Assembly: GCF_003334385.1 (NCBI RefSeq)
Contig: NZ_QOWN01000034.1
Direction: 5' to 3' (one strand)
Source of the DNA: Escherichia coli
GTDB taxonomy: Bacteria > Pseudomonadota > Gammaproteobacteria > Enterobacterales > Enterobacteriaceae
Length of the DNA: 47,554 nucleotides
Shown: piece by piece, positions 1 to 47,554 of the stretch
Layout: each line of letters starts with the position of its first letter
How positions within the stretch are numbered: the first letter of the stretch is position 1
Position numbers and translations under genes: made by a program
The notes under the pieces: generated by a model
What the model was told of the DNA's origin: nothing
What the model saw: only the letters and a program-made list of their open reading frames with translations
Database searches by the model: none

Positions 1-77
1 AACGCGAGGCATCGTCTTAACGAGGCACCGAGGCGTCGCATTCTTCAGATGGTTCAACCCTTAAGTTAGCGCTTATG
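1..77. mobile_element. IS186 terminus (partial, cut by window edge)
   Basis: Positions ~45-77 read CAGATGGTTCAACCCTTAAGTTAGCGCTTATG, the reverse complement of the IS186 terminal inverted repeat as I recall it (CATAAGCGCTAACTTAAGGGTTG...). An IS186 copy sits just downstream of dnaJ in K-12. Confidence 0.5.
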
Positions 78-168
78 GGAGTGATCCCCGCCACTTTTCA
101 GGTGCTCGCATATCTTCAACGCACCCTAATTTTACCCAAGCCTGCCCACGGGCAGGCTTTTGGGGAGG

Positions 169-1299
169 TTAGCGGGTCAGGTCGTCAAAAAACTTCTTCA
201 CACCATCAAAGAAGCTCTTTGAGCGCGGGCTGTTGTGCTCACCGGTTGGGCCACCGAAGCTTTCTTGCAGCTCTTGCAGCAGCTGTTTCTGCTTCTCGTT
301 CAGGCCTACCGGTGTTTCGACGACAACGCGGCACAGTAAATCACCCTGTGCGCCACCGCGGACAGACTTGACGCCTTTACCGCGCATACGGAACAGCTTA
401 CCAGTCTGGGTTTCGCCAGGCACTTTCAGTTTGACGCGACCATCAAGGGTCGGTACTTCGATTTCGCCACCCAGCGCCGCCATAGCGAAGTTGATCGGGA
501 CTTCGCAATACAGGTTGTTGCCTTCACGCTCGAAAATCGGGTGCTGTTTAACCTGAACCTGAACGTACAGATCGCCTGCCGGTGCGCCATGCTCGCCCGC
601 TTCACCTTCGCCCGCAAGACGGATGCGGTCTCCAGTGTCCACCCCTGCCGGGATTTTAACGGACAGCGTTTTGCTGCGCTCAACACGACCATGACCATGA
701 CATTTGTTGCACGGATCTTTGATCAGCGTACCGCGGCCCTGACAGTGTGGACAGGTCTGCTGCACGGCAAAGAAACCCTGACGCATCTGCACCTGACCAG
801 AACCATGACAGGTCGGACAGGTCTGCGGCTGTGTACCTGGTTTTGCACCGCTACCGTGGCAAACGTCACACTCTTCCAGAGTCGGAATGCGGATCTCTTT
901 GGTCACGCCACGTACAGCTTCTTCGAGGGTGAGCTCCATGTTATAGCGTAAATCAGCACCGCGCGCCGCACGTTGACGACCACGTCCGCCGCCAAAAATA
1001 TCGCCGAAAACGTCACCAAAAATATCGCTGAAGTCTGCGCCGCCGCCAAAACCGCCGCCGCCCATACCGCCTTGCTCAAACGCAGCATGACCATACTGAT
1101 CATATGCCGCACGTTTTTGCGAGTCGGTCAGAACTTCATAAGCTTCCTTGATCTCTTTAAATTTCGCCTCGGCCTCTTTGTCACCCTGGTTACGGTCCGG
1201 GTGGTATTTCATGGCCAGGCGTTTGTAGGCCTTTTTGATTTCACGCTCTTCCGCTGTTTTGGAAACGCCTAAAATCTCGTAATAATCTTGCTTAGCCAT
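169..1299 (-). CDS. dnaJ: Chaperone DnaJ (Hsp40), 376 aa
   Basis: ORF translation [12 protein letters not shown]..., J-domain HPD motif, Gly/Phe-rich linker, four CxxCxGxG zinc-finger repeats. Start set at the internal ATG giving MAKQDYY rather than the longest ORF. Confidence 0.97.
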
Positions 1300-1387
1300 C
1301 TTTTTTAAATTGCCCCTAGATGAATGCACGGGCGGAGAGGAAATTCCCCTTCGCCCGTGTCAGTATAATTACCCGTTTATAGGGCGA

Positions 1388-3304
1388 TTATTTTTTGTCT
1401 TTGACTTCTTCAAATTCAGCGTCGACAACATCGTCATCTTTCGCGTTGTTTGCAGAAGCATCAGCACCGGCAGTCTGCTGCTGGGCATGTTGCTGCTGGG
1501 CGATTTCCATCAGTTTCTGGGAAACCTGTGCCAGCTCCTGCATTTTCGCTTCGATAGCGGCTTTGTCTTCACCTTTCAGAGCAGTTTCCAGTGCAGTCAG
1601 TGCAGACTCGATAGCAGTTTTGTCGTCAGCCGGCAGTTTGTCGCCTGCTTCTTCAACCTGCTTACGGGTGCTGTGCAGCAGATGGTCGCCCTGGTTGCGA
1701 GTCTGTACCAGCTCTTCAAACTTACGGTCAGCTTCGGCGTTAGCTTCTGCGTCGCGTACCATTTTCTGGATTTCATCTTCGTTCAGACCAGAAGACGCCT
1801 TGATGGTGATCTTCTGCTCTTTACCGCTGTTTTTATCTTTCGCGGAAACGTGCAGGATACCGTCAGCATCGATATCGAAGGTAACTTCGATCTGCGGCAT
1901 GCCGCGCGGTGCCGGGTTGATACCATCCAGGTTGAACTGACCCAGAGATTTGTTATCAGCCGCACGTTTACGTTCACCCTGCAGCACATGGATGGTTACC
2001 GCAGACTGGTTGTCTTCAGCGGTAGAGAACACCTGGCTGTGCTTGGTCGGGATAGTGGTGTTTTTCGCGATCAGCGTCGTCATCACACCGCCCATGGTTT
2101 CGATACCCAGAGACAGCGGGGTAACGTCCAGCAGCAGTACGTCTTTCACGTCACCAGTCAGAACACCACCCTGAACAGCAGCACCGATTGCTACAGCTTC
2201 GTCCGGGTTAACGTCTTTACGCGGCTCTTTACCAAAGAACTCAGCAACTTTCTTCTGAACCATTGGCATACGAGTCTGACCACCAACGAGGATAACGTCG
2301 TCGATATCAGATACGGACAGGCCAGCGTCCTGCAGTGCAACTTTCAGCGGCTCAATGGAACGGTTTACCAGATCTTCAACCAGGCTTTCCAGTTTCGCAC
2401 GAGTCACTTTGATGTTCATGTGTTTCGGACCGGTCGCATCTGCAGTGATGTACGGCAGGTTAACGTCGGTCTGCTGAGCGGAAGACAGTTCGATTTTCGC
2501 TTTTTCTGCCGCTTCTTTCAGGCGCTGCATTGCCAGCGGATCGTTGCGCAGGTCAATGCCCTGATCTTTCTTGAATTCTTCAACCAGGTAGTTGATCAGA
2601 CGGCTGTCGAAGTCTTCACCACCCAGGTGGGTATCACCGTTGGTAGCCAGAACTTCGAAGGTTTTTTCGCCGTCAACTTCGTCGATTTCGATAATAGAAA
2701 TATCGAAAGTACCACCACCCAGGTCATAAACCGCGATAGTACGGTTGCCAGTACCTTTGTCCAGACCGTAAGCCAGCGCAGCTGCGGTCGGTTCGTTGAT
2801 GATACGTTTTACTTCCAGACCAGCGATACGGCCTGCGTCTTTGGTTGCCTGACGCTGAGCATCGTTAAAGTATGCCGGTACGGTGATAACAGCTTCAGTT
2901 ACCGGTTCACCCAAGTAATCTTCAGCGGTTTTCTTCATTTTTTTCAGCACTTCAGCAGAAATCTGCGGCGGTGCCATTTTCTGGCCTTTAACTTCGACCC
3001 ATGCGTCGCCGTTATCAGCAGCAATAATTTTGAACGGCATGATGGAAACATCACGCTGTACTTCTTCGTCCTGGAAGCGGCGGCCAATCAGGCGTTTAAT
3101 CGCAAACAGGGTGTTTTGCGGGTTTGTCACTGCCTGACGTTTAGCCGGCTGACCAACCAGAGTTTCACCATCCTGGGTATAGGCAATGATAGAAGGCGTG
3201 GTGCGATCGCCTTCGGCGTTCTCCAGCACGCGAGGAGTGGTGCCATCCATAATCGCTACACAAGAGTTGGTAGTACCCAGGTCGATACCAATTATTTTAC
3301 CCAT
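1388..3304 (-). CDS. dnaK: Chaperone DnaK (Hsp70), 638 aa
   Basis: [21 protein letters not shown]... full-length Hsp70 ending EEVKDKK; 88-bp spacer to dnaJ. Confidence 0.98.
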
Positions 3305-3349
3305 CTAAACGTCTCCACTATATATTCGGTCATCATGTGGTTGTGAGTC

Positions 3350-3460
3350 TGTAATAGGGGCGAAACGTCTGGTTTCAACTGCCCAATTTCATTTTTTTGC
3401 AGACTCACTCACTGCGGTTGACTACTAAATGGGGTCGTAACCCACGTCATCAAGGGGGAG
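3350..3460 (-). promoter_or_regulatory. dnaK heat-shock (sigma32) promoters P1 and P2
   Basis: On the minus strand: CTTGATG -35 with CCCCATTTA -10 (plus coordinates ~3426-3454), and TTGAAA -35 with CCCCTATTA -10 (~3352-3378). Both match the sigma32 consensus CTTGAA / CCCCATnT. Confidence 0.6.
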
Positions 3461-3680
3461 ATGCAAAAATTTTTTGTGCTTTTGCGCAGAAATTTCGCGA
3501 TATGGCAGGACAAGACGTAAAATTGACAGCAATTTTATTCATATAAAGAATGAATCGCAGCCAAGGCATTCATCAAAAAATTGTAATAAAAAGAAAAGAT
3601 TACGTACCTGAATCTTCTCTTTATCAGCAGTAAACTAGTGGGTATTCATCCCTCTACCTCTTCCCACTAAGAGAATCCTT

Positions 3681-4085
3681 ATGAAATCCGTTTTTACGAT
3701 TTCCGCCAGCCTGGCGATTAGCCTGATGCTGTGCTGCACGGCGCAGGCAAACGACCATAAACTCCTCGGCGTCATTGCAATGCCGCGTAACGAAACCAAC
3801 GATCTGGCGCTGAAACTTCCTGTTTGTCGCATTGTGAAACGCATACAACTCTCTGCCGACCATGGCGATTTACAGTTAAGCGGTGCATCGGTTTATTTCA
3901 AAGCCGCCCGTAGCGCCAGTCAGAGTCTGAATATTCCTTCAGAAATAAAAGAAGGGCAAACCACTGACTGGATCAACATTAACAGTGATAACGACAATAA
4001 ACGCTGCGTCTCAAAAATCACCTTTTCCGGTCATACGGTGAACTCATCGGATATGGCCACGCTGAAAATTATCGGCGACGACTAA
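3681..4085 (+). CDS. yaaI: YaaI-family secreted protein (DUF2541), 134 aa
   Basis: N-terminal signal peptide [23 protein letters not shown]; size and position (between dnaK and yaaW) match K-12 yaaI. Confidence 0.85.
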
Positions 4086-4110
4086 CGCCAGAATATAGAA
4101 ACCACAAAAA

Positions 4111-4824
4111 ATGAATGTTAATTACCTGAATGATTCAGATCTGGATTTTCTTCAGCATTGTAGTGAGGAACAGTTGGCAAATTTCGCCCGATTGCTCACC
4201 CATAATGAAAAAGGCAAAACTCGCCTCTCCAGCGTACTGATGCGCAACGAACTGTTTAAATCGATGGAAGGGCATCCCGAGCAACATCGCCGCAACTGGC
4301 AGCTGATTGCTGGAGAATTACAGCATTTTGGTGGCGATAGTATCGCCAACAAACTGCGCGGACACGGTAAATTGTATCGGGCCATTTTGCTCGATGTTTC
4401 AAAACGATTGAAGCTGAAAGCCGACAAAGAGATGTCTACGTTTGAGATTGAGCAACAGTTACTGGAACAATTTCTGCGTAACACCTGGAAGAATATGGAC
4501 GAGAAACATAAGCAGGAGTTTCTGCACGCGGTCGATGCCAGGGTGAATGAGCTGGAAGAGCTGCTGCCGCTGCTGATGAAAGACAAATTATTGGCAAAAG
4601 GCGTGTCGCATTTGCTTTCCAGCCAACTGACCCGCATTTTACGCACCCACGCAGCAATGAGCGTGCTTGGGCATGGTTTGCTGCGCGGCGCGGGTCTGGG
4701 AGGCCCTGTGGGCGCAGCATTAAATGGGGTTAAAGCGGTCAGCGGCAGTGCCTATCGCGTGACAATTCCAGCCGTACTGCAAATCGCCTGCCTGCGCCGG
4801 ATGGTTAGCGCCACTCGGGTCTGA
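4111..4824 (+). CDS. yaaW: YaaW-family protein, 237 aa
   Basis: 237-aa ORF in the conserved position between yaaI and satP; translation matches YaaW as recalled. Confidence 0.85.
   Translation: MNVNYLNDSDLDFLQHCSEEQLANFARLLTHNEKGKTRLSSVLMRNELFKSMEGHPEQHRRNWQLIAGELQHFGGDSIANKLRGHGKLYRAILLDVSKRLKLKADKEMSTFEIEQQLLEQFLRNTWKNMDEKHKQEFLHAVDARVNELEELLPLLMKDKLLAKGVSHLLSSQLTRILRTHAAMSVLGHGLLRGAGLGGPVGAALNGVKAVSGSAYRVTIPAVLQIACLRRMVSATRV
4152..4637 (-). CDS. mbiA: Antisense ORF embedded in yaaW (htgA/mbiA-type), doubtful coding status
   Basis: 161-aa open frame on the opposite strand, wholly inside yaaW; coincides with the historically annotated htgA/mbiA ORF. Ser/Cys-rich, low-complexity translation. 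Confidence 0.3.
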   Translation of the reverse strand: MRVSWLESKCDTPFANNLSFISSGSSSSSSFTLASTACRNSCLCFSSIFFQVLRRNCSSNCCSISNVDISLSAFSFNRFETSSKMARYNLPCPRSLLAILSPPKCCNSPAISCQLRRCCSGCPSIDLNSSLRISTLERRVLPFSLWVSNRAKFANCSSLQC

Positions 4825-4972
4825 CACCGTAAACCGGGGAAAATTTTCATTTTCCCCTCAAAAGATCGTAGACACTGCCCCACTGGCTGATTATTATGCC
4901 GCGCCCTGAAAACACTACAGTTATTCAGGGAAATTATTTCACCATTCATTCGATGATGATTTTTGAGGAATT

Positions 4973-5539
4973 ATGGGCAACACTAAGTTGGCTAATCCGG
5001 CACCGCTGGGCCTGATGGGCTTCGGCATGACCACCATTCTGCTTAACCTGCACAACGTGGGTTATTTCGCTCTGGACGGTATTATTCTTGCCATGGGCAT
5101 TTTCTACGGCGGCATCGCGCAAATTTTTGCCGGTCTGCTGGAGTACAAAAAAGGCAACACTTTCGGTTTAACCGCATTCACCTCTTACGGTTCTTTCTGG
5201 CTGACGCTGGTTGCGATTCTGCTGATGCCGAAACTGGGTCTGACCGATGCGCCAAATGCACAGTTCCTTGGTGTCTACCTGGGTCTGTGGGGCGTATTTA
5301 CGCTGTTTATGTTCTTCGGCACGCTGAAAGGCGCACGCGTTCTGCAATTCGTTTTCTTTAGCCTGACCGTGCTGTTTGCCCTGCTGGCGATCGGTAACAT
5401 TGCCGGTAACGCCGCAATCATCCACTTTGCCGGCTGGATTGGTCTGATCTGCGGTGCCAGCGCAATCTATCTGGCGATGGGTGAAGTACTGAACGAGCAG
5501 TTTGGTCGCACCGTTCTGCCGATTGGTGAATCCCACTAA
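4973..5539 (+). CDS. satP: Succinate-acetate/proton symporter SatP (YaaH), 188 aa
   Basis: MGNTKLANPAPLGLMGFGMTTILLNLHNVGYF..., hydrophobic six-helix GPR1/FUN34/YaaH-family protein. Confidence 0.92.
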   Translation: MGNTKLANPAPLGLMGFGMTTILLNLHNVGYFALDGIILAMGIFYGGIAQIFAGLLEYKKGNTFGLTAFTSYGSFWLTLVAILLMPKLGLTDAPNAQFLGVYLGLWGVFTLFMFFGTLKGARVLQFVFFSLTVLFALLAIGNIAGNAAIIHFAGWIGLICGASAIYLAMGEVLNEQFGRTVLPIGESH

Positions 5540-5547
5540 TTGTTTTG

Positions 5548-5578
5548 AGATCCCCCCGCTCGGGGGGATTTTTTTATT
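5548..5578. terminator. Bidirectional rho-independent terminator between convergent satP and mog
   Basis: GATCCCCCCG-CTCG-GGGGGGATTTTTTT hairpin with flanking A/T runs; overlaps the mog stop codon. Confidence 0.6.
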
Positions 5579-6161
5579 CGCTAACGTCGCGTCTTGCACT
5601 CTTCGGTCTGAATGCAGCAACCACTTCTGGTGCCGTTTCAACGTATGGCCCTTCCAGCAACTGAATGCAGTACGGTACGCTGGCAAAAATACCGTGTACC
5701 ACAACGTTACCCGCAGCGTCCTTCACACCTTCCAGCGTCTCTTTAATAGACTTCGGCTGACCGGGTAAGTTAAGGATCAGCGCCTGTTTGCGAATCACAC
5801 CAACCTGACGCGAAAGGATCGCAGTTGGTACAAAATGCAGGCTTATCTGGCGCATCTGTTCACCAAAGCCAGGCATCTCGCGGTCCGCTACTGCCAGCGT
5901 CGCATCGGGCGTTACGTCACGACGCGCCGGGCCAGTTCCGCCCGTGGTGAGCACCAGATGGCAACTCATTTCATCCACTAGCTCACACAACGTTTGCTCG
6001 ATGATCGCCTGCTCATCGGGGATTAAGCGGGTTTCCAGTTCAAACGGCGTGGTTAGCGCCGATGTCAGCCATTCTTCCAGCGCAGGGATGCCTTTATCCT
6101 GATAAACGCCGCTGGATGCGCGATCAGAGATGGAAACTAAGCCAATACGTAAAGTATTCAT
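5574..6161 (-). CDS. mog: Molybdopterin adenylyltransferase Mog, 195 aa
   Basis: MNTLRIGLVSISDRASSGVYQDKGIPALEEWL...; start at the second ATG of the ORF. Confidence 0.95.
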   Translation of the reverse strand: MNTLRIGLVSISDRASSGVYQDKGIPALEEWLTSALTTPFELETRLIPDEQAIIEQTLCELVDEMSCHLVLTTGGTGPARRDVTPDATLAVADREMPGFGEQMRQISLHFVPTAILSRQVGVIRKQALILNLPGQPKSIKETLEGVKDAAGNVVVHGIFASVPYCIQLLEGPYVETAPEVVAAFRPKSARRDVSE

Positions 6162-6275
6162 CAAGATTTTTCCGTTTAAACAGTCTCGTTAAACAGAATG
6201 ATACACTGCGAAGGGAGTGACAGACAGGCTTCAGAAGAGGTAGCGTGACCGACTTCCCGGTCACGCTAAGAATGA

Positions 6276-7229
6276 TTACAGCAGATCGCCGATCATTTTT
6301 TCCAGTTTTTCCTGGTCAATAGCAAACTTACGGATACCTTCCGCCAGTTTATCTACTGCCATTGGATCCTGGTTGTGCTGCCACAGGAACTCGGACTCAG
6401 TGATACGCGCCGGACGCGCTTTCACTTCGCCGGTGTAAGACAGTTTACGTTCGATAGCCCCTTCGCTCTCAGCCAGCTCTTTCAGCAGTGTAGGTGCGAT
6501 GGTAAGACGGTCGCAGCCTGCCAGTTCCAGAATTTCGCCGATGTTACGGAAGCTTGCGCCCATAACCACGGTTTCATAACCGTGCTCTTTGTAGTACTGG
6601 TAGATTTCAGATACAGAAACCACGCCCGGATCTTCTGCCGGAGCGTACTCTTTCTTATCAGTATTCGCTTTGTACCAGTCAAGAATACGGCCAACAAATG
6701 GCGAGATCAGGAACACGCCTGCTTCCGCACAAGCACGAGCCTGAGCGAAGGAGAACAGCAGGGTCAGGTTACAGTTGATGCCTTCTTTTTCCAGCTGTTC
6801 TGCAGCACGGATACCCTGCCAGGTAGAAGCCAGTTTGATCAGAATACGATCGTTGCTAATACCAGCATCGTTGTAGAGTTTGATCAGGCGTTTTGCTTTC
6901 GCAATTGACGCTTCGGTGTCATAGGAAAGACGCGCATCAACTTCAGTTGAGATACGGCCCGGAACCAGTTTCAGGATTTCCAGACCAATATTTACTGCCA
7001 GTTTGTCGGTCGCGTCCACGATCTGCTGCGCGCGATCGTTGCTCTGCTGTTTCGCCCAGGCGACAGCATCATCAATCAACTTACGGTATTCCGGAATCTG
7101 CGCTGCGTTAAGAATGAGAGAAGGGTTGGTTGTGGCATCCTGCGGTTGATACAGCTTCATTGCCGCGATGTCCCCAGTGTCGGCCACTACGGTGGTGTAC
7201 TGACGAAGGGAGGTCAATTTGTCCGTCAT
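6276..7229 (-). CDS. talB: Transaldolase B, 317 aa
   Basis: [40 protein letters not shown]...; start trimmed to the internal ATG giving the 317-aa protein. Confidence 0.96.
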
Positions 7230-7507
7230 GATAGTATTTCTCTTTAAACAGCTTGTTAGGGGGATGTAACCAGTCTGCCCTGATGATATCACGACGCAAC
7301 GTCAGCGCAACCGCCGACAAGACGGTTATCGCCAGGCGAGACTGTTTCGGATTTCTGACACTGCGTTGATATCGCCCGCCATTTTTATACAAAACCTCAT
7401 GTATGCTACGCAGAAGTTATCAAGTACCTCGTAGCGTATATACTTCTTAAACAATTGGTAACGTTTACACAGGAAAGTCATCGCGACCGGCAATAAGAGG
7501 GATATGC

Positions 7508-8938
7508 ATGCCAGATTTTTTCTCCTTTATTAACAGCGTCCTTTGGGGATCGGTAATGATTTACCTGCTCTTCGGCGCAGGTTGTTGGTTCACTTTTCGC
7601 ACCGGATTTGTGCAGTTTCGCTACATCCGCCAGTTTGGCAAAAGTCTTAAAAATAGCATTCATCCACAGCCAGGCGGTTTAACCTCATTTCAGTCATTGT
7701 GTACCAGTCTTGCGGCGCGCGTGGGTAGCGGCAACCTGGCCGGCGTTGCGCTGGCAATTACCGCCGGTGGACCTGGAGCCGTCTTTTGGATGTGGGTTGC
7801 CGCGTTTATCGGCATGGCGACCTCGTTTGCCGAATGTTCCCTTGCACAACTTTATAAAGAACGTGACGTCAATGGGCAGTTTCGTGGCGGACCGGCATGG
7901 TATATGGCGCGCGGGCTGGGGATGCGCTGGATGGGCGTTCTGTTCGCCGTCTTTTTGCTCATCGCCTACGGCATAATTTTCAGCGGAGTTCAGGCAAACG
8001 CAGTTGCCCGAGCCCTGAGTTTTTCTTTTGATTTTCCCCCGCTGGTGACAGGCATTATTCTCGCTGTCTTTGCTCTGCTGGCAATCACTCGCGGTCTTCA
8101 TGGCGTCGCCCGGCTCATGCAGGGTTTTGTCCCGTTGATGGCGATAATCTGGGTGCTGACCAGCATGGTGATTTGCGTAATAAATATCGGGCAACTTCCC
8201 CACGTCATTTGGTCTATTTTTGAGAGTGCTTTTGGCTGGCAGGAAGCGGCAGGCGGCGCGGCGGGATATACCTTAAGCCAGGCGATTACTAACGGTTTTC
8301 AGCGCAGTATGTTTTCCAATGAGGCGGGAATGGGTTCGACGCCAAACGCGGCTGCGGCAGCGGCGTCCTGGCCTCCGCATCCGGCAGCGCAAGGAATTGT
8401 CCAGATGATTGGCATTTTTATCGACACCCTGGTCATCTGTACGGCAAGCGCCATGCTGATATTACTGGCGGGTAACGGCACAACCTACATGCCGCTGGAA
8501 GGTATTCAGCTTATCCAGAAGGCGATGCGGGTGCTAATGGGTTCCTGGGGTGCTGAGTTTGTTACCCTCGTGGTTATTCTGTTTGCCTTCAGCTCCATCG
8601 TTGCCAACTACATTTATGCCGAAAACAATCTCTTCTTTTTACGCCTGAACAACCCTAAAGCGATCTGGTGTTTGCGGATCTGCACCTTCGCAACGGTCAT
8701 CGGCGGCACCTTGCTAAGTCTTCCGCTGATGTGGCAACTGGCAGATATCATAATGGCCTGCATGGCTATTACCAATTTGACCGCCATTTTACTGCTCTCG
8801 CCTGTGGTTCATACCATTGCCAGTGATTATCTACGCCAGCGTAAACTCGGCGTGCGCCCGGTGTTTGATCCGTTGCGTCATCCGGATATCGGCCGCCAGC
8901 TTTCTCCGGACGCGTGGGATGATGTTTCGCAGGAGTAA
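7508..8938 (+). CDS. yaaJ: Alanine/glycine:cation symporter (AGCS) family transporter, 476 aa
   Basis: Polytopic membrane protein of the AGCS family; conserved position divergent from talB. Confidence 0.9.
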   Translation: MPDFFSFINSVLWGSVMIYLLFGAGCWFTFRTGFVQFRYIRQFGKSLKNSIHPQPGGLTSFQSLCTSLAARVGSGNLAGVALAITAGGPGAVFWMWVAAFIGMATSFAECSLAQLYKERDVNGQFRGGPAWYMARGLGMRWMGVLFAVFLLIAYGIIFSGVQANAVARALSFSFDFPPLVTGIILAVFALLAITRGLHGVARLMQGFVPLMAIIWVLTSMVICVINIGQLPHVIWSIFESAFGWQEAAGGAAGYTLSQAITNGFQRSMFSNEAGMGSTPNAAAAAASWPPHPAAQGIVQMIGIFIDTLVICTASAMLILLAGNGTTYMPLEGIQLIQKAMRVLMGSWGAEFVTLVVILFAFSSIVANYIYAENNLFFLRLNNPKAIWCLRICTFATVIGGTLLSLPLMWQLADIIMACMAITNLTAILLLSPVVHTIASDYLRQRKLGVRPVFDPLRHPDIGRQLSPDAWDDVSQE

Positions 8939-9007
8939 TCACAACTATCGATCAACTCATTCTCTTTTTTTGCTAAAGTCGGCATAAATTTCCTGCAAGG
9001 ACTGGAT

Positions 9008-9784
9008 ATGCTGATTCTTATTTCACCTGCGAAAACGCTTGATTACCAAAGCCCGTTGACCACCACGCGCTATACGCTGCCGGAGCTGTTAGACAATTCC
9101 CAGCAGTTGATCCATGAAGCGCGGAAACTGACGCCTCCGCAGATTAGCACGCTGATGCGCATCAGCGACAAACTGGCGGGTATCAACGCCGCTCGCTTTC
9201 ATGACTGGCAGCCAGATTTCACGCCGGAGAATGCCCGCCAGGCGATTCTGGCGTTTAAAGGTGATGTCTACACCGGCTTGCAGGCCGAAACTTTCAGCGA
9301 AGACAATTTCGATTTTGCCCAACAGCATTTGCGAATGCTTTCCGGCTTGTATGGCGTACTGCGCCCGCTCGATTTAATGCAGCCTTATCGTCTGGAAATG
9401 GGGATCCGTCTTGAGAATGCCCGAGGGAAAGATCTGTATCAATTCTGGGGAGATATCATCACCAACAAGCTGAACGAGGCGCTCGCAGCACAAGGCGATA
9501 ATGTGGTGATTAATCTGGCGTCAGATGAGTATTTTAAATCGGTGAAGCCGAAGAAATTGAATGCCGAGATTATCAAGCCGGTGTTCCTCGATGAGAAGAA
9601 CGGCAAATTTAAGATCATCAGCTTCTACGCTAAGAAAGCACGCGGTCTGATGAGTCGTTTTATTATTGAAAATCGGCTGACCAAACCAGAGCAACTGACT
9701 GGTTTTAATAGCGAAGGTTACTTCTTTGATGAAGCTTCCTCCAGCAATGGAGAACTGGTGTTTAAACGCTACGAGCAGCGTTAA
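9008..9784 (+). CDS. yaaA: Peroxide stress resistance protein YaaA (DUF328), 258 aa
   Basis: [28 protein letters not shown]..., matches YaaA/UPF0246. Confidence 0.9.
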
Positions 9785-9794
9785 GTTTGCAGTC

Positions 9795-9930
9795 AATGCC
9801 GGATGCGGCGTGAACGCCTTATCCGGCCTACAAAAGCATGCAGATTCAATATATTGCAGAATTCACGTAGGCCTGATAAGACGCGCCAGCGTCGCATCAG
9901 GCGCTGAATGCCGGATTGTTACCCGGCATT
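9795..9930. repeat. REP elements (BIME) between yaaA and yaaX
   Basis: GCCGGATGCGGCGTGAACGCCTTATCCGGCCTAC and inverted GTAGGCCTGATAAGACGCGCCAGCGTCGCATCAGGC palindromic units. Confidence 0.85.
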
Positions 9931-9936
9931 TGTCAT

Positions 9937-10233
9937 TTAGCGGTGATGTTTGCCTGGACCATGACCGCCGTGATGATCATGATGAGCTTTCTTATGGTGA
10001 CGCGGCGGTGGCGGCGGTCCGTGTGGGTGCCAGCGATTGCCTCGCCATTCATAATGTTGTTTCCACCAGCCGTGGTCGCGCCAGTGACCTCCATCCCAGT
10101 AATAGCCACGATTATCACGATCGCCTATCTGTAATTTTACTGACGGGACTAACGTAATTTCCGCAGCCTGTGCTGCCATGGGAGCGACCAGAACCAGGGA
10201 AAGTGCGAGTACGATAGATTGCATCTTTTTCAC
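9937..10233 (-). CDS. yaaX: YaaX (DUF2502), small secreted His/Pro-rich protein, 98 aa
   Basis: Signal peptide [23 protein letters not shown] followed by a His/Trp/Pro-rich tail. Confidence 0.8.
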
Positions 10234-10389
10234 AGGTTACTCCTTTTATCATTGCCCGTTATGGGTCGATATCCGGAGATTACGCGATGAGAACGGCGGT
10301 TGTTATTCTCCGCAATCCTAATCTCTAAGTTACCGCATTTATTGAGAATTTCTCCTTTTTCCCTGTCGTTTTTCTCCATAATTTCTTCA

Positions 10390-10426
10390 TAAAAAAGCCG
10401 GGCTGCATAAAAGCAAACCCGGCCTG
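10390..10426 (-). terminator. thr operon rho-independent terminator
   Basis: GCCGGGTTTGCTTTTATGCAGCCCGGC hairpin followed by a U-run on the minus-strand transcript, 20 bp downstream of the thrC stop. Confidence 0.7.
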
Positions 10427-10446
10427 ATTGAGATAATGAATAGATT

Positions 10447-11733
10447 TTACTGATGATTCATCATCAATTTACGCAACGCAGCAAAATCGGCGGGCAGATT
10501 ATGTGAAAGCAAGGGTAAATCAGCACGTTCTGCCAGCTCTTTTGGCAGATCCAACGTTTCACCGAGAATCGCTTCCACGCTCTCTTTAAATTTCGCCGGA
10601 TGCGCGGTGCCGAGGAACAAGCCATATTCGCCTGGATTCAACTGGTCACGCAGCGCACGATACGCTACGGCAGCGTGCGGCTCCGAAGTGTAGCCCAGTT
10701 CTTTTAACTCACGCATTGTCTGTTGCGTGGTTTCATCATCCACGGCTGCATAACCCAGCTCTTTCAGTTGCCAGATTTTGCGGCGGAACAACTCTTCCAC
10801 ACGCGGCCAGTTGTTCGGCTGACTCACGTCCATCGCGTTGGATAACGTCGCCTGAGTCGCTTTGGGTGACCACTGACCGTCGTGCAGGAAACGTGGCACG
10901 GTATCGTTCACGTTGGTCGCAGCAATAAAACGTTTCACCGGCAGACCGAGTGACTTCGCCAGCAGACCCGCCGTCAAATCGCCGAAGTTTCCGCTTGGCA
11001 CCGAGACAACCAGCCGGTTGCGCGCTTCCTGCGGCAGCTGCGCAACTGCTTCAAAGTAGTAGCAAATCTGCGCCAGCAAACGGCTGATGTTAATCGAGTT
11101 AGCTGAGTTTAACCCCAGCGCCACTTTCAGCTCTTCATCATCAAACGCCTGCTTCACCAGCGCCTGACAGGCATCGAAATCGCCGTCGATGGCAACAGTT
11201 TCGATATTGCCGCCCAATGTACAGAACAGTTTTTCTTGCAGTGGACTGATTTTGCCTCGTGGATAGAGGATAACCACTTTCACATTCGGTAAACCGTAGA
11301 AAGCATGAGCCACTGCCGCTCCGGTATCACCGGAGGTCGCGGTCAGAATGGTCACTGGCTTATCGCCCGCAATATGGGTCAGCATTTGTGCCATAAAGCG
11401 ACCGCCGAAATCTTTAAATGCCAGCGTTGGCCCGTGGAACAATTCCAGACAACCGACATCGCTTTCAACATTGGCGACCGGAGCCGGGAAGGCAAACGCC
11501 GCGCGCACGCGCTCTTCCAGGATTTCCTGCGGGATTTCATCACCAATAAACGCCGAGAGGATCTTCGCACTGCGGGTGACAAAATCCAGCTTCAGCATCT
11601 CATCAATTTCAGTCAGGCTGAATTCCGGCAGGTCGTGCGGAAAAAACAGCCCCTGATTTTTGCCCAACCCCTGGGTTACGGCTTGCGCAAAGCTGACCTG
11701 CTCATTGTGATCTTTCAGATTGTAGAGTTTCAT
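10447..11733 (-). CDS. thrC: Threonine synthase, 428 aa
   Basis: MKLYNLKDHNEQVSFAQAVTQGLGKNQGLFFP...; last gene of thrLABC. Confidence 0.97.
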   Translation of the reverse strand: MKLYNLKDHNEQVSFAQAVTQGLGKNQGLFFPHDLPEFSLTEIDEMLKLDFVTRSAKILSAFIGDEIPQEILEERVRAAFAFPAPVANVESDVGCLELFHGPTLAFKDFGGRFMAQMLTHIAGDKPVTILTATSGDTGAAVAHAFYGLPNVKVVILYPRGKISPLQEKLFCTLGGNIETVAIDGDFDACQALVKQAFDDEELKVALGLNSANSINISRLLAQICYYFEAVAQLPQEARNRLVVSVPSGNFGDLTAGLLAKSLGLPVKRFIAATNVNDTVPRFLHDGQWSPKATQATLSNAMDVSQPNNWPRVEELFRRKIWQLKELGYAAVDDETTQQTMRELKELGYTSEPHAAVAYRALRDQLNPGEYGLFLGTAHPAKFKESVEAILGETLDLPKELAERADLPLLSHNLPADFAALRKLMMNHQ

Positions 11734-12666
11734 TTAGTTTTCCAGTACTCGTGCGCCCGCCGTATCCAGCCGGCAAATATGAACAAAACCTTCCTGATTT
11801 TGCAGGTAGTTCTTACCCAACCAGTCGGCAACGCGCTGGGCGGTATCCGGCTTGTCACACAGAGCGAACAAGGTCGGGCCGGAGCCGGAGATACCGCTCG
11901 CTACCGCGCCGATTTCCGCAACCGCCTGCCGCGCCTGCCGGAAGCCAGGCAGTAACCGTTCACGGTAGGGTTCAGCGATAACATCTTTCATCAGCTTCGC
12001 GGCAAGCTCAGGCTGACGGGAATAGCAGGCGTGAATGAAGCCAGCCAGATGTCGCCCGTGCGCAATGCAATCCTGGCGGCGATACTGCGCCGGTAAAATA
12101 GCCCTGGCTTCTGCCGTCGAGACTTTAATCCCCGGATACGCCAGCACCCACAGCCACTCATCAAACCCTGGCACTTGCTGGCTGATGATGTCGTTTTCTT
12201 CGATCATCAACTGCATACCACCAAGAAAACACGGTGCCACGTTGTCGTAATGAATGCTGCCGGAGATTCGTCCTTCCAGCTCGCCCATCAAAGCCAGCAA
12301 ACGAGTGTCATTAAGCGGCTTGCCACAGTGTTCATTCATCGCCATCAGCGCCGCGACCACCGAACAGGCGCTGGAGCCTAAGCCCGAACCGATTGGCATA
12401 TTCTTTTCCAGAGTCATCGCCACTGGAATTTGCTTGCCAAGCTCCTGGCAAAAACGCTCCCAGCACTGATAAACGATATTTTCCCGTGGTTCTGACGGCA
12501 GCTTATCGGCAAAGCGTCCGAGGTTGTTGAGACTGAATGTCTCTGCCGCCTCAACCGTGACTACATCTCCGAGCAATGCACCATCAACGGGTGTCACCGC
12601 CGCCCCGAGCACATCAAACCCGACGCTCATATTGGCACTGGAAGCCGGGGCATAAACCTTAACCAT
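11734..12666 (-). CDS. thrB: Homoserine kinase, 310 aa
   Basis: [29 protein letters not shown]..., GHMP kinase motifs. Confidence 0.97.
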
Positions 12667-12667
12667 T

Positions 12668-15130
12668 TTAGACTCCTAACTTCCATGAGAGGGTGCGTAG
12701 CAGATCGGCAAAGACACCGGCAGCTGTAACGTCATTACCCGCACCGTATCCGCGCAGGACCAGCGGCAGTGGCTGATAATAGTGGCTATAGAAGGCCAAT
12801 GCGTTTTCGCCGTTTTTCACTTTGAACAGCGGATCGTTGCCATCCACTTCAGCAATCTTCACGCGGCAGACGCCATCTTCATCAATATTGCCAACATAGC
12901 GCAAAACTTTTCCTTCATCACGGGCCTTCGCCACGCGCGCGGCAAAGAGATCGTCGAGCTGTGACAGATTCGCCATAAAAGTCGCAACATCGCCTTCCGC
13001 GTTAAACTCTGCGGGCAGCACAGATTCGATTTCGATATCCGCCAGTTCCAGTGATCGTCCTGTTTCACGGGCGAGAATCAACAGCTTGCGCGCCACATCC
13101 ATACCAGAAAGATCATCTCGCGGGTCCGGTTCGGTATAGCCCATTTCTCTTGCCAGCGTGGTGGCCTCGGAGAAGCTCATCCCTTCGTCTAACTTACCGA
13201 AGATGAAAGAAAGCGAACCAGAAAGAATGCCAGAGAATTTCATCAATTCATCACCCGCGTTGAGCAGGTTTTGCAAGTTCTCAATGACCGGCAACCCCGC
13301 ACCGACGTTGGTGTCATAAAGGAATTTACGCCGTGATTTTTCCGCCGCGTAACGCAGCTGATGGTAGTAATCCATCGACGAGGTGTTGGCCTTTTTGTTC
13401 GGGGTCACCACATGGAAACCTTCGCGCAGGAAGTCGGCATATTGATCCGCCACTGCCTGGCTGGAGGTGCAGTCAACAATGACCGGGTTTAGCAGATGAT
13501 ATTCTTTCACGAGGCGAATTAAGCGCCCGAGATTAAACGGCTCTTTGGCTTGCGCCAGTTCTTCCTGCCAGTTTTCCAGGTTTAGGCCATGCACATTGGT
13601 AAGCAGAGCCTTCGAGTTGGCAACGCCGCAGACACGTAAGTCGATATGTTTATTCTTCAGCCAGCTTTGTTGACGCTTCAGTTGCTCCAGCAGCGCACCG
13701 CCAACGCCACCGACGCCAATCACAAATACTTCGATAACCTGATCGGTATTGAACAGCATCTGATGAGTAACGCGCACGCCAGTGGTCGCATCATCGTTAT
13801 TTACCACGACAGAGATTGAGCGTTCAGAAGATCCCTGAGCAATGGCGACAATGTTGATATTGGCGCGGGCCAGCGCGGCAAAGAATTTCGCCGAGATCCC
13901 ACGCAAGGTGCGCATACCATCACCTACCACCGAGATAATGGCCAGCCGTTCCGTCACCGCCAGCGGCTCCAGTAAGCCTTCTTTCAGTTCCAGGTAGAAC
14001 TCTTCCTGCATTGCCCGTTCAGCTCGCACACAGTCGCTTTGCGGAACGCAGAAACTGATACTGTATTCGGAAGATGATTGCGTAATCAGCACCACGGAAA
14101 TACGGGCGCGTGACATCGCTGCAAACACGCGCGCCGCCATGCCGACCATTCCTTTCATCCCCGGGCCGGAAACGCTGAACATTGCCATGTTATTCAGATT
14201 GGAAATGCCCTTGACCGGTAATTCGTCTTCATCACGGCTGGCACCAATGAGCGTACCTGGTGCTTGAGGATTTCCGGTATTTTTAATCAGGCAAGGGATC
14301 TGGAACTGGGCGATGGGGGTAATGGTGCGGGGGTGAAGAACTTTAGCGCCGAAGTAGGAAAGCTCCATCGCTTCCTGGTAGGACATCGACTTCAACAACC
14401 TCGCATCGGGCACCTGACGCGGGTCGCAGGTATAGACCCCGTCAACGTCCGTCCAAATCTCGCAACAATCGGCGCGTAAACAGGCAGCCAGCACCGCCGC
14501 GGAGTAGTCGGAACCGTTGCGTCCAAGCACCACCAGTTCGCCTTTTTCATTACCGGCGGTGAAACCTGCCATCAGCACCATGTGATCAGCCGGAATACGA
14601 CTTGCCGCAATACGGCGGGTGGACTCAGCAATATCGACGGTAGATTCGAGGTAATGCCCCACTGCCAGCAGTTTTTCGACCGGATCGATAACGGTAACGT
14701 TGTGACCACGCGCTTCTAACACGCCGGCCATAATGGCGATCGACATTTTCTCGCCACGGCAAATCAGCGCAGCGTTGATGCTATCCGGGCACTGCCCCAA
14801 CAAACTAATGCCATGCAGGACATGTTTTATTTGGGCAAATTCCTGGTCGACGAAAGTTTTCAGTTGCGCCAGCGGGAATCCCGGCTGGGCGGCGGTGAGT
14901 CCTGTCAGAAGTTCGGCAAAAATACGTTCGGCATCGCTGATATTGGGTAAAGCATCCTGGCCGCTAATGGTTTTTTCAATCATCGCCACCAGGTGGTTGG
15001 TGATTTTGGCGGGGGCAGAGAGGACGGTGGCCACCTGCCCCTGCCTGGCATTGCTTTCCAGAATATCGGCAACCCGCAGAAAACGTTCTGCATTTGCCAC
15101 TGATGTACCGCCGAACTTCAACACTCGCAT
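12668..15130 (-). CDS. thrA: Bifunctional aspartokinase I / homoserine dehydrogenase I, 820 aa
   Basis: [50 protein letters not shown]... Confidence 0.98.
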
Positions 15131-15154
15131 GGTTGTTACCTCGTTACCTTTGGT

Positions 15155-15192
15155 CGAAAAAAAAAGCCCGCACTGTCAGGTGCGGGCTTTTT
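15155..15192 (-). terminator. thr leader attenuator terminator
   Basis: AAAGCCCGCACCTGACAGTGCGGGCTTTTTTTTT on the minus strand, directly after the thrL stop and before thrA. Confidence 0.85.
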
Positions 15193-15211
15193 TCTGTGTT
15201 TCCTGTACGCG

Positions 15212-15280
<69 letters not shown>

Positions 15281-15490
15281 TGTTGTGTACTCTGTAATTT
15301 TTATCTGTCTGTGCGCTATGCCTATATTGGTTAAAGTATTTAGTGACCTAAGTCAATAAAATTTTAATTTACTCACGGCAGGTAACCAGTTCAGAAGCTG
15401 CTGTCAGAGACTCTTTTTTTAATCCACACAGAGACATATTGCCCATTGCAGTCAGAATGAAAAGCTGAAAAATACTTACTAAGGCGTTTT

Positions 15491-16177
15491 TTATTTGGTG
15501 ATATTTTTTTCAATATCATGCAGCAAACGGTGCAACATTGCCGTGTCTCGCTGCTCTAAAAGCCCCAGACGTTGTTGTAACCAGTCGACCAGTTTTGTGT
15601 CATCTGCCACTGCCAGAGTCGTCAGCAATGCCATGACTCGTTCGCGTAAAGCTTGCAGTTGATGTTGGTCTGCCGTTGTGTCACTTTTCGTCGGTTGTTG
15701 TATTAATGTTGCTAATTGATAGCAATAGACCATCACTGCCTGCCCCAGATTGAGCGAAGGATAATCCGCCACCATCGGCACACCAGTAAGAACGTCAGCC
15801 AACGCTAACTCTTCGTTAGTCAGCCCGGAATCTTCGCGACCAAACACCAGCGCGGCATGGCTCATCCATGAAGATTTTTCCTCTAACAGCGGCACCAGTT
15901 CTACTGGCGTTGCGTAGTAATGATATTTCGCCCGACTGCGCGCAGTGGTGGCGACAGTGAAATCGACATCGTGTAACGATTCAACCAGTGTCGGGAAAAC
16001 TTTAATATTATCAATAATATCACCAGATCCATGTGCGACCCAGCGAGTGGCTGGCTCCAGATGTGCCTGACTATCGACAATCCGCAGTTCGCTAAACCCC
16101 ATCGTTTTCATTGCCCGCGCCGCTGCCCCAATATTTTCTGCTCTGGCGGGTGCGACCAGAATAATCGTTATACGCAT
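15491..16177 (-). CDS. yjtD: SpoU/TrmH-family RNA 2'-O-methyltransferase YjtD (LasT), 228 aa
   Basis: MRITIILVAPARAENIGAAARAMKTMGFSELRIVDS...; start trimmed to the internal ATG. Confidence 0.88.
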   Translation of the reverse strand: MRITIILVAPARAENIGAAARAMKTMGFSELRIVDSQAHLEPATRWVAHGSGDIIDNIKVFPTLVESLHDVDFTVATTARSRAKYHYYATPVELVPLLEEKSSWMSHAALVFGREDSGLTNEELALADVLTGVPMVADYPSLNLGQAVMVYCYQLATLIQQPTKSDTTADQHQLQALRERVMALLTTLAVADDTKLVDWLQQRLGLLEQRDTAMLHRLLHDIEKNITK

Positions 16178-16576
16178 ATTGCCACTCTTCTTGACCAAAT
16201 GACCGCGAACAGGGTGATCACTGTCAACTTATTACGCGGTGCGAATTTACAAATCCTTAACGTAAGTCGCAGAAAAAGCCCTTTACTTAGCTTAAAAAAG
16301 GCTAAACTATTTCCTGACTGTACTAACGGTTGAATTGTTAAAAAATGCTACATATCCTTCTGTTTACTTAGGATAATTTTATAAAAAATAAATCTCGACA
16401 ATTGGATTCACCACGTTTATTAGTTGTATGATGCAACTAGTTGGATTATTAAAATAATGTGACGAAAGCTAGCATTTAGATACGATGATTTCATCAAACT
16501 GTTAACGTGCTACAATTGAACTTGATATATGTCAACGAAGCGTAGTTTTATTGGGTGTCCGGCCCCTCTTAGCCTG

Positions 16577-16717
16577 TTATGTTGCTGTTAAAATGGTTAG
16601 GATGACAGCCGTTTTTGACACTGTCGGGTCCTGAGGGAAAGTACCCACGACCAAGCTAATGATGTTGTTGACGTTGATGGAAAGTGCATCAAGAACGCAA
16701 TTACGTACTTTAGTCAT
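16577..16717 (-). CDS. yjjY: Small uncharacterised ORF YjjY, 46 aa
   Basis: ATG and TAA found on the minus strand at exactly the positions predicted by co-linear mapping onto K-12 yjjY; no functional evidence from sequence. Confidence 0.4.
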   Translation of the reverse strand: MTKVRNCVLDALSINVNNIISLVVGTFPQDPTVSKTAVILTILTAT

Positions 16718-16812
16718 GTTACGCCGATCATGTTAATTTGCAGCATGCATCAGGCAGGTCAGGGACTTTTGTACTTCCTGTTTCGATTTAGTTGGCAATT
16801 TAGGTAGCAAAC

Positions 16813-17529
16813 ATGCAGACCCCGCACATTCTTATCGTTGAAGACGAGTTGGTAACACGCAACACGTTGAAAAGTATTTTCGAAGCGGAAGGCTATGATG
16901 TTTTCGAAGCGACAGATGGCGCGGAAATGCATCAGATCCTCTCTGAATATGACATCAACCTGGTGATCATGGATATCAATCTGCCGGGTAAGAACGGTCT
17001 TCTGTTAGCGCGTGAACTGCGCGAGCAGGCGAATGTTGCGTTGATGTTCCTGACTGGCCGTGACAACGAAGTCGATAAAATTCTCGGCCTCGAAATCGGT
17101 GCAGATGACTACATCACCAAACCGTTCAACCCGCGTGAACTGACTATTCGTGCACGCAACCTGCTGTCCCGTACCATGAATCTGGGTACTGTCAGCGAAG
17201 AACGTCGTAGCGTTGAAAGCTACAAGTTCAATGGTTGGGAACTGGACATCAACAGCCGTTCGTTGATCGGCCCTGATGGCGAGCAGTACAAGCTGCCGCG
17301 CAGCGAGTTCCGCGCCATGCTTCACTTCTGTGAAAACCCAGGCAAAATTCAGTCCCGTGCTGAACTGCTGAAGAAAATGACCGGCCGTGAGCTGAAACCA
17401 CACGACCGTACTGTAGACGTGACGATCCGCCGTATTCGTAAACATTTCGAATCTACGCCGGATACGCCGGAAATCATCGCCACCATCCACGGTGAAGGTT
17501 ATCGCTTCTGCGGTGATCTGGAAGATTAA
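16813..17529 (+). CDS. arcA: Aerobic respiration control response regulator ArcA, 238 aa
   Basis: [43 protein letters not shown]...; OmpR-family receiver plus winged-helix domains. Confidence 0.98.
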
Positions 17530-17544
17530 TCGGCGTTACCACCG

Positions 17545-17583
17545 TCAAAAAAAATGGCGCTTTTTAGCGCCGTTTTTTTTTTC
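17545..17583. terminator. Bidirectional terminator between convergent arcA and creD
   Basis: A8-GGCGC-TTTTTA-GCGCC-T11: hairpin flanked by an A-run and a T-run. Confidence 0.75.
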
Positions 17584-17587
17584 AACC

Positions 17588-18940
17588 TTATTTCCAGATA
17601 CGTAATTCATCGTCCGTTGTAACTTCTTTATTGGCTTTCATTTTCGGCAGTGAAAACGCATACCAGTCGATATTACGGGTCACAAACATCATTCCGGCCA
17701 GTGCCACCACCAGCACACTGGTTCCCAACAACAGCGCGCTATCGGCAGAGTTGAGTAGTCCCCACATCACACCATCCAGCAACAACAGCGCGAGGGTAAA
17801 CAACATGCTGTTGCGCCAGCCTTTCAATACCGCCTGCAAATAAATACCGTTCATTAACGCCCCAATCAGACTGGCGATTATCCATGCCCCGGTAAAACCG
17901 GTATGTTCAGAAAGCGCCAGCAAGAGCAAATAAAACATCACTAATGAAAGCCCCACCAGTAAATATTGCATTGGGTGTAAACGTTGCGCGGTGAGCGTTT
18001 CAAAAACAAAGAACGCCATAAAAGTCAGCGCAATCAGCAGAATAGCGTACTTAGTCGCCCGGTCAGTTAATTGGTATTGATCGGCTGGCGTCGTCACTGC
18101 GACGCTAAACGCGGGGAAGTTTTCCCAGCCGGTATCATTGCCTGAAGCAAAACGCTCACCGAGATTATTAGCAAACCAGCTGCTTTGCCATTGCGCCTGA
18201 AAACCTGACTCGCTAACTTCCCGTTTGGCTGGTAGAAAATCACCTAAAAAACTGGGATGCGGCCAGTTGCTGGTTAAGGTCATTTCGCTATTACGCCCGG
18301 CAGGCACCACAGAAAGATCGCCGGTACCGCTTAAATTCAGTGCCATATTCAGCTGCAGGTTCTGCTTCCGCCAGTCCCCTTCGGGTAAAGGGATATGCAC
18401 GCCCTGCCCGCCTTGCTCTAACCCGGTGCCGGGTTCAATGGTCAGCGCCGTTCCGTTAACTTCAGGCGCTTTCACCACACCAATACCACGCGCATCCCCG
18501 ACGCTAATCACAATAAATGGCTTGCCAAAGGTGATATTTGGCGCGTCGAGTTCGCTAAGACGCGAAACATCGAAATCGGCTTTTAGCGTTAAATCACTGT
18601 GCCAGACCTGACCGGTATAAATCCCTATCTTGCGTTCTTCCACGTTCTGATTGCCATCAACCATCAATGACTCAGGTAACCAAAAATGGATAAAACTTCG
18701 TTTCCGCTCCACGGTTTTATCCTCTTCCTGTACCGTATAAAGCTCGGTCACAGGAATAGCGATAAGCGGCCCAACGAGTTTTTGCGGCCCGCTGGTACTT
18801 TGGCGAATCGCATCTTCCACATCGCTACGGTAATCGGCACGTTCGACAATCACCTGCCGAATCAGCATTATCGGAATCAACAACAGCAATACGGCACCAA
18901 ACAGGGTGGTCATTTTCCAGAACAGGGGGGATTTCAACAT
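17588..18940 (-). CDS. creD: Inner membrane protein CreD, 450 aa
   Basis: MLKSPLFWKMTTLFGAVLLLLIPIM...; last gene of the cre operon. Confidence 0.93.
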   Translation of the reverse strand: MLKSPLFWKMTTLFGAVLLLLIPIMLIRQVIVERADYRSDVEDAIRQSTSGPQKLVGPLIAIPVTELYTVQEEDKTVERKRSFIHFWLPESLMVDGNQNVEERKIGIYTGQVWHSDLTLKADFDVSRLSELDAPNITFGKPFIVISVGDARGIGVVKAPEVNGTALTIEPGTGLEQGGQGVHIPLPEGDWRKQNLQLNMALNLSGTGDLSVVPAGRNSEMTLTSNWPHPSFLGDFLPAKREVSESGFQAQWQSSWFANNLGERFASGNDTGWENFPAFSVAVTTPADQYQLTDRATKYAILLIALTFMAFFVFETLTAQRLHPMQYLLVGLSLVMFYLLLLALSEHTGFTGAWIIASLIGALMNGIYLQAVLKGWRNSMLFTLALLLLDGVMWGLLNSADSALLLGTSVLVVALAGMMFVTRNIDWYAFSLPKMKANKEVTTDDELRIWK

Positions 18941-18997
18941 AGTCTTCTCCTTTGCAATGGCAGCAGGATACGAAGGCTATGTGGGAAGAATTTGAAG

Positions 18998-20422
18998 CTA
19001 TGTGAAGTGACGGTGAAGTCGAAGCGAGGCCAGCACGCCACCTTCCTGCACGTTGCGCAGCGTGACTTCGCCGTTAAACAAACGGGCGACCTCACTGACG
19101 AACGCCAACCCCAGACCGCTGCTTTTTTGCCCATTTGCACGCGGCAAAGAGTAAAAGCGTTCAAAAATACGTGACAGCGCGTAGTCAGGAATACCACTAC
19201 CGGTATCCAGCACCTTAAGGGCGACGTGTTCCTGATCCACTTCGGCGCTTAGCGTTATGCGACCGCTCTCGGGGGTAAAATCGATGGCGTTATCCAGTAA
19301 ATTCCCCAGCGCCTGCTCCAGTAACGCCGGTTCAGCAGCAACATTAACCTCAGTGGGCATAACATGTAGAGTGATGTTTTTTTCTGCCAACTGCACGGTG
19401 CGCGCTTCGCTGACGCGGCGAAATAATGCCGCCACATCAACAACAGTCAGAACGACTTCCTGACGATTCTCCAGTCTTGCCTGGCGTAGTAACGTTTCTA
19501 CCAATGCCTGCATACGCGCATTTTGCGTCAGAATGTTGTCGGTAAAACGAGCCACCACTTCCGGTGGCGGACCTTCGCGTAAAATTTCCGCCGCGCTACG
19601 AATCGCCGCCAGTGGGCTTTTTAGCTCATGGGTTAACGCATAAACATACTGCTCAATATAGTTTTTCCCTTCCAGCTTCACGCGCATACTTTCCAGCGCC
19701 TGCGCAAGCTTACGCAACTCGCTACTGCCGAGTTCAGGAAGAGGAACGGGCTTATTGTCAGTGACGGAATCGGCATAGCGAGTGAGCCGGGCAATGGAGC
19801 GGTTGATCCACCAAACCATGCCTGCGCCAATCACCAGTGCAATCCCCAGCAAAATGGCGCTGGCCCATAAAATTCGCCGCTCGCTACGCTTAATGACCGG
19901 AGCCATCGCCGCGTTCGGTTTGCCTACGCTCAAAACGCCAATAAGCCGCGAGCCGTCCATAATCGGCGCGGCAACATACATCACCGAACTTTCGGGATCG
20001 GCAGGATTTTGCAACGTGCTGCGCGCACCATACTGACCACGCAACGTTAGCCAGACGTCATTCCAGCGCGAATAATCCTGCCCAACGGCTTTATTTGCCG
20101 AATCGAACAATACTTTACCCTGCGAATCGGTCATATAGACATGATATTCATTGCGCACTTTGTTAATGCCACCGATATTGGCGCGAAACGGGCGATGTTG
20201 TAGCTGATTAAACGCCTGCGCCAGTTGCCCATGCGTTGGGTCCCCAGAGAGCAAATCGGGACGCGCCAGCTCCGCCAGCAACGTTGCGGTATCGATTAAC
20301 GTCCCCTCCGTTGCTCTTCGCACGCCCGGTTTAACTTCTTTGACAAAAATAGCCAGTACGAACCAGGCCGCCACCGCCACCAGTAAAAAATAGCCCAGCA
20401 GCAACCGCATGCCGATACGCAT
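18998..20422 (-). CDS. creC: Sensor histidine kinase CreC, 474 aa
   Basis: Two transmembrane segments, H-box ELKSPLAAIRSAAEIL, HATPase domain. Confidence 0.95.
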   Translation of the reverse strand: MRIGMRLLLGYFLLVAVAAWFVLAIFVKEVKPGVRRATEGTLIDTATLLAELARPDLLSGDPTHGQLAQAFNQLQHRPFRANIGGINKVRNEYHVYMTDSQGKVLFDSANKAVGQDYSRWNDVWLTLRGQYGARSTLQNPADPESSVMYVAAPIMDGSRLIGVLSVGKPNAAMAPVIKRSERRILWASAILLGIALVIGAGMVWWINRSIARLTRYADSVTDNKPVPLPELGSSELRKLAQALESMRVKLEGKNYIEQYVYALTHELKSPLAAIRSAAEILREGPPPEVVARFTDNILTQNARMQALVETLLRQARLENRQEVVLTVVDVAALFRRVSEARTVQLAEKNITLHVMPTEVNVAAEPALLEQALGNLLDNAIDFTPESGRITLSAEVDQEHVALKVLDTGSGIPDYALSRIFERFYSLPRANGQKSSGLGLAFVSEVARLFNGEVTLRNVQEGGVLASLRLHRHFT

Positions 20423-21111
20423 TACAGGCCCCTCAGGCTATATCCCATGCCGCGATGAGTATTAATCGGTGAAAGATCGGGGTTGATGGCGCGCAGCTTG
20501 GCACGCAACGTTTTAATGTGGGTATCAACGGTGCGATCGTAGGTGTCCTGCGCATCTTCCCACACGCTATCCATTAGTTGCTGGCGGGACCAGACGCGGC
20601 CTGGCGACTTGAGTAACGTCTTCAGCAATAAAAACTCATACCGCGTCAGCGTTAATGGCGTGTCAAACCAGCTGATCTGCGCCGCGGGTTCATTCAATTC
20701 AAAATGACCAATACGGATGACGGGAGACGGCGACGAGAACTTCTTCACCCGACGCAGTAAGGTGCGCACCCTGGCGCACACTTCGCGGGGTGAAAACGGT
20801 TTAGCCACATAGTCGTCAGCGCCAATTTCCAGCCCAAGCAGGCGATCGACCTCTTCACTTCGGGCCGTCAGGAACAGTACAGGTAACGCCGGATGGAGCG
20901 CCAGTAACTGGCGGCATAATTCAAAGCCGCTGATATCAGGCAAACCAACATCGAGAATCATGACGTCGGGAGCCTGCTGGCGAGCTTTATCCAGCACCGG
21001 CAAGCCTCGCTCAAAGACCTCGACGGCAAAACCTTCCTGCTGCAACATGTAGACCAGCGTGTCGGCTATCCCTTGCTCATCTTCCACTAACCAGACCGTT
21101 TCCCGTTGCAT
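20422..21111 (-). CDS. creB: Response regulator CreB, 229 aa
   Basis: MQRETVWLVEDEQGIADTLVYMLQQEGF...; OmpR family; its stop overlaps the creC start by 1 nt. Confidence 0.95.
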   Translation of the reverse strand: MQRETVWLVEDEQGIADTLVYMLQQEGFAVEVFERGLPVLDKARQQAPDVMILDVGLPDISGFELCRQLLALHPALPVLFLTARSEEVDRLLGLEIGADDYVAKPFSPREVCARVRTLLRRVKKFSSPSPVIRIGHFELNEPAAQISWFDTPLTLTRYEFLLLKTLLKSPGRVWSRQQLMDSVWEDAQDTYDRTVDTHIKTLRAKLRAINPDLSPINTHRGMGYSLRGL

Positions 21112-21123
21112 AAATCGCCTCTG

Positions 21124-21597
21124 TTATTGCCGCCACGGCATGACAGGAACCGCGCTAATCGCGTTTTTCGGCGAACCTTCTACAACTTTGTCGGAGTAAG
21201 CCAGATAAGCGAGCGCGTTGCGTTTGGCGTCATAAAAGCGCACGACCTGTAACGACTTAAAGACCAGGGACGTGCGTTTTTTGAATACTACCTCGCCCTG
21301 AGCTTTGCCGTTTTTAATACGATCCGACAGTTCAATCGGCCCGACTTGCTGACAAGAAATAGCCGCATCGGAGGTATCTTCCGCCAGACCCAATCCCCCT
21401 TTAATACCACCTGTTTTCGCCCGGCTCACATAACAGGTGACATTTTTCACATCGGGATCGTCAAAGGCTTCCACAACAATTTTGTGATCCGGGCCGATCA
21501 TTTTAAATACGGTGTCGACCGAACCAATCTCTTCTGCATGAGCCAATGGCCCCAGCATTATCAGGCTTAAAGACAGGATCAAATGCTTGTATTTCAT
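21124..21597 (-). CDS. creA: CreA (DUF1090) periplasmic protein, 157 aa
   Basis: Signal peptide [21 protein letters not shown]; first gene of creABCD. Confidence 0.9.
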
Positions 21598-21807
21598 ATT
21601 GTTACCATTTTTATCTATTACACGAGCAATTAGTTCGTCACGGTAAATAACATATTGATTAAGAACAAAATCTCAATACTTTTATTTCCGTCAAGACCTA
21701 AAACATACTCTACTAAGAAAAAAACACTGAATGCTAAAACAGCAAAAAATGCTATTATCCAATTACCTGATGTCAGGTGCTCGTTGTTGAAAGGATGAGG
21801 ATATTTT

Positions 21808-22677
21808 ATGGATCAGGCCGGCATTATTCGCGACCTTTTAATCTGGCTGGAAGGTCATCTGGATCAGCCCCTGTCGCTCGACAATGTAGCGGCGAAAGCA
21901 GGTTATTCCAAGTGGCACTTACAGAGAATGTTTAAAGATGTCACTGGCCATGCTATTGGCGCGTATATTCGTGCTCGTCGTTTGTCGAAATCGGCGGTCG
22001 CACTACGCCTGACTGCGCGTCCGATTCTGGACATCGCGCTGCAATACCGCTTCGACTCTCAACAGACATTTACCCGCGCATTCAAGAAGCAGTTTGCCCA
22101 GACTCCTGCACTTTACCGCCGTTCTCCTGAATGGAGCGCCTTTGGTATTCGCCCGCCGCTGCGTCTGGGTGAATTCACTATGCCAGAGCATAAATTTGTC
22201 ACCCTGGAAGATACGCCGCTGATTGGTGTTACCCAGAGCTACTCCTGTTCGCTGGAGCAAATCTCTGATTTCCGCCATGAAATGCGTTATCAGTTCTGGC
22301 ACGATTTTCTCGGCAACGCGCCGACCATTCCGCCAGTGCTCTACGGCCTGAATGAAACGCGTCCGAGTCAGGATAAAGACGACGAACAAGAGGTATTCTA
22401 TACCACCGCGTTAGCCCAGGATCAGGCAGATGGTTATGTACTGACGGGGCATCCGGTGATGCTGCAGGGCGGCGAATATGTGATGTTTACCTATGAAGGT
22501 CTGGGAACCGGCGTGCAGGAGTTTATCCTGACGGTATACGGAACGTGCATGCCAATGCTCAACCTGACGCGCCGTAAAGGTCAGGATATTGAGCGATACT
22601 ACCCGGCAGAAGACGCCAAAGCGGGAGATCGCCCAATTAATCTGCGCTGTGAACTGCTGATTCCTATCCGCCGTTAA
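21808..22677 (+). CDS. rob: AraC/XylS-family right-origin-binding protein Rob, 289 aa
   Basis: MDQAGIIRDLLIWLEGHLDQPLSLDNVAAKAGYSKWHLQRMFKDVTGHAIGAYIRARRL... Confidence 0.97.
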   Translation: MDQAGIIRDLLIWLEGHLDQPLSLDNVAAKAGYSKWHLQRMFKDVTGHAIGAYIRARRLSKSAVALRLTARPILDIALQYRFDSQQTFTRAFKKQFAQTPALYRRSPEWSAFGIRPPLRLGEFTMPEHKFVTLEDTPLIGVTQSYSCSLEQISDFRHEMRYQFWHDFLGNAPTIPPVLYGLNETRPSQDKDDEQEVFYTTALAQDQADGYVLTGHPVMLQGGEYVMFTYEGLGTGVQEFILTVYGTCMPMLNLTRRKGQDIERYYPAEDAKAGDRPINLRCELLIPIRR

Positions 22678-23321
22678 CGCTGCAGCTCATCTAATGCAGG
22701 GGCGTCCAGATGCGAGATGTCCCCTGCGGTTTCAACGACCCAGCCAGACGCCAGCCACAGGCTTTCCTGATAATCCACGCGCGAAATAGAACAGTTACGC
22801 AGACGTAAGCGGCGCTCTGCCCATGCTGGTAATCCGAGAATCGTACTCACCAGGCATCCCAGTGCAATACCATGACTCACCAGCAGCGGTCGGCTTCCCT
22901 GCGGTAAGTCCCGGCAAGATTCCAGTGCCGCATTGACGCGATCGCTGAGCTCCTGCATTGACTCGCCTTCAGGAATACGCCCGTCAACGGTGCCATTGAC
23001 CAGCTGCCGACGCCAGTTCTCTTCTTCTTCGGTCAGAGAATCGATATGTCTTTTTTCCAGCACACCCATGTTTAATTCACGCAGGCGAGAATCAAAGATG
23101 ATGTCACAGCCGCAGGCCTGGGCGATGATTTCCGCCGTACGCCGGGTGCGTCCTAAATCGCTACTGATAATATGCGTAATGCCAAGCTCTTTGGCACGGG
23201 TTGCCACCTGCATCGCCTGTTGCTCACCTTTGGCGGTCAGCGGGCTGTCAGACTGGCCCTGAATACGTCGCTCGGCGTTCCACTGCGTTTCACCGTGGCG
23301 GACTAGGTATACCTGTAACAT
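22674..23321 (-). CDS. gpmB: Phosphoglycerate mutase family protein GpmB, 215 aa
   Basis: MLQVYLVRHGETQWNAERRIQGQSDSPLTAKGEQQA..., histidine phosphatase RHG motif; its 3' end overlaps the rob stop. Confidence 0.95.
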   Translation of the reverse strand: MLQVYLVRHGETQWNAERRIQGQSDSPLTAKGEQQAMQVATRAKELGITHIISSDLGRTRRTAEIIAQACGCDIIFDSRLRELNMGVLEKRHIDSLTEEEENWRRQLVNGTVDGRIPEGESMQELSDRVNAALESCRDLPQGSRPLLVSHGIALGCLVSTILGLPAWAERRLRLRNCSISRVDYQESLWLASGWVVETAGDISHLDAPALDELQR

Positions 23322-23360
23322 GCTTTTTTTCCGTATACTGCTGTAACGTTAATTTTCTGA

Positions 23361-23894
<534 letters not shown>

Positions 23895-23975
23895 GACGGA
23901 TAAGGCGTTCACGCCGCATCCGGCATTCGGTGCACGATGCCTGATGCGACGCTGCCGCGTCTTATCAGGCCTACA
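23895..23975. repeat. REP pair between yjjX and trpR
   Basis: GGATAAGGCGTTCACGCCGCATCCGGCA and GCCTGATGCGACGCTGCCGCGTCTTATCAGGCCTAC. Confidence 0.85.
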
Positions 23976-23978
23976 AAA

Positions 23979-24320
<342 letters not shown>

Positions 24321-24342
24321 TTAGCGGGGGAAGCAAAATGCC

Positions 24343-24360
24343 TCCCCCGGTTGTACTCGC
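24343..24360. promoter_or_regulatory. TrpR autoregulatory operator in the trpR promoter
   Basis: GTACTCGCTAAAGAGTAC palindrome (GTAC-N10-GTAC) about 40 bp upstream of trpR, matching the trp-operator type. Confidence 0.65.
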
Positions 24361-24394
24361 TAAAGAGTACGATAGCATATCATAAACGGGCGGA

Positions 24395-26332
24395 TCAGTA
24401 ACGACGTCCCCATTCCGTGGCGCTCATCAACGTCGGTTTATCCCCCATGAAATAGCGGTAGTAAGCGTCATAAGCCAGCACGTTCTTTACATAACCACGC
24501 GTCTCGGAGAACGGAATACTCTCGACAAATGCCACTGCGTCGATACGCCCGGCGCTGTTGCCAAGCCAGGTTCGCACCCGCCCTGGTCCGGCGTTATAAG
24601 CTGCTGAGGAGAAAATACGGTTATTGCCAAACTGCTGATAAACATATTGCAGATAACTGGTGCCAATGTTGATATTCGTTTCCGGATCCAGCAATTGCCC
24701 AGGGCTGCTATAACCAGGAATAGAGAACATCTTCACCGTATGGGTCGCTGTACCAGGCATAATCTGCATCAGGCCGCTGGCCCCTACCGGTGATTTCACT
24801 TTTGGATTCCAGGCGCTCTCCTGACGGGCAATCGCCATCGCATAGCTTTGCGGGATCTCCTTCCCACTGGTGTAACGTTTGAAAAGATCGTTGTAAGCCA
24901 GCGGGAATCGCTCTTCCAGATGATCCCACAGCTTCCCGGCGATCGTTGCCTGAACGCTAAGATCCCACCATTGGTTGTTGAAAGCATACCGCGCCAGTTG
25001 AGCCTGCTCTGTTTTTGACTTGCTCTTCACCAGATTGGCCCACTCGCTACGCGCGGTGTTATCGAGATTCCAGTACATCAACTCGCGCACGCGCGCCATC
25101 TCCGACCCCTGAGTCAGGGCGCTGTCAACATTCTGCGGCGCTTTATCAATCTTCAGCTCATACTCTTCGCCGATGCGTTGTGCAGCAACCATCGGGTAGA
25201 AACCACGCTGTTGCATGAGTTGATGCAAAATCTCTTTTGCTTCAGCTTCACGTCCGCGTTCCAGCAGTAAATCCGCCTGCCAGTAACGCCATTCATCTTT
25301 CTCTTTCGCCTCCATCGGCAAACGCGCCAGCCAGGTATTCAGGCCGCGACGATCGCCGGTGCCAAGCGCCATTCGTACACGGCGTTCAATAAGCGAAGTA
25401 GATTGCGAGCGCATAATGGCGTCATCGCGCCATTTCGCCTGCTCGTCGGTGACATCGTTGCCCATCAAACGCCAGGCGACGATATCGCGCAGCTCCTGAA
25501 TCTGATCTTCATTAAGCTGCTGCGCCTGGGCAAGCGATGGGATCATCAGCCGTGCATTTTCAGCATCCTGCCGCGCCACACTGGCAAACGCCACCGCCGC
25601 CATTTGACGGGTAAAATCGGTCGCTCCGGTTGTACGCGCGAAGGTCAGTACCGTATTAGGGTTGTTCGCCAGTGAAATGATTGCCGAGGCGATAGTCTGG
25701 TAATCGGCAGGCATCTGCCCTGCCAGCACTGTTACCAGGCCAGTGTTACCCGCTTTCATCGCCAGACGGATACGCTCTAAATACGCCAGCGGATCTTGTT
25801 TACCTGACGCACGCCAGACACTAAATAACTTGTCACAGGCGTTAGGCTGGCTCTTGCCGGTTAGCCACAGCTCTTTCGCCCCTTGCCAGGCTTCTTCACT
25901 CTGCCCGGTGTTCCATTTTGCATAGTAGTAATTACATTGCGCTTCGGTAGTTCCGGGCTTTTCCGGGCTAAAGGCTAACAAGCCACGCCAGTCTTCACGC
26001 CGCGCCAGTTCATTGACGAAACGAGATTGCAGCGTGCGAGCGGGAGGAAGCGTGGGGTTAGCGCGAACAAAGTTAGTGACCGTCACCGCCGGTTGATTCA
26101 TCAGGTCATCGGTGATCTGACGGTATTCCAGGTAGGGATAAAGTGGATAATCTTTCAGTCCAGGCATCATTTGTTCGACCACATCCATTTGTCGATTATC
26201 CCAGGCCTGCTTGATTTGCGCGTAACGGCTACGCTGCTCATCCAGTGAGTCGGCTCGCGCCACACTGCTGACCGTCAGCAGACAGACACCGGCAGCCAAC
26301 AGCCGCCAGGTAACTTGTTTGGCTTTTTCCAC
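24395..26332 (-). CDS. slt: Soluble lytic murein transglycosylase Slt70, 645 aa, GTG start
   Basis: (V/M)EKAKQVTWRLLAAGVCLLTVSSVARADSLDEQRSRYAQIK...; superhelical TPR-like domain and C-terminal lysozyme-like domain; start placed at GTG to give the 645-aa protein. Confidence 0.93.
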   Translation of the reverse strand: MEKAKQVTWRLLAAGVCLLTVSSVARADSLDEQRSRYAQIKQAWDNRQMDVVEQMMPGLKDYPLYPYLEYRQITDDLMNQPAVTVTNFVRANPTLPPARTLQSRFVNELARREDWRGLLAFSPEKPGTTEAQCNYYYAKWNTGQSEEAWQGAKELWLTGKSQPNACDKLFSVWRASGKQDPLAYLERIRLAMKAGNTGLVTVLAGQMPADYQTIASAIISLANNPNTVLTFARTTGATDFTRQMAAVAFASVARQDAENARLMIPSLAQAQQLNEDQIQELRDIVAWRLMGNDVTDEQAKWRDDAIMRSQSTSLIERRVRMALGTGDRRGLNTWLARLPMEAKEKDEWRYWQADLLLERGREAEAKEILHQLMQQRGFYPMVAAQRIGEEYELKIDKAPQNVDSALTQGSEMARVRELMYWNLDNTARSEWANLVKSKSKTEQAQLARYAFNNQWWDLSVQATIAGKLWDHLEERFPLAYNDLFKRYTSGKEIPQSYAMAIARQESAWNPKVKSPVGASGLMQIMPGTATHTVKMFSIPGYSSPGQLLDPETNINIGTSYLQYVYQQFGNNRIFSSAAYNAGPGRVRTWLGNSAGRIDAVAFVESIPFSETRGYVKNVLAYDAYYRYFMGDKPTLMSATEWGRRY

Positions 26333-26542
26333 AAGCGCATCCTCTAAGTGTAAATACATCAATGCAGCGTCATGCCGCGTAATAGATTTATGCTAACCAG
26401 TCATTGCCGTTTACGCCACGTTACGGACACTTTTTTACTTTTACTGCGAAGGTGATCGACCAACTGGGATTAGGCGGGGAAAAAGGCTACACTTCGCCTT
26501 TGAAAACTCATCATCACGATAAACATAGAGGCGAAGTCCAAC

Positions 26543-28210
26543 GTGGCTCAATTCGTTTATACCATGCATCGTGTCGGCAAAGTTGTTCCGCCGAAACGTC
26601 ATATTTTGAAAAACATCTCTCTGAGTTTCTTCCCTGGGGCAAAAATTGGTGTCCTGGGTCTGAACGGCGCGGGTAAGTCTACCCTGCTGCGCATTATGGC
26701 GGGCATTGATAAAGACATCGAAGGTGAAGCGCGTCCGCAGCCAGACATCAAGATTGGTTACCTGCCGCAGGAACCGCAGCTGAACCCGGAACACACCGTG
26801 CGTGAGTCCATTGAAGAAGCGGTTTCTGAAGTGGTTAACGCCCTGAAACGCCTGGATGAAGTGTATGCGCTGTACGCCGATCCGGATGCCGATTTTGACA
26901 AGCTGGCCGCTGAACAAGGCCGTCTGGAAGAGATCATTCAGGCTCACGACGGTCATAACCTGAACGTACAGCTGGAGCGTGCGGCGGATGCGCTACGTCT
27001 GCCGGACTGGGACGCGAAAATCGCTAACCTCTCCGGTGGTGAGCGTCGTCGCGTAGCGTTGTGCCGCCTGCTGCTGGAAAAACCAGACATGCTGCTGCTC
27101 GACGAACCGACCAACCACCTGGATGCCGAATCCGTGGCCTGGCTGGAACGCTTCCTGCACGACTTCGAGGGCACCGTGGTGGCGATTACCCACGACCGTT
27201 ACTTCCTCGATAACGTTGCAGGCTGGATCCTCGAACTTGACCGCGGTGAAGGTATTCCGTGGGAAGGCAACTACTCCTCCTGGCTGGAGCAGAAAGATCA
27301 GCGCCTGGCGCAGGAAGCTTCACAAGAAGCGGCGCGTCGTAAGTCGATCGAGAAAGAGCTGGAGTGGGTACGTCAGGGAACTAAAGGCCGCCAGTCGAAA
27401 GGTAAAGCACGTCTGGCACGCTTTGAAGAGCTGAACAGCACCGAATATCAGAAACGTAACGAAACCAACGAACTGTTTATTCCACCTGGACCGCGTCTGG
27501 GCGATAAAGTGCTGGAAGTCAGCAACCTGCGTAAATCCTACGGTGATCGCCTGCTGATTGATGACCTGAGCTTCTCGATCCCGAAAGGGGCAATCGTCGG
27601 GATCATCGGTCCGAACGGCGCGGGTAAATCGACCCTGTTCCGTATGATCTCTGGTCAGGAACAGCCGGACAGCGGCACCATCACTTTAGGTGAAACGGTG
27701 AAACTGGCATCGGTTGATCAGTTCCGTGACTCAATGGATAACAGCAAAACCGTTTGGGAAGAAGTTTCCGGCGGGCTGGATATTATGAAGATCGGCAACA
27801 CCGAGATGCCAAGCCGCGCCTACGTTGGCCGCTTTAACTTTAAAGGGGTTGATCAGGGTAAACGCGTTGGTGAACTTTCCGGTGGTGAGCGCGGTCGTCT
27901 GCATCTGGCGAAGCTGCTGCAGGTTGGCGGCAACATGCTGCTGCTCGACGAACCAACCAACGACCTGGATATCGAAACCCTGCGCGCGCTGGAAAACGCC
28001 CTGCTGGAGTTCCCGGGCTGTGCGATGGTTATCTCGCACGACCGTTGGTTCCTCGACCGTATCGCCACGCACATCCTGGACTACCAGGATGAAGGTAAAG
28101 TTGAGTTCTTCGAAGGTAACTTTACTGAGTACGAAGAGTACAAGAAACGCACGCTGGGCGCAGACGCACTGGAGCCGAAGCGTATCAAGTACAAGCGTAT
28201 TGCGAAGTAA
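26543..28210 (+). CDS. ettA: Energy-dependent translational throttle EttA (ABC-F ATPase), 555 aa
   Basis: MAQFVYTMHRVGKVVPPKRHILKNISLSFFPGAKIGVLGLNGAGKSTLLRIMAGID...; two ABC domains with Walker A and LSGGE signature. Confidence 0.97.
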   Translation: MAQFVYTMHRVGKVVPPKRHILKNISLSFFPGAKIGVLGLNGAGKSTLLRIMAGIDKDIEGEARPQPDIKIGYLPQEPQLNPEHTVRESIEEAVSEVVNALKRLDEVYALYADPDADFDKLAAEQGRLEEIIQAHDGHNLNVQLERAADALRLPDWDAKIANLSGGERRRVALCRLLLEKPDMLLLDEPTNHLDAESVAWLERFLHDFEGTVVAITHDRYFLDNVAGWILELDRGEGIPWEGNYSSWLEQKDQRLAQEASQEAARRKSIEKELEWVRQGTKGRQSKGKARLARFEELNSTEYQKRNETNELFIPPGPRLGDKVLEVSNLRKSYGDRLLIDDLSFSIPKGAIVGIIGPNGAGKSTLFRMISGQEQPDSGTITLGETVKLASVDQFRDSMDNSKTVWEEVSGGLDIMKIGNTEMPSRAYVGRFNFKGVDQGKRVGELSGGERGRLHLAKLLQVGGNMLLLDEPTNDLDIETLRALENALLEFPGCAMVISHDRWFLDRIATHILDYQDEGKVEFFEGNFTEYEEYKKRTLGADALEPKRIKYKRIAK

Positions 28211-28220
28211 TGCGTAAAAT

Positions 28221-28370
28221 GCCGGATGCGGCGTGAACGCCTTATCCGGCCTACAAACCAAGAAATTTCAATACGTTGTGAATCTCCAGGCCTGATAAGA
28301 CGCGGTAAGCGTCGCATCAGGCATTGAGCACCGAATGCCGGATACGGCGTGAACGCCTTTTCCGGCCTAC
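28221..28370. repeat. REP cluster (three palindromic units) between ettA and nadR
   Basis: GCCGGATGCGGCGTGAACGCCTTATCCGGCCTAC, inverted AGGCCTGATAAGACGCGGTAAGCGTCGCATCAGGC, then GCCGGATACGGCGTGAACGCCTTTTCCGGCCTAC. Confidence 0.85.
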
Positions 28371-28516
28371 AACAGCCTTAGTATCCGCAATTTCGTAGCG
28401 GGTCACCCGTGCAGGTTTTTTCAAACCTTGTTTAATCTCGACAGCCTCTTCCAGAGAGGTTTTCAACTCATCAAAAAACTTATTTTATACCTCGCCTTTG
28501 AGCCGTTTCATCGCGG

Positions 28517-29749
28517 TTATCTCTGCTCCCCCATCATCTCCCGCACCAGCTCCACGCAGCGCAGGAAACGGCTGTCATAATCGTCCTCTTCAACCCGCAC
28601 GAATTCGATATTGTTCTCTTCCAGCATCTCCACCAGCAAGTTCTGGAACTCTTTGCGATCCACCGAACTGCCGAGGCTGCGTAAACCATCCGCCACCCAC
28701 GGCGTGTTGTTCTCCAGCAGGATCACCAGATCGAAACGGTATTCATCAATCAACGCCTGTACGAACGGATGCTCACGCCCTTCGTACTTTTTGCAGAACG
28801 CCTGGGTAGTGACAAAATCAGTGTCAATAAACGCCACTTTATTGGCATATTTCACTGCAAAATCAATGTATTGTGCGTGGCCCAGCGCGATTTTATCGTA
28901 ATCGGAATACTGCAATGCGATCTCATCACCGCCGAGGTGTGAAAAGACATAATCGCGACCATATTCCCACGCACTGGTGGTATTGAAGATATTGGCAAGT
29001 TTGTTTACCAGGGTGGATTTACCGCTCGACTCGCCACCAAGGATCGCCACGGTACGTACAAAGAACGGCTTCACTTCCGTAGGAATATATTCCCAGTAGC
29101 GGAACGGGTTTTCGCGGATCTGCGCACCGCTGATACTCATAAAGGTACGTTTCGGATCGACCAGCACCGTATCGATCCCCAGATGTTCCATATACTGTGG
29201 CGCATCGGCTTCTTCCGAGGTGTAGATCAGGTCCGGCTGAATCCCCTTTTCAGCCATAAACTTTTTGATGCCGTTGCTCCACACATCCCAGCCGTGCGGA
29301 TACGGCTCCATGCCCTCTTCGTTGAAAGCATGAATGCGAATATTTTTCTGATATTTAAAAGTTTGTAATAACCAGCGCAGACGATCCGGCACCGTGGGCT
29401 GCTGCGACATGGCGCTGTCTTCAAACAACGCGCGGTCGCGGGTATCGTCAAAACCCATAATGATATGCAGCTCGTCAACCTGGCTACAGGCGCGCTGGAT
29501 AAGGTAGATATGTCCGGTATGCAGCGGGTAGAACTTACCGAATACGACACCAATGGTTTTCTTCTGTCGGGGAAATTCAAGCCCCAAAAAACGGTGCAAC
29601 GCCTCCAGCTTTTGCGCGCTGGGGCTTTTAATTTTGGCATTCAGTAACTGGCTTAAATACCCTTTGGTCATACCGCTGGCATCAGCTACCTGCTGTAGCG
29701 TGCAGCCCTGTTGCTTGATGGCAGTTTTCAGGTAATCAAATGACGACAT
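28517..29749 (-). CDS. nadR: NadR: NAD regulator / NMN adenylyltransferase / ribosylnicotinamide kinase, 410 aa
   Basis: MSSFDYLKTAIKQQGCTLQQVADASGMTKGYLSQLL (HTH) plus nucleotidyltransferase and P-loop kinase domains. Confidence 0.95.
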   Translation of the reverse strand: MSSFDYLKTAIKQQGCTLQQVADASGMTKGYLSQLLNAKIKSPSAQKLEALHRFLGLEFPRQKKTIGVVFGKFYPLHTGHIYLIQRACSQVDELHIIMGFDDTRDRALFEDSAMSQQPTVPDRLRWLLQTFKYQKNIRIHAFNEEGMEPYPHGWDVWSNGIKKFMAEKGIQPDLIYTSEEADAPQYMEHLGIDTVLVDPKRTFMSISGAQIRENPFRYWEYIPTEVKPFFVRTVAILGGESSGKSTLVNKLANIFNTTSAWEYGRDYVFSHLGGDEIALQYSDYDKIALGHAQYIDFAVKYANKVAFIDTDFVTTQAFCKKYEGREHPFVQALIDEYRFDLVILLENNTPWVADGLRSLGSSVDRKEFQNLLVEMLEENNIEFVRVEEDDYDSRFLRCVELVREMMGEQR

Positions 29750-29769
29750 ATCTCCCTCCGTATCTCTCA

Positions 29770-31152
29770 TTATAAGTCGTCGAACACGCTAAGCGCGTCG
29801 GAGAGTTTTTTAACGCCAAAAATCTGCATCCCTTCCAGCGCTTTTTTCGGTACGTTAGCCGCCGGAACAATCGCCCGGCGAAAACCGTGTTTCGCCGCTT
29901 CTGAAATTCGTTCCTGACCGCTGGGCACCGGGCGGATCTCCCCTGCCAGCCCGACTTCACCAAACACCACCAGATCCTGTGGCAGCGGTCTGTCACGCAG
30001 GCTGGAAACCATCGCCAGCAGTAAAGCTAAATCGGCACTGGTTTCGGTTACCTTCACGCCGCCGACCACGTTCACAAATACATCCTGATCGGCCATTTGC
30101 AGACCACCGTGACGGTGCAAGACAGCCAGCAGGATTGCCAGACGGTTTTGCTCCAGACCTACCGCCACGCGGCGCGGATTCGCCATCATCGAGTGATCGA
30201 CCAGCGCCTGAATCTCCACCAGCAACGGACGTGTTCCTTCCCACACCACCATCACGGAGCTGCCGGAGGTCACTTCATCTCCGCGACTTAAGAAAATTGC
30301 CGAAGGGTTGCTGACTTCACGCAGCCCCTGTTCGGTCATCGCGAAGACGCCCAGCTCATTCACCGCGCCGAAGCGGTTTTTATGGCTGCGCAAGGTGCGA
30401 AAACGGGAGTCGGCATCACCATCCAGAAGCACCGAACAGTCGATACAGTGTTCCAGCACTTTAGGGCCAGCCAGCGAGCCATCTTTGGTTACGTGCCCAA
30501 CCATGACAATCGCCACACCGCGCGTTTTGGCGAAGCGCGTCAGATAAGCCGCCGTTTCACGCACCTGCGCCACGCTGCCAGGCGATGACTGTACATCCGC
30601 CATATGCATCACCTGGATCGAGTCAATTACCATCAGCTTCGGTTGCTCTTCTTCGGCAATCAGGCAGATCTGCTCGATGCTGGTTTCCGACAACATATTG
30701 AGATTGTCAGTAGGCAGGCCAAGGCGATGAGCGCGCATTGCCACCTGTTGCAGCGACTCTTCGCCGGTGACATACAGCGTTTTCATCTGCTGGGCCAGTT
30801 TGCACAGCGTTTGCAGCAACAGCGTGGATTTCCCCGCACCAGGGTTACCGCCAATCAGAATGGCACTTCCTGGCACCACGCCGCCGCCTAGTACGCGGTC
30901 GAACTCTTTAAATCCGGTGGAAAAACGCGGCAGCTCTTCAAGGCTGATATCGGAGAGTTTCTGGACTTTTGCCACCCCGGCGCTACCGGCATAGCCGCTG
31001 AGACGCTCGTTACGCGCCACCGTTGGCGACGCAGCAAGACGCACCTCGGTGATGGTGTTCCAGGCATGACAGGCACTGCACTGCCCCTGCCAGCGCGGAT
31101 AATCGGCCCCGCATTCATTACAAACAAAGGCGCGTTTTGGAGCTTTTGCCAC
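29770..31152 (-). CDS. radA: DNA repair protein RadA (Sms), 460 aa, GTG start
   Basis: (V/M)AKAPKRAFVCNECGADYPRWQGQCSACHAWNTITE... zinc finger, RecA-like GNPGAGKST P-loop, Lon-like C-terminal domain. Confidence 0.95.
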   Translation of the reverse strand: MAKAPKRAFVCNECGADYPRWQGQCSACHAWNTITEVRLAASPTVARNERLSGYAGSAGVAKVQKLSDISLEELPRFSTGFKEFDRVLGGGVVPGSAILIGGNPGAGKSTLLLQTLCKLAQQMKTLYVTGEESLQQVAMRAHRLGLPTDNLNMLSETSIEQICLIAEEEQPKLMVIDSIQVMHMADVQSSPGSVAQVRETAAYLTRFAKTRGVAIVMVGHVTKDGSLAGPKVLEHCIDCSVLLDGDADSRFRTLRSHKNRFGAVNELGVFAMTEQGLREVSNPSAIFLSRGDEVTSGSSVMVVWEGTRPLLVEIQALVDHSMMANPRRVAVGLEQNRLAILLAVLHRHGGLQMADQDVFVNVVGGVKVTETSADLALLLAMVSSLRDRPLPQDLVVFGEVGLAGEIRPVPSGQERISEAAKHGFRRAIVPAANVPKKALEGMQIFGVKKLSDALSVFDDL

Positions 31153-31200
31153 GGTGTACCTCGTTAATGCTGTGCCGCCCGCAGGATGGCGGGCGAGCAA

Positions 31201-32169
31201 TTACTTCTGATTCAGGCTGCCTGAGAGGATGCAGAATACCCCCATCAGGTCAGCGTGACGGATGGTGACTTCCGCCTTTTCATTCACTTTTGGCTTGGCA
31301 TGGTAGGCAATCCCCAGCCCTGCCGCTTTGATCATCGGCAGGTCATTGGCTCCATCGCCAATCGCCACGGTCTGCGCCAGCAGGATTTCATACTCCTGCG
31401 CGAGGCGAGTCAGAGTTTTCGCTTTGTACTGCGCGTCTACGATGTCGCCGATCACATTGCCGGTAAATTTACCGTCCATGATCTCCAGTTCATTGGCTAC
31501 CACGGCGGTCAGGCGCAACTTGTCGCGCAGATATTCAGCAAAGAAAGTAAAGCCGCCGGAGGCAATCGCCACTTTCCAGCCCAGCGTTTCCAGCTTGAGC
31601 ACCAGTTGCGTTAAGCCTGGCATCAGCGGCAGATTTTCACGCACCTGTTGCAGAATATTGGCGTCAGCGCCTTTCAGCGTCGCCACGCGGCTGCGCAGGC
31701 TGGCGGTAAAATCGAGTTCGCCGCGCATCGCCCGTTCGGTTACTTCCGCCACCATCTCGCCCGTTCCGGCCAGTTTGGCAATTTCATCAATACATTCAAT
31801 CTGGATGGCGGTGGAATCCATGTCCATCACCAGCAAACCCGGCGTGCGCAGGTGCGGGATTTTCCCCAGCGGGGCGACATCCAGTTGCGCTTCATGGGCC
31901 AGGCGCGTAGCCCGTGCGGTGAGTGAACCTGCCAGACGAATCACCTGATAATCTTCCACGCACCAGGCGGCAACAATCACCATCGCCGCACCCAGTTTGC
32001 TCTGGTATTGGGTCAGACGCTGTTTATCCAGCCCACGACCATACAGCAGCCAGCCGCTACGACCTGCGTGGTAATCCAGTGGCATCACTTCATCACCACT
32101 TAATGAAAGAGGCAGACCCGGCCATAAAGAGACATCTTCAGGCAGGTCGCACCAGGTAATGTTAGGCAT
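31201..32169 (-). CDS. serB: Phosphoserine phosphatase, 322 aa
   Basis: MPNITWCDLPEDVSLWPGLPLSLSGDEVMPLDYHAGRSG...; HAD motif DMDST. Confidence 0.95.
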   Translation of the reverse strand: MPNITWCDLPEDVSLWPGLPLSLSGDEVMPLDYHAGRSGWLLYGRGLDKQRLTQYQSKLGAAMVIVAAWCVEDYQVIRLAGSLTARATRLAHEAQLDVAPLGKIPHLRTPGLLVMDMDSTAIQIECIDEIAKLAGTGEMVAEVTERAMRGELDFTASLRSRVATLKGADANILQQVRENLPLMPGLTQLVLKLETLGWKVAIASGGFTFFAEYLRDKLRLTAVVANELEIMDGKFTGNVIGDIVDAQYKAKTLTRLAQEYEILLAQTVAIGDGANDLPMIKAAGLGIAYHAKPKVNEKAEVTIRHADLMGVFCILSGSLNQK

Positions 32170-32274
32170 TAAGGCTCCTGTAAAATCGTTCGAAGCAGGG
32201 AAAATAACGCATGAGGCTACCTTGTATCCATTGCTTCTGGCAACATTAAGTCTCAAATTTTCAAAGGGTGGAAG

Positions 32275-32919
32275 ATGGCTCGCACAAAACTGAAATTCCG
32301 GCTGCATCGGGCAGTGATTGTCCTGTTCTGTCTTGCCTTGTTAGTGGCGCTGATGCAGGGAGCGTCATGGTTTAGTCAAAACCACCAGCGACAACGTAAT
32401 CCACAGCTGGAAGAACTGGCCCGCACCCTGGCGCGTCAGGTAACGCTGAACGTTGCACCGCTGATGCGTACCGACTCGCCGGATGAAAAACGCATTCAGG
32501 CGATCCTCGATCAGTTAACGGATGAAAGCCGTATCCTCGACGCGGGCGTGTATGACGAACAAGGCGATCTTATCGCCCGTTCTGGCGAAAGCGTCGAAGT
32601 GCGCGACCGGCTGGCGCTCGACGGTAAAAAAGCGGGCGGCTATTTTAACCAGCAGATTGTCGAACCAATTGCCGGGAAAAACGGACCGCTCGGCTATCTG
32701 CGCCTGACGCTCGACACCCATACGCTCGCCACCGAAGCCCAACAGGTGGATAACACCACTAACATTTTACGCCTGATGTTGCTGCTTTCACTGGCAATCG
32801 GCGTAGTGCTGACCCGCACGCTGCTACAGGGTAAACGTACCCGCTGGCAGCAATCGCCCTTCCTGTTAACCGCCAGCAAACCGGTGCCGGAAGAGGAAGA
32901 AAGCGAGAAAAAAGAGTGA
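32275..32919 (+). CDS. ytjB: Membrane protein YtjB (Smp), 214 aa
   Basis: MARTKLKFRLHRAVIVLFCLALLVALMQGASWFSQNHQRQ... Confidence 0.9.
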   Translation: MARTKLKFRLHRAVIVLFCLALLVALMQGASWFSQNHQRQRNPQLEELARTLARQVTLNVAPLMRTDSPDEKRIQAILDQLTDESRILDAGVYDEQGDLIARSGESVEVRDRLALDGKKAGGYFNQQIVEPIAGKNGPLGYLRLTLDTHTLATEAQQVDNTTNILRLMLLLSLAIGVVLTRTLLQGKRTRWQQSPFLLTASKPVPEEEESEKKE

Positions 32920-32946
32920 CCCATTACTACAAGAAAGGAAATCGTT

Positions 32947-47554: not shown

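Follow-up and report, generated by a model that had tools for sequence, protein, structure and literature searches.

The window analyzed here is a stretch of 47,554 nt of Escherichia coli DNA (assembly GCF_003334385.1, contig NZ_QOWN01000034.1), and it begins with a 77-nt end of the insertion sequence IS186, followed by a 91-nt spacer and by dnaJ. The coordinates of the features at this edge are collected in Table 1. IS186 is an element of the IS4 family with a length of 1339 bp, of which the window shows 77 nt, the rest lying to the left of position 1. A search with window 1-77 against 5426 complete E. coli genomes gave an IS186 match of 77/77 nt (E = 1e-31) in 2142 of them, with a median of three IS186 copies per genome, and in the K-12 records the sequence matches once per IS186 copy. 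In the IS186A copy of K-12 the matching segment is the right end of the element, far from dnaJ. The perfect 23-bp repeat, formed by CATAAGCGCTAACTTAAGGGTTG and its complement, is exact at window 55-77, and the 23-mer is inverted at both ends of the IS186 copies of K-12, HS, DETEC-C31, WP4-S18 and 2022CK-00450. The preliminary description of this DNA, made from its letters, had proposed that the window opens in an IS186 terminus, and the identity over all 77 nt together with the terminal inverted repeat bears this out; the match to the inverted repeat, on which that proposal hung, is an exact 23-mer. In E. coli HS the transposase stop lies 94 nt ahead of the base equivalent to window position 1, and no transposase coding sequence is found within the window, of which positions 1-77 are the tail of a 171-nt non-coding right end. 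A promoter scan of window 1-168 revealed no outward-facing sigma-70-like site.

Table 1 Features at the left edge of the window, with window positions, strand and the evidence for each.
Feature	Position	Strand	Evidence
IS186, last 77 nt, right transposase-distal non-coding end	1..77	+	77/77 against IS186A of K-12, 16652-16728 (+), and the HS copy
IS186 23-bp terminal inverted repeat CAACCCTTAAGTTAGCGCTTATG	55..77	.	Inverted 23-mer at both ends of every 1339-bp copy examined
Target-site duplication, dnaJ-side copy, GGAGTGATCC	78..87	.	Flanks GGCGGGGAGTGATCC / IS / GGAGTGATCCCCGCC against the empty site GGCGGGGAGTGATCCCCGCC in E2865
hokC 3' UTR stem-loop GGCGGGG-AGTGAT-CCCCGCC (GC-rich, split), distal part; G4-N6-C4 target of IS186	78..92	+	Intact 5 nt past the hokC stop in empty-site genomes; conserved in a plasmid hok locus
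Box CTTCAACGCACCC, similar to a fold-back-inhibition (fbi) element, in the orphaned hokC mRNA tail	114..126	+	Aligns with CCTCAATGCACCC of the IncY plasmid hok locus
Hairpin, stem 138-146 / 151-159, loop 147-150, TTTT at 158-161	138..161	+	Folds; T-run on the + strand only; equivalent in plasmid hok
dnaJ	169..1299	-	ORF and translation; equals K-12 14168-15298

The five compared IS186 copies are identical over 1339 bp, and the gene for the InsL transposase (DDE, IS4-like) is intact both in HS and in 2022CK-00450, a near-identical genome. The latter is ~100% identical to the window over positions 1-24000 and continues beyond the terminus with an intact 370-codon transposase and then mokC/hokC. 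As the window gives no sequence left of position 1, the 77 nt might instead be a solo remnant, left by a truncated or rearranged IS186 or by a repeat-collapsed contig edge, and not the terminus of an intact IS186 lying between hokC and dnaJ. Among the 924 complete genomes with the same junction as the window, 11 indeed lack a match of at least 80% to the full HS arrangement, but the other 913 hold the complete 1339-bp element with both flanks, and together with the intact transposase of the ~100%-identical genome and the identity of all five compared copies this makes a solo remnant barely credible. The IS186 end probably explains the sequence break at the window start, because IS186 is a multi-copy repeat. 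The thought that the length of 77 nt reflects a k-mer overlap at the contig end, an assembler artefact, is speculation, because unique, prophage-like sequence makes up the right end of the window.

The IS186 of the window abuts the same base downstream of dnaJ as K-12 IS186A, with the junction CTTATG/GGAGTGATCCCCGCC (the slash marks the end of the element), so that the claim of an insertion at exactly the K-12 place is correct to the base. Read from the element toward dnaJ, K-12 also has CTTATG/GGAGTGATCCCCGCC, but the interior there belongs to the left end of IS186, and the insL1 start codon lies 55 nt in. In MG1655 and REL606 the transposase start adjoins dnaJ, whereas in the window the transposase-distal right end does, as it does in E. 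coli HS, C, DETEC-C31 and 2022CK-00450. The IS186 of the window is thus inverted relative to K-12 MG1655 and B REL606. IS186A of MG1655 (insL1, b0016), situated between dnaJ and hokC/mokC, agrees with the window copy in the identical 1339-bp element, the insertion base and the 10-bp duplication; it differs, like the REL606 copy, in that its transposase is co-directional with dnaJ instead of convergent, and the K-12 region carries three SNPs in the 91-nt spacer (positions 98, 129 and 139). The IS186/IS421 copy of E. coli HS (ECHS_RS00080) and that of E. coli C have the orientation and junction of the window, with 168/168 identity to window 1-168. Farther along, HS differs from the window at 9/1380 positions, and natural isolates such as 2022CK-00450 match the whole region better.

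The surrounding backbone follows K-12 in layout. Window 55-23882 matches K-12 as one continuous alignment in which a single gap opens over 23.8 kb, so that the K-12-identical spacing from dnaJ through arcA, as described earlier, was confirmed for gene order and distances alike. Over the same 23.8 kb the identity is 98.4% with 381 mismatches, and several natural isolates are ~100% identical to window 1-24000. The further suggestion that an IS186 at this place points to a K-12/B-like backbone goes too far, given the opposite orientation, the filling of the same site in many other genomes, the identity of 98.4% to K-12 and the ~100% matches among natural isolates. Direct comparison with K-12 and REL606 gave a divided answer: the spacing and insertion base are as in K-12, but the orientation is opposite in both. 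Phylogroup A is plausible, the window-type junction being present in HS, C and O6:H16 ETEC. The presence of IS186 here is a poor marker of K-12 ancestry, and it is the orientation that separates K-12/B from HS/C-like strains. For window 24001-47554 the best match among the 5426 complete genomes is at most 99.2%, and the contrast between the first and second halves of the window suggests a mosaic or recombinant region, as judged from the matches.

The nature of the spacer becomes clear from the site without the insertion. The empty site was reconstructed from both occupied flanks and has 100% matches in natural genomes; read directly in E2865, GGCGGGGAGTGATCCCCGCC is a perfect palindrome with 7-bp arms and a 6-nt spacer. 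The two occupied flanks overlap by GGAGTGATCC, and the target consists of a G-run, a short spacer and a C-run, as for IS186. The duplication is 10 bp long, with its second copy outside the window, and it could extend to as much as 12 bp, since the element ends in a C and a G that are identical to the neighboring target bases. SaiSree et al. in 2001 reportedly gave the IS186 target consensus as at least four G, three to six nucleotides and at least four C (G>=4 N3-6 C>=4). The target in the window fits this G-run/C-run preference. At the lon promoter hot spot, IS186 enters one position spontaneously and in both orientations (PMC3045373). That hot spot resembles the dnaJ-hokC site in its G-run/C-run palindromic target and in repeated independent hits at one position in both orientations; it differs in being a promoter spacer at another locus, whereas the dnaJ-hokC target is an RNA stem-loop of a toxin mRNA. 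Another K-12 copy, IS186B (CETR3G40 603424-604818), adjoins hokE, and its flanks match those of the hokC site over 39 and 15 nt. IS186 has therefore struck the corresponding stem-loop in a second hok paralogue, which makes the hok stem-loop a repeated IS186 target.

In the empty-site genome E2865, the palindrome lies 5 nt beyond the stop of hokC (gef) and runs straight on into the sequence of window 88-168; this uninterrupted arrangement of the hokC tail is present in 3815 genomes. Window 78-168 is the 3' tail of the mRNA for the type I toxin hokC (gef), cut off by the IS186 that sits in the G4-N6-C4 stem-loop of this mRNA. The hok locus of an IncY plasmid aligns along this tail, sharing the stem-loop GGCGGGGAG(A/T)GATCCCCGCC and then ACTYTTC. 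In the plasmid, the box CCTCAATGCACCC is complementary, with one bulge, to the 5' end of its own mRNA, GGGUGCUUGAGG. The hokC 5' end, GGGUACUUGAGG, was located via position 1 of the Rfam sok model, and its pairing with the box of the window, next to a nearly perfect duplex in the plasmid homologue, has a bulge, an A-C mismatch and a G-U pair. Duplex prediction for the box favored another partner, from window 89 onward, with a score that was modest against shuffles (17/1000); because this partner was ambiguous, the box is assigned as a putative fbi-like element by homology and not by energy. The full-length hokC RNA of the empty site has a predicted fold with z = -4.7 against shuffles, in which the 5' end pairs with the 3' region, namely with UACCC near the box instead of with the box itself. 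An Rfam scan of the empty-site locus found the sok/hok 5' model as the sole family and no 3'-tail family for the hokC tail; an rpsL_pseudo match (E = 0.82) was dismissed as chance.

Collectively, the hokC tail appears to have the fold-back-inhibition layout known for hok mRNAs, split by IS186 at the stem-loop. Like the 3' ends of hok/sok-type mRNAs (plasmid R1 hok, chromosomal hokC/gef), window 78-168 contains a stem-loop, followed by an fbi-like box and, at its end, by a hairpin plus T-run; it differs from them in being an orphan, with 1.34 kb of IS186 between tail and gene, and in having a terminal hairpin whose sequence is unrelated to that of the plasmid. In K-12, the IS186 downstream of gef/hokC is thought to disrupt the fbi element and normal mRNA processing (PMC3562002). 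The post-transcriptional control of hokC would presumably be lost in the window arrangement as well. In 2022CK-00450 an IS150 copy (95-1464 of the extracted segment) lies directly upstream of mokC/hokC, and the hokC locus there is flanked by IS elements on both sides.

The hairpin next to dnaJ was examined on both strands. Folding of window 125-172 gave z = -4.6 for the + strand and z = -3.1 for the minus strand (-21.9 kcal/mol). The TTTT after the stem is present on the + strand only, which is antisense to dnaJ and hokC-sense. On the dnaJ-sense strand, AAAA precedes the stem and UUGGGUAAAAUU (window) or CUGGGUAAAAAU (K-12) follows it, so that a U-tract is absent. In the IncY plasmid hok locus, which has no dnaJ nearby, a hairpin with a T-run of different sequence occupies the equivalent position. 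The best reading is that the hairpin closes the hokC transcript unit at its 3' end and is its intrinsic terminator, because the T-run is on the hokC-sense strand only and the plasmid hok locus has an equivalent. For dnaJ, it may serve at best as a terminator without a U-tract, acting bidirectionally, or as a stabilizing 3' hairpin. The preliminary description had called a hairpin with a T-run at 139-163 the probable dnaJ terminator; the hairpin is real, at 138-161, but its T-run is antisense to dnaJ.

A reading of the hairpin as no more than the dnaK-dnaJ operon's own intrinsic terminator is doubtful. In its favor, the dnaJ stop codon (TAA, at 171-169) is separated from the A-run by 7 nt and from the G-C core of the stem by 11 nt, the stem on the dnaJ-sense strand is stable and G+C-rich, and convergent genes often share terminators working both ways. 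Against it stand the missing U-tract after the stem in both the window and K-12, the T-run on the opposite strand, and the hairpin with T-run at the matching transcript position in a plasmid hok locus without dnaJ. A simple consensus terminator scan made no call on either strand at the hairpin, and neither the SMRT-Cappable-seq nor the Adams et al. 2021 Term-seq supplements list a dnaJ or hokC 3' end at it; for this region, the Term-seq data give only the 14145 end, upstream of dnaJ. We infer from the strand of the T-run that transcripts ending at the hairpin are those of hokC sense. The spacer beside dnaJ should accordingly be annotated as an orphaned hokC 3' UTR that includes the hokC terminator, and not as a terminator dedicated to dnaJ.

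To place the window among other E. coli, the site was typed in the complete genomes. The window-type junction is found in 924, the K-12-type junction in 686 and the empty site (coverage of at least 80%) in 3815, the three states together accounting for 5425 of the 5426 genomes, so that the site is occupied, in either orientation, in ~30% of them. Flanking haplotypes were compared over 400 nt next to dnaJ and 300 nt next to hokC. REL606 and WP4-S18-ESBL-08 (both K-12-type), HS (window-type) and E2865 (empty) have one flanking haplotype in common, and the distinct K-12 haplotype also occurs with the window-type orientation, in DETEC-C31. The orientation of IS186 is uncoupled from the local haplotype, which points either to repeated insertion at a hot spot or to in-place inversion across the perfect terminal repeats. 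Because their products are identical, sequence alone is unable to separate the two models; SNPs internal to the element were considered as a test of inversion versus independent insertion and were uninformative, as all five copies are identical.

It is unlikely that the two orientations arose through in-place inversion of a single ancestral insertion, by recombination between the 23-bp perfect terminal repeats, rather than through independent insertions. The identical junctions and 10-bp duplication in both orientations, the identity of the IS copies, and the opposite orientations of REL606 and HS on one flanking haplotype are what an inversion would leave behind. Recombination across 23 bp is inefficient, however, and the haplotype of REL606 and HS is also found empty in E2865, while each of two haplotypes carries both orientations. 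Recurrent insertion accounts for the data equally well, and at the lon hot spot IS186 enters its position in either orientation (PMC3045373). Orientation polymorphism on common haplotypes is in any case a clean natural example of the hot-spot behavior of IS186.

For the explanation as a whole, namely the right end of IS186, in the HS/C orientation, inserted in the hokC stem-loop and leaving the hokC tail with its terminator beside dnaJ, we estimate a probability of about 0.88, on the observed sequence identities, junctions, orientation, population counts, continuity with hokC and conserved architecture. In this explanation, the window starts 77 nt within the right, transposase-distal end of an IS186 copy, the remainder of which would lie to the left with its transposase reading toward dnaJ. 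The element has entered a target of its preferred type, the palindrome GGCGGGGAGTGATCCCCGCC with a G-run, a 6-nt spacer and a C-run, and has duplicated 10-12 bp. The palindrome is no feature of dnaJ; it is the conserved stem-loop just past the stop of the convergent hokC (gef). The insertion cuts the hokC mRNA off from its own 3' tail, and the tail, remaining beside dnaJ at 78-168, keeps one half of the stem-loop together with the fbi-like box and, at its end, the hairpin and U-run. This hairpin appears built to end or stabilize transcripts of the + direction, originally those of hokC and now possibly anything leaving the right end of IS186. An IS186 at a polymorphic hot spot on the dnaJ side is ordinary, already known biology, and the value of the finding is little beyond correct annotation.

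A more far-reaching idea, which we regard as distinctly improbable, is that the dnaJ-hokC stem-loop acts as a natural switch site, where IS186 repeatedly hits or flips and where the direction of the element has consequences. In the K-12/B orientation, read-through of the heat-shock operon dnaKJ, meeting no U-tract terminator, would then reach the transposase gene on its sense strand; in the window/HS orientation, transcripts from the hokC promoter would run in sense into the transposase gene, and dnaJ read-through would be antisense to it. The two orientations would thereby couple IS186 transposition to different signals. What the sequences show is the polymorphism itself and its independence from the local haplotype.

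Several other segments of the window depart from K-12. Between lplA and deoD, hipH (yjjJ, 1.3 kb in K-12) is missing, and ~290 nt at 33964-34249 are unaligned to K-12. An ORF at 33995-34258 (+) encodes 87 aa with weak helix-turn-helix-type matches (NadS/XRE-like, E ~0.004), and window 34250-35150, next to the hipH replacement, has just 95% identity to K-12. At the far end, window 47011-47554 departs from K-12 past the start of prfC and looks like the edge of a prophage or island beside prfC. It contains a LexA-box-like palindrome, CTGTTTATTTATACAG, at ~47191-47206, followed by a DinI-like ORF at 47250-47498 (82 aa; NCBIfam DinI, E = 2.5e-20, below the equivalog cut-off) and then by a hairpin with a T-run. 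Between yjjV and yjjW, tandem 101-bp REP-containing units are present at 41376-42166 in 7.8 copies with a 95% match, compared with ~4 copies of the 101-bp unit (414 bp) in the K-12 yjjV-yjjW array, and a single related REP unit is located at 23891-23976, near trpR/yjjX.

Follow-up and report, generated by a model that had tools for sequence, protein, structure and literature searches.

DnaK works with sub-stoichiometric DnaJ though both genes share one operon, and the DnaK:DnaJ ratio changes under stress, as was recently shown in Salmonella. What, then, does the structured element do that lies in the spacer between the two genes, and is it a small RNA gene, as its catalogue entry tpke11 implies, or a part of the operon mRNA? 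The function of its hairpin bears on the place of tpke11 in sRNA catalogues as well as on the balance of an essential chaperone system. The element was analyzed here in a 47,554-nucleotide stretch of Escherichia coli DNA (assembly GCF_003334385.1, contig NZ_QOWN01000034.1), hereafter called the window. The best explanation is that the element is part of the dnaKJ operon mRNA and not an independent gene. At somewhat better than even odds (a probability of about 0.55), it is a stem-loop that acts in cis between the two cistrons, where it fixes or shields the 3' end of an mRNA carrying dnaK alone and so lets the levels of dnaK and dnaJ diverge.

The dnaK coding sequence was located in the open reading frame list at positions 1388-3304 (minus strand; 638 aa, 1917 nt), with its TAA stop codon at 1388-1390, and matched, at 100% identity, the regions labelled dnaK in E. 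coli chromosomes. The dnaJ coding sequence, taken from the same list and matching the DnaJ N-terminus pattern, spanned 169-1299 (minus strand; 376 aa from the ATG at 1299-1297). The intercistronic spacer at 1300-1387 (minus strand) was exactly 88 nt long. By sequence comparison it was identical to positions 14080-14167 of K-12 MG1655, and the experiments performed in K-12 therefore apply directly to the sequence of the window; coordinates were converted as K-12 coordinate = 14080 + (1387 - window coordinate). Many E. coli chromosomes matched a 401-nt stretch across the spacer at 100% identity, and this stretch was present in 5425 of 5426 complete genomes. The spacer occurred once in each of these 5425 genomes and differed from that of the window at 1-4 positions in 1416 of them (about a quarter). 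Two such E. coli variants were examined. In E. coli 2017-02-2CC, GAAGGGG was changed to GAAGAGG at window position 1341 in the apical stem, by which a G.U wobble becomes an A-U pair, and the other differences in the two variants all lay in the A-rich leader directly 5' of the dnaJ start codon (1300-1311, minus strand), which is polymorphic within E. coli. In E. coli EC96 (NZ_CP060748.1), dnaK is annotated with 1902 nt instead of 1917, because 15 nt are deleted in frame from the part encoding the C-terminal tail; this difference was ruled out as a spacer change, since it sits in the dnaK coding sequence and the spacer is unchanged.

Other structured candidates were noted near the spacer. The dnaJ stop codon (169) is closely followed by a GC-rich hairpin, GCCTGCCCACGGGCAGGC, at 135-160, presumably the terminator of the operon; the tail of this hairpin on the dnaJ strand is only weakly U-rich. 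For Salmonella, Table S5 of Chao et al. 2017 (PMC5222698) gives the dnaJ 3' UTR as STnc890, a candidate sRNA associated with Hfq. Inside dnaK, a match to the archaeal C/D-box RNA sR17 at 1548-1604 (minus strand) reached 22.9 bits, below the gathering score of 36, and was set aside as a chance match.

A repeat search of the spacer found an inverted repeat with arms at 1327-1342 and 1344-1359, each of 16 nt and 88% complementary, whose outer 8 bp were CACGGGCG/CGCCCGTG. The earlier note, made from the sequence alone, had described a structured element with an imperfect inverted repeat in an 88-nt spacer, and this description held: the repeat is real and strongly conserved, and the reversed order in which its two arms had been given is immaterial. 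Repeat search and folding both placed the main hairpin, of 33 nt, at 1327-1359 (minus strand). It was built of an 8-bp basal stem CACGGGCG/CGCCCGUG (5' arm at 1352-1359 and 3' arm at 1327-1334, both minus strand), a 1x1 A.C mismatch, a 6-bp apical stem and an AUU loop. With 7 G-C pairs in the 8-bp basal stem, the main hairpin alone had a predicted free energy of -23.4 kcal/mol on the sense strand. Folding of the whole spacer on the minus strand, which had been proposed in the same note as a check, gave a stable structure of -32.7 kcal/mol (z = -4.3), and 0 of 200 shuffled sequences were as stable. The antisense strand of the spacer folded even better in E. coli (-36.5 kcal/mol, z = -5.65), and over the distinct hairpins the sense strand was better in 27, the antisense strand in 17, with 13 ties. 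The element was assigned to the sense strand because of the known transcription and the 3' end mapped on that strand, and not because of its folding energy. The motif ACGGGCG-N6-30-CGCCCGT occurred once in the 47.5-kb window, against 0.01 occurrences expected by chance.

The main hairpin is flanked by smaller features. The small hairpin P1 (GCCC-UAUAAAC-GGGU, 1371-1385, minus strand), which is part of the Rfam consensus structure, begins 2 nt after the dnaK stop codon and had a pairing probability of 0.93 in E. coli. Its inner pairs covaried across genera and its pairing register differed by group, hence 66% of its cells were paired. On the other side, the 3' edge of the main hairpin lies 27 nt upstream of the dnaJ AUG in the window, and the Shine-Dalgarno-like motif UAGGGGC (1312-1318, minus strand; UAAGGGC in most genera of the spacer alignment) follows, with its last G 13 nt from the AUG in E. 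coli. Reading the element as an RNA thermometer was rejected on the grounds that a hairpin of -23 kcal/mol is far too stable and that the Shine-Dalgarno-like motif lies outside of it.

The element is already known. The spacer matched the Rfam family RF02031 (tpke11) on the operon strand at 1300-1377 (minus strand), over the full model (1-77 of 77), with 69.6 bits against a gathering score of 43 and an E value of 2.2e-14. The same spacer carried a full-length match above the gathering score in seven other genera, namely Yersinia, Hafnia, Budvicia, Pantoea, Buttiauxella, Mangrovibacter and Shimwellia. The spacer element and RF02031, which is listed as G0-8893 (formerly b4414) in E. coli and as ncRNA0095 in Salmonella, are the same sequence at the same locus, and the suggestion of the earlier note that this is the putative sRNA tpke11 was confirmed by a score exceeding the family threshold. 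The entry G0-8893 'tpke11', an EcoCyc-style annotation, was used by Adams et al. 2021 (PMC7815308). No feature is annotated in the spacer in the RefSeq K-12 record or in the E. coli genome records among the matches listed. The hairpin has also been remarked on in papers on E. coli, Salmonella, Sodalis and Buchnera. Beyond this, our analysis shows how broadly the hairpin is conserved and in what pattern (the base is fixed, the apex is free), connects the mapped 3' end with the 2.1-kb mRNA, and makes a case that 'sRNA gene' is the wrong label for tpke11.

Conservation was analyzed in 120 loci, one genome per species, which were collected with a degenerate DnaJ N-terminus pattern and came mostly from the Enterobacterales in the broad sense. 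The hairpin was found in the dnaK-dnaJ spacer of 108 of the 120 sampled genomes, in 57 distinct versions, nearly all with predicted energies of -20 to -24 kcal/mol and weaker in reduced symbiont genomes. Throughout the 108 genomes the basal stem CACGGGCG/CGCCCGUG was kept with the same sequence. A model-based alignment of 65 distinct Enterobacterales hairpins showed 6 of 13 modelled pairs to be invariant and 93.7% of cells to be paired, and the sequence of the basal stem was likewise unvarying in an alignment of 92 spacers. Two-sided changes in the main stem of the 65 hairpins amounted to 2 pairs and 6 cells. This weak formal covariation arises because the stem hardly varies, and the structure was supported instead by the conserved pairing, by a shuffle test of the apical part and by compensatory substitutions seen in symbionts. 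The apical stem and loop, represented by 61 distinct segments, were freely variable yet self-complementary: 51 of the 61 were more stable than 95% of their composition-matched shuffles (mean z = -2.6). GNRA tetraloops (GAAA, GUAA, GCAA) were present in the Yersinia-Serratia-Hafnia-Budvicia group, and loops of the UUU(C) type in the Enterobacteriaceae. In the sampled hairpins a bulge or a 1x1 mismatch invariably followed basal pair 8 or 9. The basal stem was altered only in fast-evolving lineages, such as the Edessa symbiont, in which G-C was replaced by A-U and C-G by U.G in a compensatory manner. The core ACGGGC/GCCCGU was also found in the Orbaceae (Gilliamella, Orbus, Schmidhempelia), in which the flanking C-G pairs had become A-U, and in one Tolumonas genome; the Orbaceae and Tolumonas versions scored under the Rfam tpke11 threshold.

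Run over 100 sources (820 kb in total), a custom model of the element hit each locus at exactly one place; together with the single motif in the window, this means that the element is not a dispersed repeat, and a REP/BIME element, with one place per E. coli genome and one per locus in the 820 kb, was rejected. The alignment also revealed two conserved flanking motifs, UCGCCC right after the dnaK stop codon (1382-1387, minus strand) and GCAUGUUAAGGGCAG before the A-rich dnaJ leader. A boxA/nut-like reading of UCGCCCUUUGAAC was rejected, since other genera have UCGCCCUGAUGCAGGG at this place, which fits the hairpin instead. In about 95% of the genomes the hairpin stood 25-30 nt from the dnaJ ATG. 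In two Mangrovibacter loci and in Shimwellia, about 140 nt separated the hairpin plus CACGUAUGU from UAAGGGCAG-AUG, and the Shine-Dalgarno-like motif stayed beside the dnaJ ATG despite this insertion. On the other side, a repeat of about 127 nt containing ...GTGAATCCCCAGGAGCTTAC...GTAAGTGACTGGGGT... was located between the post-stop UCGCCC and the main hairpin in Buttiauxella agrestis and Rouxiella silvae, with the hairpin and the dnaJ leader intact; we take this repeat to resemble the ERIC/IRU elements. An extra hairpin, differing in sequence between lineages (alignment columns 32-92), was present between P1 and the main hairpin in Yersiniaceae, Erwiniaceae, Hafniaceae and Budviciaceae, for example in Yersinia, Pantoea, Hafnia and Budvicia genomes. 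The hairpin thus accommodates insertions on both flanks and behaves as a self-contained module. In Cricetibacter, dnaJ is not adjacent to dnaK.

Published measurements place an RNA end at this module. Adams et al. 2021 (PMC7815308, supplementary files 1 and 3) applied Term-seq to E. coli in LB at OD 0.4 and found a 3' end at K-12 position 14145 (+), which precedes dnaJ by 23 nt and was covered by 1862 reads on average. Mapped through the K-12 identity, this end is window position 1322 (minus strand), ...CGCCCGUG-CAUUC^AUC, 5 nt 3' of the last paired base of the hairpin. Coverage in the 800-nt intervals upstream and downstream of 14145 was 1085 and 351 without bicyclomycin and 1076 and 435 with it (PMC7815308), which corresponds to a 3.1-fold drop across the hairpin that was insensitive to this Rho inhibitor. 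The same study gave the end a Rho score of 1.25 ('No') and an intrinsic-terminator score of 4.33, with values of at least 3 being suggestive (PMC7815308). In Northern blots by Stead et al. 2011 (PMC3082872), the primary dnaK band was 2.1 kb, which covers dnaK only and a few nucleotides on either side. The 115-nt 5' UTR, the 1917 nt of dnaK and the 66 nt to the mapped end add up to 2098 nt, from which we infer that the 2.1-kb band matches a transcript ending at 14145. No sigma-70-like promoter and no terminator-like site was called by the scanner on the sense strand of the spacer, and the Sodalis spacer has likewise been reported to have no promoter or terminator of its own. A U-tract was absent 3' of the stem, the tail of which reads CAUUCAUC / CAUUCAUCUAGG in the window and CACGCAUGUU in most genera.

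These data can be brought together as follows. RNA polymerase from the dnaK heat-shock promoters would read through the spacer, and the very stable stem-loop at 1327-1359 would set a 3' end a few nucleotides downstream. It might do so as an inefficient terminator lacking a U-tract, efficient intrinsic termination being unlikely because this tract is missing. More likely, an endonuclease would cut just downstream, and the stem-loop would then block 3'-to-5' exonucleases or trimming; the mapped end UUC^AUC carries a U at +2, which is the preference of RNase E according to the consensus from Chao et al. (PMC5222698). By either route, the hairpin-capped dnaK-only mRNA of about 2.1 kb would accumulate with a dnaJ segment about one third as abundant, and this shortfall may contribute to the excess of DnaK over DnaJ. 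A short tpke11 RNA of about 65-75 nt, running from a cut in the AU-rich dnaK stop region to the hairpin end, would be a by-product. Differential levels of dnaK and dnaJ mRNA in Salmonella also speak for this reading: in low Mg2+ the dnaK coding region was about 2.5-fold more abundant than a spacer amplicon or dnaJ (Chan, Mukai and Groisman 2025, PMC12077118). The earlier note had given equal room to a structure for mRNA processing or attenuation, and this turned out to be the better-supported half of its hedge, given the 3' end just past the hairpin, the drop in coverage, the dnaK-only mRNA, the RNase E sites flanking the element in Salmonella, the spacer devoid of promoter-like or terminator-like sites and an original Northern signal much larger than 89 nt.

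Other observations count against a simple form of this explanation. The Term-seq read count of 1862 was modest, and the end was listed for one of three growth conditions (PMC7815308). Salmonella RPKM values for dnaK and dnaJ at 44 °C were similar (364/216 vs 330/304), and in high Mg2+ the dnaK and dnaJ mRNAs were alike (PMC12077118), so any effect must be conditional or species-dependent. In Salmonella, TIER-seq found RNase E-dependent 5' ends at 13499, 13500, 13506 and 13509, that is, in the last dnaK codons and the stop codon, and at 13544, exactly at the mismatch within the hairpin, with none in the stretch from the hairpin to dnaJ (Chao et al. 2017, PMC5222698). The spacer amplicon (-48 to +49) used for qPCR in low Mg2+ tracked dnaJ and not dnaK, which places the break upstream of the 3' side of the hairpin. 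Breaks upstream of and inside the hairpin are a misfit with a single-site model, and the effect in Salmonella is conditional. PhoP was found to destabilise the dnaJ part of the mRNA in this species, and Chan et al. did not find an intrinsic terminator and discussed tpke11 as speculation only (PMC12077118). Furthermore, dnaK mRNA was raised in both RNase E and RNase III mutants, and dnaJ mRNA was raised in the RNase III mutant only (PMC3082872), so that loss of RNase E raised dnaK and not dnaJ. Lastly, a role in stability alone leaves the invariance of the basal-stem sequence unaccounted for.

This invariance can be explained if the basal stem (G)CACGGGCG/CGCCCGUG(C) and the adjoining bulge or mismatch form a sequence-specific site at which a trans-acting protein, an RNase or a regulator, binds or cleaves and thereby sets the DnaK:DnaJ ratio under particular stresses. 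We regard such a recognition site as a possibility of rather low probability. The basal 8-9 bp are the same in the 65 distinct Enterobacterales hairpins with a free apex, the core persists in the Orbaceae and Tolumonas, the bulge or mismatch always comes after basal pair 8-9, and one RNase E-dependent end in Salmonella falls exactly there (PMC5222698). The uncoupling of dnaK and dnaJ is condition-dependent and needs PhoP (PMC12077118), and the rise of dnaJ mRNA in the RNase III mutant (PMC3082872) points in the same direction. However, no candidate protein is known, and neither the window nor the related loci (820 kb) contained a second copy of the motif. A short GC stem under strong selection for stability could likewise diverge slowly, and the fast-evolving symbionts do alter the stem, in a compensatory way. 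If such a site did exist, the element would be more than a passive stability hairpin, acting for example in the PhoP-dependent uncoupling during Mg2+ starvation. In another reading, tpke11 would be a genuine trans-acting sRNA that is freed from the spacer and pairs with mRNAs such as pgsA, prlC and yehU; in its favor, expression of tpke11 was reportedly PhoP-dependent inside fibroblasts (PMC12077118). Such an RNA was a candidate of Rivas et al. 2001, is carried in the EcoCyc and Salmonella annotations and in the Rfam class 'Gene; sRNA', and bound three mRNAs in in-vitro gel shifts; cuts by RNase E at the dnaK stop codon, combined with the 3' end that follows the hairpin, could free about 65-75 nt. 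The RNA used in the gel shifts was, however, about 370 nt long and extended into dnaJ 'to match the Northern', which implies that the original signal was not an 89-nt RNA, and an overexpression screen showed no biofilm or motility phenotype. An independent sRNA gene is expected to have its own promoter and terminator or defined processing ends; for E. coli a 3' end alone is on record, the spacer showed neither a promoter-like nor a terminator-like site on the sense strand, and RefSeq annotates no feature in it. Moreover, the conserved parts are the GC stem and the dnaJ-adjacent motifs and not an accessible seed region, and the level of any such RNA necessarily follows that of the dnaKJ mRNA. 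A trans-acting role is therefore considered very unlikely, and the mismatch between the 'sRNA gene' label and the element in promoter, terminator and Northern size points to a cis element.

Two further explanations place the function of the spacer at dnaJ. In one, UCGCCCUU after the dnaK stop codon pairs with the distal (U)AAGGGC by the dnaJ start, and ribosomes terminating on dnaK open this helix, P0, coupling dnaJ translation to that of dnaK. RNAalifold picked P0 as the closing helix of the 92 spacers, with 81% of cells paired across the alignment, and it was present in the minimum-energy fold of E. coli and predicted with a probability of 0.85-1.0 in Citrobacter, Yersinia and Hafnia; the unusual distance of the Shine-Dalgarno-like motif from the AUG, at least 13 nt, would also fit. 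Its two strands are simply conserved, though, with no real covariation, the local P1 wins in E. coli and Pantoea (probability at least 0.9), insertions of 100-140 nt between the partners are tolerated, and the main hairpin is left without a role, all of which makes such a ribosome-driven coupling device improbable in our judgment. In the other, RNase E cuts at the AU-rich end of dnaK, and the dnaJ message then starts with stable structures that, like a 5' cap, resist 5'-end-dependent decay. The strong RNase E-dependent 5' ends at Salmonella 13499-13509 (PMC5222698), the steady distance of the hairpin from the dnaJ ATG and the spacer amplicon that follows dnaJ in low Mg2+ (PMC12077118) are in line with this, but the E. 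coli 3' end falls after the hairpin and the 2.1-kb band has extra 3' nucleotides. The cut would also strip the dnaK mRNA of its stop codon and 3' protection, yet the dnaK segment is the commoner one and dnaJ is the less stable part (PMC12077118). This 5' protection of a processed dnaJ mRNA is given little credence as an account of the element.

The cis-acting stem-loop that sets or protects the 3' end of dnaK mRNA accordingly remains the preferred explanation. With its order-wide conservation and the RNA end mapped beside it, the hairpin is an obvious candidate for a control point of the DnaK:DnaJ ratio.

The element can be compared with known systems. With intrinsic or leaky intra-operon terminators it shares the GC-rich stem, the nearby 3' end insensitive to the Rho inhibitor and the terminator score of 4.33. 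Of the features of an intrinsic terminator, the stable GC-rich hairpin and, from the literature, the Rho-independent 3' end were present; the Enterobacterales stem differs in having no U-rich tract, and the scanner called nothing. The Orbaceae counterparts do share this tract, the core ACGGGC/GCCCGU being followed by U-rich tails (UUUAGUUGUUUAU; UUUAAUUGUUUUUU). These hairpins look terminator-like by eye and were not called by the simple scanner because of an internal loop. In a metagenome-assembled genome of the Alteromonadaceae, a canonical terminator, AAAGCGTCGATATTCGACGCTTTTTGT, follows dnaK at 360-382 (minus strand) in a 268-nt spacer with no ACGGGCG hairpin. The U-rich tails of the Orbaceae suggest that the Enterobacterales element may go back to a genuine dnaK terminator whose tail was lost.

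The hrcA-grpE-dnaK-dnaJ operon of Bacillus subtilis, which undergoes post-transcriptional processing, resembles the dnaKJ operon in that the chaperone segment of the mRNA differs in abundance from the co-chaperone segment; organism and sequence are unrelated, and the analogy is one of outcome only. Intercistronic stabiliser hairpins are known from the REP elements between malE and malF of E. coli and from the puf operon of Rhodobacter. The spacer element differs from these in being single-copy with its own sequence conserved across the order, and protection from exonucleases is putative here. What it shares with them is a stable stem-loop that lies between cistrons by a 3' end, with the upstream segment of the mRNA commoner than the downstream one.

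Follow-up and report, generated by a model that had tools for sequence, protein, structure and literature searches.

The antisense frame mbiA/htgA within Escherichia coli yaaW is probably an unconstrained by-product of its host gene

The window analysed here (the whole stretch of 47,554 nucleotides of E. coli DNA) contains, on the strand opposite to yaaW, an open frame of 161 codons that is real and already known; it is the published and disputed gene mbiA/htgA. The htgA/mbiA-yaaW pair is a textbook example of bacterial de novo gene birth by overprinting. From the present analysis, mbiA is probably an unconstrained shadow ORF, which the loss of a single obligatory stop opened in Escherichia, which has been drifting ever since and which is at best a dispensable proto-gene. 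Since its length falls within the range of chance, its protein bears no mark of selection and stops interrupt it in at least 7% of the E. coli genomes, the frame is most likely a by-product of yaaW.

The gene neighbourhood is that of E. coli dnaK-yaaI-yaaW-satP-mog, on the strand opposite to the K-12 numbering. All but one of the 5,426 complete E. coli genomes (5,425) match the 951 bases around the ORF, with an identity of 99.8% for strain S1 and of 97.9% for K-12, and the window comes from a non-K-12 source with gene neighbours identical to those of K-12. The features of the pair are the following.

Positions 4111 to 4824, plus strand: the yaaW coding sequence, 237 aa, taken from the ORF listing and direct translation; b0011 in K-12.
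Positions 4152 to 4637, minus strand: the antisense ORF, 161 aa from the ATG at 4637, which corresponds to K-12 position 10830, wholly within yaaW; mbiA (b0012; older names htgA and htpY).
Positions 4638 to 4751, minus strand: the upstream extension of the open frame; a GTG lies at 4646-4644, and a longer htgA was once annotated as starting in this region.
Positions 4548 to 4574, minus strand: an SSGSSSSSS run of the antisense product, mirroring GAG CTG GAA GAG CTG CTG CCG CTG CTG (E-L-E-E-L-L-P-L-L) of yaaW.
Positions 4324 to 4329, plus strand: the His72-Phe73 codons of yaaW (CAT TTT); in Salmonella, Citrobacter and the other outgroups with a yaaW of equal length, the equivalent is His-Tyr (CAT TAY).

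The initial annotation had placed a 161-aa minus-strand frame at 4152-4637, wholly inside yaaW, and had equated it with the htgA/mbiA of K-12; the ORF listing and translation confirm the former, and the K-12 record the latter. In the MG1655 RefSeq entry, yaaW (b0011) is accompanied by mbiA (b0012), which lies inside it on the opposite strand as a 161-aa 'uncharacterized protein MbiA'. The product of the window is identical to K-12 MbiA (YP_009518733.1) at 160 of 161 residues (E = 3e-112), with Ser45Phe as the single substitution, the same ATG and the same TGA, and nothing else of substance differs. The ORF is absent from the annotation in the PGAP-annotated genomes fetched for comparison. When read from the GTG at 4646 it has 164 aa, and from stop to stop the frame measures 199 codons, with the upstream in-frame stop at 4752-4754. 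Antisense codon position 3 faces position 3 of yaaW, a phase known in the literature as '-2' or '123/213'. The real and conserved gene of the pair is yaaW, whose protein contains the Pfam domains DUF3944 and Ubiq_cyt_C_chap and whose crude nonsynonymous/synonymous rate ratio of 0.05 in Escherichia indicates strong constraint.

The length of mbiA is not statistically unusual. We have resampled the synonymous codons of YaaW from the codon usage of the window, or shuffled them within the gene, and an ATG-initiated ORF of at least 161 codons appeared in the mbiA phase in 10% and 15% of the trials, respectively (P = 0.10-0.15, conditional on the YaaW sequence). For open runs of 199 codons or more, the corresponding frequencies were 7% and 10%. 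The simulated antisense frame of yaaW had 3.7-3.9 stops on average, versus 3 observed. The initial annotation had held long antisense frames at one locus to be rare by chance, a premise that the window itself contradicts, since it has seven nested antisense ORFs that reach 161 aa or more, in addition to a 678-aa ORF (1310-3346, plus strand) that spans dnaK (1388-3304, minus strand) and indicates that very long antisense frames arise easily. Of the 41 window ORFs, 11 have an in-phase antisense run that stays open for 161 codons or more, and 3 have such a run in the mbiA-like phase. The antisense frame of yaaW covers a fraction of 0.84 of its host, the highest value for its phase within the window (the next is 0.68); this coverage belongs to the upper tail of the distribution and is not an outlier.

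In the mbiA phase an antisense stop requires a sense dicodon NNY-TAN or NNT-CAN, and a risk therefore exists only before Tyr, His or Gln. YaaW has 25 such at-risk dicodons, 19 of them within the ORF, and 11 of these 19 are immune because they follow Glu, Gln, Lys or Trp, none of which has a codon with T or C in third position. The other eight jointly escape a stop with a probability of about 12% under ordinary codon usage. The 161 codons would be a by-product of the YaaW sequence and the genetic code, and not a frame maintained for a protein of its own.

The codon usage of the ORF is that of a shadow. In a log-likelihood comparison of genes with their frame -2 shadows (leave-one-out on the window), mbiA scored -0.56 bits per codon, where shadow frames score -0.46 ± 0.18 and real genes +0.50 ± 0.20; as a control, the same statistic correctly chose trpR over its longer antisense ORF. 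The translation is Ser/Cys-rich and of low complexity, as had been remarked at the outset, with 23% Ser, 10.6% Leu and 9.9% Cys in addition to the SSGSSSSSS run. The same antisense frame of the other 40 window ORFs contains 17% Ser and 3.6% Cys, and the Ser/Cys richness is largely generic to the frame. That such a composition argues against a folded protein is consistent with the AlphaFold2 prediction from the single sequence, which has a pLDDT of 28, no confident fold and no secondary structure. Sequence searches of Pfam, NCBIfam and the PDB with the antisense product returned no match. Among 5.8 billion proteins, three clusters were retrieved, of which one, with 14 members, is genuine. Clusters P0002 and P0003 were rejected as homologues: their source assemblies also have dnaK and satP in pieces, and both clusters are therefore frameshift artefacts.

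We have also followed the frame through relatives, fetching yaaW from 17 species-representative genomes and from another 18 of E. coli. No stop interrupts the frame in E. coli (nonsense alleles aside), in L003 and L004, two cryptic Escherichia clades about 11% diverged from the window, or in E. whittamii over the portion of the gene available. E. albertii has a stop at mbiA codon 146. The ORF is interrupted by 2-4 stops, and the whole yaaW antisense frame by 5-8, in Salmonella, three Citrobacter, Pseudescherichia vulneris, 'Escherichia sp. ESNIH1' and one genome of an uncultured Enterobacteriaceae; in four Kluyvera genomes the whole frame has 7-9. The longest antisense open runs outside Escherichia reach 59-102 codons in the sampled relatives. 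As far as these sequences go, the frame is open only in Escherichia among the genera sampled, in agreement with the proposal of Delaye et al. (2008, PMC2268670) that htgA is an overprinting product of the E. coli/Shigella lineage.

One stop, at mbiA codon 104, is common to all outgroups with a yaaW of the same length, and it is obligatory there, being dictated by His72-Tyr73 (CAY TAY). Escherichia has Phe73 in place of Tyr73, so that this stop is gone and the frame is open. The comparison shows that Phe73 opened the frame that His72-Tyr73 keeps closed in the same-length relatives, and we infer that the direction of change was Tyr73Phe. The antisense translations of Salmonella and Citrobacter still visibly resemble 'MbiA' despite their stops, which means that similarity in this frame only echoes the conservation of YaaW. 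In frame -2, conservation can arise purely as an artefact when selection acts on the main frame (PMC4182739), and the apparent conservation of MbiA would likewise mirror purifying selection on YaaW.

Within E. coli, the frame is interrupted or reshaped by three alleles.

Position 4320: a nonsense allele, A>T, which replaces Leu70 of yaaW by Phe and turns the Cys106 codon of mbiA (TGC) into TGA; seen in CFT073.
Position 4200: a yaaW-silent nonsense allele, C>T (Thr30, ACC>ACT), which changes mbiA Trp146 (TGG) to TGA.
Positions 4152 to 4154, minus strand: the polymorphic TGA stop codon of mbiA; base 4152 is T in the window (yaaW Leu14, CTT).

Alleles were counted in the 5,426 complete E. coli genomes with 36-base queries to which megablast can find a match only where the variant base occurs. 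The 4320 A>T allele was found in 154 genomes, Nissle 1917 and ATCC 25922 among them, and the 4200 C>T allele in 248, with an identical change in E. albertii. In strain 7/2, which carries 4200 C>T, the YaaW protein is the same as in open-frame strains. These carriers amount to a truncated ORF in at least 402 of the 5,426 genomes (at least 7.4%), with an intact one in about 93%. The initial annotation had regarded stops in close relatives with a conserved yaaW as telling against the antisense gene, and such stops are present in E. albertii, in every non-Escherichia genome sampled and in the E. coli carriers, all with YaaW intact. The stop codon varies as well: the C allele at 4152 (Leu14 CTC, synonymous in yaaW) converts TGA to TGG and gives a 171-aa ORF that ends at 4122-4124. 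This longer form is carried by 3,857 of the 5,426 genomes (71%) and the 161-aa form (T allele) by 1,500 (28%); the minority form is shared by the window strain and K-12. Three other yaaW-silent alleles that would create a stop, at Ser171 AGT (in two backgrounds), Gly54 GGT and Gly84 GGT, were not found in the 5,426 genomes. In the scenario that we favour, the frame has drifted: its stop codon toggles with a yaaW-silent T/C polymorphism, and mutations silent or conservative in yaaW have truncated it in E. albertii and in entire lineages of E. coli. A nonsense mutation in the htgA of one strain had already been noted (PMC2268670).

No protein-level constraint on MbiA is detectable. Every possible single-base change in the ORF region was classed by its effect in both frames, and the classes were compared among 23 Escherichia sequences. 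Among the yaaW-synonymous transitions, 19 of 29 possible MbiA-altering changes and 64 of 149 changes silent in both frames were seen (ratio 1.5), and among the transversions 11 of 73 and 8 of 61 (ratio 1.15), in a test that tallies variable alleles rather than tree events, with n = 23, and may miss weak or very recent selection. The Mantel-Haenszel odds ratio for MbiA-altering versus doubly silent changes was 1.84. The corresponding ratios in outgroups with a broken frame were 1.0 and 1.25, and a conditional omega of 0.5 or less was rejected (p = 4e-7 and 0.008). Thus, the constraint that conservation and dN/dS across Escherichia might have disclosed, as the initial annotation had proposed to check, was not found, and MbiA-altering changes were not depleted among the yaaW-synonymous ones in these 23 sequences. 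Amino-acid-changing substitutions build up in mbiA as fast as silent ones. With the rates of the matching mutation classes, constraint on yaaW alone predicts 2.0 stop-creating changes, and 2 were observed (1 without CFT073, a deliberate addition to the sample); the mbiA frame does not have fewer stops than neutral drift predicts.

Synonymous divergence in Escherichia is 0.26-0.31 inside the ORF versus 0.40-0.49 in the 3′ part of yaaW, and it is flat in the outgroups. When satP serves as the local clock, the rate of the ORF region is 1.5-2.0 times that of satP in Escherichia and 1.3-1.7 times in the outgroups, and the rate of the remainder of yaaW is 2.1-3.1 times that of satP in Escherichia versus 1.05-1.5 times in the outgroups. 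It is therefore the 3′ end of yaaW that is accelerated in Escherichia; the ORF region is not slowed. The low synonymous divergence inside the ORF was rejected as a sign of constraint on two grounds: the depleted changes are not the MbiA-altering ones, and the rate of the ORF region relative to satP is the same in Escherichia as in the outgroups.

Two candidate expression signals lie upstream of the ATG.

Positions 4644 to 4648, minus strand: a Shine-Dalgarno-like GGGTG, 6 nt upstream of the ATG, with a predicted duplex of -3.9 kcal/mol with the 16S 3′ end.
Positions 4722 to 4729, minus strand: CCCCATTT, which fits the sigma-32 -10 consensus, 85 nt upstream of the ATG and without an acceptable -35 element.

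The GGGTG equals the median strength of the window ORF starts and ranks in the top 19% of intragenic ATGs, and it is non-discriminating. Consensus scans (one of them relaxed) of the minus strand upstream of the ORF detected neither a sigma-70 consensus promoter nor a complete one for sigma-32, and an Rfam scan of 3300-5100 returned a chance hit only and no family.

The coding status of mbiA is debated, as the initial annotation had stated. The existence of htgA has been called controversial, with a re-annotated start codon and a reported lack of sigma-32 induction (PMC2268670); the shift of the annotated start is described there and in PMC3194237, and htgA was once dropped from annotation over conflicting data (Mir et al. 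2012, PMC3454372). PMC2268670 credits Missiakas 1993 with cloning htgA, probing it on Northern blots, labelling its protein and mapping a promoter, and an intragenic promoter of the pair has been reported active in vitro (PMC2731890). Fellner et al. 2014 reportedly renamed the gene mbiA and described a phenotype for a strand-specific mutant; the 4200 C>T allele of 248 genomes is a natural counterpart of a mutation that arrests mbiA and is silent in yaaW. A bioRxiv study (10.1101/2020.11.18.388249) cites Fellner 2014 and names mbiA/yaaW among overlapping pairs 'verified by demonstrating a phenotype'; among the rows listed in its supplements, mbiA appears only in a BLAST homology table. Should the frame be transcribed and translated at all, as the older reports state, MbiA would most likely be a peptide of low abundance that is unstructured and dispensable.

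The principal alternative is that mbiA is a genuine and very young gene, which arose by overprinting of yaaW in the ancestor of Escherichia. Its translation would begin at the ATG at 4637, its product would modulate biofilm formation or metabolism, selection on it would have been too weak or too recent to mark the substitution patterns, and some lineages would have lost it secondarily. We regard this as possible but unlikely. It accords with the K-12 RefSeq record, which still lists mbiA as a protein, with an ORF open in all sampled Escherichia bar E. albertii and two E. coli lineages, and with the average-strength Shine-Dalgarno-like element. The Escherichia-only dip in synonymous divergence inside the ORF relative to the 3′ end of yaaW is the pattern that Delaye et al. 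read as constraint, having noted that yaaW evolves more slowly in its overlap with htgA (PMC2268670); this slower rate speaks for the young gene together with the labelling and Northern data cited there, as does the phenotype-verified listing in the bioRxiv text. However, the dip loses its force when the rate of the ORF region relative to satP is equal in Escherichia and the outgroups, and the conditional omega of about 1.2-1.5 is as high as where the frame is broken. The stop count matches the neutral expectation, and at least 7.4% of the complete genomes are natural knock-outs, including the successful lineages of Nissle 1917, CFT073 and ATCC 25922. A C-terminus that varies between 161 and 171 aa, shadow-like codon usage and a product with 23% Ser, 10% Cys and no predicted structure also count against a gene, as do the past removal of htgA from annotation (PMC3454372) and its reported lack of sigma-32 induction (PMC2268670). 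A related and, in our view, doubtful reading is that mbiA is a segregating proto-gene between birth and death, translated and mildly beneficial in most E. coli, with 161- and 171-aa isoforms set by the yaaW-silent T/C difference and with independent knock-outs in the CFT073/Nissle 1917 group and the 248-genome group. Were it true, the natural alleles would be a ready-made test of de novo gene function with the host gene untouched.

It may also be that antisense transcription matters and the protein does not. An RNA running from the 3′ part of yaaW toward yaaI and dnaK would interfere or form a duplex with yaaI-yaaW expression, the ORF would be incidental, and the htgA/mbiA phenotypes would reflect altered expression of yaaW or of the region upstream of dnaK. 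The ORF has the direction of dnaK and ends 848 bp upstream of the dnaK start codon, and htgA was reportedly first found (Dean and James in 1991, Missiakas in 1993) via high-temperature growth defects linked to dnaK. Fellner and co-workers reportedly saw no heat-shock role and an increase in biofilm in mbiA-arrested and yaaW-arrested mutants alike, which, if so, could reflect an effect exerted through yaaW. The promoter activity reported in vitro inside htgA/yaaW (PMC2731890) and the sigma-32 -10-like CCCCATTT upstream of the ATG also speak for this reading. This explanation nevertheless appears very unlikely, as the minus strand upstream of the ORF offers neither a consensus sigma-70 nor a complete sigma-32 promoter in the scans made, the locus matches no Rfam family, and the substitution pattern singles out no RNA element.

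A shadow of yaaW thus being the preferred reading, the unremarkable length, the YaaW-echo conservation and the natural truncation in hundreds of genomes advise caution on the K-12 mbiA entry, and also on inferring function from antisense-frame conservation generally. No new kind of biology is implied. In practical terms, the natural nonsense and stop-loss alleles that are silent in yaaW now allow an old question to be tested directly.

Among known systems, mbiA may be compared with the E. coli O157:H7 genes nog1/citC, pop/ompA, asa, laoB and ano, which are likewise embedded, wholly or for the most part, antisense in a conserved 'mother' gene, taxonomically restricted and proposed to derive from overprinting (PMC4683798, PMC7103648, PMC6294744, PMC5810103 and PMC5960689). 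Those genes are backed there by RNA-seq and ribosome profiling; for mbiA, the literature consulted yielded no ribosome-profiling evidence. In length, codons and constraint mbiA resembles the non-coding shadow ORFs, long antisense frames that codon usage generates (Merino 1994; Silke 1997; PMC3454372), which have an expected length, codons and composition typical of their frame, and no independent constraint. Unlike most of these, mbiA has past experimental claims and a database entry to its name, and it occupies the -2 frame, whereas most long shadow ORFs are found in the in-phase (-1) frame. For its part, yaaW is not known to be highly expressed. The antiparallel ORFs of hsp70/dnaK lie in the in-phase frame and have been attributed to the codon bias of highly expressed genes (PMC3454372).

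Nested antisense frames are common in the window, as is shown by six further ORFs (161-270 aa) that lie within longer ORFs, besides the one spanning dnaK. Judging by the K-12 gene order, their likely hosts are dnaK, talB, yaaJ, arcA, serB and one more gene.

1395-1940, plus strand, nested antisense ORF
6375-6908, plus strand, nested antisense ORF
7694-8203, minus strand, nested antisense ORF
17005-17490, minus strand, nested antisense ORF
31328-31948, plus strand, nested antisense ORF
35353-36165, plus strand, nested antisense ORF

The longest of the window's many antisense ORFs is the one opposite dnaK, which is free of stops at all 639 codons in the in-phase antisense frame. This ORF resembles the long antiparallel ORFs that have been described for hsp70 genes.

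1310-3346, plus strand, antisense ORF of 678 aa, spanning all of dnaK
1388-3304, minus strand, dnaK, its host

At the trpR locus, the antisense ORF partially overlaps the gene and is longer than it, and a longest-ORF rule there selects the wrong strand. On the codon log-likelihood ratio (bits per codon), the antisense ORF scored -0.36 and trpR +0.40, so this statistic points to the correct strand.

23979-24305, minus strand, trpR, 108 aa
23872-24219, plus strand, antisense ORF, 115 aa

Two of the protein clusters matching MbiA, P0002 and P0003, were rejected as homologues, being chimeric frames from indel-ridden assemblies; in the contigs carrying them (L036 and L037), dnaK and satP are likewise broken up. 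They are a reminder that rare matches to an orphan protein can stem from assembly artefacts.

The orthologue of YaaW, which is encoded at 4111-4824 in the window, is named 'msyB: acidic protein MsyB' in RefSeq/PGAP genomes (loci L002, L020-L035 and L038), a label whose source is NCBIfam NF007593 (PRK10236). The true MsyB is the 124-aa product of K-12 b1051 and matches a separate model, NF008544; a BLASTP comparison of YaaW with it revealed no relation (E = 2.4), and the net charge of YaaW is +8. NF007593 thus looks like a mislabelled model whose label has spread to thousands of genomes.

In E. coli SMN152SH1 (L021), yaaW is annotated as frameshifted and the locus is 4 bases shorter, while in strain PS2Canimalfeces12 (H30) the gene is split by an IS1 insertion. 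Since it is occasionally disrupted in this way, some backgrounds can apparently do without yaaW. In the GTDB representative labelled E. coli SCPM-O-B-8794 (L003), yaaW differs from that of the window at 77 of 714 positions (10.8%), and is as distant as that of the cryptic-clade genome L004 (81 differences). Judged by this yaaW divergence, L003, although titled Escherichia coli, is therefore probably a cryptic Escherichia lineage rather than E. coli proper.

Upstream of yaaW, the 25-nt gap from the yaaI stop to the yaaW start (4086-4110) is an A-rich leader in which nothing matches a Shine-Dalgarno sequence (duplex energy +0.2 kcal/mol). Between yaaW and satP lies an inverted repeat that lacks a T-run; this repeat may serve as a terminator or as a binding site for a protein.

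4836-4857, 3' of yaaW, perfect 9-bp inverted repeat GGGGAAAAT-TTTC-ATTTTCCCC

Follow-up and report, generated by a model that had tools for sequence, protein, structure and literature searches.

The ORF at positions 9937-10233 of the window, the 47,554-nt stretch of E. coli DNA analyzed here, is the real and conserved gene yaaX (b0005). Its product is a predicted exported protein made of two parts, a small conserved core and a variable His-rich tail. In our best explanation, to which we give about an even chance, YaaX is a periplasmic, non-enzymatic binding or buffering protein made under envelope stress, in which the His-rich tail would be the working arm and the core would be a docking module. 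The gene, the DUF2502 family and membership of the Rcs regulon were all already known. Added here are the division into core and tail, the keeping of tail composition despite fast allele change, the lack of a fold relative outside the family and an upstream architecture shared with the paralog ypeC.

The gene and its neighborhood comprise the following features.

9937-10233, minus strand: yaaX coding sequence, 98 codons plus TAA (9937-9939), with a GTG start (10231-10233)
10240-10245, minus strand: Shine-Dalgarno sequence AAGGAG, 6 nt upstream of the yaaX GTG, read from the sequence
10447-11733, minus strand: thrC, from the ORF list of the window
minus strand: thrB, from the ORF list of the window
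9008-9784, plus strand: yaaA, convergent with yaaX
plus strand: yaaJ, from the ORF list of the window
15157-15276: thr leader, Rfam match

The window corresponds to the start of the E. coli chromosome in reverse orientation. On the K-12 gene map yaaX is number five, and practically all E. coli genomes contain it. Translation of the ORF from the minus strand, a strand that the original prediction had not named, matched exactly the peptide quoted in it. In many E. coli genomes an annotated yaaX was 100% identical to the ORF, which also matched DUF2502, so the gene name given in that prediction was right. Around the ORF, an 801-nt stretch likewise occurred at 100% identity in many E. coli chromosomes, with the annotation "yaaX: DUF2502 domain-containing protein". 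This 801-nt query matched a median of 39 places per genome because of copies of the REP element. With the coding sequence alone as query, there was exactly one copy of yaaX in 5425 of the 5426 complete E. coli genomes. The order thrC-yaaX-yaaA was also found in Enterobacter, Salmonella, Citrobacter and Kosakonia, which with E. coli makes five genera. As is required of an ortholog, the gene here is a single-copy chromosomal gene between thrC and the convergent yaaA. The sequence AAGGAGT was invariant upstream of yaaX in alignments of the five genera. Pfam DUF2502 (PF10697) matched YaaX with an i-Evalue of 1.6e-13 and 51.1 bits, over model positions 1-89 of 90. The original prediction had named lack of expression of the ORF as a possible objection. 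According to a review, both nascent-chain profiling and Ribo-seq show ribosomes pausing in yaaX in a proline-related manner (PMC13410324); the ORF is therefore translated. The gene is also listed in a transposon-screen table, in which its entry is uninformative.

Within the protein, the following segments were distinguished.

10165-10233, minus strand: predicted signal peptide, residues 1-23, by inspection of n, h and c regions, with cleavage before A24
10024-10164, minus strand: DUF2502 core, residues 24-70 (47 residues), from alignments, AlphaFold2 and dN
9940-10023, minus strand: variable, predicted disordered His-rich tail, residues 71-98, from pLDDT and alignments, with 10 His in 28 residues
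10003-10017, minus strand: PPPPP run, residues 73-77 (CCG CCG CCA CCG CCG), a ribosome-pausing polyproline read from the sequence

YaaX is predicted to be an exported protein of the Sec/SPase I type. The n-region is MKKMQS, the 14-residue h-region has a mean Kyte-Doolittle value of 2.66 and the cleavage motif is AQA|A, a layout that agrees with the signal peptide of the original prediction. The arrangement ...VAPxAxQA|xEITL was kept in aligned orthologs. Inspection of the whole protein revealed no Cys and no twin-arginine motif; lacking Cys, YaaX has no lipobox. By inspection, then, YaaX has a charged n-region, an h-region within the 10-15 residues usual for such substrates and A-x-A at -3/-1, and neither a lipobox Cys nor a twin-Arg. 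A literature search for the localisation of YaaX (P75616, b0005) found no report. Removal of the signal peptide would leave a mature protein of 75 residues from the 98-residue precursor.

The original prediction described the mature protein as a single tail dominated by His, Trp, Gly, Pro, Arg and Tyr. The composition agreed in part. His made up 18.7% of mature YaaX, 8.3 times its share in the long ORFs of the window (binomial P = 1.4e-9), and Trp 8.0%, or 7.0 times that share (P = 2e-4); Gly stood at 14.7% and Pro at 10.7%. Arg and Tyr, and likewise Asp and Lys, were not significantly enriched over the long ORFs of the window. Cys, Phe and Met were absent from mature YaaX, which is very hydrophilic (mean Kyte-Doolittle value -1.78). 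The description as one unit did not hold, since conservation and AlphaFold2 divided the protein into two parts. Trp, Tyr, Arg and part of the Gly lie in the folded core; the variable tail has the remaining Gly and the greater part of the His and Pro. The suggestion that YaaX is not an enzyme fits a mature protein of 75 residues without a match to any catalytic family.

Residues 24-70, the core, are under strong purifying selection. About 85% of the synonymous sites in the core differed between E. coli and the other genera, against 7-14% of the non-synonymous sites. Over the 47-codon core dN was 0.06-0.16 with synonymous sites saturated, and dN/dS was 0.02-0.13 where dS could be estimated. We used two alignments, A1 of 22 orthologs and A2 of 57 family members. 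Across both, G37, G43 and W46 were invariant in the DUF2502 family, and P30, D40, Y45, D47, G48, W51 and W57 were conserved at 90% or more. The core consensus was IGDRD-x-RG-x-YWDG-xx-WRD-xx-WW...YEWRGNRW. YaaX shows the layout of the family, a signal peptide followed by P-x-V-x-L-x-IGDRD-x-x-G-x-YWDG-x-x-WRD-x-x-WW. The idea that the segment YEWRGNRW is a degenerate second copy of YYWDGGHW was not supported, as the HMM of the first motif scored it at 2.5 bits, a value reached by 34 of 300 shuffled sequences.

AlphaFold2 predicted with high confidence that the core consists of two short beta-hairpins and one short helix. With either alignment the model showed short strands around DGGH, where the chain turns, then a helix (residues 54-60) and a hairpin (residues 61-70). 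The mean pLDDT per 10-residue block was 87-95 over mature residues 11-50, which are precursor residues 34-73. In the searches made, the modelled core has no structural relative outside the DUF2502 family. A profile search of PDB sequences with YaaX gave no match even at E = 10, and Foldseek gave none when the full-length YaaX model was compared with the PDB. Fold searches returned no structural match to WW-domain, Trp-zipper-like or cell-wall-binding-repeat folds. No Pfam family other than DUF2502 matched YaaX, and the NCBIfam scan gave sub-threshold matches only, all at the signal peptide region. All 50 matches listed in a search of AFDB50 were enterobacterial, 45 of them annotated DUF2502, and these matches therefore offered no lead to another family. 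As the confidently modelled core is very small, missing fold matches are weak evidence for a truly new fold.

The tail, by contrast, changes very fast. It is 36% His, with HH, HxH and HHDHH patterns, and its block-mean pLDDT in the AlphaFold2 model was 45-65. In A1 the tails varied in both sequence and length and could not be aligned between genera. Even within E. coli, the K-12-like allele and that of strain 83972 differed at 29 of 84 nucleotides and 13 of 28 residues of the tail; across the signal peptide and core the same two alleles differed at only 3 of 210 nucleotides, with no change of residue. A gapped alignment of the two tails contained several small indels plus substitutions. Tail sequence and length drift freely, with a composition of His, Asp, Arg, Gly and Pro that is kept across the family. 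Among 46 intact representatives of 50%-identity clusters the median His content of the tail was 18%, and 35 of the tails reached 10% or more. Pooled tails of intact family members contained 24% H, 16% D, 14% R, 13% G and 9% P. From its sequence, its pLDDT and the composition across the family, the YaaX tail can be read as a clustered-His flexible segment maintained by selection.

The polyproline run in the tail is variable. Escherichia-like sequences have five to six Pro here, the second E. coli allele, a common one, reads PPSP, and Salmonella, Enterobacter and Kosakonia lack the run. Motifs of the form PPP-R-[W/H]-H recurred in eight distant DUF2502 representatives. YaaX has at least three consecutive Pro together with a pause observed in the literature and is thus a candidate member of the EF-P-dependent polyproline proteins.

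DUF2502 is a small family, since among 1.84 billion representative proteins only 121 relatives came out of a profile search at E ≤ 0.001. Its members are mainly Enterobacterales among the AFDB50 matches listed. The usual layout is a signal peptide, a P-G-V-S-L-x-IGDRD strand, one or two copies of RG-x-YWDG-xx-WRD-xx-WW and a low-complexity tail. YaaX has all of the invariant family residues. In distant members the core motif may be repeated in tandem (19 of 235 sequences), or the protein may terminate in CPPGQAKKGNC (10 representatives), whereas YaaX has one clear copy and the YEWRGNRW hairpin. A Pfam scan of a relative with the CPPGQAKKGNC end found nothing besides DUF2502. The distant members stood in unrelated contexts (beside mntH, beside fklB, beside DUF1684 and fliL), all as stand-alone genes, and neighborhood comparison found no conserved metal or envelope partner genes near them.

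E. coli itself has a second member, YpeC (b2390), which over residues 4-71 shares 60% identity with YaaX (E = 1e-30). YpeC shares the signal peptide and core layout, with YEWRKNRW as second hairpin. Like yaaX, ypeC is a stand-alone gene followed by REP elements, is Rcs-dependent and has an upstream motif of the same spacing. YpeC differs from YaaX in its longer tail, which is rich in Arg, Gly, Trp, Tyr and Asp, contains 5 His in 39 residues and has no polyproline. Its gene is located between yfeO and mntH and, unlike yaaX, is a MarA/SoxS target (PMC5684230).

Several DNA elements flank yaaX.

10388-10428, minus strand: thrC intrinsic terminator, a stem followed by U6, with an RNA fold of -20 kcal/mol (z = -4.2)
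10270-10395, minus strand: conserved upstream block, putatively regulatory, with TTAGGA at 10316-10321, CGTAAT with the -10-like TAATCT at 10277-10284 and a non-conserved spacer between
9908-9929, minus strand: hairpin AUGCCGGGU/AUCCGGCAU, 8 nt after the yaaX stop, without a U-tract (-15.1 kcal/mol, z = -3.3)
9798-9902, strand not assigned: inverted REP pair between the convergent yaaX and yaaA, from RNA fold and repeat matches

Because a strong terminator follows thrC, yaaX needs its own promoter. A consensus scan for sigma-70 promoters and terminators over 9780-10460 gave nothing on the yaaX strand; the scan overlooked the thrC terminator owing to its long loop, and RNA folding recovered it. 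The thrC-yaaX intergenic region contained long invariant runs across the five genera, though synonymous sites in yaaX are saturated. A 49-residue ORF at 10230-10379 on the minus strand was rejected as the cause of this conservation, as the Salmonella sequence at this place reads ATG TAG and that of Citrobacter lacks an ATG. Since the ORF is not kept as such in other genera, the upstream constraint is regulatory rather than coding. Upstream of yaaX in the five genera and of ypeC in E. coli, the motif TTARGA-N31-CGTAAT occurred at a distance of 88-91 nt from the start codon. Its 31-nt gap includes a non-conserved stretch, as expected of a promoter spacer. Read in this way, the motif would correspond to an activator site of the half-site type near -50 together with a -10-like TAATCT or TAATAT, and we infer a candidate promoter here.

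The RcsB box TN[GA]GAN4TC[CT]NA, a consensus taken from PMC7913699, was absent at up to two mismatches from both strands of the 228-nt stretch scanned, which ran from the thrC stop codon through the 213-nt intergenic region to 12 nt into yaaX. The conserved, half-site-like TTAGGA was the only element upstream of yaaX that resembled an RcsB box. As no full box is present upstream, control of yaaX by Rcs could be indirect or could act via a non-canonical site. Likewise, no RcsAB box at up to five mismatches and no marbox at up to three was found upstream of yaaX. On the other side of the gene, the 146-nt 3' region (9795-9940), including the short post-stop hairpin, folded at -64.6 kcal/mol (z = -6.25). 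The REP pair forms the long hairpin of this region, and Rfam ES036 matched at 9832-9874.

The original prediction had suggested an envelope interaction from composition. The envelope link is supported instead by published regulation. In one study yaaX is in the RcsB regulon list, with a tabulated value on RcsB activation of only 1.9, which is a counterpoint to a role in the Rcs response (PMC2731931). Colicin M induced yaaX with log2 ratios of 1.59 and 4.12, and the gene was named among those regulated by Rcs (PMC3599342). A LolCDE inhibitor raised yaaX 8-12-fold, in a paper that also labels yaaX "RpoS stress induced" (PMC5105897). Relatives behave in the same way. The promoter of SMDB11_2817, a DUF2502 gene of Serratia marcescens, was up several log10-fold in a gumB mutant, and rcsB was required (PMC8470065). 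Expression of ypeC was down 23.7-fold in rcsB-disrupted O157:H7 (PMC5343319). Under the LolCDE inhibitor ypeC was up 42-60-fold. As yaaX, ypeC and the Serratia homolog are all Rcs-dependent, Rcs control looks like a property of the family.

The role that we propose begins with envelope damage, which would induce the Rcs response and lead to export of YaaX to the periplasm. There YaaX would serve, not as an enzyme, but as a small protein that binds or buffers. Its working arm would be the His-rich tail, most likely chelating divalent transition metals (Zn, Ni or Cu), or alternatively serving as a pH-titratable polycation, and the Trp/Arg/Asp core may dock onto an envelope component. This explanation is preferred because the protein is small, unlike catalytic families, predicted to be exported and made on envelope damage, and because it joins a compact aromatic and charged module to a flexible arm that selection keeps rich in His, Asp and Arg. 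Metal binding by the tail, raised already in the original prediction, is plausible from its composition. In its favor, His-richness is a trait of the tails across the family; against it, metal genes are not conserved as neighbors of yaaX-family genes. The less His-rich tail of YpeC suggests that metal chelation may not be the common function of the family. In LB-grown cusS mutants yaaX and zraP changed together (PMC10920338), a weak hint of a connection with metals.

The core could also be the active part. YaaX would then be a glycan or cell-wall binder whose hairpins stack on sugars of peptidoglycan, colanic acid, ECA or LPS, with the tail as a flexible charged linker. The residues conserved in the family are aromatic, Gly and charged and lie in short hairpins, a pattern typical of carbohydrate-binding repeats. 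The tandem core motif in the 19 distant sequences also recalls binding repeats, which often occur in this form. Damage to peptidoglycan or LPS calls up the Rcs regulon, which in turn drives the synthesis of colanic acid (PMC2731931, PMC3599342), as would suit a binder of these sugars. However, the core has no fold or sequence similarity to known carbohydrate-binding modules, and a linker role leaves the His-rich composition of the tails across the family unexplained, so that we regard glycan binding as possible but not probable. A periplasmic stress chaperone or anti-aggregation protein, like Spy or ZraP in role and not in ancestry, with a tail that keeps damaged envelope proteins soluble, is unlikely. 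The co-induction of yaaX with spy, degP and other envelope-stress genes would suit such a protein, as would its small, abundant-type, disordered and charged character, but there was no homology to Spy, CpxP or ZraP, the sole NCBIfam match to Spy being the signal peptide (E = 0.11, residues 1-28), and the very hydrophilic mature protein has no evident client-binding surface.

Enterobacterales is the order that has the Rcs system, and a family found mainly there, again among the AFDB50 matches listed, could act on that system. As a feedback modulator YaaX would bind a periplasmic Rcs component (RcsF or IgaA) or another sensor and so adjust the envelope-stress response. The Rcs dependence of the three family members tested in the literature and the upstream architecture common to yaaX and ypeC agree with this, yet some members stand in gene contexts that do not look enterobacterial, and we think such feedback quite improbable. 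The PPPPP run with the ribosome pause observed there raises the idea that the stall is the main function and that yaaX is an EF-P-dependent translational sensor or attenuator. This very improbable idea is largely refuted by the lack of conservation of PPPPP, which is limited to Escherichia-like sequences and replaced by PPSP in a common E. coli allele. Strong purifying selection on the protein core also speaks against it, and as yaaA is convergent, no downstream gene is co-transcribed with yaaX. The odd composition and the GTG start could in themselves suggest a spurious or non-functional ORF. We give this almost no credence: the Shine-Dalgarno sequence, the Pfam match, the synteny, a dN far below dS, the presence in 5425 of 5426 genomes, the regulated transcription and the ribosome pause rule it out.

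Returning to the binding or buffering protein that we prefer, a bolder form of it can be put forward as a tentative conjecture, rather doubtful as a whole. DUF2502 would be a structurally orphan, disulfide-free Trp/Arg/Asp mini-domain, mainly of Enterobacterales, joined to a fast-evolving His arm. Its members would form a new class of Rcs-deployed periplasmic protectants that, where the envelope is damaged, act as a buffer for transition metals or as a sensor of periplasmic pH, and yaaX and ypeC would be redundant and share a non-canonical RcsB-dependent promoter design. Both genes are among those induced by Rcs and may contribute to surviving antibiotic, lipoprotein-trafficking or peptidoglycan damage. 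The split into core and tail makes the question of function approachable with simple constructs. An answer would add one stress protein to those annotated, and perhaps a small fold not seen before, rather than a new principle.

YaaX resembles the His-rich metal-binding stress proteins and tails (ZraP, the N-terminus of ZinT, the tails of SlyD and HypB, and Hpn) in having a flexible segment where His residues are densely set among Asp, Gly and Lys. ZraP and ZinT are periplasmic, as YaaX is predicted to be. No sequence or fold relation to these proteins was found, and YaaX differs from them in that its known input is Rcs, with no Zur, Fur or NikR-type regulation reported. The core recalls tryptophan zippers, WW domains and choline or cell-wall-binding repeats, which are also short disulfide-free hairpins with Trp on both strands and a Gly turn (WDGGHW and WRGNRW in YaaX). 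With no fold or Pfam match, the resemblance to such aromatic beta-hairpin modules is one of principle only. The Rcs-regulon envelope proteins Bdm, YmgD/YmgG, OsmB, Ivy, YaiY and Spy have no homology to YaaX and carry neither a Trp-rich core nor a His-rich tail, but like YaaX they are small, mostly exported or membrane-bound, co-induced in the same experiments and made on envelope damage.

The thrC–yaaX intergenic region (window 10270–10395, − strand) was aligned across five genera and contains long runs that are invariant in all of them. In contrast, the synonymous sites of yaaX are saturated among these five genera. TTARGA-N31-CGTAAT occurs with equal spacing upstream of yaaX and upstream of its E. 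coli paralog ypeC (positions 1587–1700 of L013, the ypeC region including mntH). No full RcsB box was found in the thrC–yaaX intergenic region. A 49-codon ORF (window 10230–10379, − strand) lies across the start of yaaX and the sequence upstream of it. As its sequence reads ATG TAG in Salmonella and lacks the ATG in Citrobacter, the ORF is not conserved there and is probably not a gene.

REP elements lie on the other side of yaaX, and matches to a REP-derived RNA lie elsewhere in the window. Folding and Rfam searches gave the following features (window coordinates).

9798–9902, between yaaX and yaaA: inverted REP pair forming a long hairpin (RNA folding)
9832–9874, + strand: borderline ES036 (CssrF) match in the yaaX–yaaA REP pair (Rfam, 38.8 bits; threshold 37.6)
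41403–42087: array of eight tandem naRNA4 copies (CssrE, REP-derived), about 101 nt apart (Rfam)
23894–23971 and 28289–28367: two solitary naRNA4 copies (Rfam)
1300–1377, − strand: tpke11 sRNA (Rfam, 69.6 bits)
15157–15276, − strand: threonine operon leader (Rfam, 122.1 bits)

Both tpke11 and the threonine operon leader are expected in this E. coli region. The 146-nt yaaX 3′ region including the inverted REP pair folds at −64.6 kcal/mol.

Each E. coli DUF2502 gene is convergent to one metal or oxidative-stress gene, with REP elements in between. The partner of yaaX is yaaA, encoding a peroxide stress protein (window 9008–9784, + strand), and that of ypeC is mntH, encoding an Nramp Mn/Fe importer (L013 2168–3406). 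Since neighbours of that kind were not found beside the distant DUF2502 family members examined, the convergence may be coincidence.

The tail of yaaX varies within E. coli. Between the K-12-like allele (window 9940–10023, − strand) and a second allele from strain 83972 (L014 511–594), the tail DNA differs at 29 of 84 nt and carries several small indels; the remainder of the gene differs at 3 of 210 nt. In about 1387 of 5425 E. coli genomes the yaaX CDS falls in the 90–95% identity band. Slippage, recombination or diversifying selection may underlie this variation. Some E. coli-derived YaaX variants have truncated or frameshifted ends after the core: P0114 (81 aa) runs into REP-like sequence beyond residue 52, and P0019 (109 aa) shifts frame at the polyproline run. 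Both variants fit slippage-prone repeats in the tail DNA.

Among the DUF2502 tails gathered from databases, 59 of 201 are rich in Ile, Thr, Ala, Met and Val and not in His (P0126, P0127, P0136, P0143, P0151, P0162, P0178, P0179, P0194 and others). These tails resemble His/Asp codon runs read in a shifted frame, so they probably stem from pseudogenes or from mistakes in sequencing or assembly.

A regular expression for RG-x-YWDG-xx-WRD-xx-WW detected a tandem pair in 19 of the 235 family sequences (P0143, P0148, P0150, P0155–P0157, P0180 and others), so the core unit is a module able to duplicate. Ten distant representatives (P0152, P0167, P0176, P0192, P0195, P0202, P0213, P0217, P0221 and P0231) share a conserved C-terminal end, CPPGQAKKG-x-C, which YaaX lacks. 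DUF2502 was the sole match in a Pfam scan of one of them, P0176. PPGxAKK-type motifs may also be present in other small, CigR/RcnB-like periplasmic proteins.

What the first reader, a model, noticed from the sequence alone, without database searches (positions are those of the whole stretch)
16199..16812. Long arcA upstream region containing the small ORF yjjY
There are 635 bp between yjtD and arcA with no large ORF. The 46-codon yjjY frame sits on the strand opposite to arcA, inside what is likely the arcA 5' leader and multi-promoter region. Its status as a real protein, versus a regulatory or antisense element, is unclear from sequence.
Basis: partly seen in the sequence, partly recalled or inferred. 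Interest (0 to 1): 0.2.

Follow-up and report, generated by a model that had tools for sequence, protein, structure and literature searches.

The report
yjjY ORF inside conserved arcA leader
The small annotated gene yjjY shows no sign of selection for a protein; it lies antisense inside a very conserved promoter and folded 5' leader of the oxygen-response regulator gene arcA, so its apparent conservation is most likely a by-product.

Summary
This is the E. coli yjtD-arcA spacer, 635 bp at 16178-16812, with the 46-codon yjjY ORF at 16577-16717 on the minus strand.

An ORF this long appears in 57-83% of shuffled spacers. K-12 also annotates a second small ORF here, ytjE (16348-16401, minus strand), which the finding missed.

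The spacer has two parts. The distal half diverges between genera. The arcA-proximal ~325 bp (16487-16812) is about 95% identical across Enterobacteriaceae.

yjjY shows no coding signature:
- Substitutions fall 14/15/8 on codon positions, with 9 synonymous and 28 non-synonymous. arcA in the same genomes gives 39/12/329.
- The frame is shifted in Buttiauxella, Kluyvera, Pseudescherichia and Cedecea/Dryocola.
- It is stopped in Serratia and has no start codon in Hafnia, Pantoea, Winslowiella and Dickeya.

The conserved block instead holds an extended -10 promoter, an FNR-like box, two ArcA-type TGTTA repeats and a leader. Four helices in the leader have moderate covariation support and no Rfam match. 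Published work reports overlapping sense and antisense transcripts, and phenotypes of yjjY insertions that act through arcA.

Verdict: a known locus. yjjY is most likely not a conserved protein gene. The structured arcA leader is the part worth testing.

The parts
16178..16812 (.). yjtD-arcA spacer, 635 bp. The distal part (16178-16486) is poorly conserved between genera. The proximal part (16487-16812) is about 95% identical across Enterobacteriaceae.
16577..16717 (-). yjjY ORF: 46 codons plus stop, ATG at 16717-16715. Annotated as 'protein YjjY'. There is no Shine-Dalgarno better than GGCG upstream.
   Evidence: No coding signature. Frame lost in many lineages.
16348..16401 (-). ytjE (K-12 b4824): 17 codons plus stop, TTG start. 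A published translated small ORF upstream of yjtD.
16508..16516 (+). Extended -10-like promoter element TGCTACAAT. Conservation begins about 20 bp upstream of it. It would start arcA transcripts near 16523 (inferred; no start site was mapped here).
   Evidence: Sequence read directly. Conserved as far as Photorhabdus.
16522..16535 (+). FNR/CRP-type box TTGATATATGTCAA, matching 9 of 10 bases of TTGAT-N4-ATCAA.
   Evidence: Only match in the 47.5-kb window. Kept in Photorhabdus and Vibrio arcA upstream regions. FNR control of arcA is reported in PMC1805755 and PMC7567609.
16550..16573 (.). GC-rich spacer of fixed length but variable sequence (20 of 24 columns vary) between the FNR box and the ArcA repeats. 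A published IS186 insertion maps to 16562.
16575..16590 (+). Two ArcA-type direct repeats, TGTTA-N6-TGTTA, in 11-bp phase. They overlap the last codons of yjjY.
   Evidence: One match in the window against 0.03 expected. Conserved in all Enterobacterales leaders and in Vibrio.
16623..16651 (+). Helix H0 of the arcA leader: GUCGGGU / ACCC(AC)GAC. The pair 16629-16643 is U-A, U.G or G-C in different lineages.
16674..16692 (+). Helix H1: hairpin UUGAUG-GAAAGUG-CAUCAA. The closing pair changes from G-C to A-U in the Pantoea lineages.
16704..16775 (+). Helices H2 and H3, forming a three-tier stem. The outer helix is (C)GUAC/GUAC (16704-08 with 16771-75). The inner helix is AGUC/GACU (16712-15 with 16764-67). 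The apical hairpin is 16723-32 with 16744-55. The complement of the yjjY start codon lies at the inner helix.
   Evidence: Same fold as the minimum-energy structure in every lineage. Pair counts. z-score -2.56. The covariance model gives a unique hit in the window.
16768..16798 (-). Minus-strand sigma-70 promoter TTGCCA-19-TACAAA, with the -35 at 16798-16793 and the -10 at 16773-16768. It is the likely source of the yjjY-strand transcript.
   Evidence: Listed for yjjY in the RNA polymerase SELEX paper PMC3946193. I located the motif in the sequence. It fits the 5' edge (about 16772) of the double-stranded RNA cluster in PMC7373196 (the coordinate conversion is mine).
16776..16812 (+). Near-invariant, mostly unpaired stretch that ends in the arcA ribosome-binding site (AGG 16802-16804). 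The arcA ATG is at 16813.

Best explanation
The arcA-proximal ~325 bp of the spacer (16487-16812) is the regulatory core of arcA. In order, it holds:
- an extended -10 promoter (16508-16516);
- an FNR box (16522-16535);
- a spacer of fixed length (16550-16573);
- two ArcA-type repeats (16575-16590), presumably for autoregulation;
- a leader of about 220 nt that folds into at least four helices (H0-H3) on the arcA-sense RNA, and ends in an invariant, largely unpaired ribosome-binding region.

yjjY is an open frame on the opposite strand of this leader. Its apparent 83-96% amino-acid conservation is a by-product of selection on the nucleotides (promoter, operator and RNA structure), not of selection on a protein.

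A minus-strand promoter inside the leader (TTGCCA-19-TACAAA) makes a transcript that runs through yjjY toward ytjE and yjtD. That transcript pairs with long arcA leaders. So deletions or insertions 'in yjjY' act by changing arcA expression.

Shown here: nucleotide-level constraint, absence of a coding signature, loss of the frame in relatives, conserved motifs, and helices with some compensatory change.

Taken from papers: FNR and ArcA control, double-stranded RNA, RNA polymerase binding, and insertion phenotypes.

Inferred: which promoter yields the conserved leader, and that the fold controls arcA translation or mRNA stability.
For: 1. Two-part conservation. Conservation starts sharply near 16487 and runs past both ends of the ORF.

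2. Substitution pattern. In 49 distinct Enterobacteriaceae leaders, the yjjY frame has 9 synonymous and 28 non-synonymous substitutions. The synonymous fraction is 0.24, against 0.28 expected, and the codon positions take 14/15/8. arcA in the same genomes has 332 synonymous and 48 non-synonymous, with positions 39/12/329. 88% of arcA third-position columns vary, against 23% of all yjjY columns.

3. Frame not kept.
- 11 of the 49 close leaders are frameshifted after about codon 30. These are Buttiauxella, Kluyvera, Pseudescherichia, Cedecea/Dryocola and one Enterobacter contig.
- Serratia has a stop after codon 20.
- Hafnia, Pantoea, Winslowiella, Dickeya and Photorhabdus lack the start codon.
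- The nucleotide motifs inside the 'ORF' persist in most of these lineages (not in Photorhabdus).

4. ORF length is not above chance.

5. Motifs. The FNR-like box and the TGTTA-N6-TGTTA repeat are each unique in the window.

6. RNA structure.
- H2/H3: 77.6% of cells pair, against 25-36% when the partners are slid. The covariation score is 0.124 against 0.09 or less, and 0 of 500 shuffles reach it.
- H0/H1: 90.6% pair against 38-48%. The covariation score is 0.204 against 0.133 or less.
- The H2 architecture is the minimum-energy fold in most lineages, with unrelated apical hairpins; a few Pantoea-type sequences do not recover it.
- One lineage keeps the closing helices around a 93-nt insertion.
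- G.U cells outnumber A.C cells 34 to 6 in H0/H1 and 11 to 0 in H2/H3. This favours the arcA-sense strand.
- In Enterobacteriaceae the plus strand is 4-9 kcal/mol more stable than the minus strand.

7. Literature.
- Double-stranded RNA covers the whole yjjY CDS (PMC7373196).
- A minus-strand promoter is listed for yjjY (PMC3946193).
- yjjY insertions and the FRT scar act through arcA (PMC12956098).
- Adaptive IS insertions in the arcA regulatory region accompany higher anaerobic arcA transcription in evolved clones (PMC5094792).
Against: - The 46-codon frame is intact in 38 of the 49 close leaders, and also in Yersinia with the same length. NCBI has an equivalog model for it. Frame retention in close relatives is expected from nucleotide conservation alone, but a lineage-restricted translated peptide is not excluded.
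- No ribosome-profiling or tagging data for yjjY could be found or read.
- Support for the RNA structure rests on few independent compensatory events. The structures were derived from these same sequences.
- The whole 251-nt leader is no more stable than shuffles (z -0.49).
- In Pantoea the minus strand of the H2 segment folds better.
- No transcription start site was examined here, so the assignment of the conserved block to one leader is inferred.
Confidence: 0.7

Rival explanations
1. yjjY encodes a real 46-residue protein of Enterobacteriaceae. Its conservation reflects selection on the protein, overlaid on the arcA leader.
For: The ORF is intact in most Escherichia, Salmonella, Klebsiella, Enterobacter, Citrobacter, Raoultella and Siccibacter sequences, and in Yersinia. 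It matches NCBIfam NF052365 with 96.5 bits against a cutoff of 70. A minus-strand promoter lies upstream, and the strand is transcribed.
Against: There is no excess of synonymous or third-position change: 9 synonymous to 28 non-synonymous, and positions 14/15/8. arcA gives 332 to 48. Frameshifts occur in four genera of the same family, stops in Serratia, and no start codon in Hafnia or Erwiniaceae, although the DNA is kept. ORF length is within chance. The Shine-Dalgarno sequence is weak. Published deletion and scar phenotypes are attributed to arcA.
Confidence: 0.12
2. The functional product of the minus strand is a non-coding cis-antisense RNA, or the long 5' leader of ytjE-yjtD. It pairs with the arcA leader and tunes arcA through RNase III cleavage or transcriptional interference. 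The yjjY frame is incidental.
For: p19-captured RNase III products cover about 16351-16772, which is the whole yjjY CDS (coordinate conversion is mine). The promoter TTGCCA-19-TACAAA at 16798-16768 lies in the most conserved part of the leader. ytjE further downstream on the same strand is translated. Orientation-biased transposon insertions in yjjY are enriched.
Against: No regulatory effect of the antisense transcript has been shown. Many divergent gene pairs give such double-stranded RNA without a known function (PMC7373196). The helices with G.U pairs fit the sense strand. A transcript starting near 16761 would lack the 3' halves of H2. This explanation is compatible with the best explanation rather than exclusive of it.
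Confidence: 0.3
3. The conservation is entirely at the DNA level: several promoters on both strands plus binding sites for FNR, ArcA, CpxR and other factors. The apparent helices are palindromic or repeated protein-binding sites, not RNA structure.
For: Multiple arcA promoters and FNR, ArcA and CpxR inputs are reported. H1 is a perfect palindrome made of TTGAT/ATCAA-like half-sites, and GTAC is self-complementary. The whole leader is not unusually stable.
Against: The inner helix of H2 pairs non-palindromic strands about 50 nt apart and covaries (A-U 41, G-C 14). The apical hairpin is replaced by unrelated hairpins or by a 93-nt insertion while the closing helices are kept. G.U cells greatly outnumber A.C cells. 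About 220 bp of near-invariant DNA is more than the known sites explain.
Confidence: 0.2

Closest known systems
Long structured 5' leaders of global regulator genes in enterobacteria, such as the rpoS, csgD and flhDC leaders (from general knowledge)
   Same: The leader is more than 200 nt long and upstream of a global regulator. It is highly conserved and has conserved stems. In Erwinia, arcA is reported to be activated post-transcriptionally by the sRNA ArcZ at a site about 50 nt upstream of the ATG (PMC6895013).
   Different: No E. coli sRNA partner or protein ligand is known. My ArcZ duplex test was no better than background. The ribosome-binding site is not obviously sequestered. The leader is not in Rfam.
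Divergent genes with overlapping 5' transcripts that yield RNase III-cleaved double-stranded RNA (p19 capture, PMC7373196); 'excludon'-like arrangements
   Same: Promoters on both strands lie inside each other's leaders, and double-stranded RNA was detected across yjjY (cluster S-383).
   Different: No regulatory outcome has been demonstrated here. The overlapped 'gene' is probably not a gene.
Small ORFs that are annotated or translated but not conserved (Stringer et al. preprint 10.1101/2021.07.02.450978; ytjE in the same spacer)
   Same: The frame is short, has a weak or atypical start and shows no protein-level constraint.
   Different: Unlike typical non-conserved small ORFs, the DNA under yjjY is among the most conserved non-coding DNA of the region. 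This is why homology-based annotation (NCBIfam NF052365) propagates it.
FNR- and ArcA-controlled promoters (TTGAT-N4-ATCAA box; TGTTA direct repeats 11 bp apart; Park et al. 2013, PMC3798270)
   Same: Both motifs are present, unique in the window and conserved as far as Vibrio.
   Different: Their positions relative to a mapped start site were not tested. Only two repeats are in phase; a third lies off phase.

Membership tests
Protein-coding gene / YjjY family protein (NCBIfam NF052365) | Match to the family profile above its curated cutoff | tested here: met
   96.5 bits against a cutoff of 70, E = 7.8e-28. This says only that the sequence resembles other annotated YjjY sequences.
Protein-coding gene / YjjY family protein (NCBIfam NF052365) | Reading frame kept in relatives that keep the DNA | tested here: not met
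   11 of 49 close leaders are frameshifted (Buttiauxella, Kluyvera, Pseudescherichia, Cedecea/Dryocola, one Enterobacter contig). Serratia has a stop after codon 20. 22 of 27 distant leaders have no start codon. arcA has no indel in the same genomes.
Protein-coding gene / YjjY family protein (NCBIfam NF052365) | Excess of synonymous and third-position substitutions | tested here: not met
   9 synonymous and 28 non-synonymous (0.24 observed against 0.28 expected), with codon positions 14/15/8. The arcA control gives 332 and 48, with positions 39/12/329.
Protein-coding gene / YjjY family protein (NCBIfam NF052365) | ORF longer than expected by chance | tested here: not met
   57-83% of shuffles contain an ORF of at least 46 codons.
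Protein-coding gene / YjjY family protein (NCBIfam NF052365) | Ribosome-binding site and evidence of translation | not testable with these tools
   Only GGCG lies upstream of the ATG. No ribosome-profiling or tagging result for yjjY was found in the papers held.
FNR-dependent promoter | TTGAT-N4-ATCAA box | tested here: met
   TTGATATATGTCAA at 16522-16535 is the only match in the window. It is conserved in Photorhabdus and Vibrio.
FNR-dependent promoter | Box centred near -41.5 or -61.5 from a mapped start site; FNR-dependent expression | not testable with these tools
   No start-site data were available. FNR dependence comes from papers (PMC1805755 citing Compan and Touati 1994; PMC7567609).
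ArcA-P operator | At least two TGTTA-like direct repeats with 11-bp spacing | tested here: met
   16575-16590: one match against 0.03 expected. A third in-phase repeat is absent.
Any curated Rfam family | Covariance-model match | tested here: not met
   No match in 16178-16812 even at E <= 1.
Structured cis-regulatory 5' leader RNA | Helices supported by compensatory change | tested here: met
   paired cells 78-91% against 25-48% when slid, and 0 of 500 shuffles reach the covariation score. Pairs with two or more Watson-Crick types occur at 16629-16643, 16679-16687 and 16712-16767, and at two or three pairs in H3. Caveats: few independent events, and the structure was derived from these same sequences.
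Structured cis-regulatory 5' leader RNA | Folding more stable than shuffled sequence | tested here: inconclusive
   The 72-nt H2/H3 element has z = -2.56. The 251-nt leader has z = -0.49.
Structured cis-regulatory 5' leader RNA | Effect on expression of the downstream gene | not testable with these tools
   Needs reporter fusions. The only indirect evidence is the scar and insertion phenotypes in PMC12956098.
cis-antisense transcript pair | Promoter on the opposite strand within the leader, and double-stranded RNA in vivo | not testable with these tools
   I found the motif TTGCCA-19-TACAAA at 16798-16768. RNA polymerase binding and double-stranded RNA are reported in PMC3946193 and PMC7373196.

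The most novel reading that the evidence does not exclude
The ~220-nt arcA leader (about 16590-16812) is an undescribed cis-regulatory RNA conserved across several families of Enterobacterales: Enterobacteriaceae, Yersiniaceae, Hafniaceae, Erwiniaceae and Pectobacteriaceae. Its core is a three-tier stem (16704-16775) whose closing helices persist while the apical hairpin is replaced. It would set arcA translation or mRNA stability, possibly together with the antisense transcript that starts inside it or with ribosomes translating short upstream frames. 'YjjY' would be a shadow of this RNA and should be removed from protein catalogues.
Probability: 0.4. Interest if true: 0.55.

Novelty: already known. 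Interest (0 to 1): 0.33.

Why it matters
ArcA is one of the main redox regulators of enteric bacteria. Its upstream region is a repeated target of adaptive mutations in gut and laboratory evolution. These mutations are often scored as 'yjjY' hits.

Showing that yjjY carries no protein-level constraint redirects the reading of such hits to arcA control. It also argues against propagating the YjjY protein family.

The analysis exposes a very conserved, folded arcA leader with no curated RNA family. Post-transcriptional control of arcA therefore becomes a concrete, testable question.

Tried and rejected
- Rfam scan of 15000-18000 at E <= 1. Only the thr leader (15157-15276) passed, and nothing matched in the spacer.
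- Simple promoter and terminator scan. It gave one minus-strand hit (TTAACA-18-TAAAGT, 16736-16707), which is fewer than in the shuffles, so it is uninformative.
- Genome-contig scan with ArcA. Only Citrobacter, Photorhabdus, Vibrio, Shewanella and Haemophilus loci were useful. Diversity came instead from exact-protein look-ups and from one metagenome DNA-pattern scan.
- RNAalifold on the full 311-nt leader. It found no compensatory pairs because most columns are invariant. The helices had to be tested on segment alignments that include other families.
- Whole-leader folding energy. It is not different from shuffles on either strand.
- Hairpin GACAG/CUGUC (16605-16625). The T/C and A/T changes are not compensated, so I dropped it.
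- ArcZ pairing with the E. coli leader. The best duplex is no better than for random windows (fraction at least as good 0.72).
- Coding signature of the plus-strand upstream frames (16659-16736, 16730-16807). None was found, and the second has an in-frame TAA in one Enterobacteriaceae contig, L085.
- A third in-phase ArcA repeat. It is absent.
- Evidence for YjjY translation. Hemm et al. 2008 is not held, and the supplements of three profiling papers carry no entry.

Full report
**What is there.** The window is an E. coli chromosome read in the opposite orientation to K-12.
- thrA, thrL and yjtD (15491-16177) are on the minus strand. arcA (16813-17529) is on the plus strand, and creD follows on the minus strand.
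- Bases 16100-16900 match 5424 of 5426 complete E. coli genomes, where they are annotated yjtD / yjjY / arcA.
- With the annotated yjtD start, the spacer is 16178-16812 = 635 bp.
- The 46-codon frame is at 16577-16717 on the minus strand and equals K-12 YjjY.
The coordinates in the finding (16199-16812) cover 614 bp, because they start after a longer TTG-initiated version of the yjtD frame.
- An ORF of this length is not remarkable. It appears in 57-83% of dinucleotide-preserving shuffles of the spacer.
- K-12 annotates a second small ORF here, ytjE (17 codons, TTG start; window 16348-16401, minus strand). It was found by ribosome profiling and validated. The finding did not mention it.

**The spacer has two parts.** I aligned the spacer from labelled Citrobacter, Klebsiella, Raoultella, Salmonella, Siccibacter and three further Enterobacteriaceae loci sharing a YjjY sequence named for Enterobacter soli.
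- The distal half (16178-16486) is poorly conserved.
- From about 16487 to the arcA ATG the DNA is about 95% identical.
- Conservation covers all three codon positions of yjjY and runs past both ends of the ORF.
- A metagenome scan with a promoter pattern raised the set to 76 distinct leaders.
- I labelled the divergent leaders by exact look-up of their ArcA or YjtD proteins. They are Yersinia, Serratia, Hafnia, Dickeya, Pantoea, Winslowiella, Buttiauxella, Kluyvera, Pseudescherichia and Cedecea/Dryocola.

**Is yjjY under selection as a protein?** Three tests say no.
- *Substitution pattern.* Among 49 distinct Enterobacteriaceae leaders, the yjjY frame has 9 synonymous and 28 non-synonymous substitutions. 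That is 0.24 synonymous against 0.28 expected from random mutation, and the codon positions take 14/15/8. None of the other five frames stands out after allowing for multiple tests.
- *Control.* In the same genomes arcA has 332 synonymous and 48 non-synonymous substitutions, with positions 39/12/329. 88% of its third-position columns vary, against 23% of all columns in yjjY. The yjjY DNA is thus constrained about as strongly as amino-acid-determining positions of arcA, but with no three-base periodicity.
- *Frame within the family.* 37 of the 49 close leaders keep the 46-codon frame (30 with ATG, 7 with GTG). One has an in-frame 6-nt duplication. 11 are frameshifted after about codon 30: Buttiauxella, Kluyvera, Pseudescherichia, Cedecea/Dryocola and one Enterobacter contig. 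The indels are +1 or +2, and three of the lineages are seen in three independent contigs each.
- *Frame outside the family.* Yersinia keeps a 46-codon frame. Serratia has a stop after codon 20. Hafnia, Dickeya, Pantoea, Winslowiella and Photorhabdus have no start codon. Yet nucleotide blocks inside the 'ORF' (for example TTGATGGAAAGTGCATCAA and ACGTAC) persist in most of them.
- *Annotation.* The high amino-acid identity of YjjY homologues (83-96%) and the NCBIfam equivalog model are explained by nucleotide conservation.
- *Start context.* The ATG has only GGCG as a possible Shine-Dalgarno sequence.
- *Translation data.* I could not find any translation data for yjjY in the papers held.

**What the conserved block contains.** Reading 5' to 3' on the arcA strand:
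- An extended -10-like TGCTACAAT lies at 16508-16516.
- An FNR/CRP-type box, TTGATATATGTCAA, lies at 16522-16535. It is the only match in the 47.5-kb window.
- A GC-rich patch at 16550-16573 has a fixed length, but 20 of its 24 columns vary. A published IS186 insertion maps to 16562.
- Two ArcA-type repeats, TGTTA-N6-TGTTA, lie at 16575-16590. That is one match against 0.03 expected. A third in-phase repeat is absent.
- The leader follows and runs to the arcA ATG.
- The promoter, FNR box and TGTTA repeats are kept in Photorhabdus. The FNR box and TGTTA repeats are kept even upstream of Vibrio arcA, but the leader is not.
- FNR activation and predicted ArcA autoregulation of arcA are in the literature (PMC1805755 citing Compan and Touati 1994; Reg-Seq PMC7567609, which also reports CpxR).
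- Which promoter produces the conserved leader was not tested. The sharp onset of conservation just upstream of TGCTACAAT suggests a start near 16523 (inference).

**Folding of the leader.** The whole leader is not unusually stable (z = -0.49). RNAalifold on the near-invariant full alignment finds no compensatory pairs. Segment alignments that include other families do show structure.
- *H2 plus H3 (16704-16775).* This is a three-tier stem. The outer helix is (C)GUAC/GUAC, the inner helix is AGUC/GACU, and the apical hairpin is 16723-32 with 16744-55.
  - In most lineages the isolated segment folds to this architecture as its minimum-energy structure; a few Pantoea-type sequences do not. The apical hairpin sequence is unrelated in Yersinia, Serratia, Hafnia, Dickeya, Pantoea and Winslowiella.
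  - 77.6% of cells pair, against 25-36% when the partners are slid. The covariation score is 0.124 against 0.09 or less, and 0 of 500 shuffles reach it.
  - Pairs with several Watson-Crick types include 16712-16767 (A-U 41, G-C 14) and two pairs in H3.
  - For E. coli the element has z = -2.56, and its minimum-energy structure holds 38% of the ensemble.
  - A covariance model built from it hits the window only at 16698-16782. It also finds sequences not used to build it, including one with a 93-nt insertion between intact closing helices. It finds nothing in the Photorhabdus, Vibrio, Shewanella or Haemophilus arcA loci.
- *H0 (16623-16651) and H1 (16674-16692).* 90.6% of cells pair, against 38-48% when slid. 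The covariation score is 0.204 against 0.133 or less. Pair 16629-16643 is U-A 26, G-C 11 and U.G 8. Pair 16679-16687 is G-C 42 and A-U 11.
- *Strand.* G.U cells outnumber A.C cells 34 to 6 in H0/H1 and 11 to 0 in H2/H3. In Enterobacteriaceae the plus strand of H2/H3 is 4-9 kcal/mol more stable than the minus strand. In Pantoea the reverse holds.
- *Overall.* The arcA-sense RNA is the better candidate for the folded molecule, but support is moderate. The compensatory events are few, and the structures were derived from these same sequences.
- H0, H1 and the 5' strands of H2 lie inside the yjjY ORF. The complement of the yjjY start codon abuts the inner helix of H2.

**The minus strand.**
- An RNA polymerase SELEX study lists a constitutive promoter for yjjY, TTGCCA-19-TACAAA (PMC3946193). 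I located it at 16798-16793 and 16773-16768, inside the most conserved part of the leader.
- p19-captured RNase III products cover the whole yjjY CDS (cluster S-383, PMC7373196). Converted from the older K-12 coordinates, the cluster is about 16351-16772. The conversion is my inference, based on the labelled genes. Its edge matches a start just downstream of that promoter.
- ytjE lies further along the same strand. The yjjY-strand RNA may therefore be the long leader of ytjE-yjtD, an antisense RNA, or both.
- A transcript starting near 16761 could not form H2. This again points to the sense strand for that helix.

**Genetics in the literature.**
- Transposon insertions in yjjY are enriched in evolving cultures, mostly in the arcA-sense orientation.
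- A clean deletion lowers fitness, while the FRT scar raises it. The authors conclude that the effects come from altered arcA regulation (PMC12956098).
- In the mouse gut, IS insertions in the arcA regulatory region are adaptive, and evolved clones have higher anaerobic arcA transcription. A 4-bp insertion between yjjY and yjtD was acquired during gut adaptation (PMC5094792, PMC7064181).
- A Salmonella preprint reports a translated short frame upstream of arcA on the arcA strand, opposite yjjY. I saw no coding signature in the plus-strand frames.

**Comparison with known systems.** The closest known kinds are:
- long structured leaders of global regulator genes;
- divergent overlapping transcripts that give double-stranded RNA;
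- non-conserved small ORFs.

The region matches no Rfam family. In Erwinia the sRNA ArcZ activates arcA post-transcriptionally at a site about 50 nt upstream of the ATG (PMC6895013). My duplex test of E. coli ArcZ against this leader was no better than background.

**Verdict.** The finding is correct, and its cautious interpretation is supported.
- The locus is already known: an annotated gene and a known multi-promoter region.
- yjjY lacks every comparative hallmark of a protein gene, and its conservation is explained by the arcA promoter and leader.
- That leader is an unusually conserved, partly covarying RNA structure that has not been curated.
- Confidence that yjjY is not a conserved protein gene and that the region is arcA regulatory DNA/RNA: about 0.7.
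- Confidence that the fold itself is functional: about 0.4-0.5.

Noticed in passing
window 16348-16401 (-): ytjE (K-12 b4824): 17 codons with a TTG start. It is a ribosome-profiling-validated small ORF upstream of yjtD. It lies in the poorly conserved half of the spacer and was not mentioned in the finding.
   Followed up: partly
window 16768-16798 (-): The minus-strand promoter TTGCCA-19-TACAAA, listed for yjjY in an RNA polymerase SELEX study, sits in the most conserved part of the arcA leader. It overlaps the 3' GUAC of helix H2.
   Followed up: partly
window 16550-16573: A GC-rich patch between the FNR box and the ArcA repeats keeps its length in all Enterobacteriaceae, Yersinia and Serratia, but varies in 20 of 24 columns. 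A published IS186 insertion (K-12 4640557) maps to 16562.
   Followed up: partly
window 16659-16736 and 16730-16807 (+): Two 25-codon frames lie on the arcA strand of the leader. The second ends at TAG 16805-16807, next to the arcA ribosome-binding site. Neither shows a coding signature, and the second has an in-frame TAA in L085. A Salmonella preprint reports a translated short frame here.
   Followed up: partly
L206, L171, L196, L197 (Pantoea/Erwiniaceae leaders), segment homologous to window 16716-16763: The apical hairpin is AAGCGC...GCGCUUUUU, which looks like an intrinsic terminator inside the arcA leader. This feature is absent in E. coli.
   Followed up: no
L142:3958-4089 (-): This leader has a 93-nt insertion in the apical part of the H2/H3 element while both closing helices are intact. 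L192 has an insertion of about 40 nt further upstream in the leader.
   Followed up: partly
L087 and L088 (Salmonella enterica), homologous to window 16657: A 6-nt duplication (TAATGA) gives a 48-residue YjjY variant. It is the only indel of a multiple of three seen in the ORF, against at least four that are not.
   Followed up: no
L008:2700-2800 (Vibrio bivalvicida, upstream of arcA): A perfect FNR box (TTGATATAAATCAA) followed by TGTTA-N6-TGTTA is kept upstream of Vibrio arcA. The rest of the enterobacterial leader is absent.
   Followed up: partly
window 15157-15276 (-): The threonine operon leader (Rfam RF00506, 122 bits) lies upstream of thrA. This is the expected known attenuator.
   Followed up: no
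window 17547-17674 (-): A weak, sub-threshold Rfam match to PrrB/RsmZ (25 bits against a gathering score of 44) lies in the arcA-creD convergent terminator region. It is most likely chance.
   Followed up: no
window 16195-16334: All five differences between this strain and K-12 in the spacer fall in the distal half. The conserved proximal half is identical.
   Followed up: yes

What the first reader, a model, noticed from the sequence alone, without database searches (positions are those of the whole stretch)
22670..22680. rob and gpmB converge with overlapping stop codons
The rob stop (TAA, 22675-22677) and the gpmB stop (complement of 22674-22676) share the hexamer GTTAAC, so the convergent genes overlap by 4 nt with no terminator between them. 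The arrangement implies transcriptional interference or shared 3' processing.
Basis: seen in the sequence. Interest (0 to 1): 0.15.

Follow-up and report, generated by a model that had tools for sequence, protein, structure and literature searches.

The report
rob and gpmB interlocked stop codons
Two unrelated E. coli genes, rob and gpmB, meet tail to tail so that their stop codons share the four bases TTAA; this is a real, already annotated and common kind of gene overlap, conserved in 74 of the 79 Enterobacteriaceae species sampled, so it is ordinary.

Summary
gpmB/ytjC (22674-23321, -) ends in TAA on the complement of 22674-22676. Both stops sit in TTAA, inside the palindrome CGTTAACG. RefSeq annotates exactly this, also in K-12. 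Both proteins match their NCBIfam equivalogs end to end, so the stops are not mis-assigned.

Four-base stop-to-stop overlaps (CTAA/TTAA/CTAG/TTAG) are a known abundant class; 58 convergent overlaps were counted in E. coli. The junction is old: 74 of 79 Enterobacteriaceae species keep it, and all four allowed tetramers occur.

There is indeed no terminator between the genes, but termination is displaced rather than missing. Published bicyclomycin data place a Rho-dependent termination region on the rob strand about 220 nt inside gpmB. Before it I find the most stable hairpin of the two-gene region (22696-22727), with some compensatory changes, followed by C-rich RNA.

The pair is already listed as a convergent "excludon" (overlapping transcription). 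No interference or shared 3' processing has been shown.

Verdict: already known, low interest. The embedded hairpin is the only small new detail.

The parts
21808..22677 (+). rob (robA) coding sequence, 289 aa, stop TAA at 22675-22677
   Evidence: ORF list; RefSeq annotation; NCBIfam equivalog NF011701 matched 1-289/289
22674..23321 (-). gpmB (ytjC) coding sequence, 215 aa, stop TAA = complement of 22674-22676
   Evidence: ORF list; RefSeq annotation; NCBIfam equivalog NF002901 matched 1-215/215
22674..22677 (.). Shared tetramer TTAA that holds both stop codons (the 4-nt overlap). Position 1 is also the third base of rob's last Arg codon. Position 4 is the complement of the third base of gpmB's last Arg codon.
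   Evidence: Sequence. At the 74 interlocked junctions among 79 species the tetramer is TTAA 62, CTAA 5, CTAG 5, TTAG 2
22672..22679 (.). Palindrome CGTTAACG: both genes end in Arg (CGT) followed by TAA
   Evidence: Sequence and translations
22696..22727 (+). Stable hairpin GCAGGGG-(18 nt)-CCCCTGC, +19 to +50 after the rob stop and inside the last 18 codons of gpmB. Candidate 3'-protective stem-loop of the rob mRNA; it has no U tract.
   Evidence: In the MFE and centroid folds. -17.9 kcal/mol, the most stable 32-nt fold on the + strand in the 1514-nt two-gene region. The two third-codon-position pairs show 8 independent compensatory double changes. Pair 22698-22725 is unusual against matched nulls (p about 0.001-0.003); pair 22701-22722 is not (p 0.41)
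22718..22817 (+). C-rich, G-poor stretch of the rob 3' extension (C/G 1.4-1.6); candidate rut region
   Evidence: Composition in 80-nt windows. Only about the 90th-95th percentile of the window background
22897..22897 (+). Peak of the published Rho-dependent termination region on the rob strand (K-12 4634221, - strand), about 220 nt past the rob stop and antisense to gpmB. Resolution is coarse (800-nt comparison windows).
   Evidence: PMC7815308 supplementary file 2: -BCM 228 upstream/49 downstream, +BCM 164/177, Rho score 5.02, p 3.9e-19. Coordinate mapping checked: the window is collinear with K-12 over 21601-23500, 12 substitutions and no indels
22414..22553 (-). C-rich, G-poor stretch of the gpmB 3' extension, antisense to the rob 3' coding region (C/G 1.7-1.9). 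Inferred rut region for gpmB.
   Evidence: Composition, 95th-99th percentile of the background. No experimental 3' end or Rho region is listed for this strand

Best explanation
This is the known, annotated tail-to-tail junction of two unrelated housekeeping genes of E. coli. One is rob, an AraC/XylS-type regulator. The other is gpmB/ytjC, a histidine-phosphatase-family enzyme. Their stop codons interlock in the tetramer TTAA. The junction is ancestral to the family Enterobacteriaceae and is held in place by double purifying selection. Of the 12 possible single-base changes in TTAA, only T1>C and A4>G keep both stops, and both are synonymous in the partner's last Arg codon; these are exactly the variants seen in nature. 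Loss of either stop would add 30 codons to Rob or 24 to GpmB. Because there is no spacer, each transcript must end inside the partner gene. For rob (shown by published data) this is Rho-dependent termination about 220 nt into the antisense of gpmB. The sequence before that point has the layout described for Rho-dependent 3' ends: a stable stem-loop without a U tract (22696-22727), then C-rich, G-poor RNA (inferred role). For gpmB the same is inferred from a C-rich stretch 120-260 nt into the antisense of rob. Overlapping transcription is therefore an unavoidable by-product of the compact junction. Whether it regulates anything is not known.
For: The stops and the 4-nt overlap are confirmed and match RefSeq in two strains. 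The stretch 21700-23400 is present in 5421 of 5426 complete E. coli genomes. Both proteins match their equivalog models end to end. The class is known: the tetramers CTAA/TTAA/CTAG/TTAG, and 58 convergent overlaps in E. coli (PMC2174442). Of 79 Enterobacteriaceae species, 74 keep the interlocked tetramer, with all four allowed forms. No terminator-like site lies downstream of either stop, and the supplementary text held for the TERMITe paper has no entry matching this region's coordinates, ytjC, gpmB or b4396. A Rho termination region lies at K-12 4634221 (-), antisense to ytjC, with Rho score 5.02 and p 3.9e-19. The hairpin is the most stable local fold in the region and shows 8 independent compensatory double changes at synonymous sites. 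C exceeds G downstream of it. Dar and Sorek describe exactly this layout for Rho-dependent transcripts (abstract of PMC6061677). ytjC-rob is catalogued as overlapping transcription. Extension lengths on stop loss are 30 and 24 codons.
Against: No curated Term-seq 3' end lies at the base of the hairpin, or anywhere in K-12 4634200-4635099, in the lists of Adams et al.. The protective role of the hairpin is therefore unproven. The folds of the 131-nt flanks are not significantly more stable than shuffles (z -1.0 and -1.4). The second covarying pair is not significant under a matched null (p 0.41), and disruptive changes are about as frequent as compensatory ones. The C/G ratio of the rob extension is only around the 90th-95th percentile of the background. 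Nothing is known experimentally about where gpmB transcripts end. The Rho region is mapped only coarsely. Conservation was sampled only in relatives whose Rob is at least 75% identical to the query.
Confidence: 0.8

Rival explanations
1. Functional convergent excludon. The overlapping 3' parts of the rob and gpmB transcripts are selected for reciprocal control. High rob transcription lowers gpmB expression, and vice versa, by polymerase collision and/or RNase III cleavage of the RNA duplex.
For: ytjC-rob is in the published E. coli 'excludome'. The rob-strand transcript runs at least about 220 nt antisense into gpmB before Rho stops it. The junction is conserved across 74 of 79 species.
Against: The listing rests on RNA-seq coverage only; no reciprocal expression or RNase III dependence has been shown for this pair. 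Conservation is fully explained by the double constraint on the two stops. Species with the stops separated by a 4-nt duplication or a 137-bp ERIC-like insert keep both genes intact. Third-codon positions at the 3' end of rob are as variable as elsewhere (entropy 1.3-1.55 against a mean of 1.18). In the p19 study, captured dsRNA read density was on average 37.9-fold higher in 5' overlaps of divergent operons than in 3' overlaps of convergent ones, and the cluster reported near here is the rob-creA 5' overlap, not rob-ytjC.
Confidence: 0.2
2. The palindromic hairpin at 22696-22727 is a bidirectional element. It forms in both nascent RNAs and positions head-on polymerase collisions, or acts as a weak two-way terminator, at the gene boundary.
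For: The stem folds on both strands (-17.9 kcal/mol on +, -14.4 on -) and pairs about equally well across species on either strand. Wang et al. report that a nascent-RNA stem-loop is needed for collisions at defined positions between convergent genes (abstract).
Against: It has no flanking A and U tracts, and the terminator scan does not flag it. It lies 19 nt upstream of the gpmB stop, so stopping gpmB transcription there would give mRNAs without a stop codon. No 3' end is reported at it on either strand. Rho dependence of the rob-strand read-through is measured further downstream.
Confidence: 0.1
3. Annotation artefact or chance: one of the two stops is mis-assigned and the overlap is not real.
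For: None found.
Against: A stop codon is fixed by the reading frame, and both frames are confirmed by end-to-end equivalog matches. Both are also confirmed by full-length orthologues: gpmB at 81-99% and Rob at 75-99% identity in 72 species with the same junction.
Confidence: 0.01

Closest known systems
Four-base stop-to-stop overlaps of convergent prokaryotic genes (tetramers CTAA, TTAA, CTAG, TTAG; Lillo and Krakauer 2007, PMC2174442)
   Same: Exactly this arrangement: two stops on opposite strands within TTAA. E. coli was reported to have 58 convergent overlaps, and the overlap-length distribution of convergent pairs jumps at length 4 because of these tetramers.
   Different: Nothing in kind. 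Here the depth of conservation (74 of 79 Enterobacteriaceae species, all four tetramers) and the natural ways of breaking the junction (tetramer duplication, ERIC-like insertion) were documented for this one pair.
Convergent excludons (overlapping 3' transcription of neighbouring genes; ExcludonFinder, PMC12288877)
   Same: ytjC-rob is itself listed among the 165 convergent excludons of E. coli MG1655.
   Different: The defining functional consequence, mutually exclusive expression through interference or RNase III, has not been shown for this pair. Only the overlap in coverage has been shown.
Rho-dependent transcript ends with a protective stem-loop followed by a rut site (Dar and Sorek 2018, PMC6061677)
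   Same: Bicyclomycin-sensitive read-through on the rob strand. A stable stem-loop without a U tract lies shortly after the stop, with C-rich RNA just downstream.
   Different: The whole apparatus lies inside the coding sequence of the opposing gene, so it is built from gpmB codons. The expected steady-state 3' end at the foot of the stem is not in the one curated list I could read.
REP/BIME-filled convergent junctions, as at the neighbouring pairs in this window
   Same: Same genomic situation: two genes tail to tail.
   Different: yjjX/trpR (84-nt gap), ettA/nadR and yjjW/yjjV have spacers occupied by REP-type elements (Rfam naRNA4 hits at 23894-23971, 28289-28367 and 41403-42087). rob/gpmB has no spacer at all. 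It is the only overlapping pair among the 8 convergent pairs of the window (the other gaps are 34 to 516 nt in the annotated strain).

Membership tests
Four-base convergent stop-stop overlap | Both reading frames are real genes that end at the stated stops | tested here: met
   NCBIfam equivalogs matched end to end; RefSeq annotation in two strains; full-length orthologues in 72 species
Four-base convergent stop-stop overlap | The shared tetramer is one of CTAA, TTAA, CTAG, TTAG | tested here: met
   TTAA at 22674-22677; all four forms occur among the orthologous junctions
Convergent excludon | Transcripts of the two genes overlap | not testable with these tools
   Sequence alone forces an overlap if both genes are transcribed. 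The published RNA-seq survey lists ytjC-rob, and the Rho region 220 nt inside gpmB implies it for the rob strand
Convergent excludon | Mutually exclusive expression, or RNase III-dependent processing of the overlap | not testable with these tools
   No data found for this pair. The p19 dsRNA table seen lists the rob-creA 5' overlap, not rob-ytjC
Rho-dependent terminator with protective stem-loop | Read-through downstream of the gene rises when Rho is inhibited | tested here: met
   Looked up in published data: K-12 4634221 (-), downstream/upstream coverage 49/228 without and 177/164 with bicyclomycin, p 3.9e-19
Rho-dependent terminator with protective stem-loop | C-rich, G-poor untranslated RNA downstream of the stop (rut) | tested here: inconclusive
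   C/G is 1.3-1.6 over +1..+140 and 1.4-1.5 over +121..+260. That is only the 90th-95th percentile of the background and is typical of the antisense of any coding region
Rho-dependent terminator with protective stem-loop | A stable stem-loop without a U tract, with the steady-state 3' end at its foot | tested here: inconclusive
   The stem-loop is present, stable and partly covarying. No 3' end at K-12 about 4634381-4634391 appears in the curated Term-seq lists of PMC7815308. The tables of Dar and Sorek are not held
Bidirectional intrinsic terminator | A G+C-rich hairpin flanked by an A tract upstream and a U tract downstream | tested here: not met
   No terminator-like site at or near the junction on either strand. 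The hairpin is followed by GGUUUCAAC on the + strand and AUUAGAUGAG on the - strand

The most novel reading that the evidence does not exclude
The hairpin at 22696-22727 is written into the last 18 codons of gpmB and kept by compensatory synonymous changes. It may be a selected RNA element that sets the 3' end and stability of the rob mRNA. That would be a regulator's 3' UTR signal encoded inside the opposing gene. Alternatively, together with the interlocked stops, it may couple Rob and GpmB expression as a true excludon.
Probability: 0.15. Interest if true: 0.3.

Novelty: already known. Interest (0 to 1): 0.1.

Why it matters
It matters little on its own. The overlap is in the standard annotation of E. 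coli K-12. It belongs to a well-described class of 4-base stop-stop overlaps, and the pair is already listed as transcriptionally overlapping.

Its modest value is as a clean worked example. It shows how a spacer-free convergent junction is maintained: two of twelve point changes are allowed, and exactly those occur. It shows how such a junction can be undone in nature, by tetramer duplication or by insertion of an ERIC-like repeat. It also shows where termination goes when there is no intergenic DNA, namely Rho-dependent termination inside the partner gene. If the embedded hairpin proves to protect the rob mRNA, it would be one more case of an RNA signal constraining synonymous sites of an opposing gene.

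Tried and rejected
Several literature look-ups gave nothing.
- Supplementary tables for 3' ends or Rho sites are not held as text for Dar and Sorek 2018, Nadiras 2018, the 3'-UTR valve paper, the multi-study 3'-seq preprint, or ExcludonFinder.
- Those of the transcriptional-interference paper and of TERMITe hold no entry for rob, ytjC or these coordinates.
- Ju et al. 2019 is not held.
- A search for rob + gpmB + convergent gave only unrelated papers.

Several leads turned out to be artefacts or dead ends.
- I took P0001 (319 aa) for a natural read-through of the rob stop, because the predicted extension is 30 codons. It is an internal duplication instead.
- My script first scored L006 and L047 as non-overlapping. 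Inspection shows the normal tetramer, with a frameshift elsewhere in gpmB, possibly an assembly error.
- The protein search for more distant Rob relatives listed only Enterobacteriaceae, down to 74% identity.

Several tests came out negative or weak.
- Whole-flank folding gave no significant z-scores.
- A test for extra synonymous constraint at the two 3' ends found none for rob and only a slight dip for gpmB.
- A G-U versus A-C count, meant to show which strand the hairpin serves, was not decisive.
- GC3 drift was considered as an explanation for the A-T to G-C double changes. It cannot explain the G-C to A-T and transversion double changes, but it weakens the statistics.

Full report
**Observation**

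The window reads GCCGTTAACG at 22670-22679. The mechanical ORF list gives a 289-aa frame at 21808..22677 on the + strand and a 215-aa frame at 22674..23321 on the - strand. The rob stop is TAA at 22675-22677. The gpmB stop is TAA on the complement of 22674-22676. The two coding sequences share 22674-22677 (TTAA). The hexamer GTTAAC lies at 22673-22678, and the palindrome extends to CGTTAACG (22672-22679), because both proteins end in Arg encoded by CGT. Every statement of fact in the finding is correct.

**Identity of the genes**

The stretch 21700-23400 is present at 95-100% identity in 5421 of 5426 complete E. coli genomes.
- In a strain identical over that stretch, RefSeq annotates robA at 1609-2478 (+) and gpmB at 2475-3122 (-) of the locus, the same 4-nt overlap.
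- In K-12 MG1655, ytjC is at 4633797-4634444 (+) and rob at 4634441-4635310 (-).
- The window is the reverse complement of K-12 here. It is collinear over 21601-23500, with 12 substitutions and no indels, so window position = 21808 + (4635310 - K-12 position).
- Both proteins match NCBIfam equivalog models from first to last residue: RobA 1-289/289 at 589 bits, GpmB 1-215/215 at 456 bits.

**Is the overlap unusual?**

No. Lillo and Krakauer (PMC2174442) describe a jump at length 4 in the overlap-length distribution of convergent pairs. They attribute it to the four tetramers that can hold two opposed stops (CTAA, TTAA, CTAG, TTAG), and they count 58 convergent overlaps in E. coli. Within this window, using the annotation of a nearly identical strain, there are eight convergent pairs. 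Seven have spacers of 34 to 516 nt, and rob/gpmB is the only overlapping one. Three of those spacers carry REP-type elements detected by Rfam as naRNA4, and a fourth (yaaA/yaaX) carries an ES036 hit at 9832-9874.

**Conservation**

A scan of one genome per species found Rob relatives, and the best 80 loci were kept. All are Enterobacteriaceae with Rob 75-99% identical to the query. For 79 of them both gene ends could be read.
- 74 have the interlocked tetramer: TTAA 62, CTAA 5, CTAG 5, TTAG 2.
- In 72 of these both reading frames are intact. In L006 and L047 gpmB has a frameshift elsewhere, possibly an assembly error.
- Three species (two Buttiauxella and Pluralibacter gergoviae) have the tetramer duplicated (for example TTAACTAA), so the stops abut with no overlap.
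- Two Buttiauxella species carry a roughly 137-bp insert at the junction.

The insert matches a dispersed repeat with a median of 9 copies per E. coli genome. From my memory of the ERIC consensus and primers, I take it to be an ERIC element.

The pattern of tetramers follows directly from the code. Of the 12 single-base changes to TTAA, only T1>C and A4>G keep both stops. Each of these is synonymous in the other gene's last Arg codon (CGT/CGC). Loss of the rob stop would add 30 codons, and loss of the gpmB stop 24. The junction is therefore old and is held by purifying selection on both genes at once. The five species with separated stops show that the overlap itself is not required.

**Where transcription ends**

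The consensus scan finds no terminator-like site on the - strand of 21500-23600. It finds none on the + strand between the rob stop and 23544. The supplementary text held for the TERMITe paper has no entry matching this region's coordinates, ytjC, gpmB or b4396.

The curated Term-seq lists of Adams et al. (PMC7815308) contain no 3' end in K-12 4634200-4635099 on either strand. Their bicyclomycin experiment, however, lists a Rho termination region at 4634221 on the - strand. It is classed as antisense to ytjC. Coverage is 228 upstream and 49 downstream without the drug, and 164 and 177 with it, giving a Rho score of 5.02 and p 3.9e-19. That position is window 22897, about 220 nt past the rob stop, with coarse resolution (800-nt comparison windows). 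So the rob-strand transcript runs into the antisense of gpmB and is stopped there by Rho. This step is shown by published data.

**What lies between the stop and that region**

Folding the rob 3' extension gives a hairpin at 22696-22727 (GCAGGGG, 18-nt loop region, CCCCTGC) in both the minimum-energy and centroid structures.
- It is the most stable 32-nt fold on the + strand in the whole 1514-nt two-gene region: -17.9 kcal/mol, against a mean of -5.1 and a first percentile of -11.5.
- It is kept in the 79 aligned sequences (the window plus 78 loci), with a mean of -16.0 kcal/mol.
- Five of the seven outer pairs never vary, because they are first and second codon positions of gpmB (Ala-Gly-Asp ... 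Ala-Pro-Ala). That says nothing either way.

The two pairs formed by third codon positions do vary. Pair 22698-22725 is A-U 54, G-C 10, C-G 3, G-U 3, other 6. Pair 22701-22722 is G-C 54, G-U 5, A-U 4, C-G 2, U-G 1, other 10.
- Against a null of other third-position column pairs in the same alignment, the first pair is unusual: p about 0.001, or 0.003 when matched for base and frequency. The second is not (p 0.41).
- Parsimony on a neighbour-joining tree gives about 8 independent compensatory double changes over the two pairs, 5 changes to G-U, and about 9 disruptive changes.

I read this as suggestive, not conclusive, evidence that pairing is selected. The hairpin has no U tract after it. Downstream, C exceeds G: C/G is 1.4-1.6 over +41..+140 and 1.4-1.5 over +121..+260. 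That is only the 90th-95th percentile of the window background and is usual for the antisense of coding DNA.

This order matches what Dar and Sorek describe for Rho-dependent transcripts (abstract of PMC6061677): stop, then a stable stem-loop without uridines, then C-rich RNA, then a Rho-dependent termination zone. There the stem-loop protects the trimmed 3' end from PNPase and RNase II. The assignment of that role here is an inference. The expected steady-state end at the foot of the stem is not in the one list I could read.

**The gpmB strand**

For gpmB there are no data. Its 3' extension, antisense to the end of rob, has a markedly C-rich stretch at +121..+260 (window 22414-22553, C/G 1.7-1.9, 95th-99th percentile). 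There is no conserved hairpin just after its stop, and third-codon positions of rob there vary freely (entropy 1.3-1.55 against a mean of 1.18). Rho-dependent termination is the most likely mechanism, but it is inferred.

Overlapping transcription is real and already catalogued. ExcludonFinder lists ytjC-rob among 165 convergent excludons of MG1655, found in at least half of 58 RNA-seq samples (PMC12288877). That is a statement about coverage, not about regulation. I found no evidence of reciprocal expression, RNase III processing or a shared 3' event for this pair. In the p19 dsRNA study, captured dsRNA read density was on average 37.9-fold higher in 5' overlaps of divergent operons than in 3' overlaps of convergent ones, and the cluster reported near here is the rob-creA 5' overlap.

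A collision-based role for the hairpin (Wang et al.) is possible. It is unattractive, because the stem lies upstream of the gpmB stop, so stopping gpmB transcription there would yield mRNAs without a stop codon.

**Verdict**

The finding is accurate and already known, and it is an ordinary member of a common class. The most likely mechanism is a compact, doubly constrained junction with Rho-dependent termination displaced into the partner gene. The embedded, partly covarying hairpin is the only small new observation, and it is testable with simple experiments. Interest is low.

Noticed in passing
window 21994-22016 (+), inside rob: Adams et al. report a very strong ORF-internal Term-seq 3' end in rob at K-12 4635102 (-), which is window 22016, 208 nt into the gene. 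Scores are 80405 in LB OD 0.4 and 108834 in LB OD 2.0, and the end is not Rho-dependent (Rho score 0.65). It falls exactly on the 3' base of a 7-bp hairpin (21994-22016) that is 84% paired across 65 sequences (the window plus 64 species loci), with 16 double-change cells. This could be a stable 5' fragment of the rob mRNA or a pause/processing site.
   Followed up: partly
window 23247-23372 (gpmB 5' end and the gpmB-yjjX gap): The first ~25 codons of gpmB show very low third-position variation across 64 species (entropy 0.34-0.63 against a gene mean of 1.13). The divergent gap to yjjX is only 51 bp. This suggests promoter or other signals embedded in the gpmB 5' coding region.
   Followed up: no
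L054:3371-3519 and L066:3371-3508 (Buttiauxella brennerae, Buttiauxella sp. B2): A roughly 137-bp repeat is inserted exactly at the rob/gpmB junction, with the gene ends duplicated so that both reading frames stay intact. The insert matches a dispersed repeat present at a median of 9 copies per E. coli genome. From memory of its consensus it looks like an ERIC element.
   Followed up: partly
L060, L062 (Buttiauxella gaviniae, B. noackiae) and L081 (Pluralibacter gergoviae), locus positions 3367-3374: The stop tetramer is duplicated (TTAACTAA, TTAATTAA, CTAGTTAA), so the two stops abut with zero spacer instead of overlapping. This could be a footprint of insertion and excision, or a slippage event.
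   Followed up: no
window 23894-23971, 28289-28367, 41403-42087: Rfam naRNA4 (REP-type) elements fill the neighbouring convergent gaps yjjX/trpR and ettA/nadR. They also form an array of 8 tandem 101-nt units between yjjW and yjjV. The window has three more units (303 bp) than strain 214-4, so the array varies in copy number between strains.
   Followed up: partly
window about 21598-21807 (creA-rob divergent region): A published p19 pull-down lists an abundant RNase III-derived dsRNA cluster (S-382, 'rob, creA', 5' overlap). The divergent 5' ends of rob and creA transcripts therefore overlap. The two promoter-like hits of the scan, at 21776-21749 and 21676-21649 (- strand), lie in this region.
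   Followed up: no
window 1300-1377 (-), 9832-9874 (+), 15157-15276 (-): Known RNA families at gathering score: tpke11 in the dnaK-dnaJ spacer, ES036 in the yaaA/yaaX convergent gap, and the thr operon leader.
   Followed up: no
window 20422, about 40501-40529, and about 42963-42966: Same-strand overlaps in the annotation of the nearly identical strain: creC/creB share 1 nt, yjjI/yjjW overlap by 29 nt, and yjjU/yjjV by 4 nt. The yjjU/yjjV overlap is at 42660-42663 in strain 214-4 coordinates, shifted by +303 in the window.
   Followed up: no
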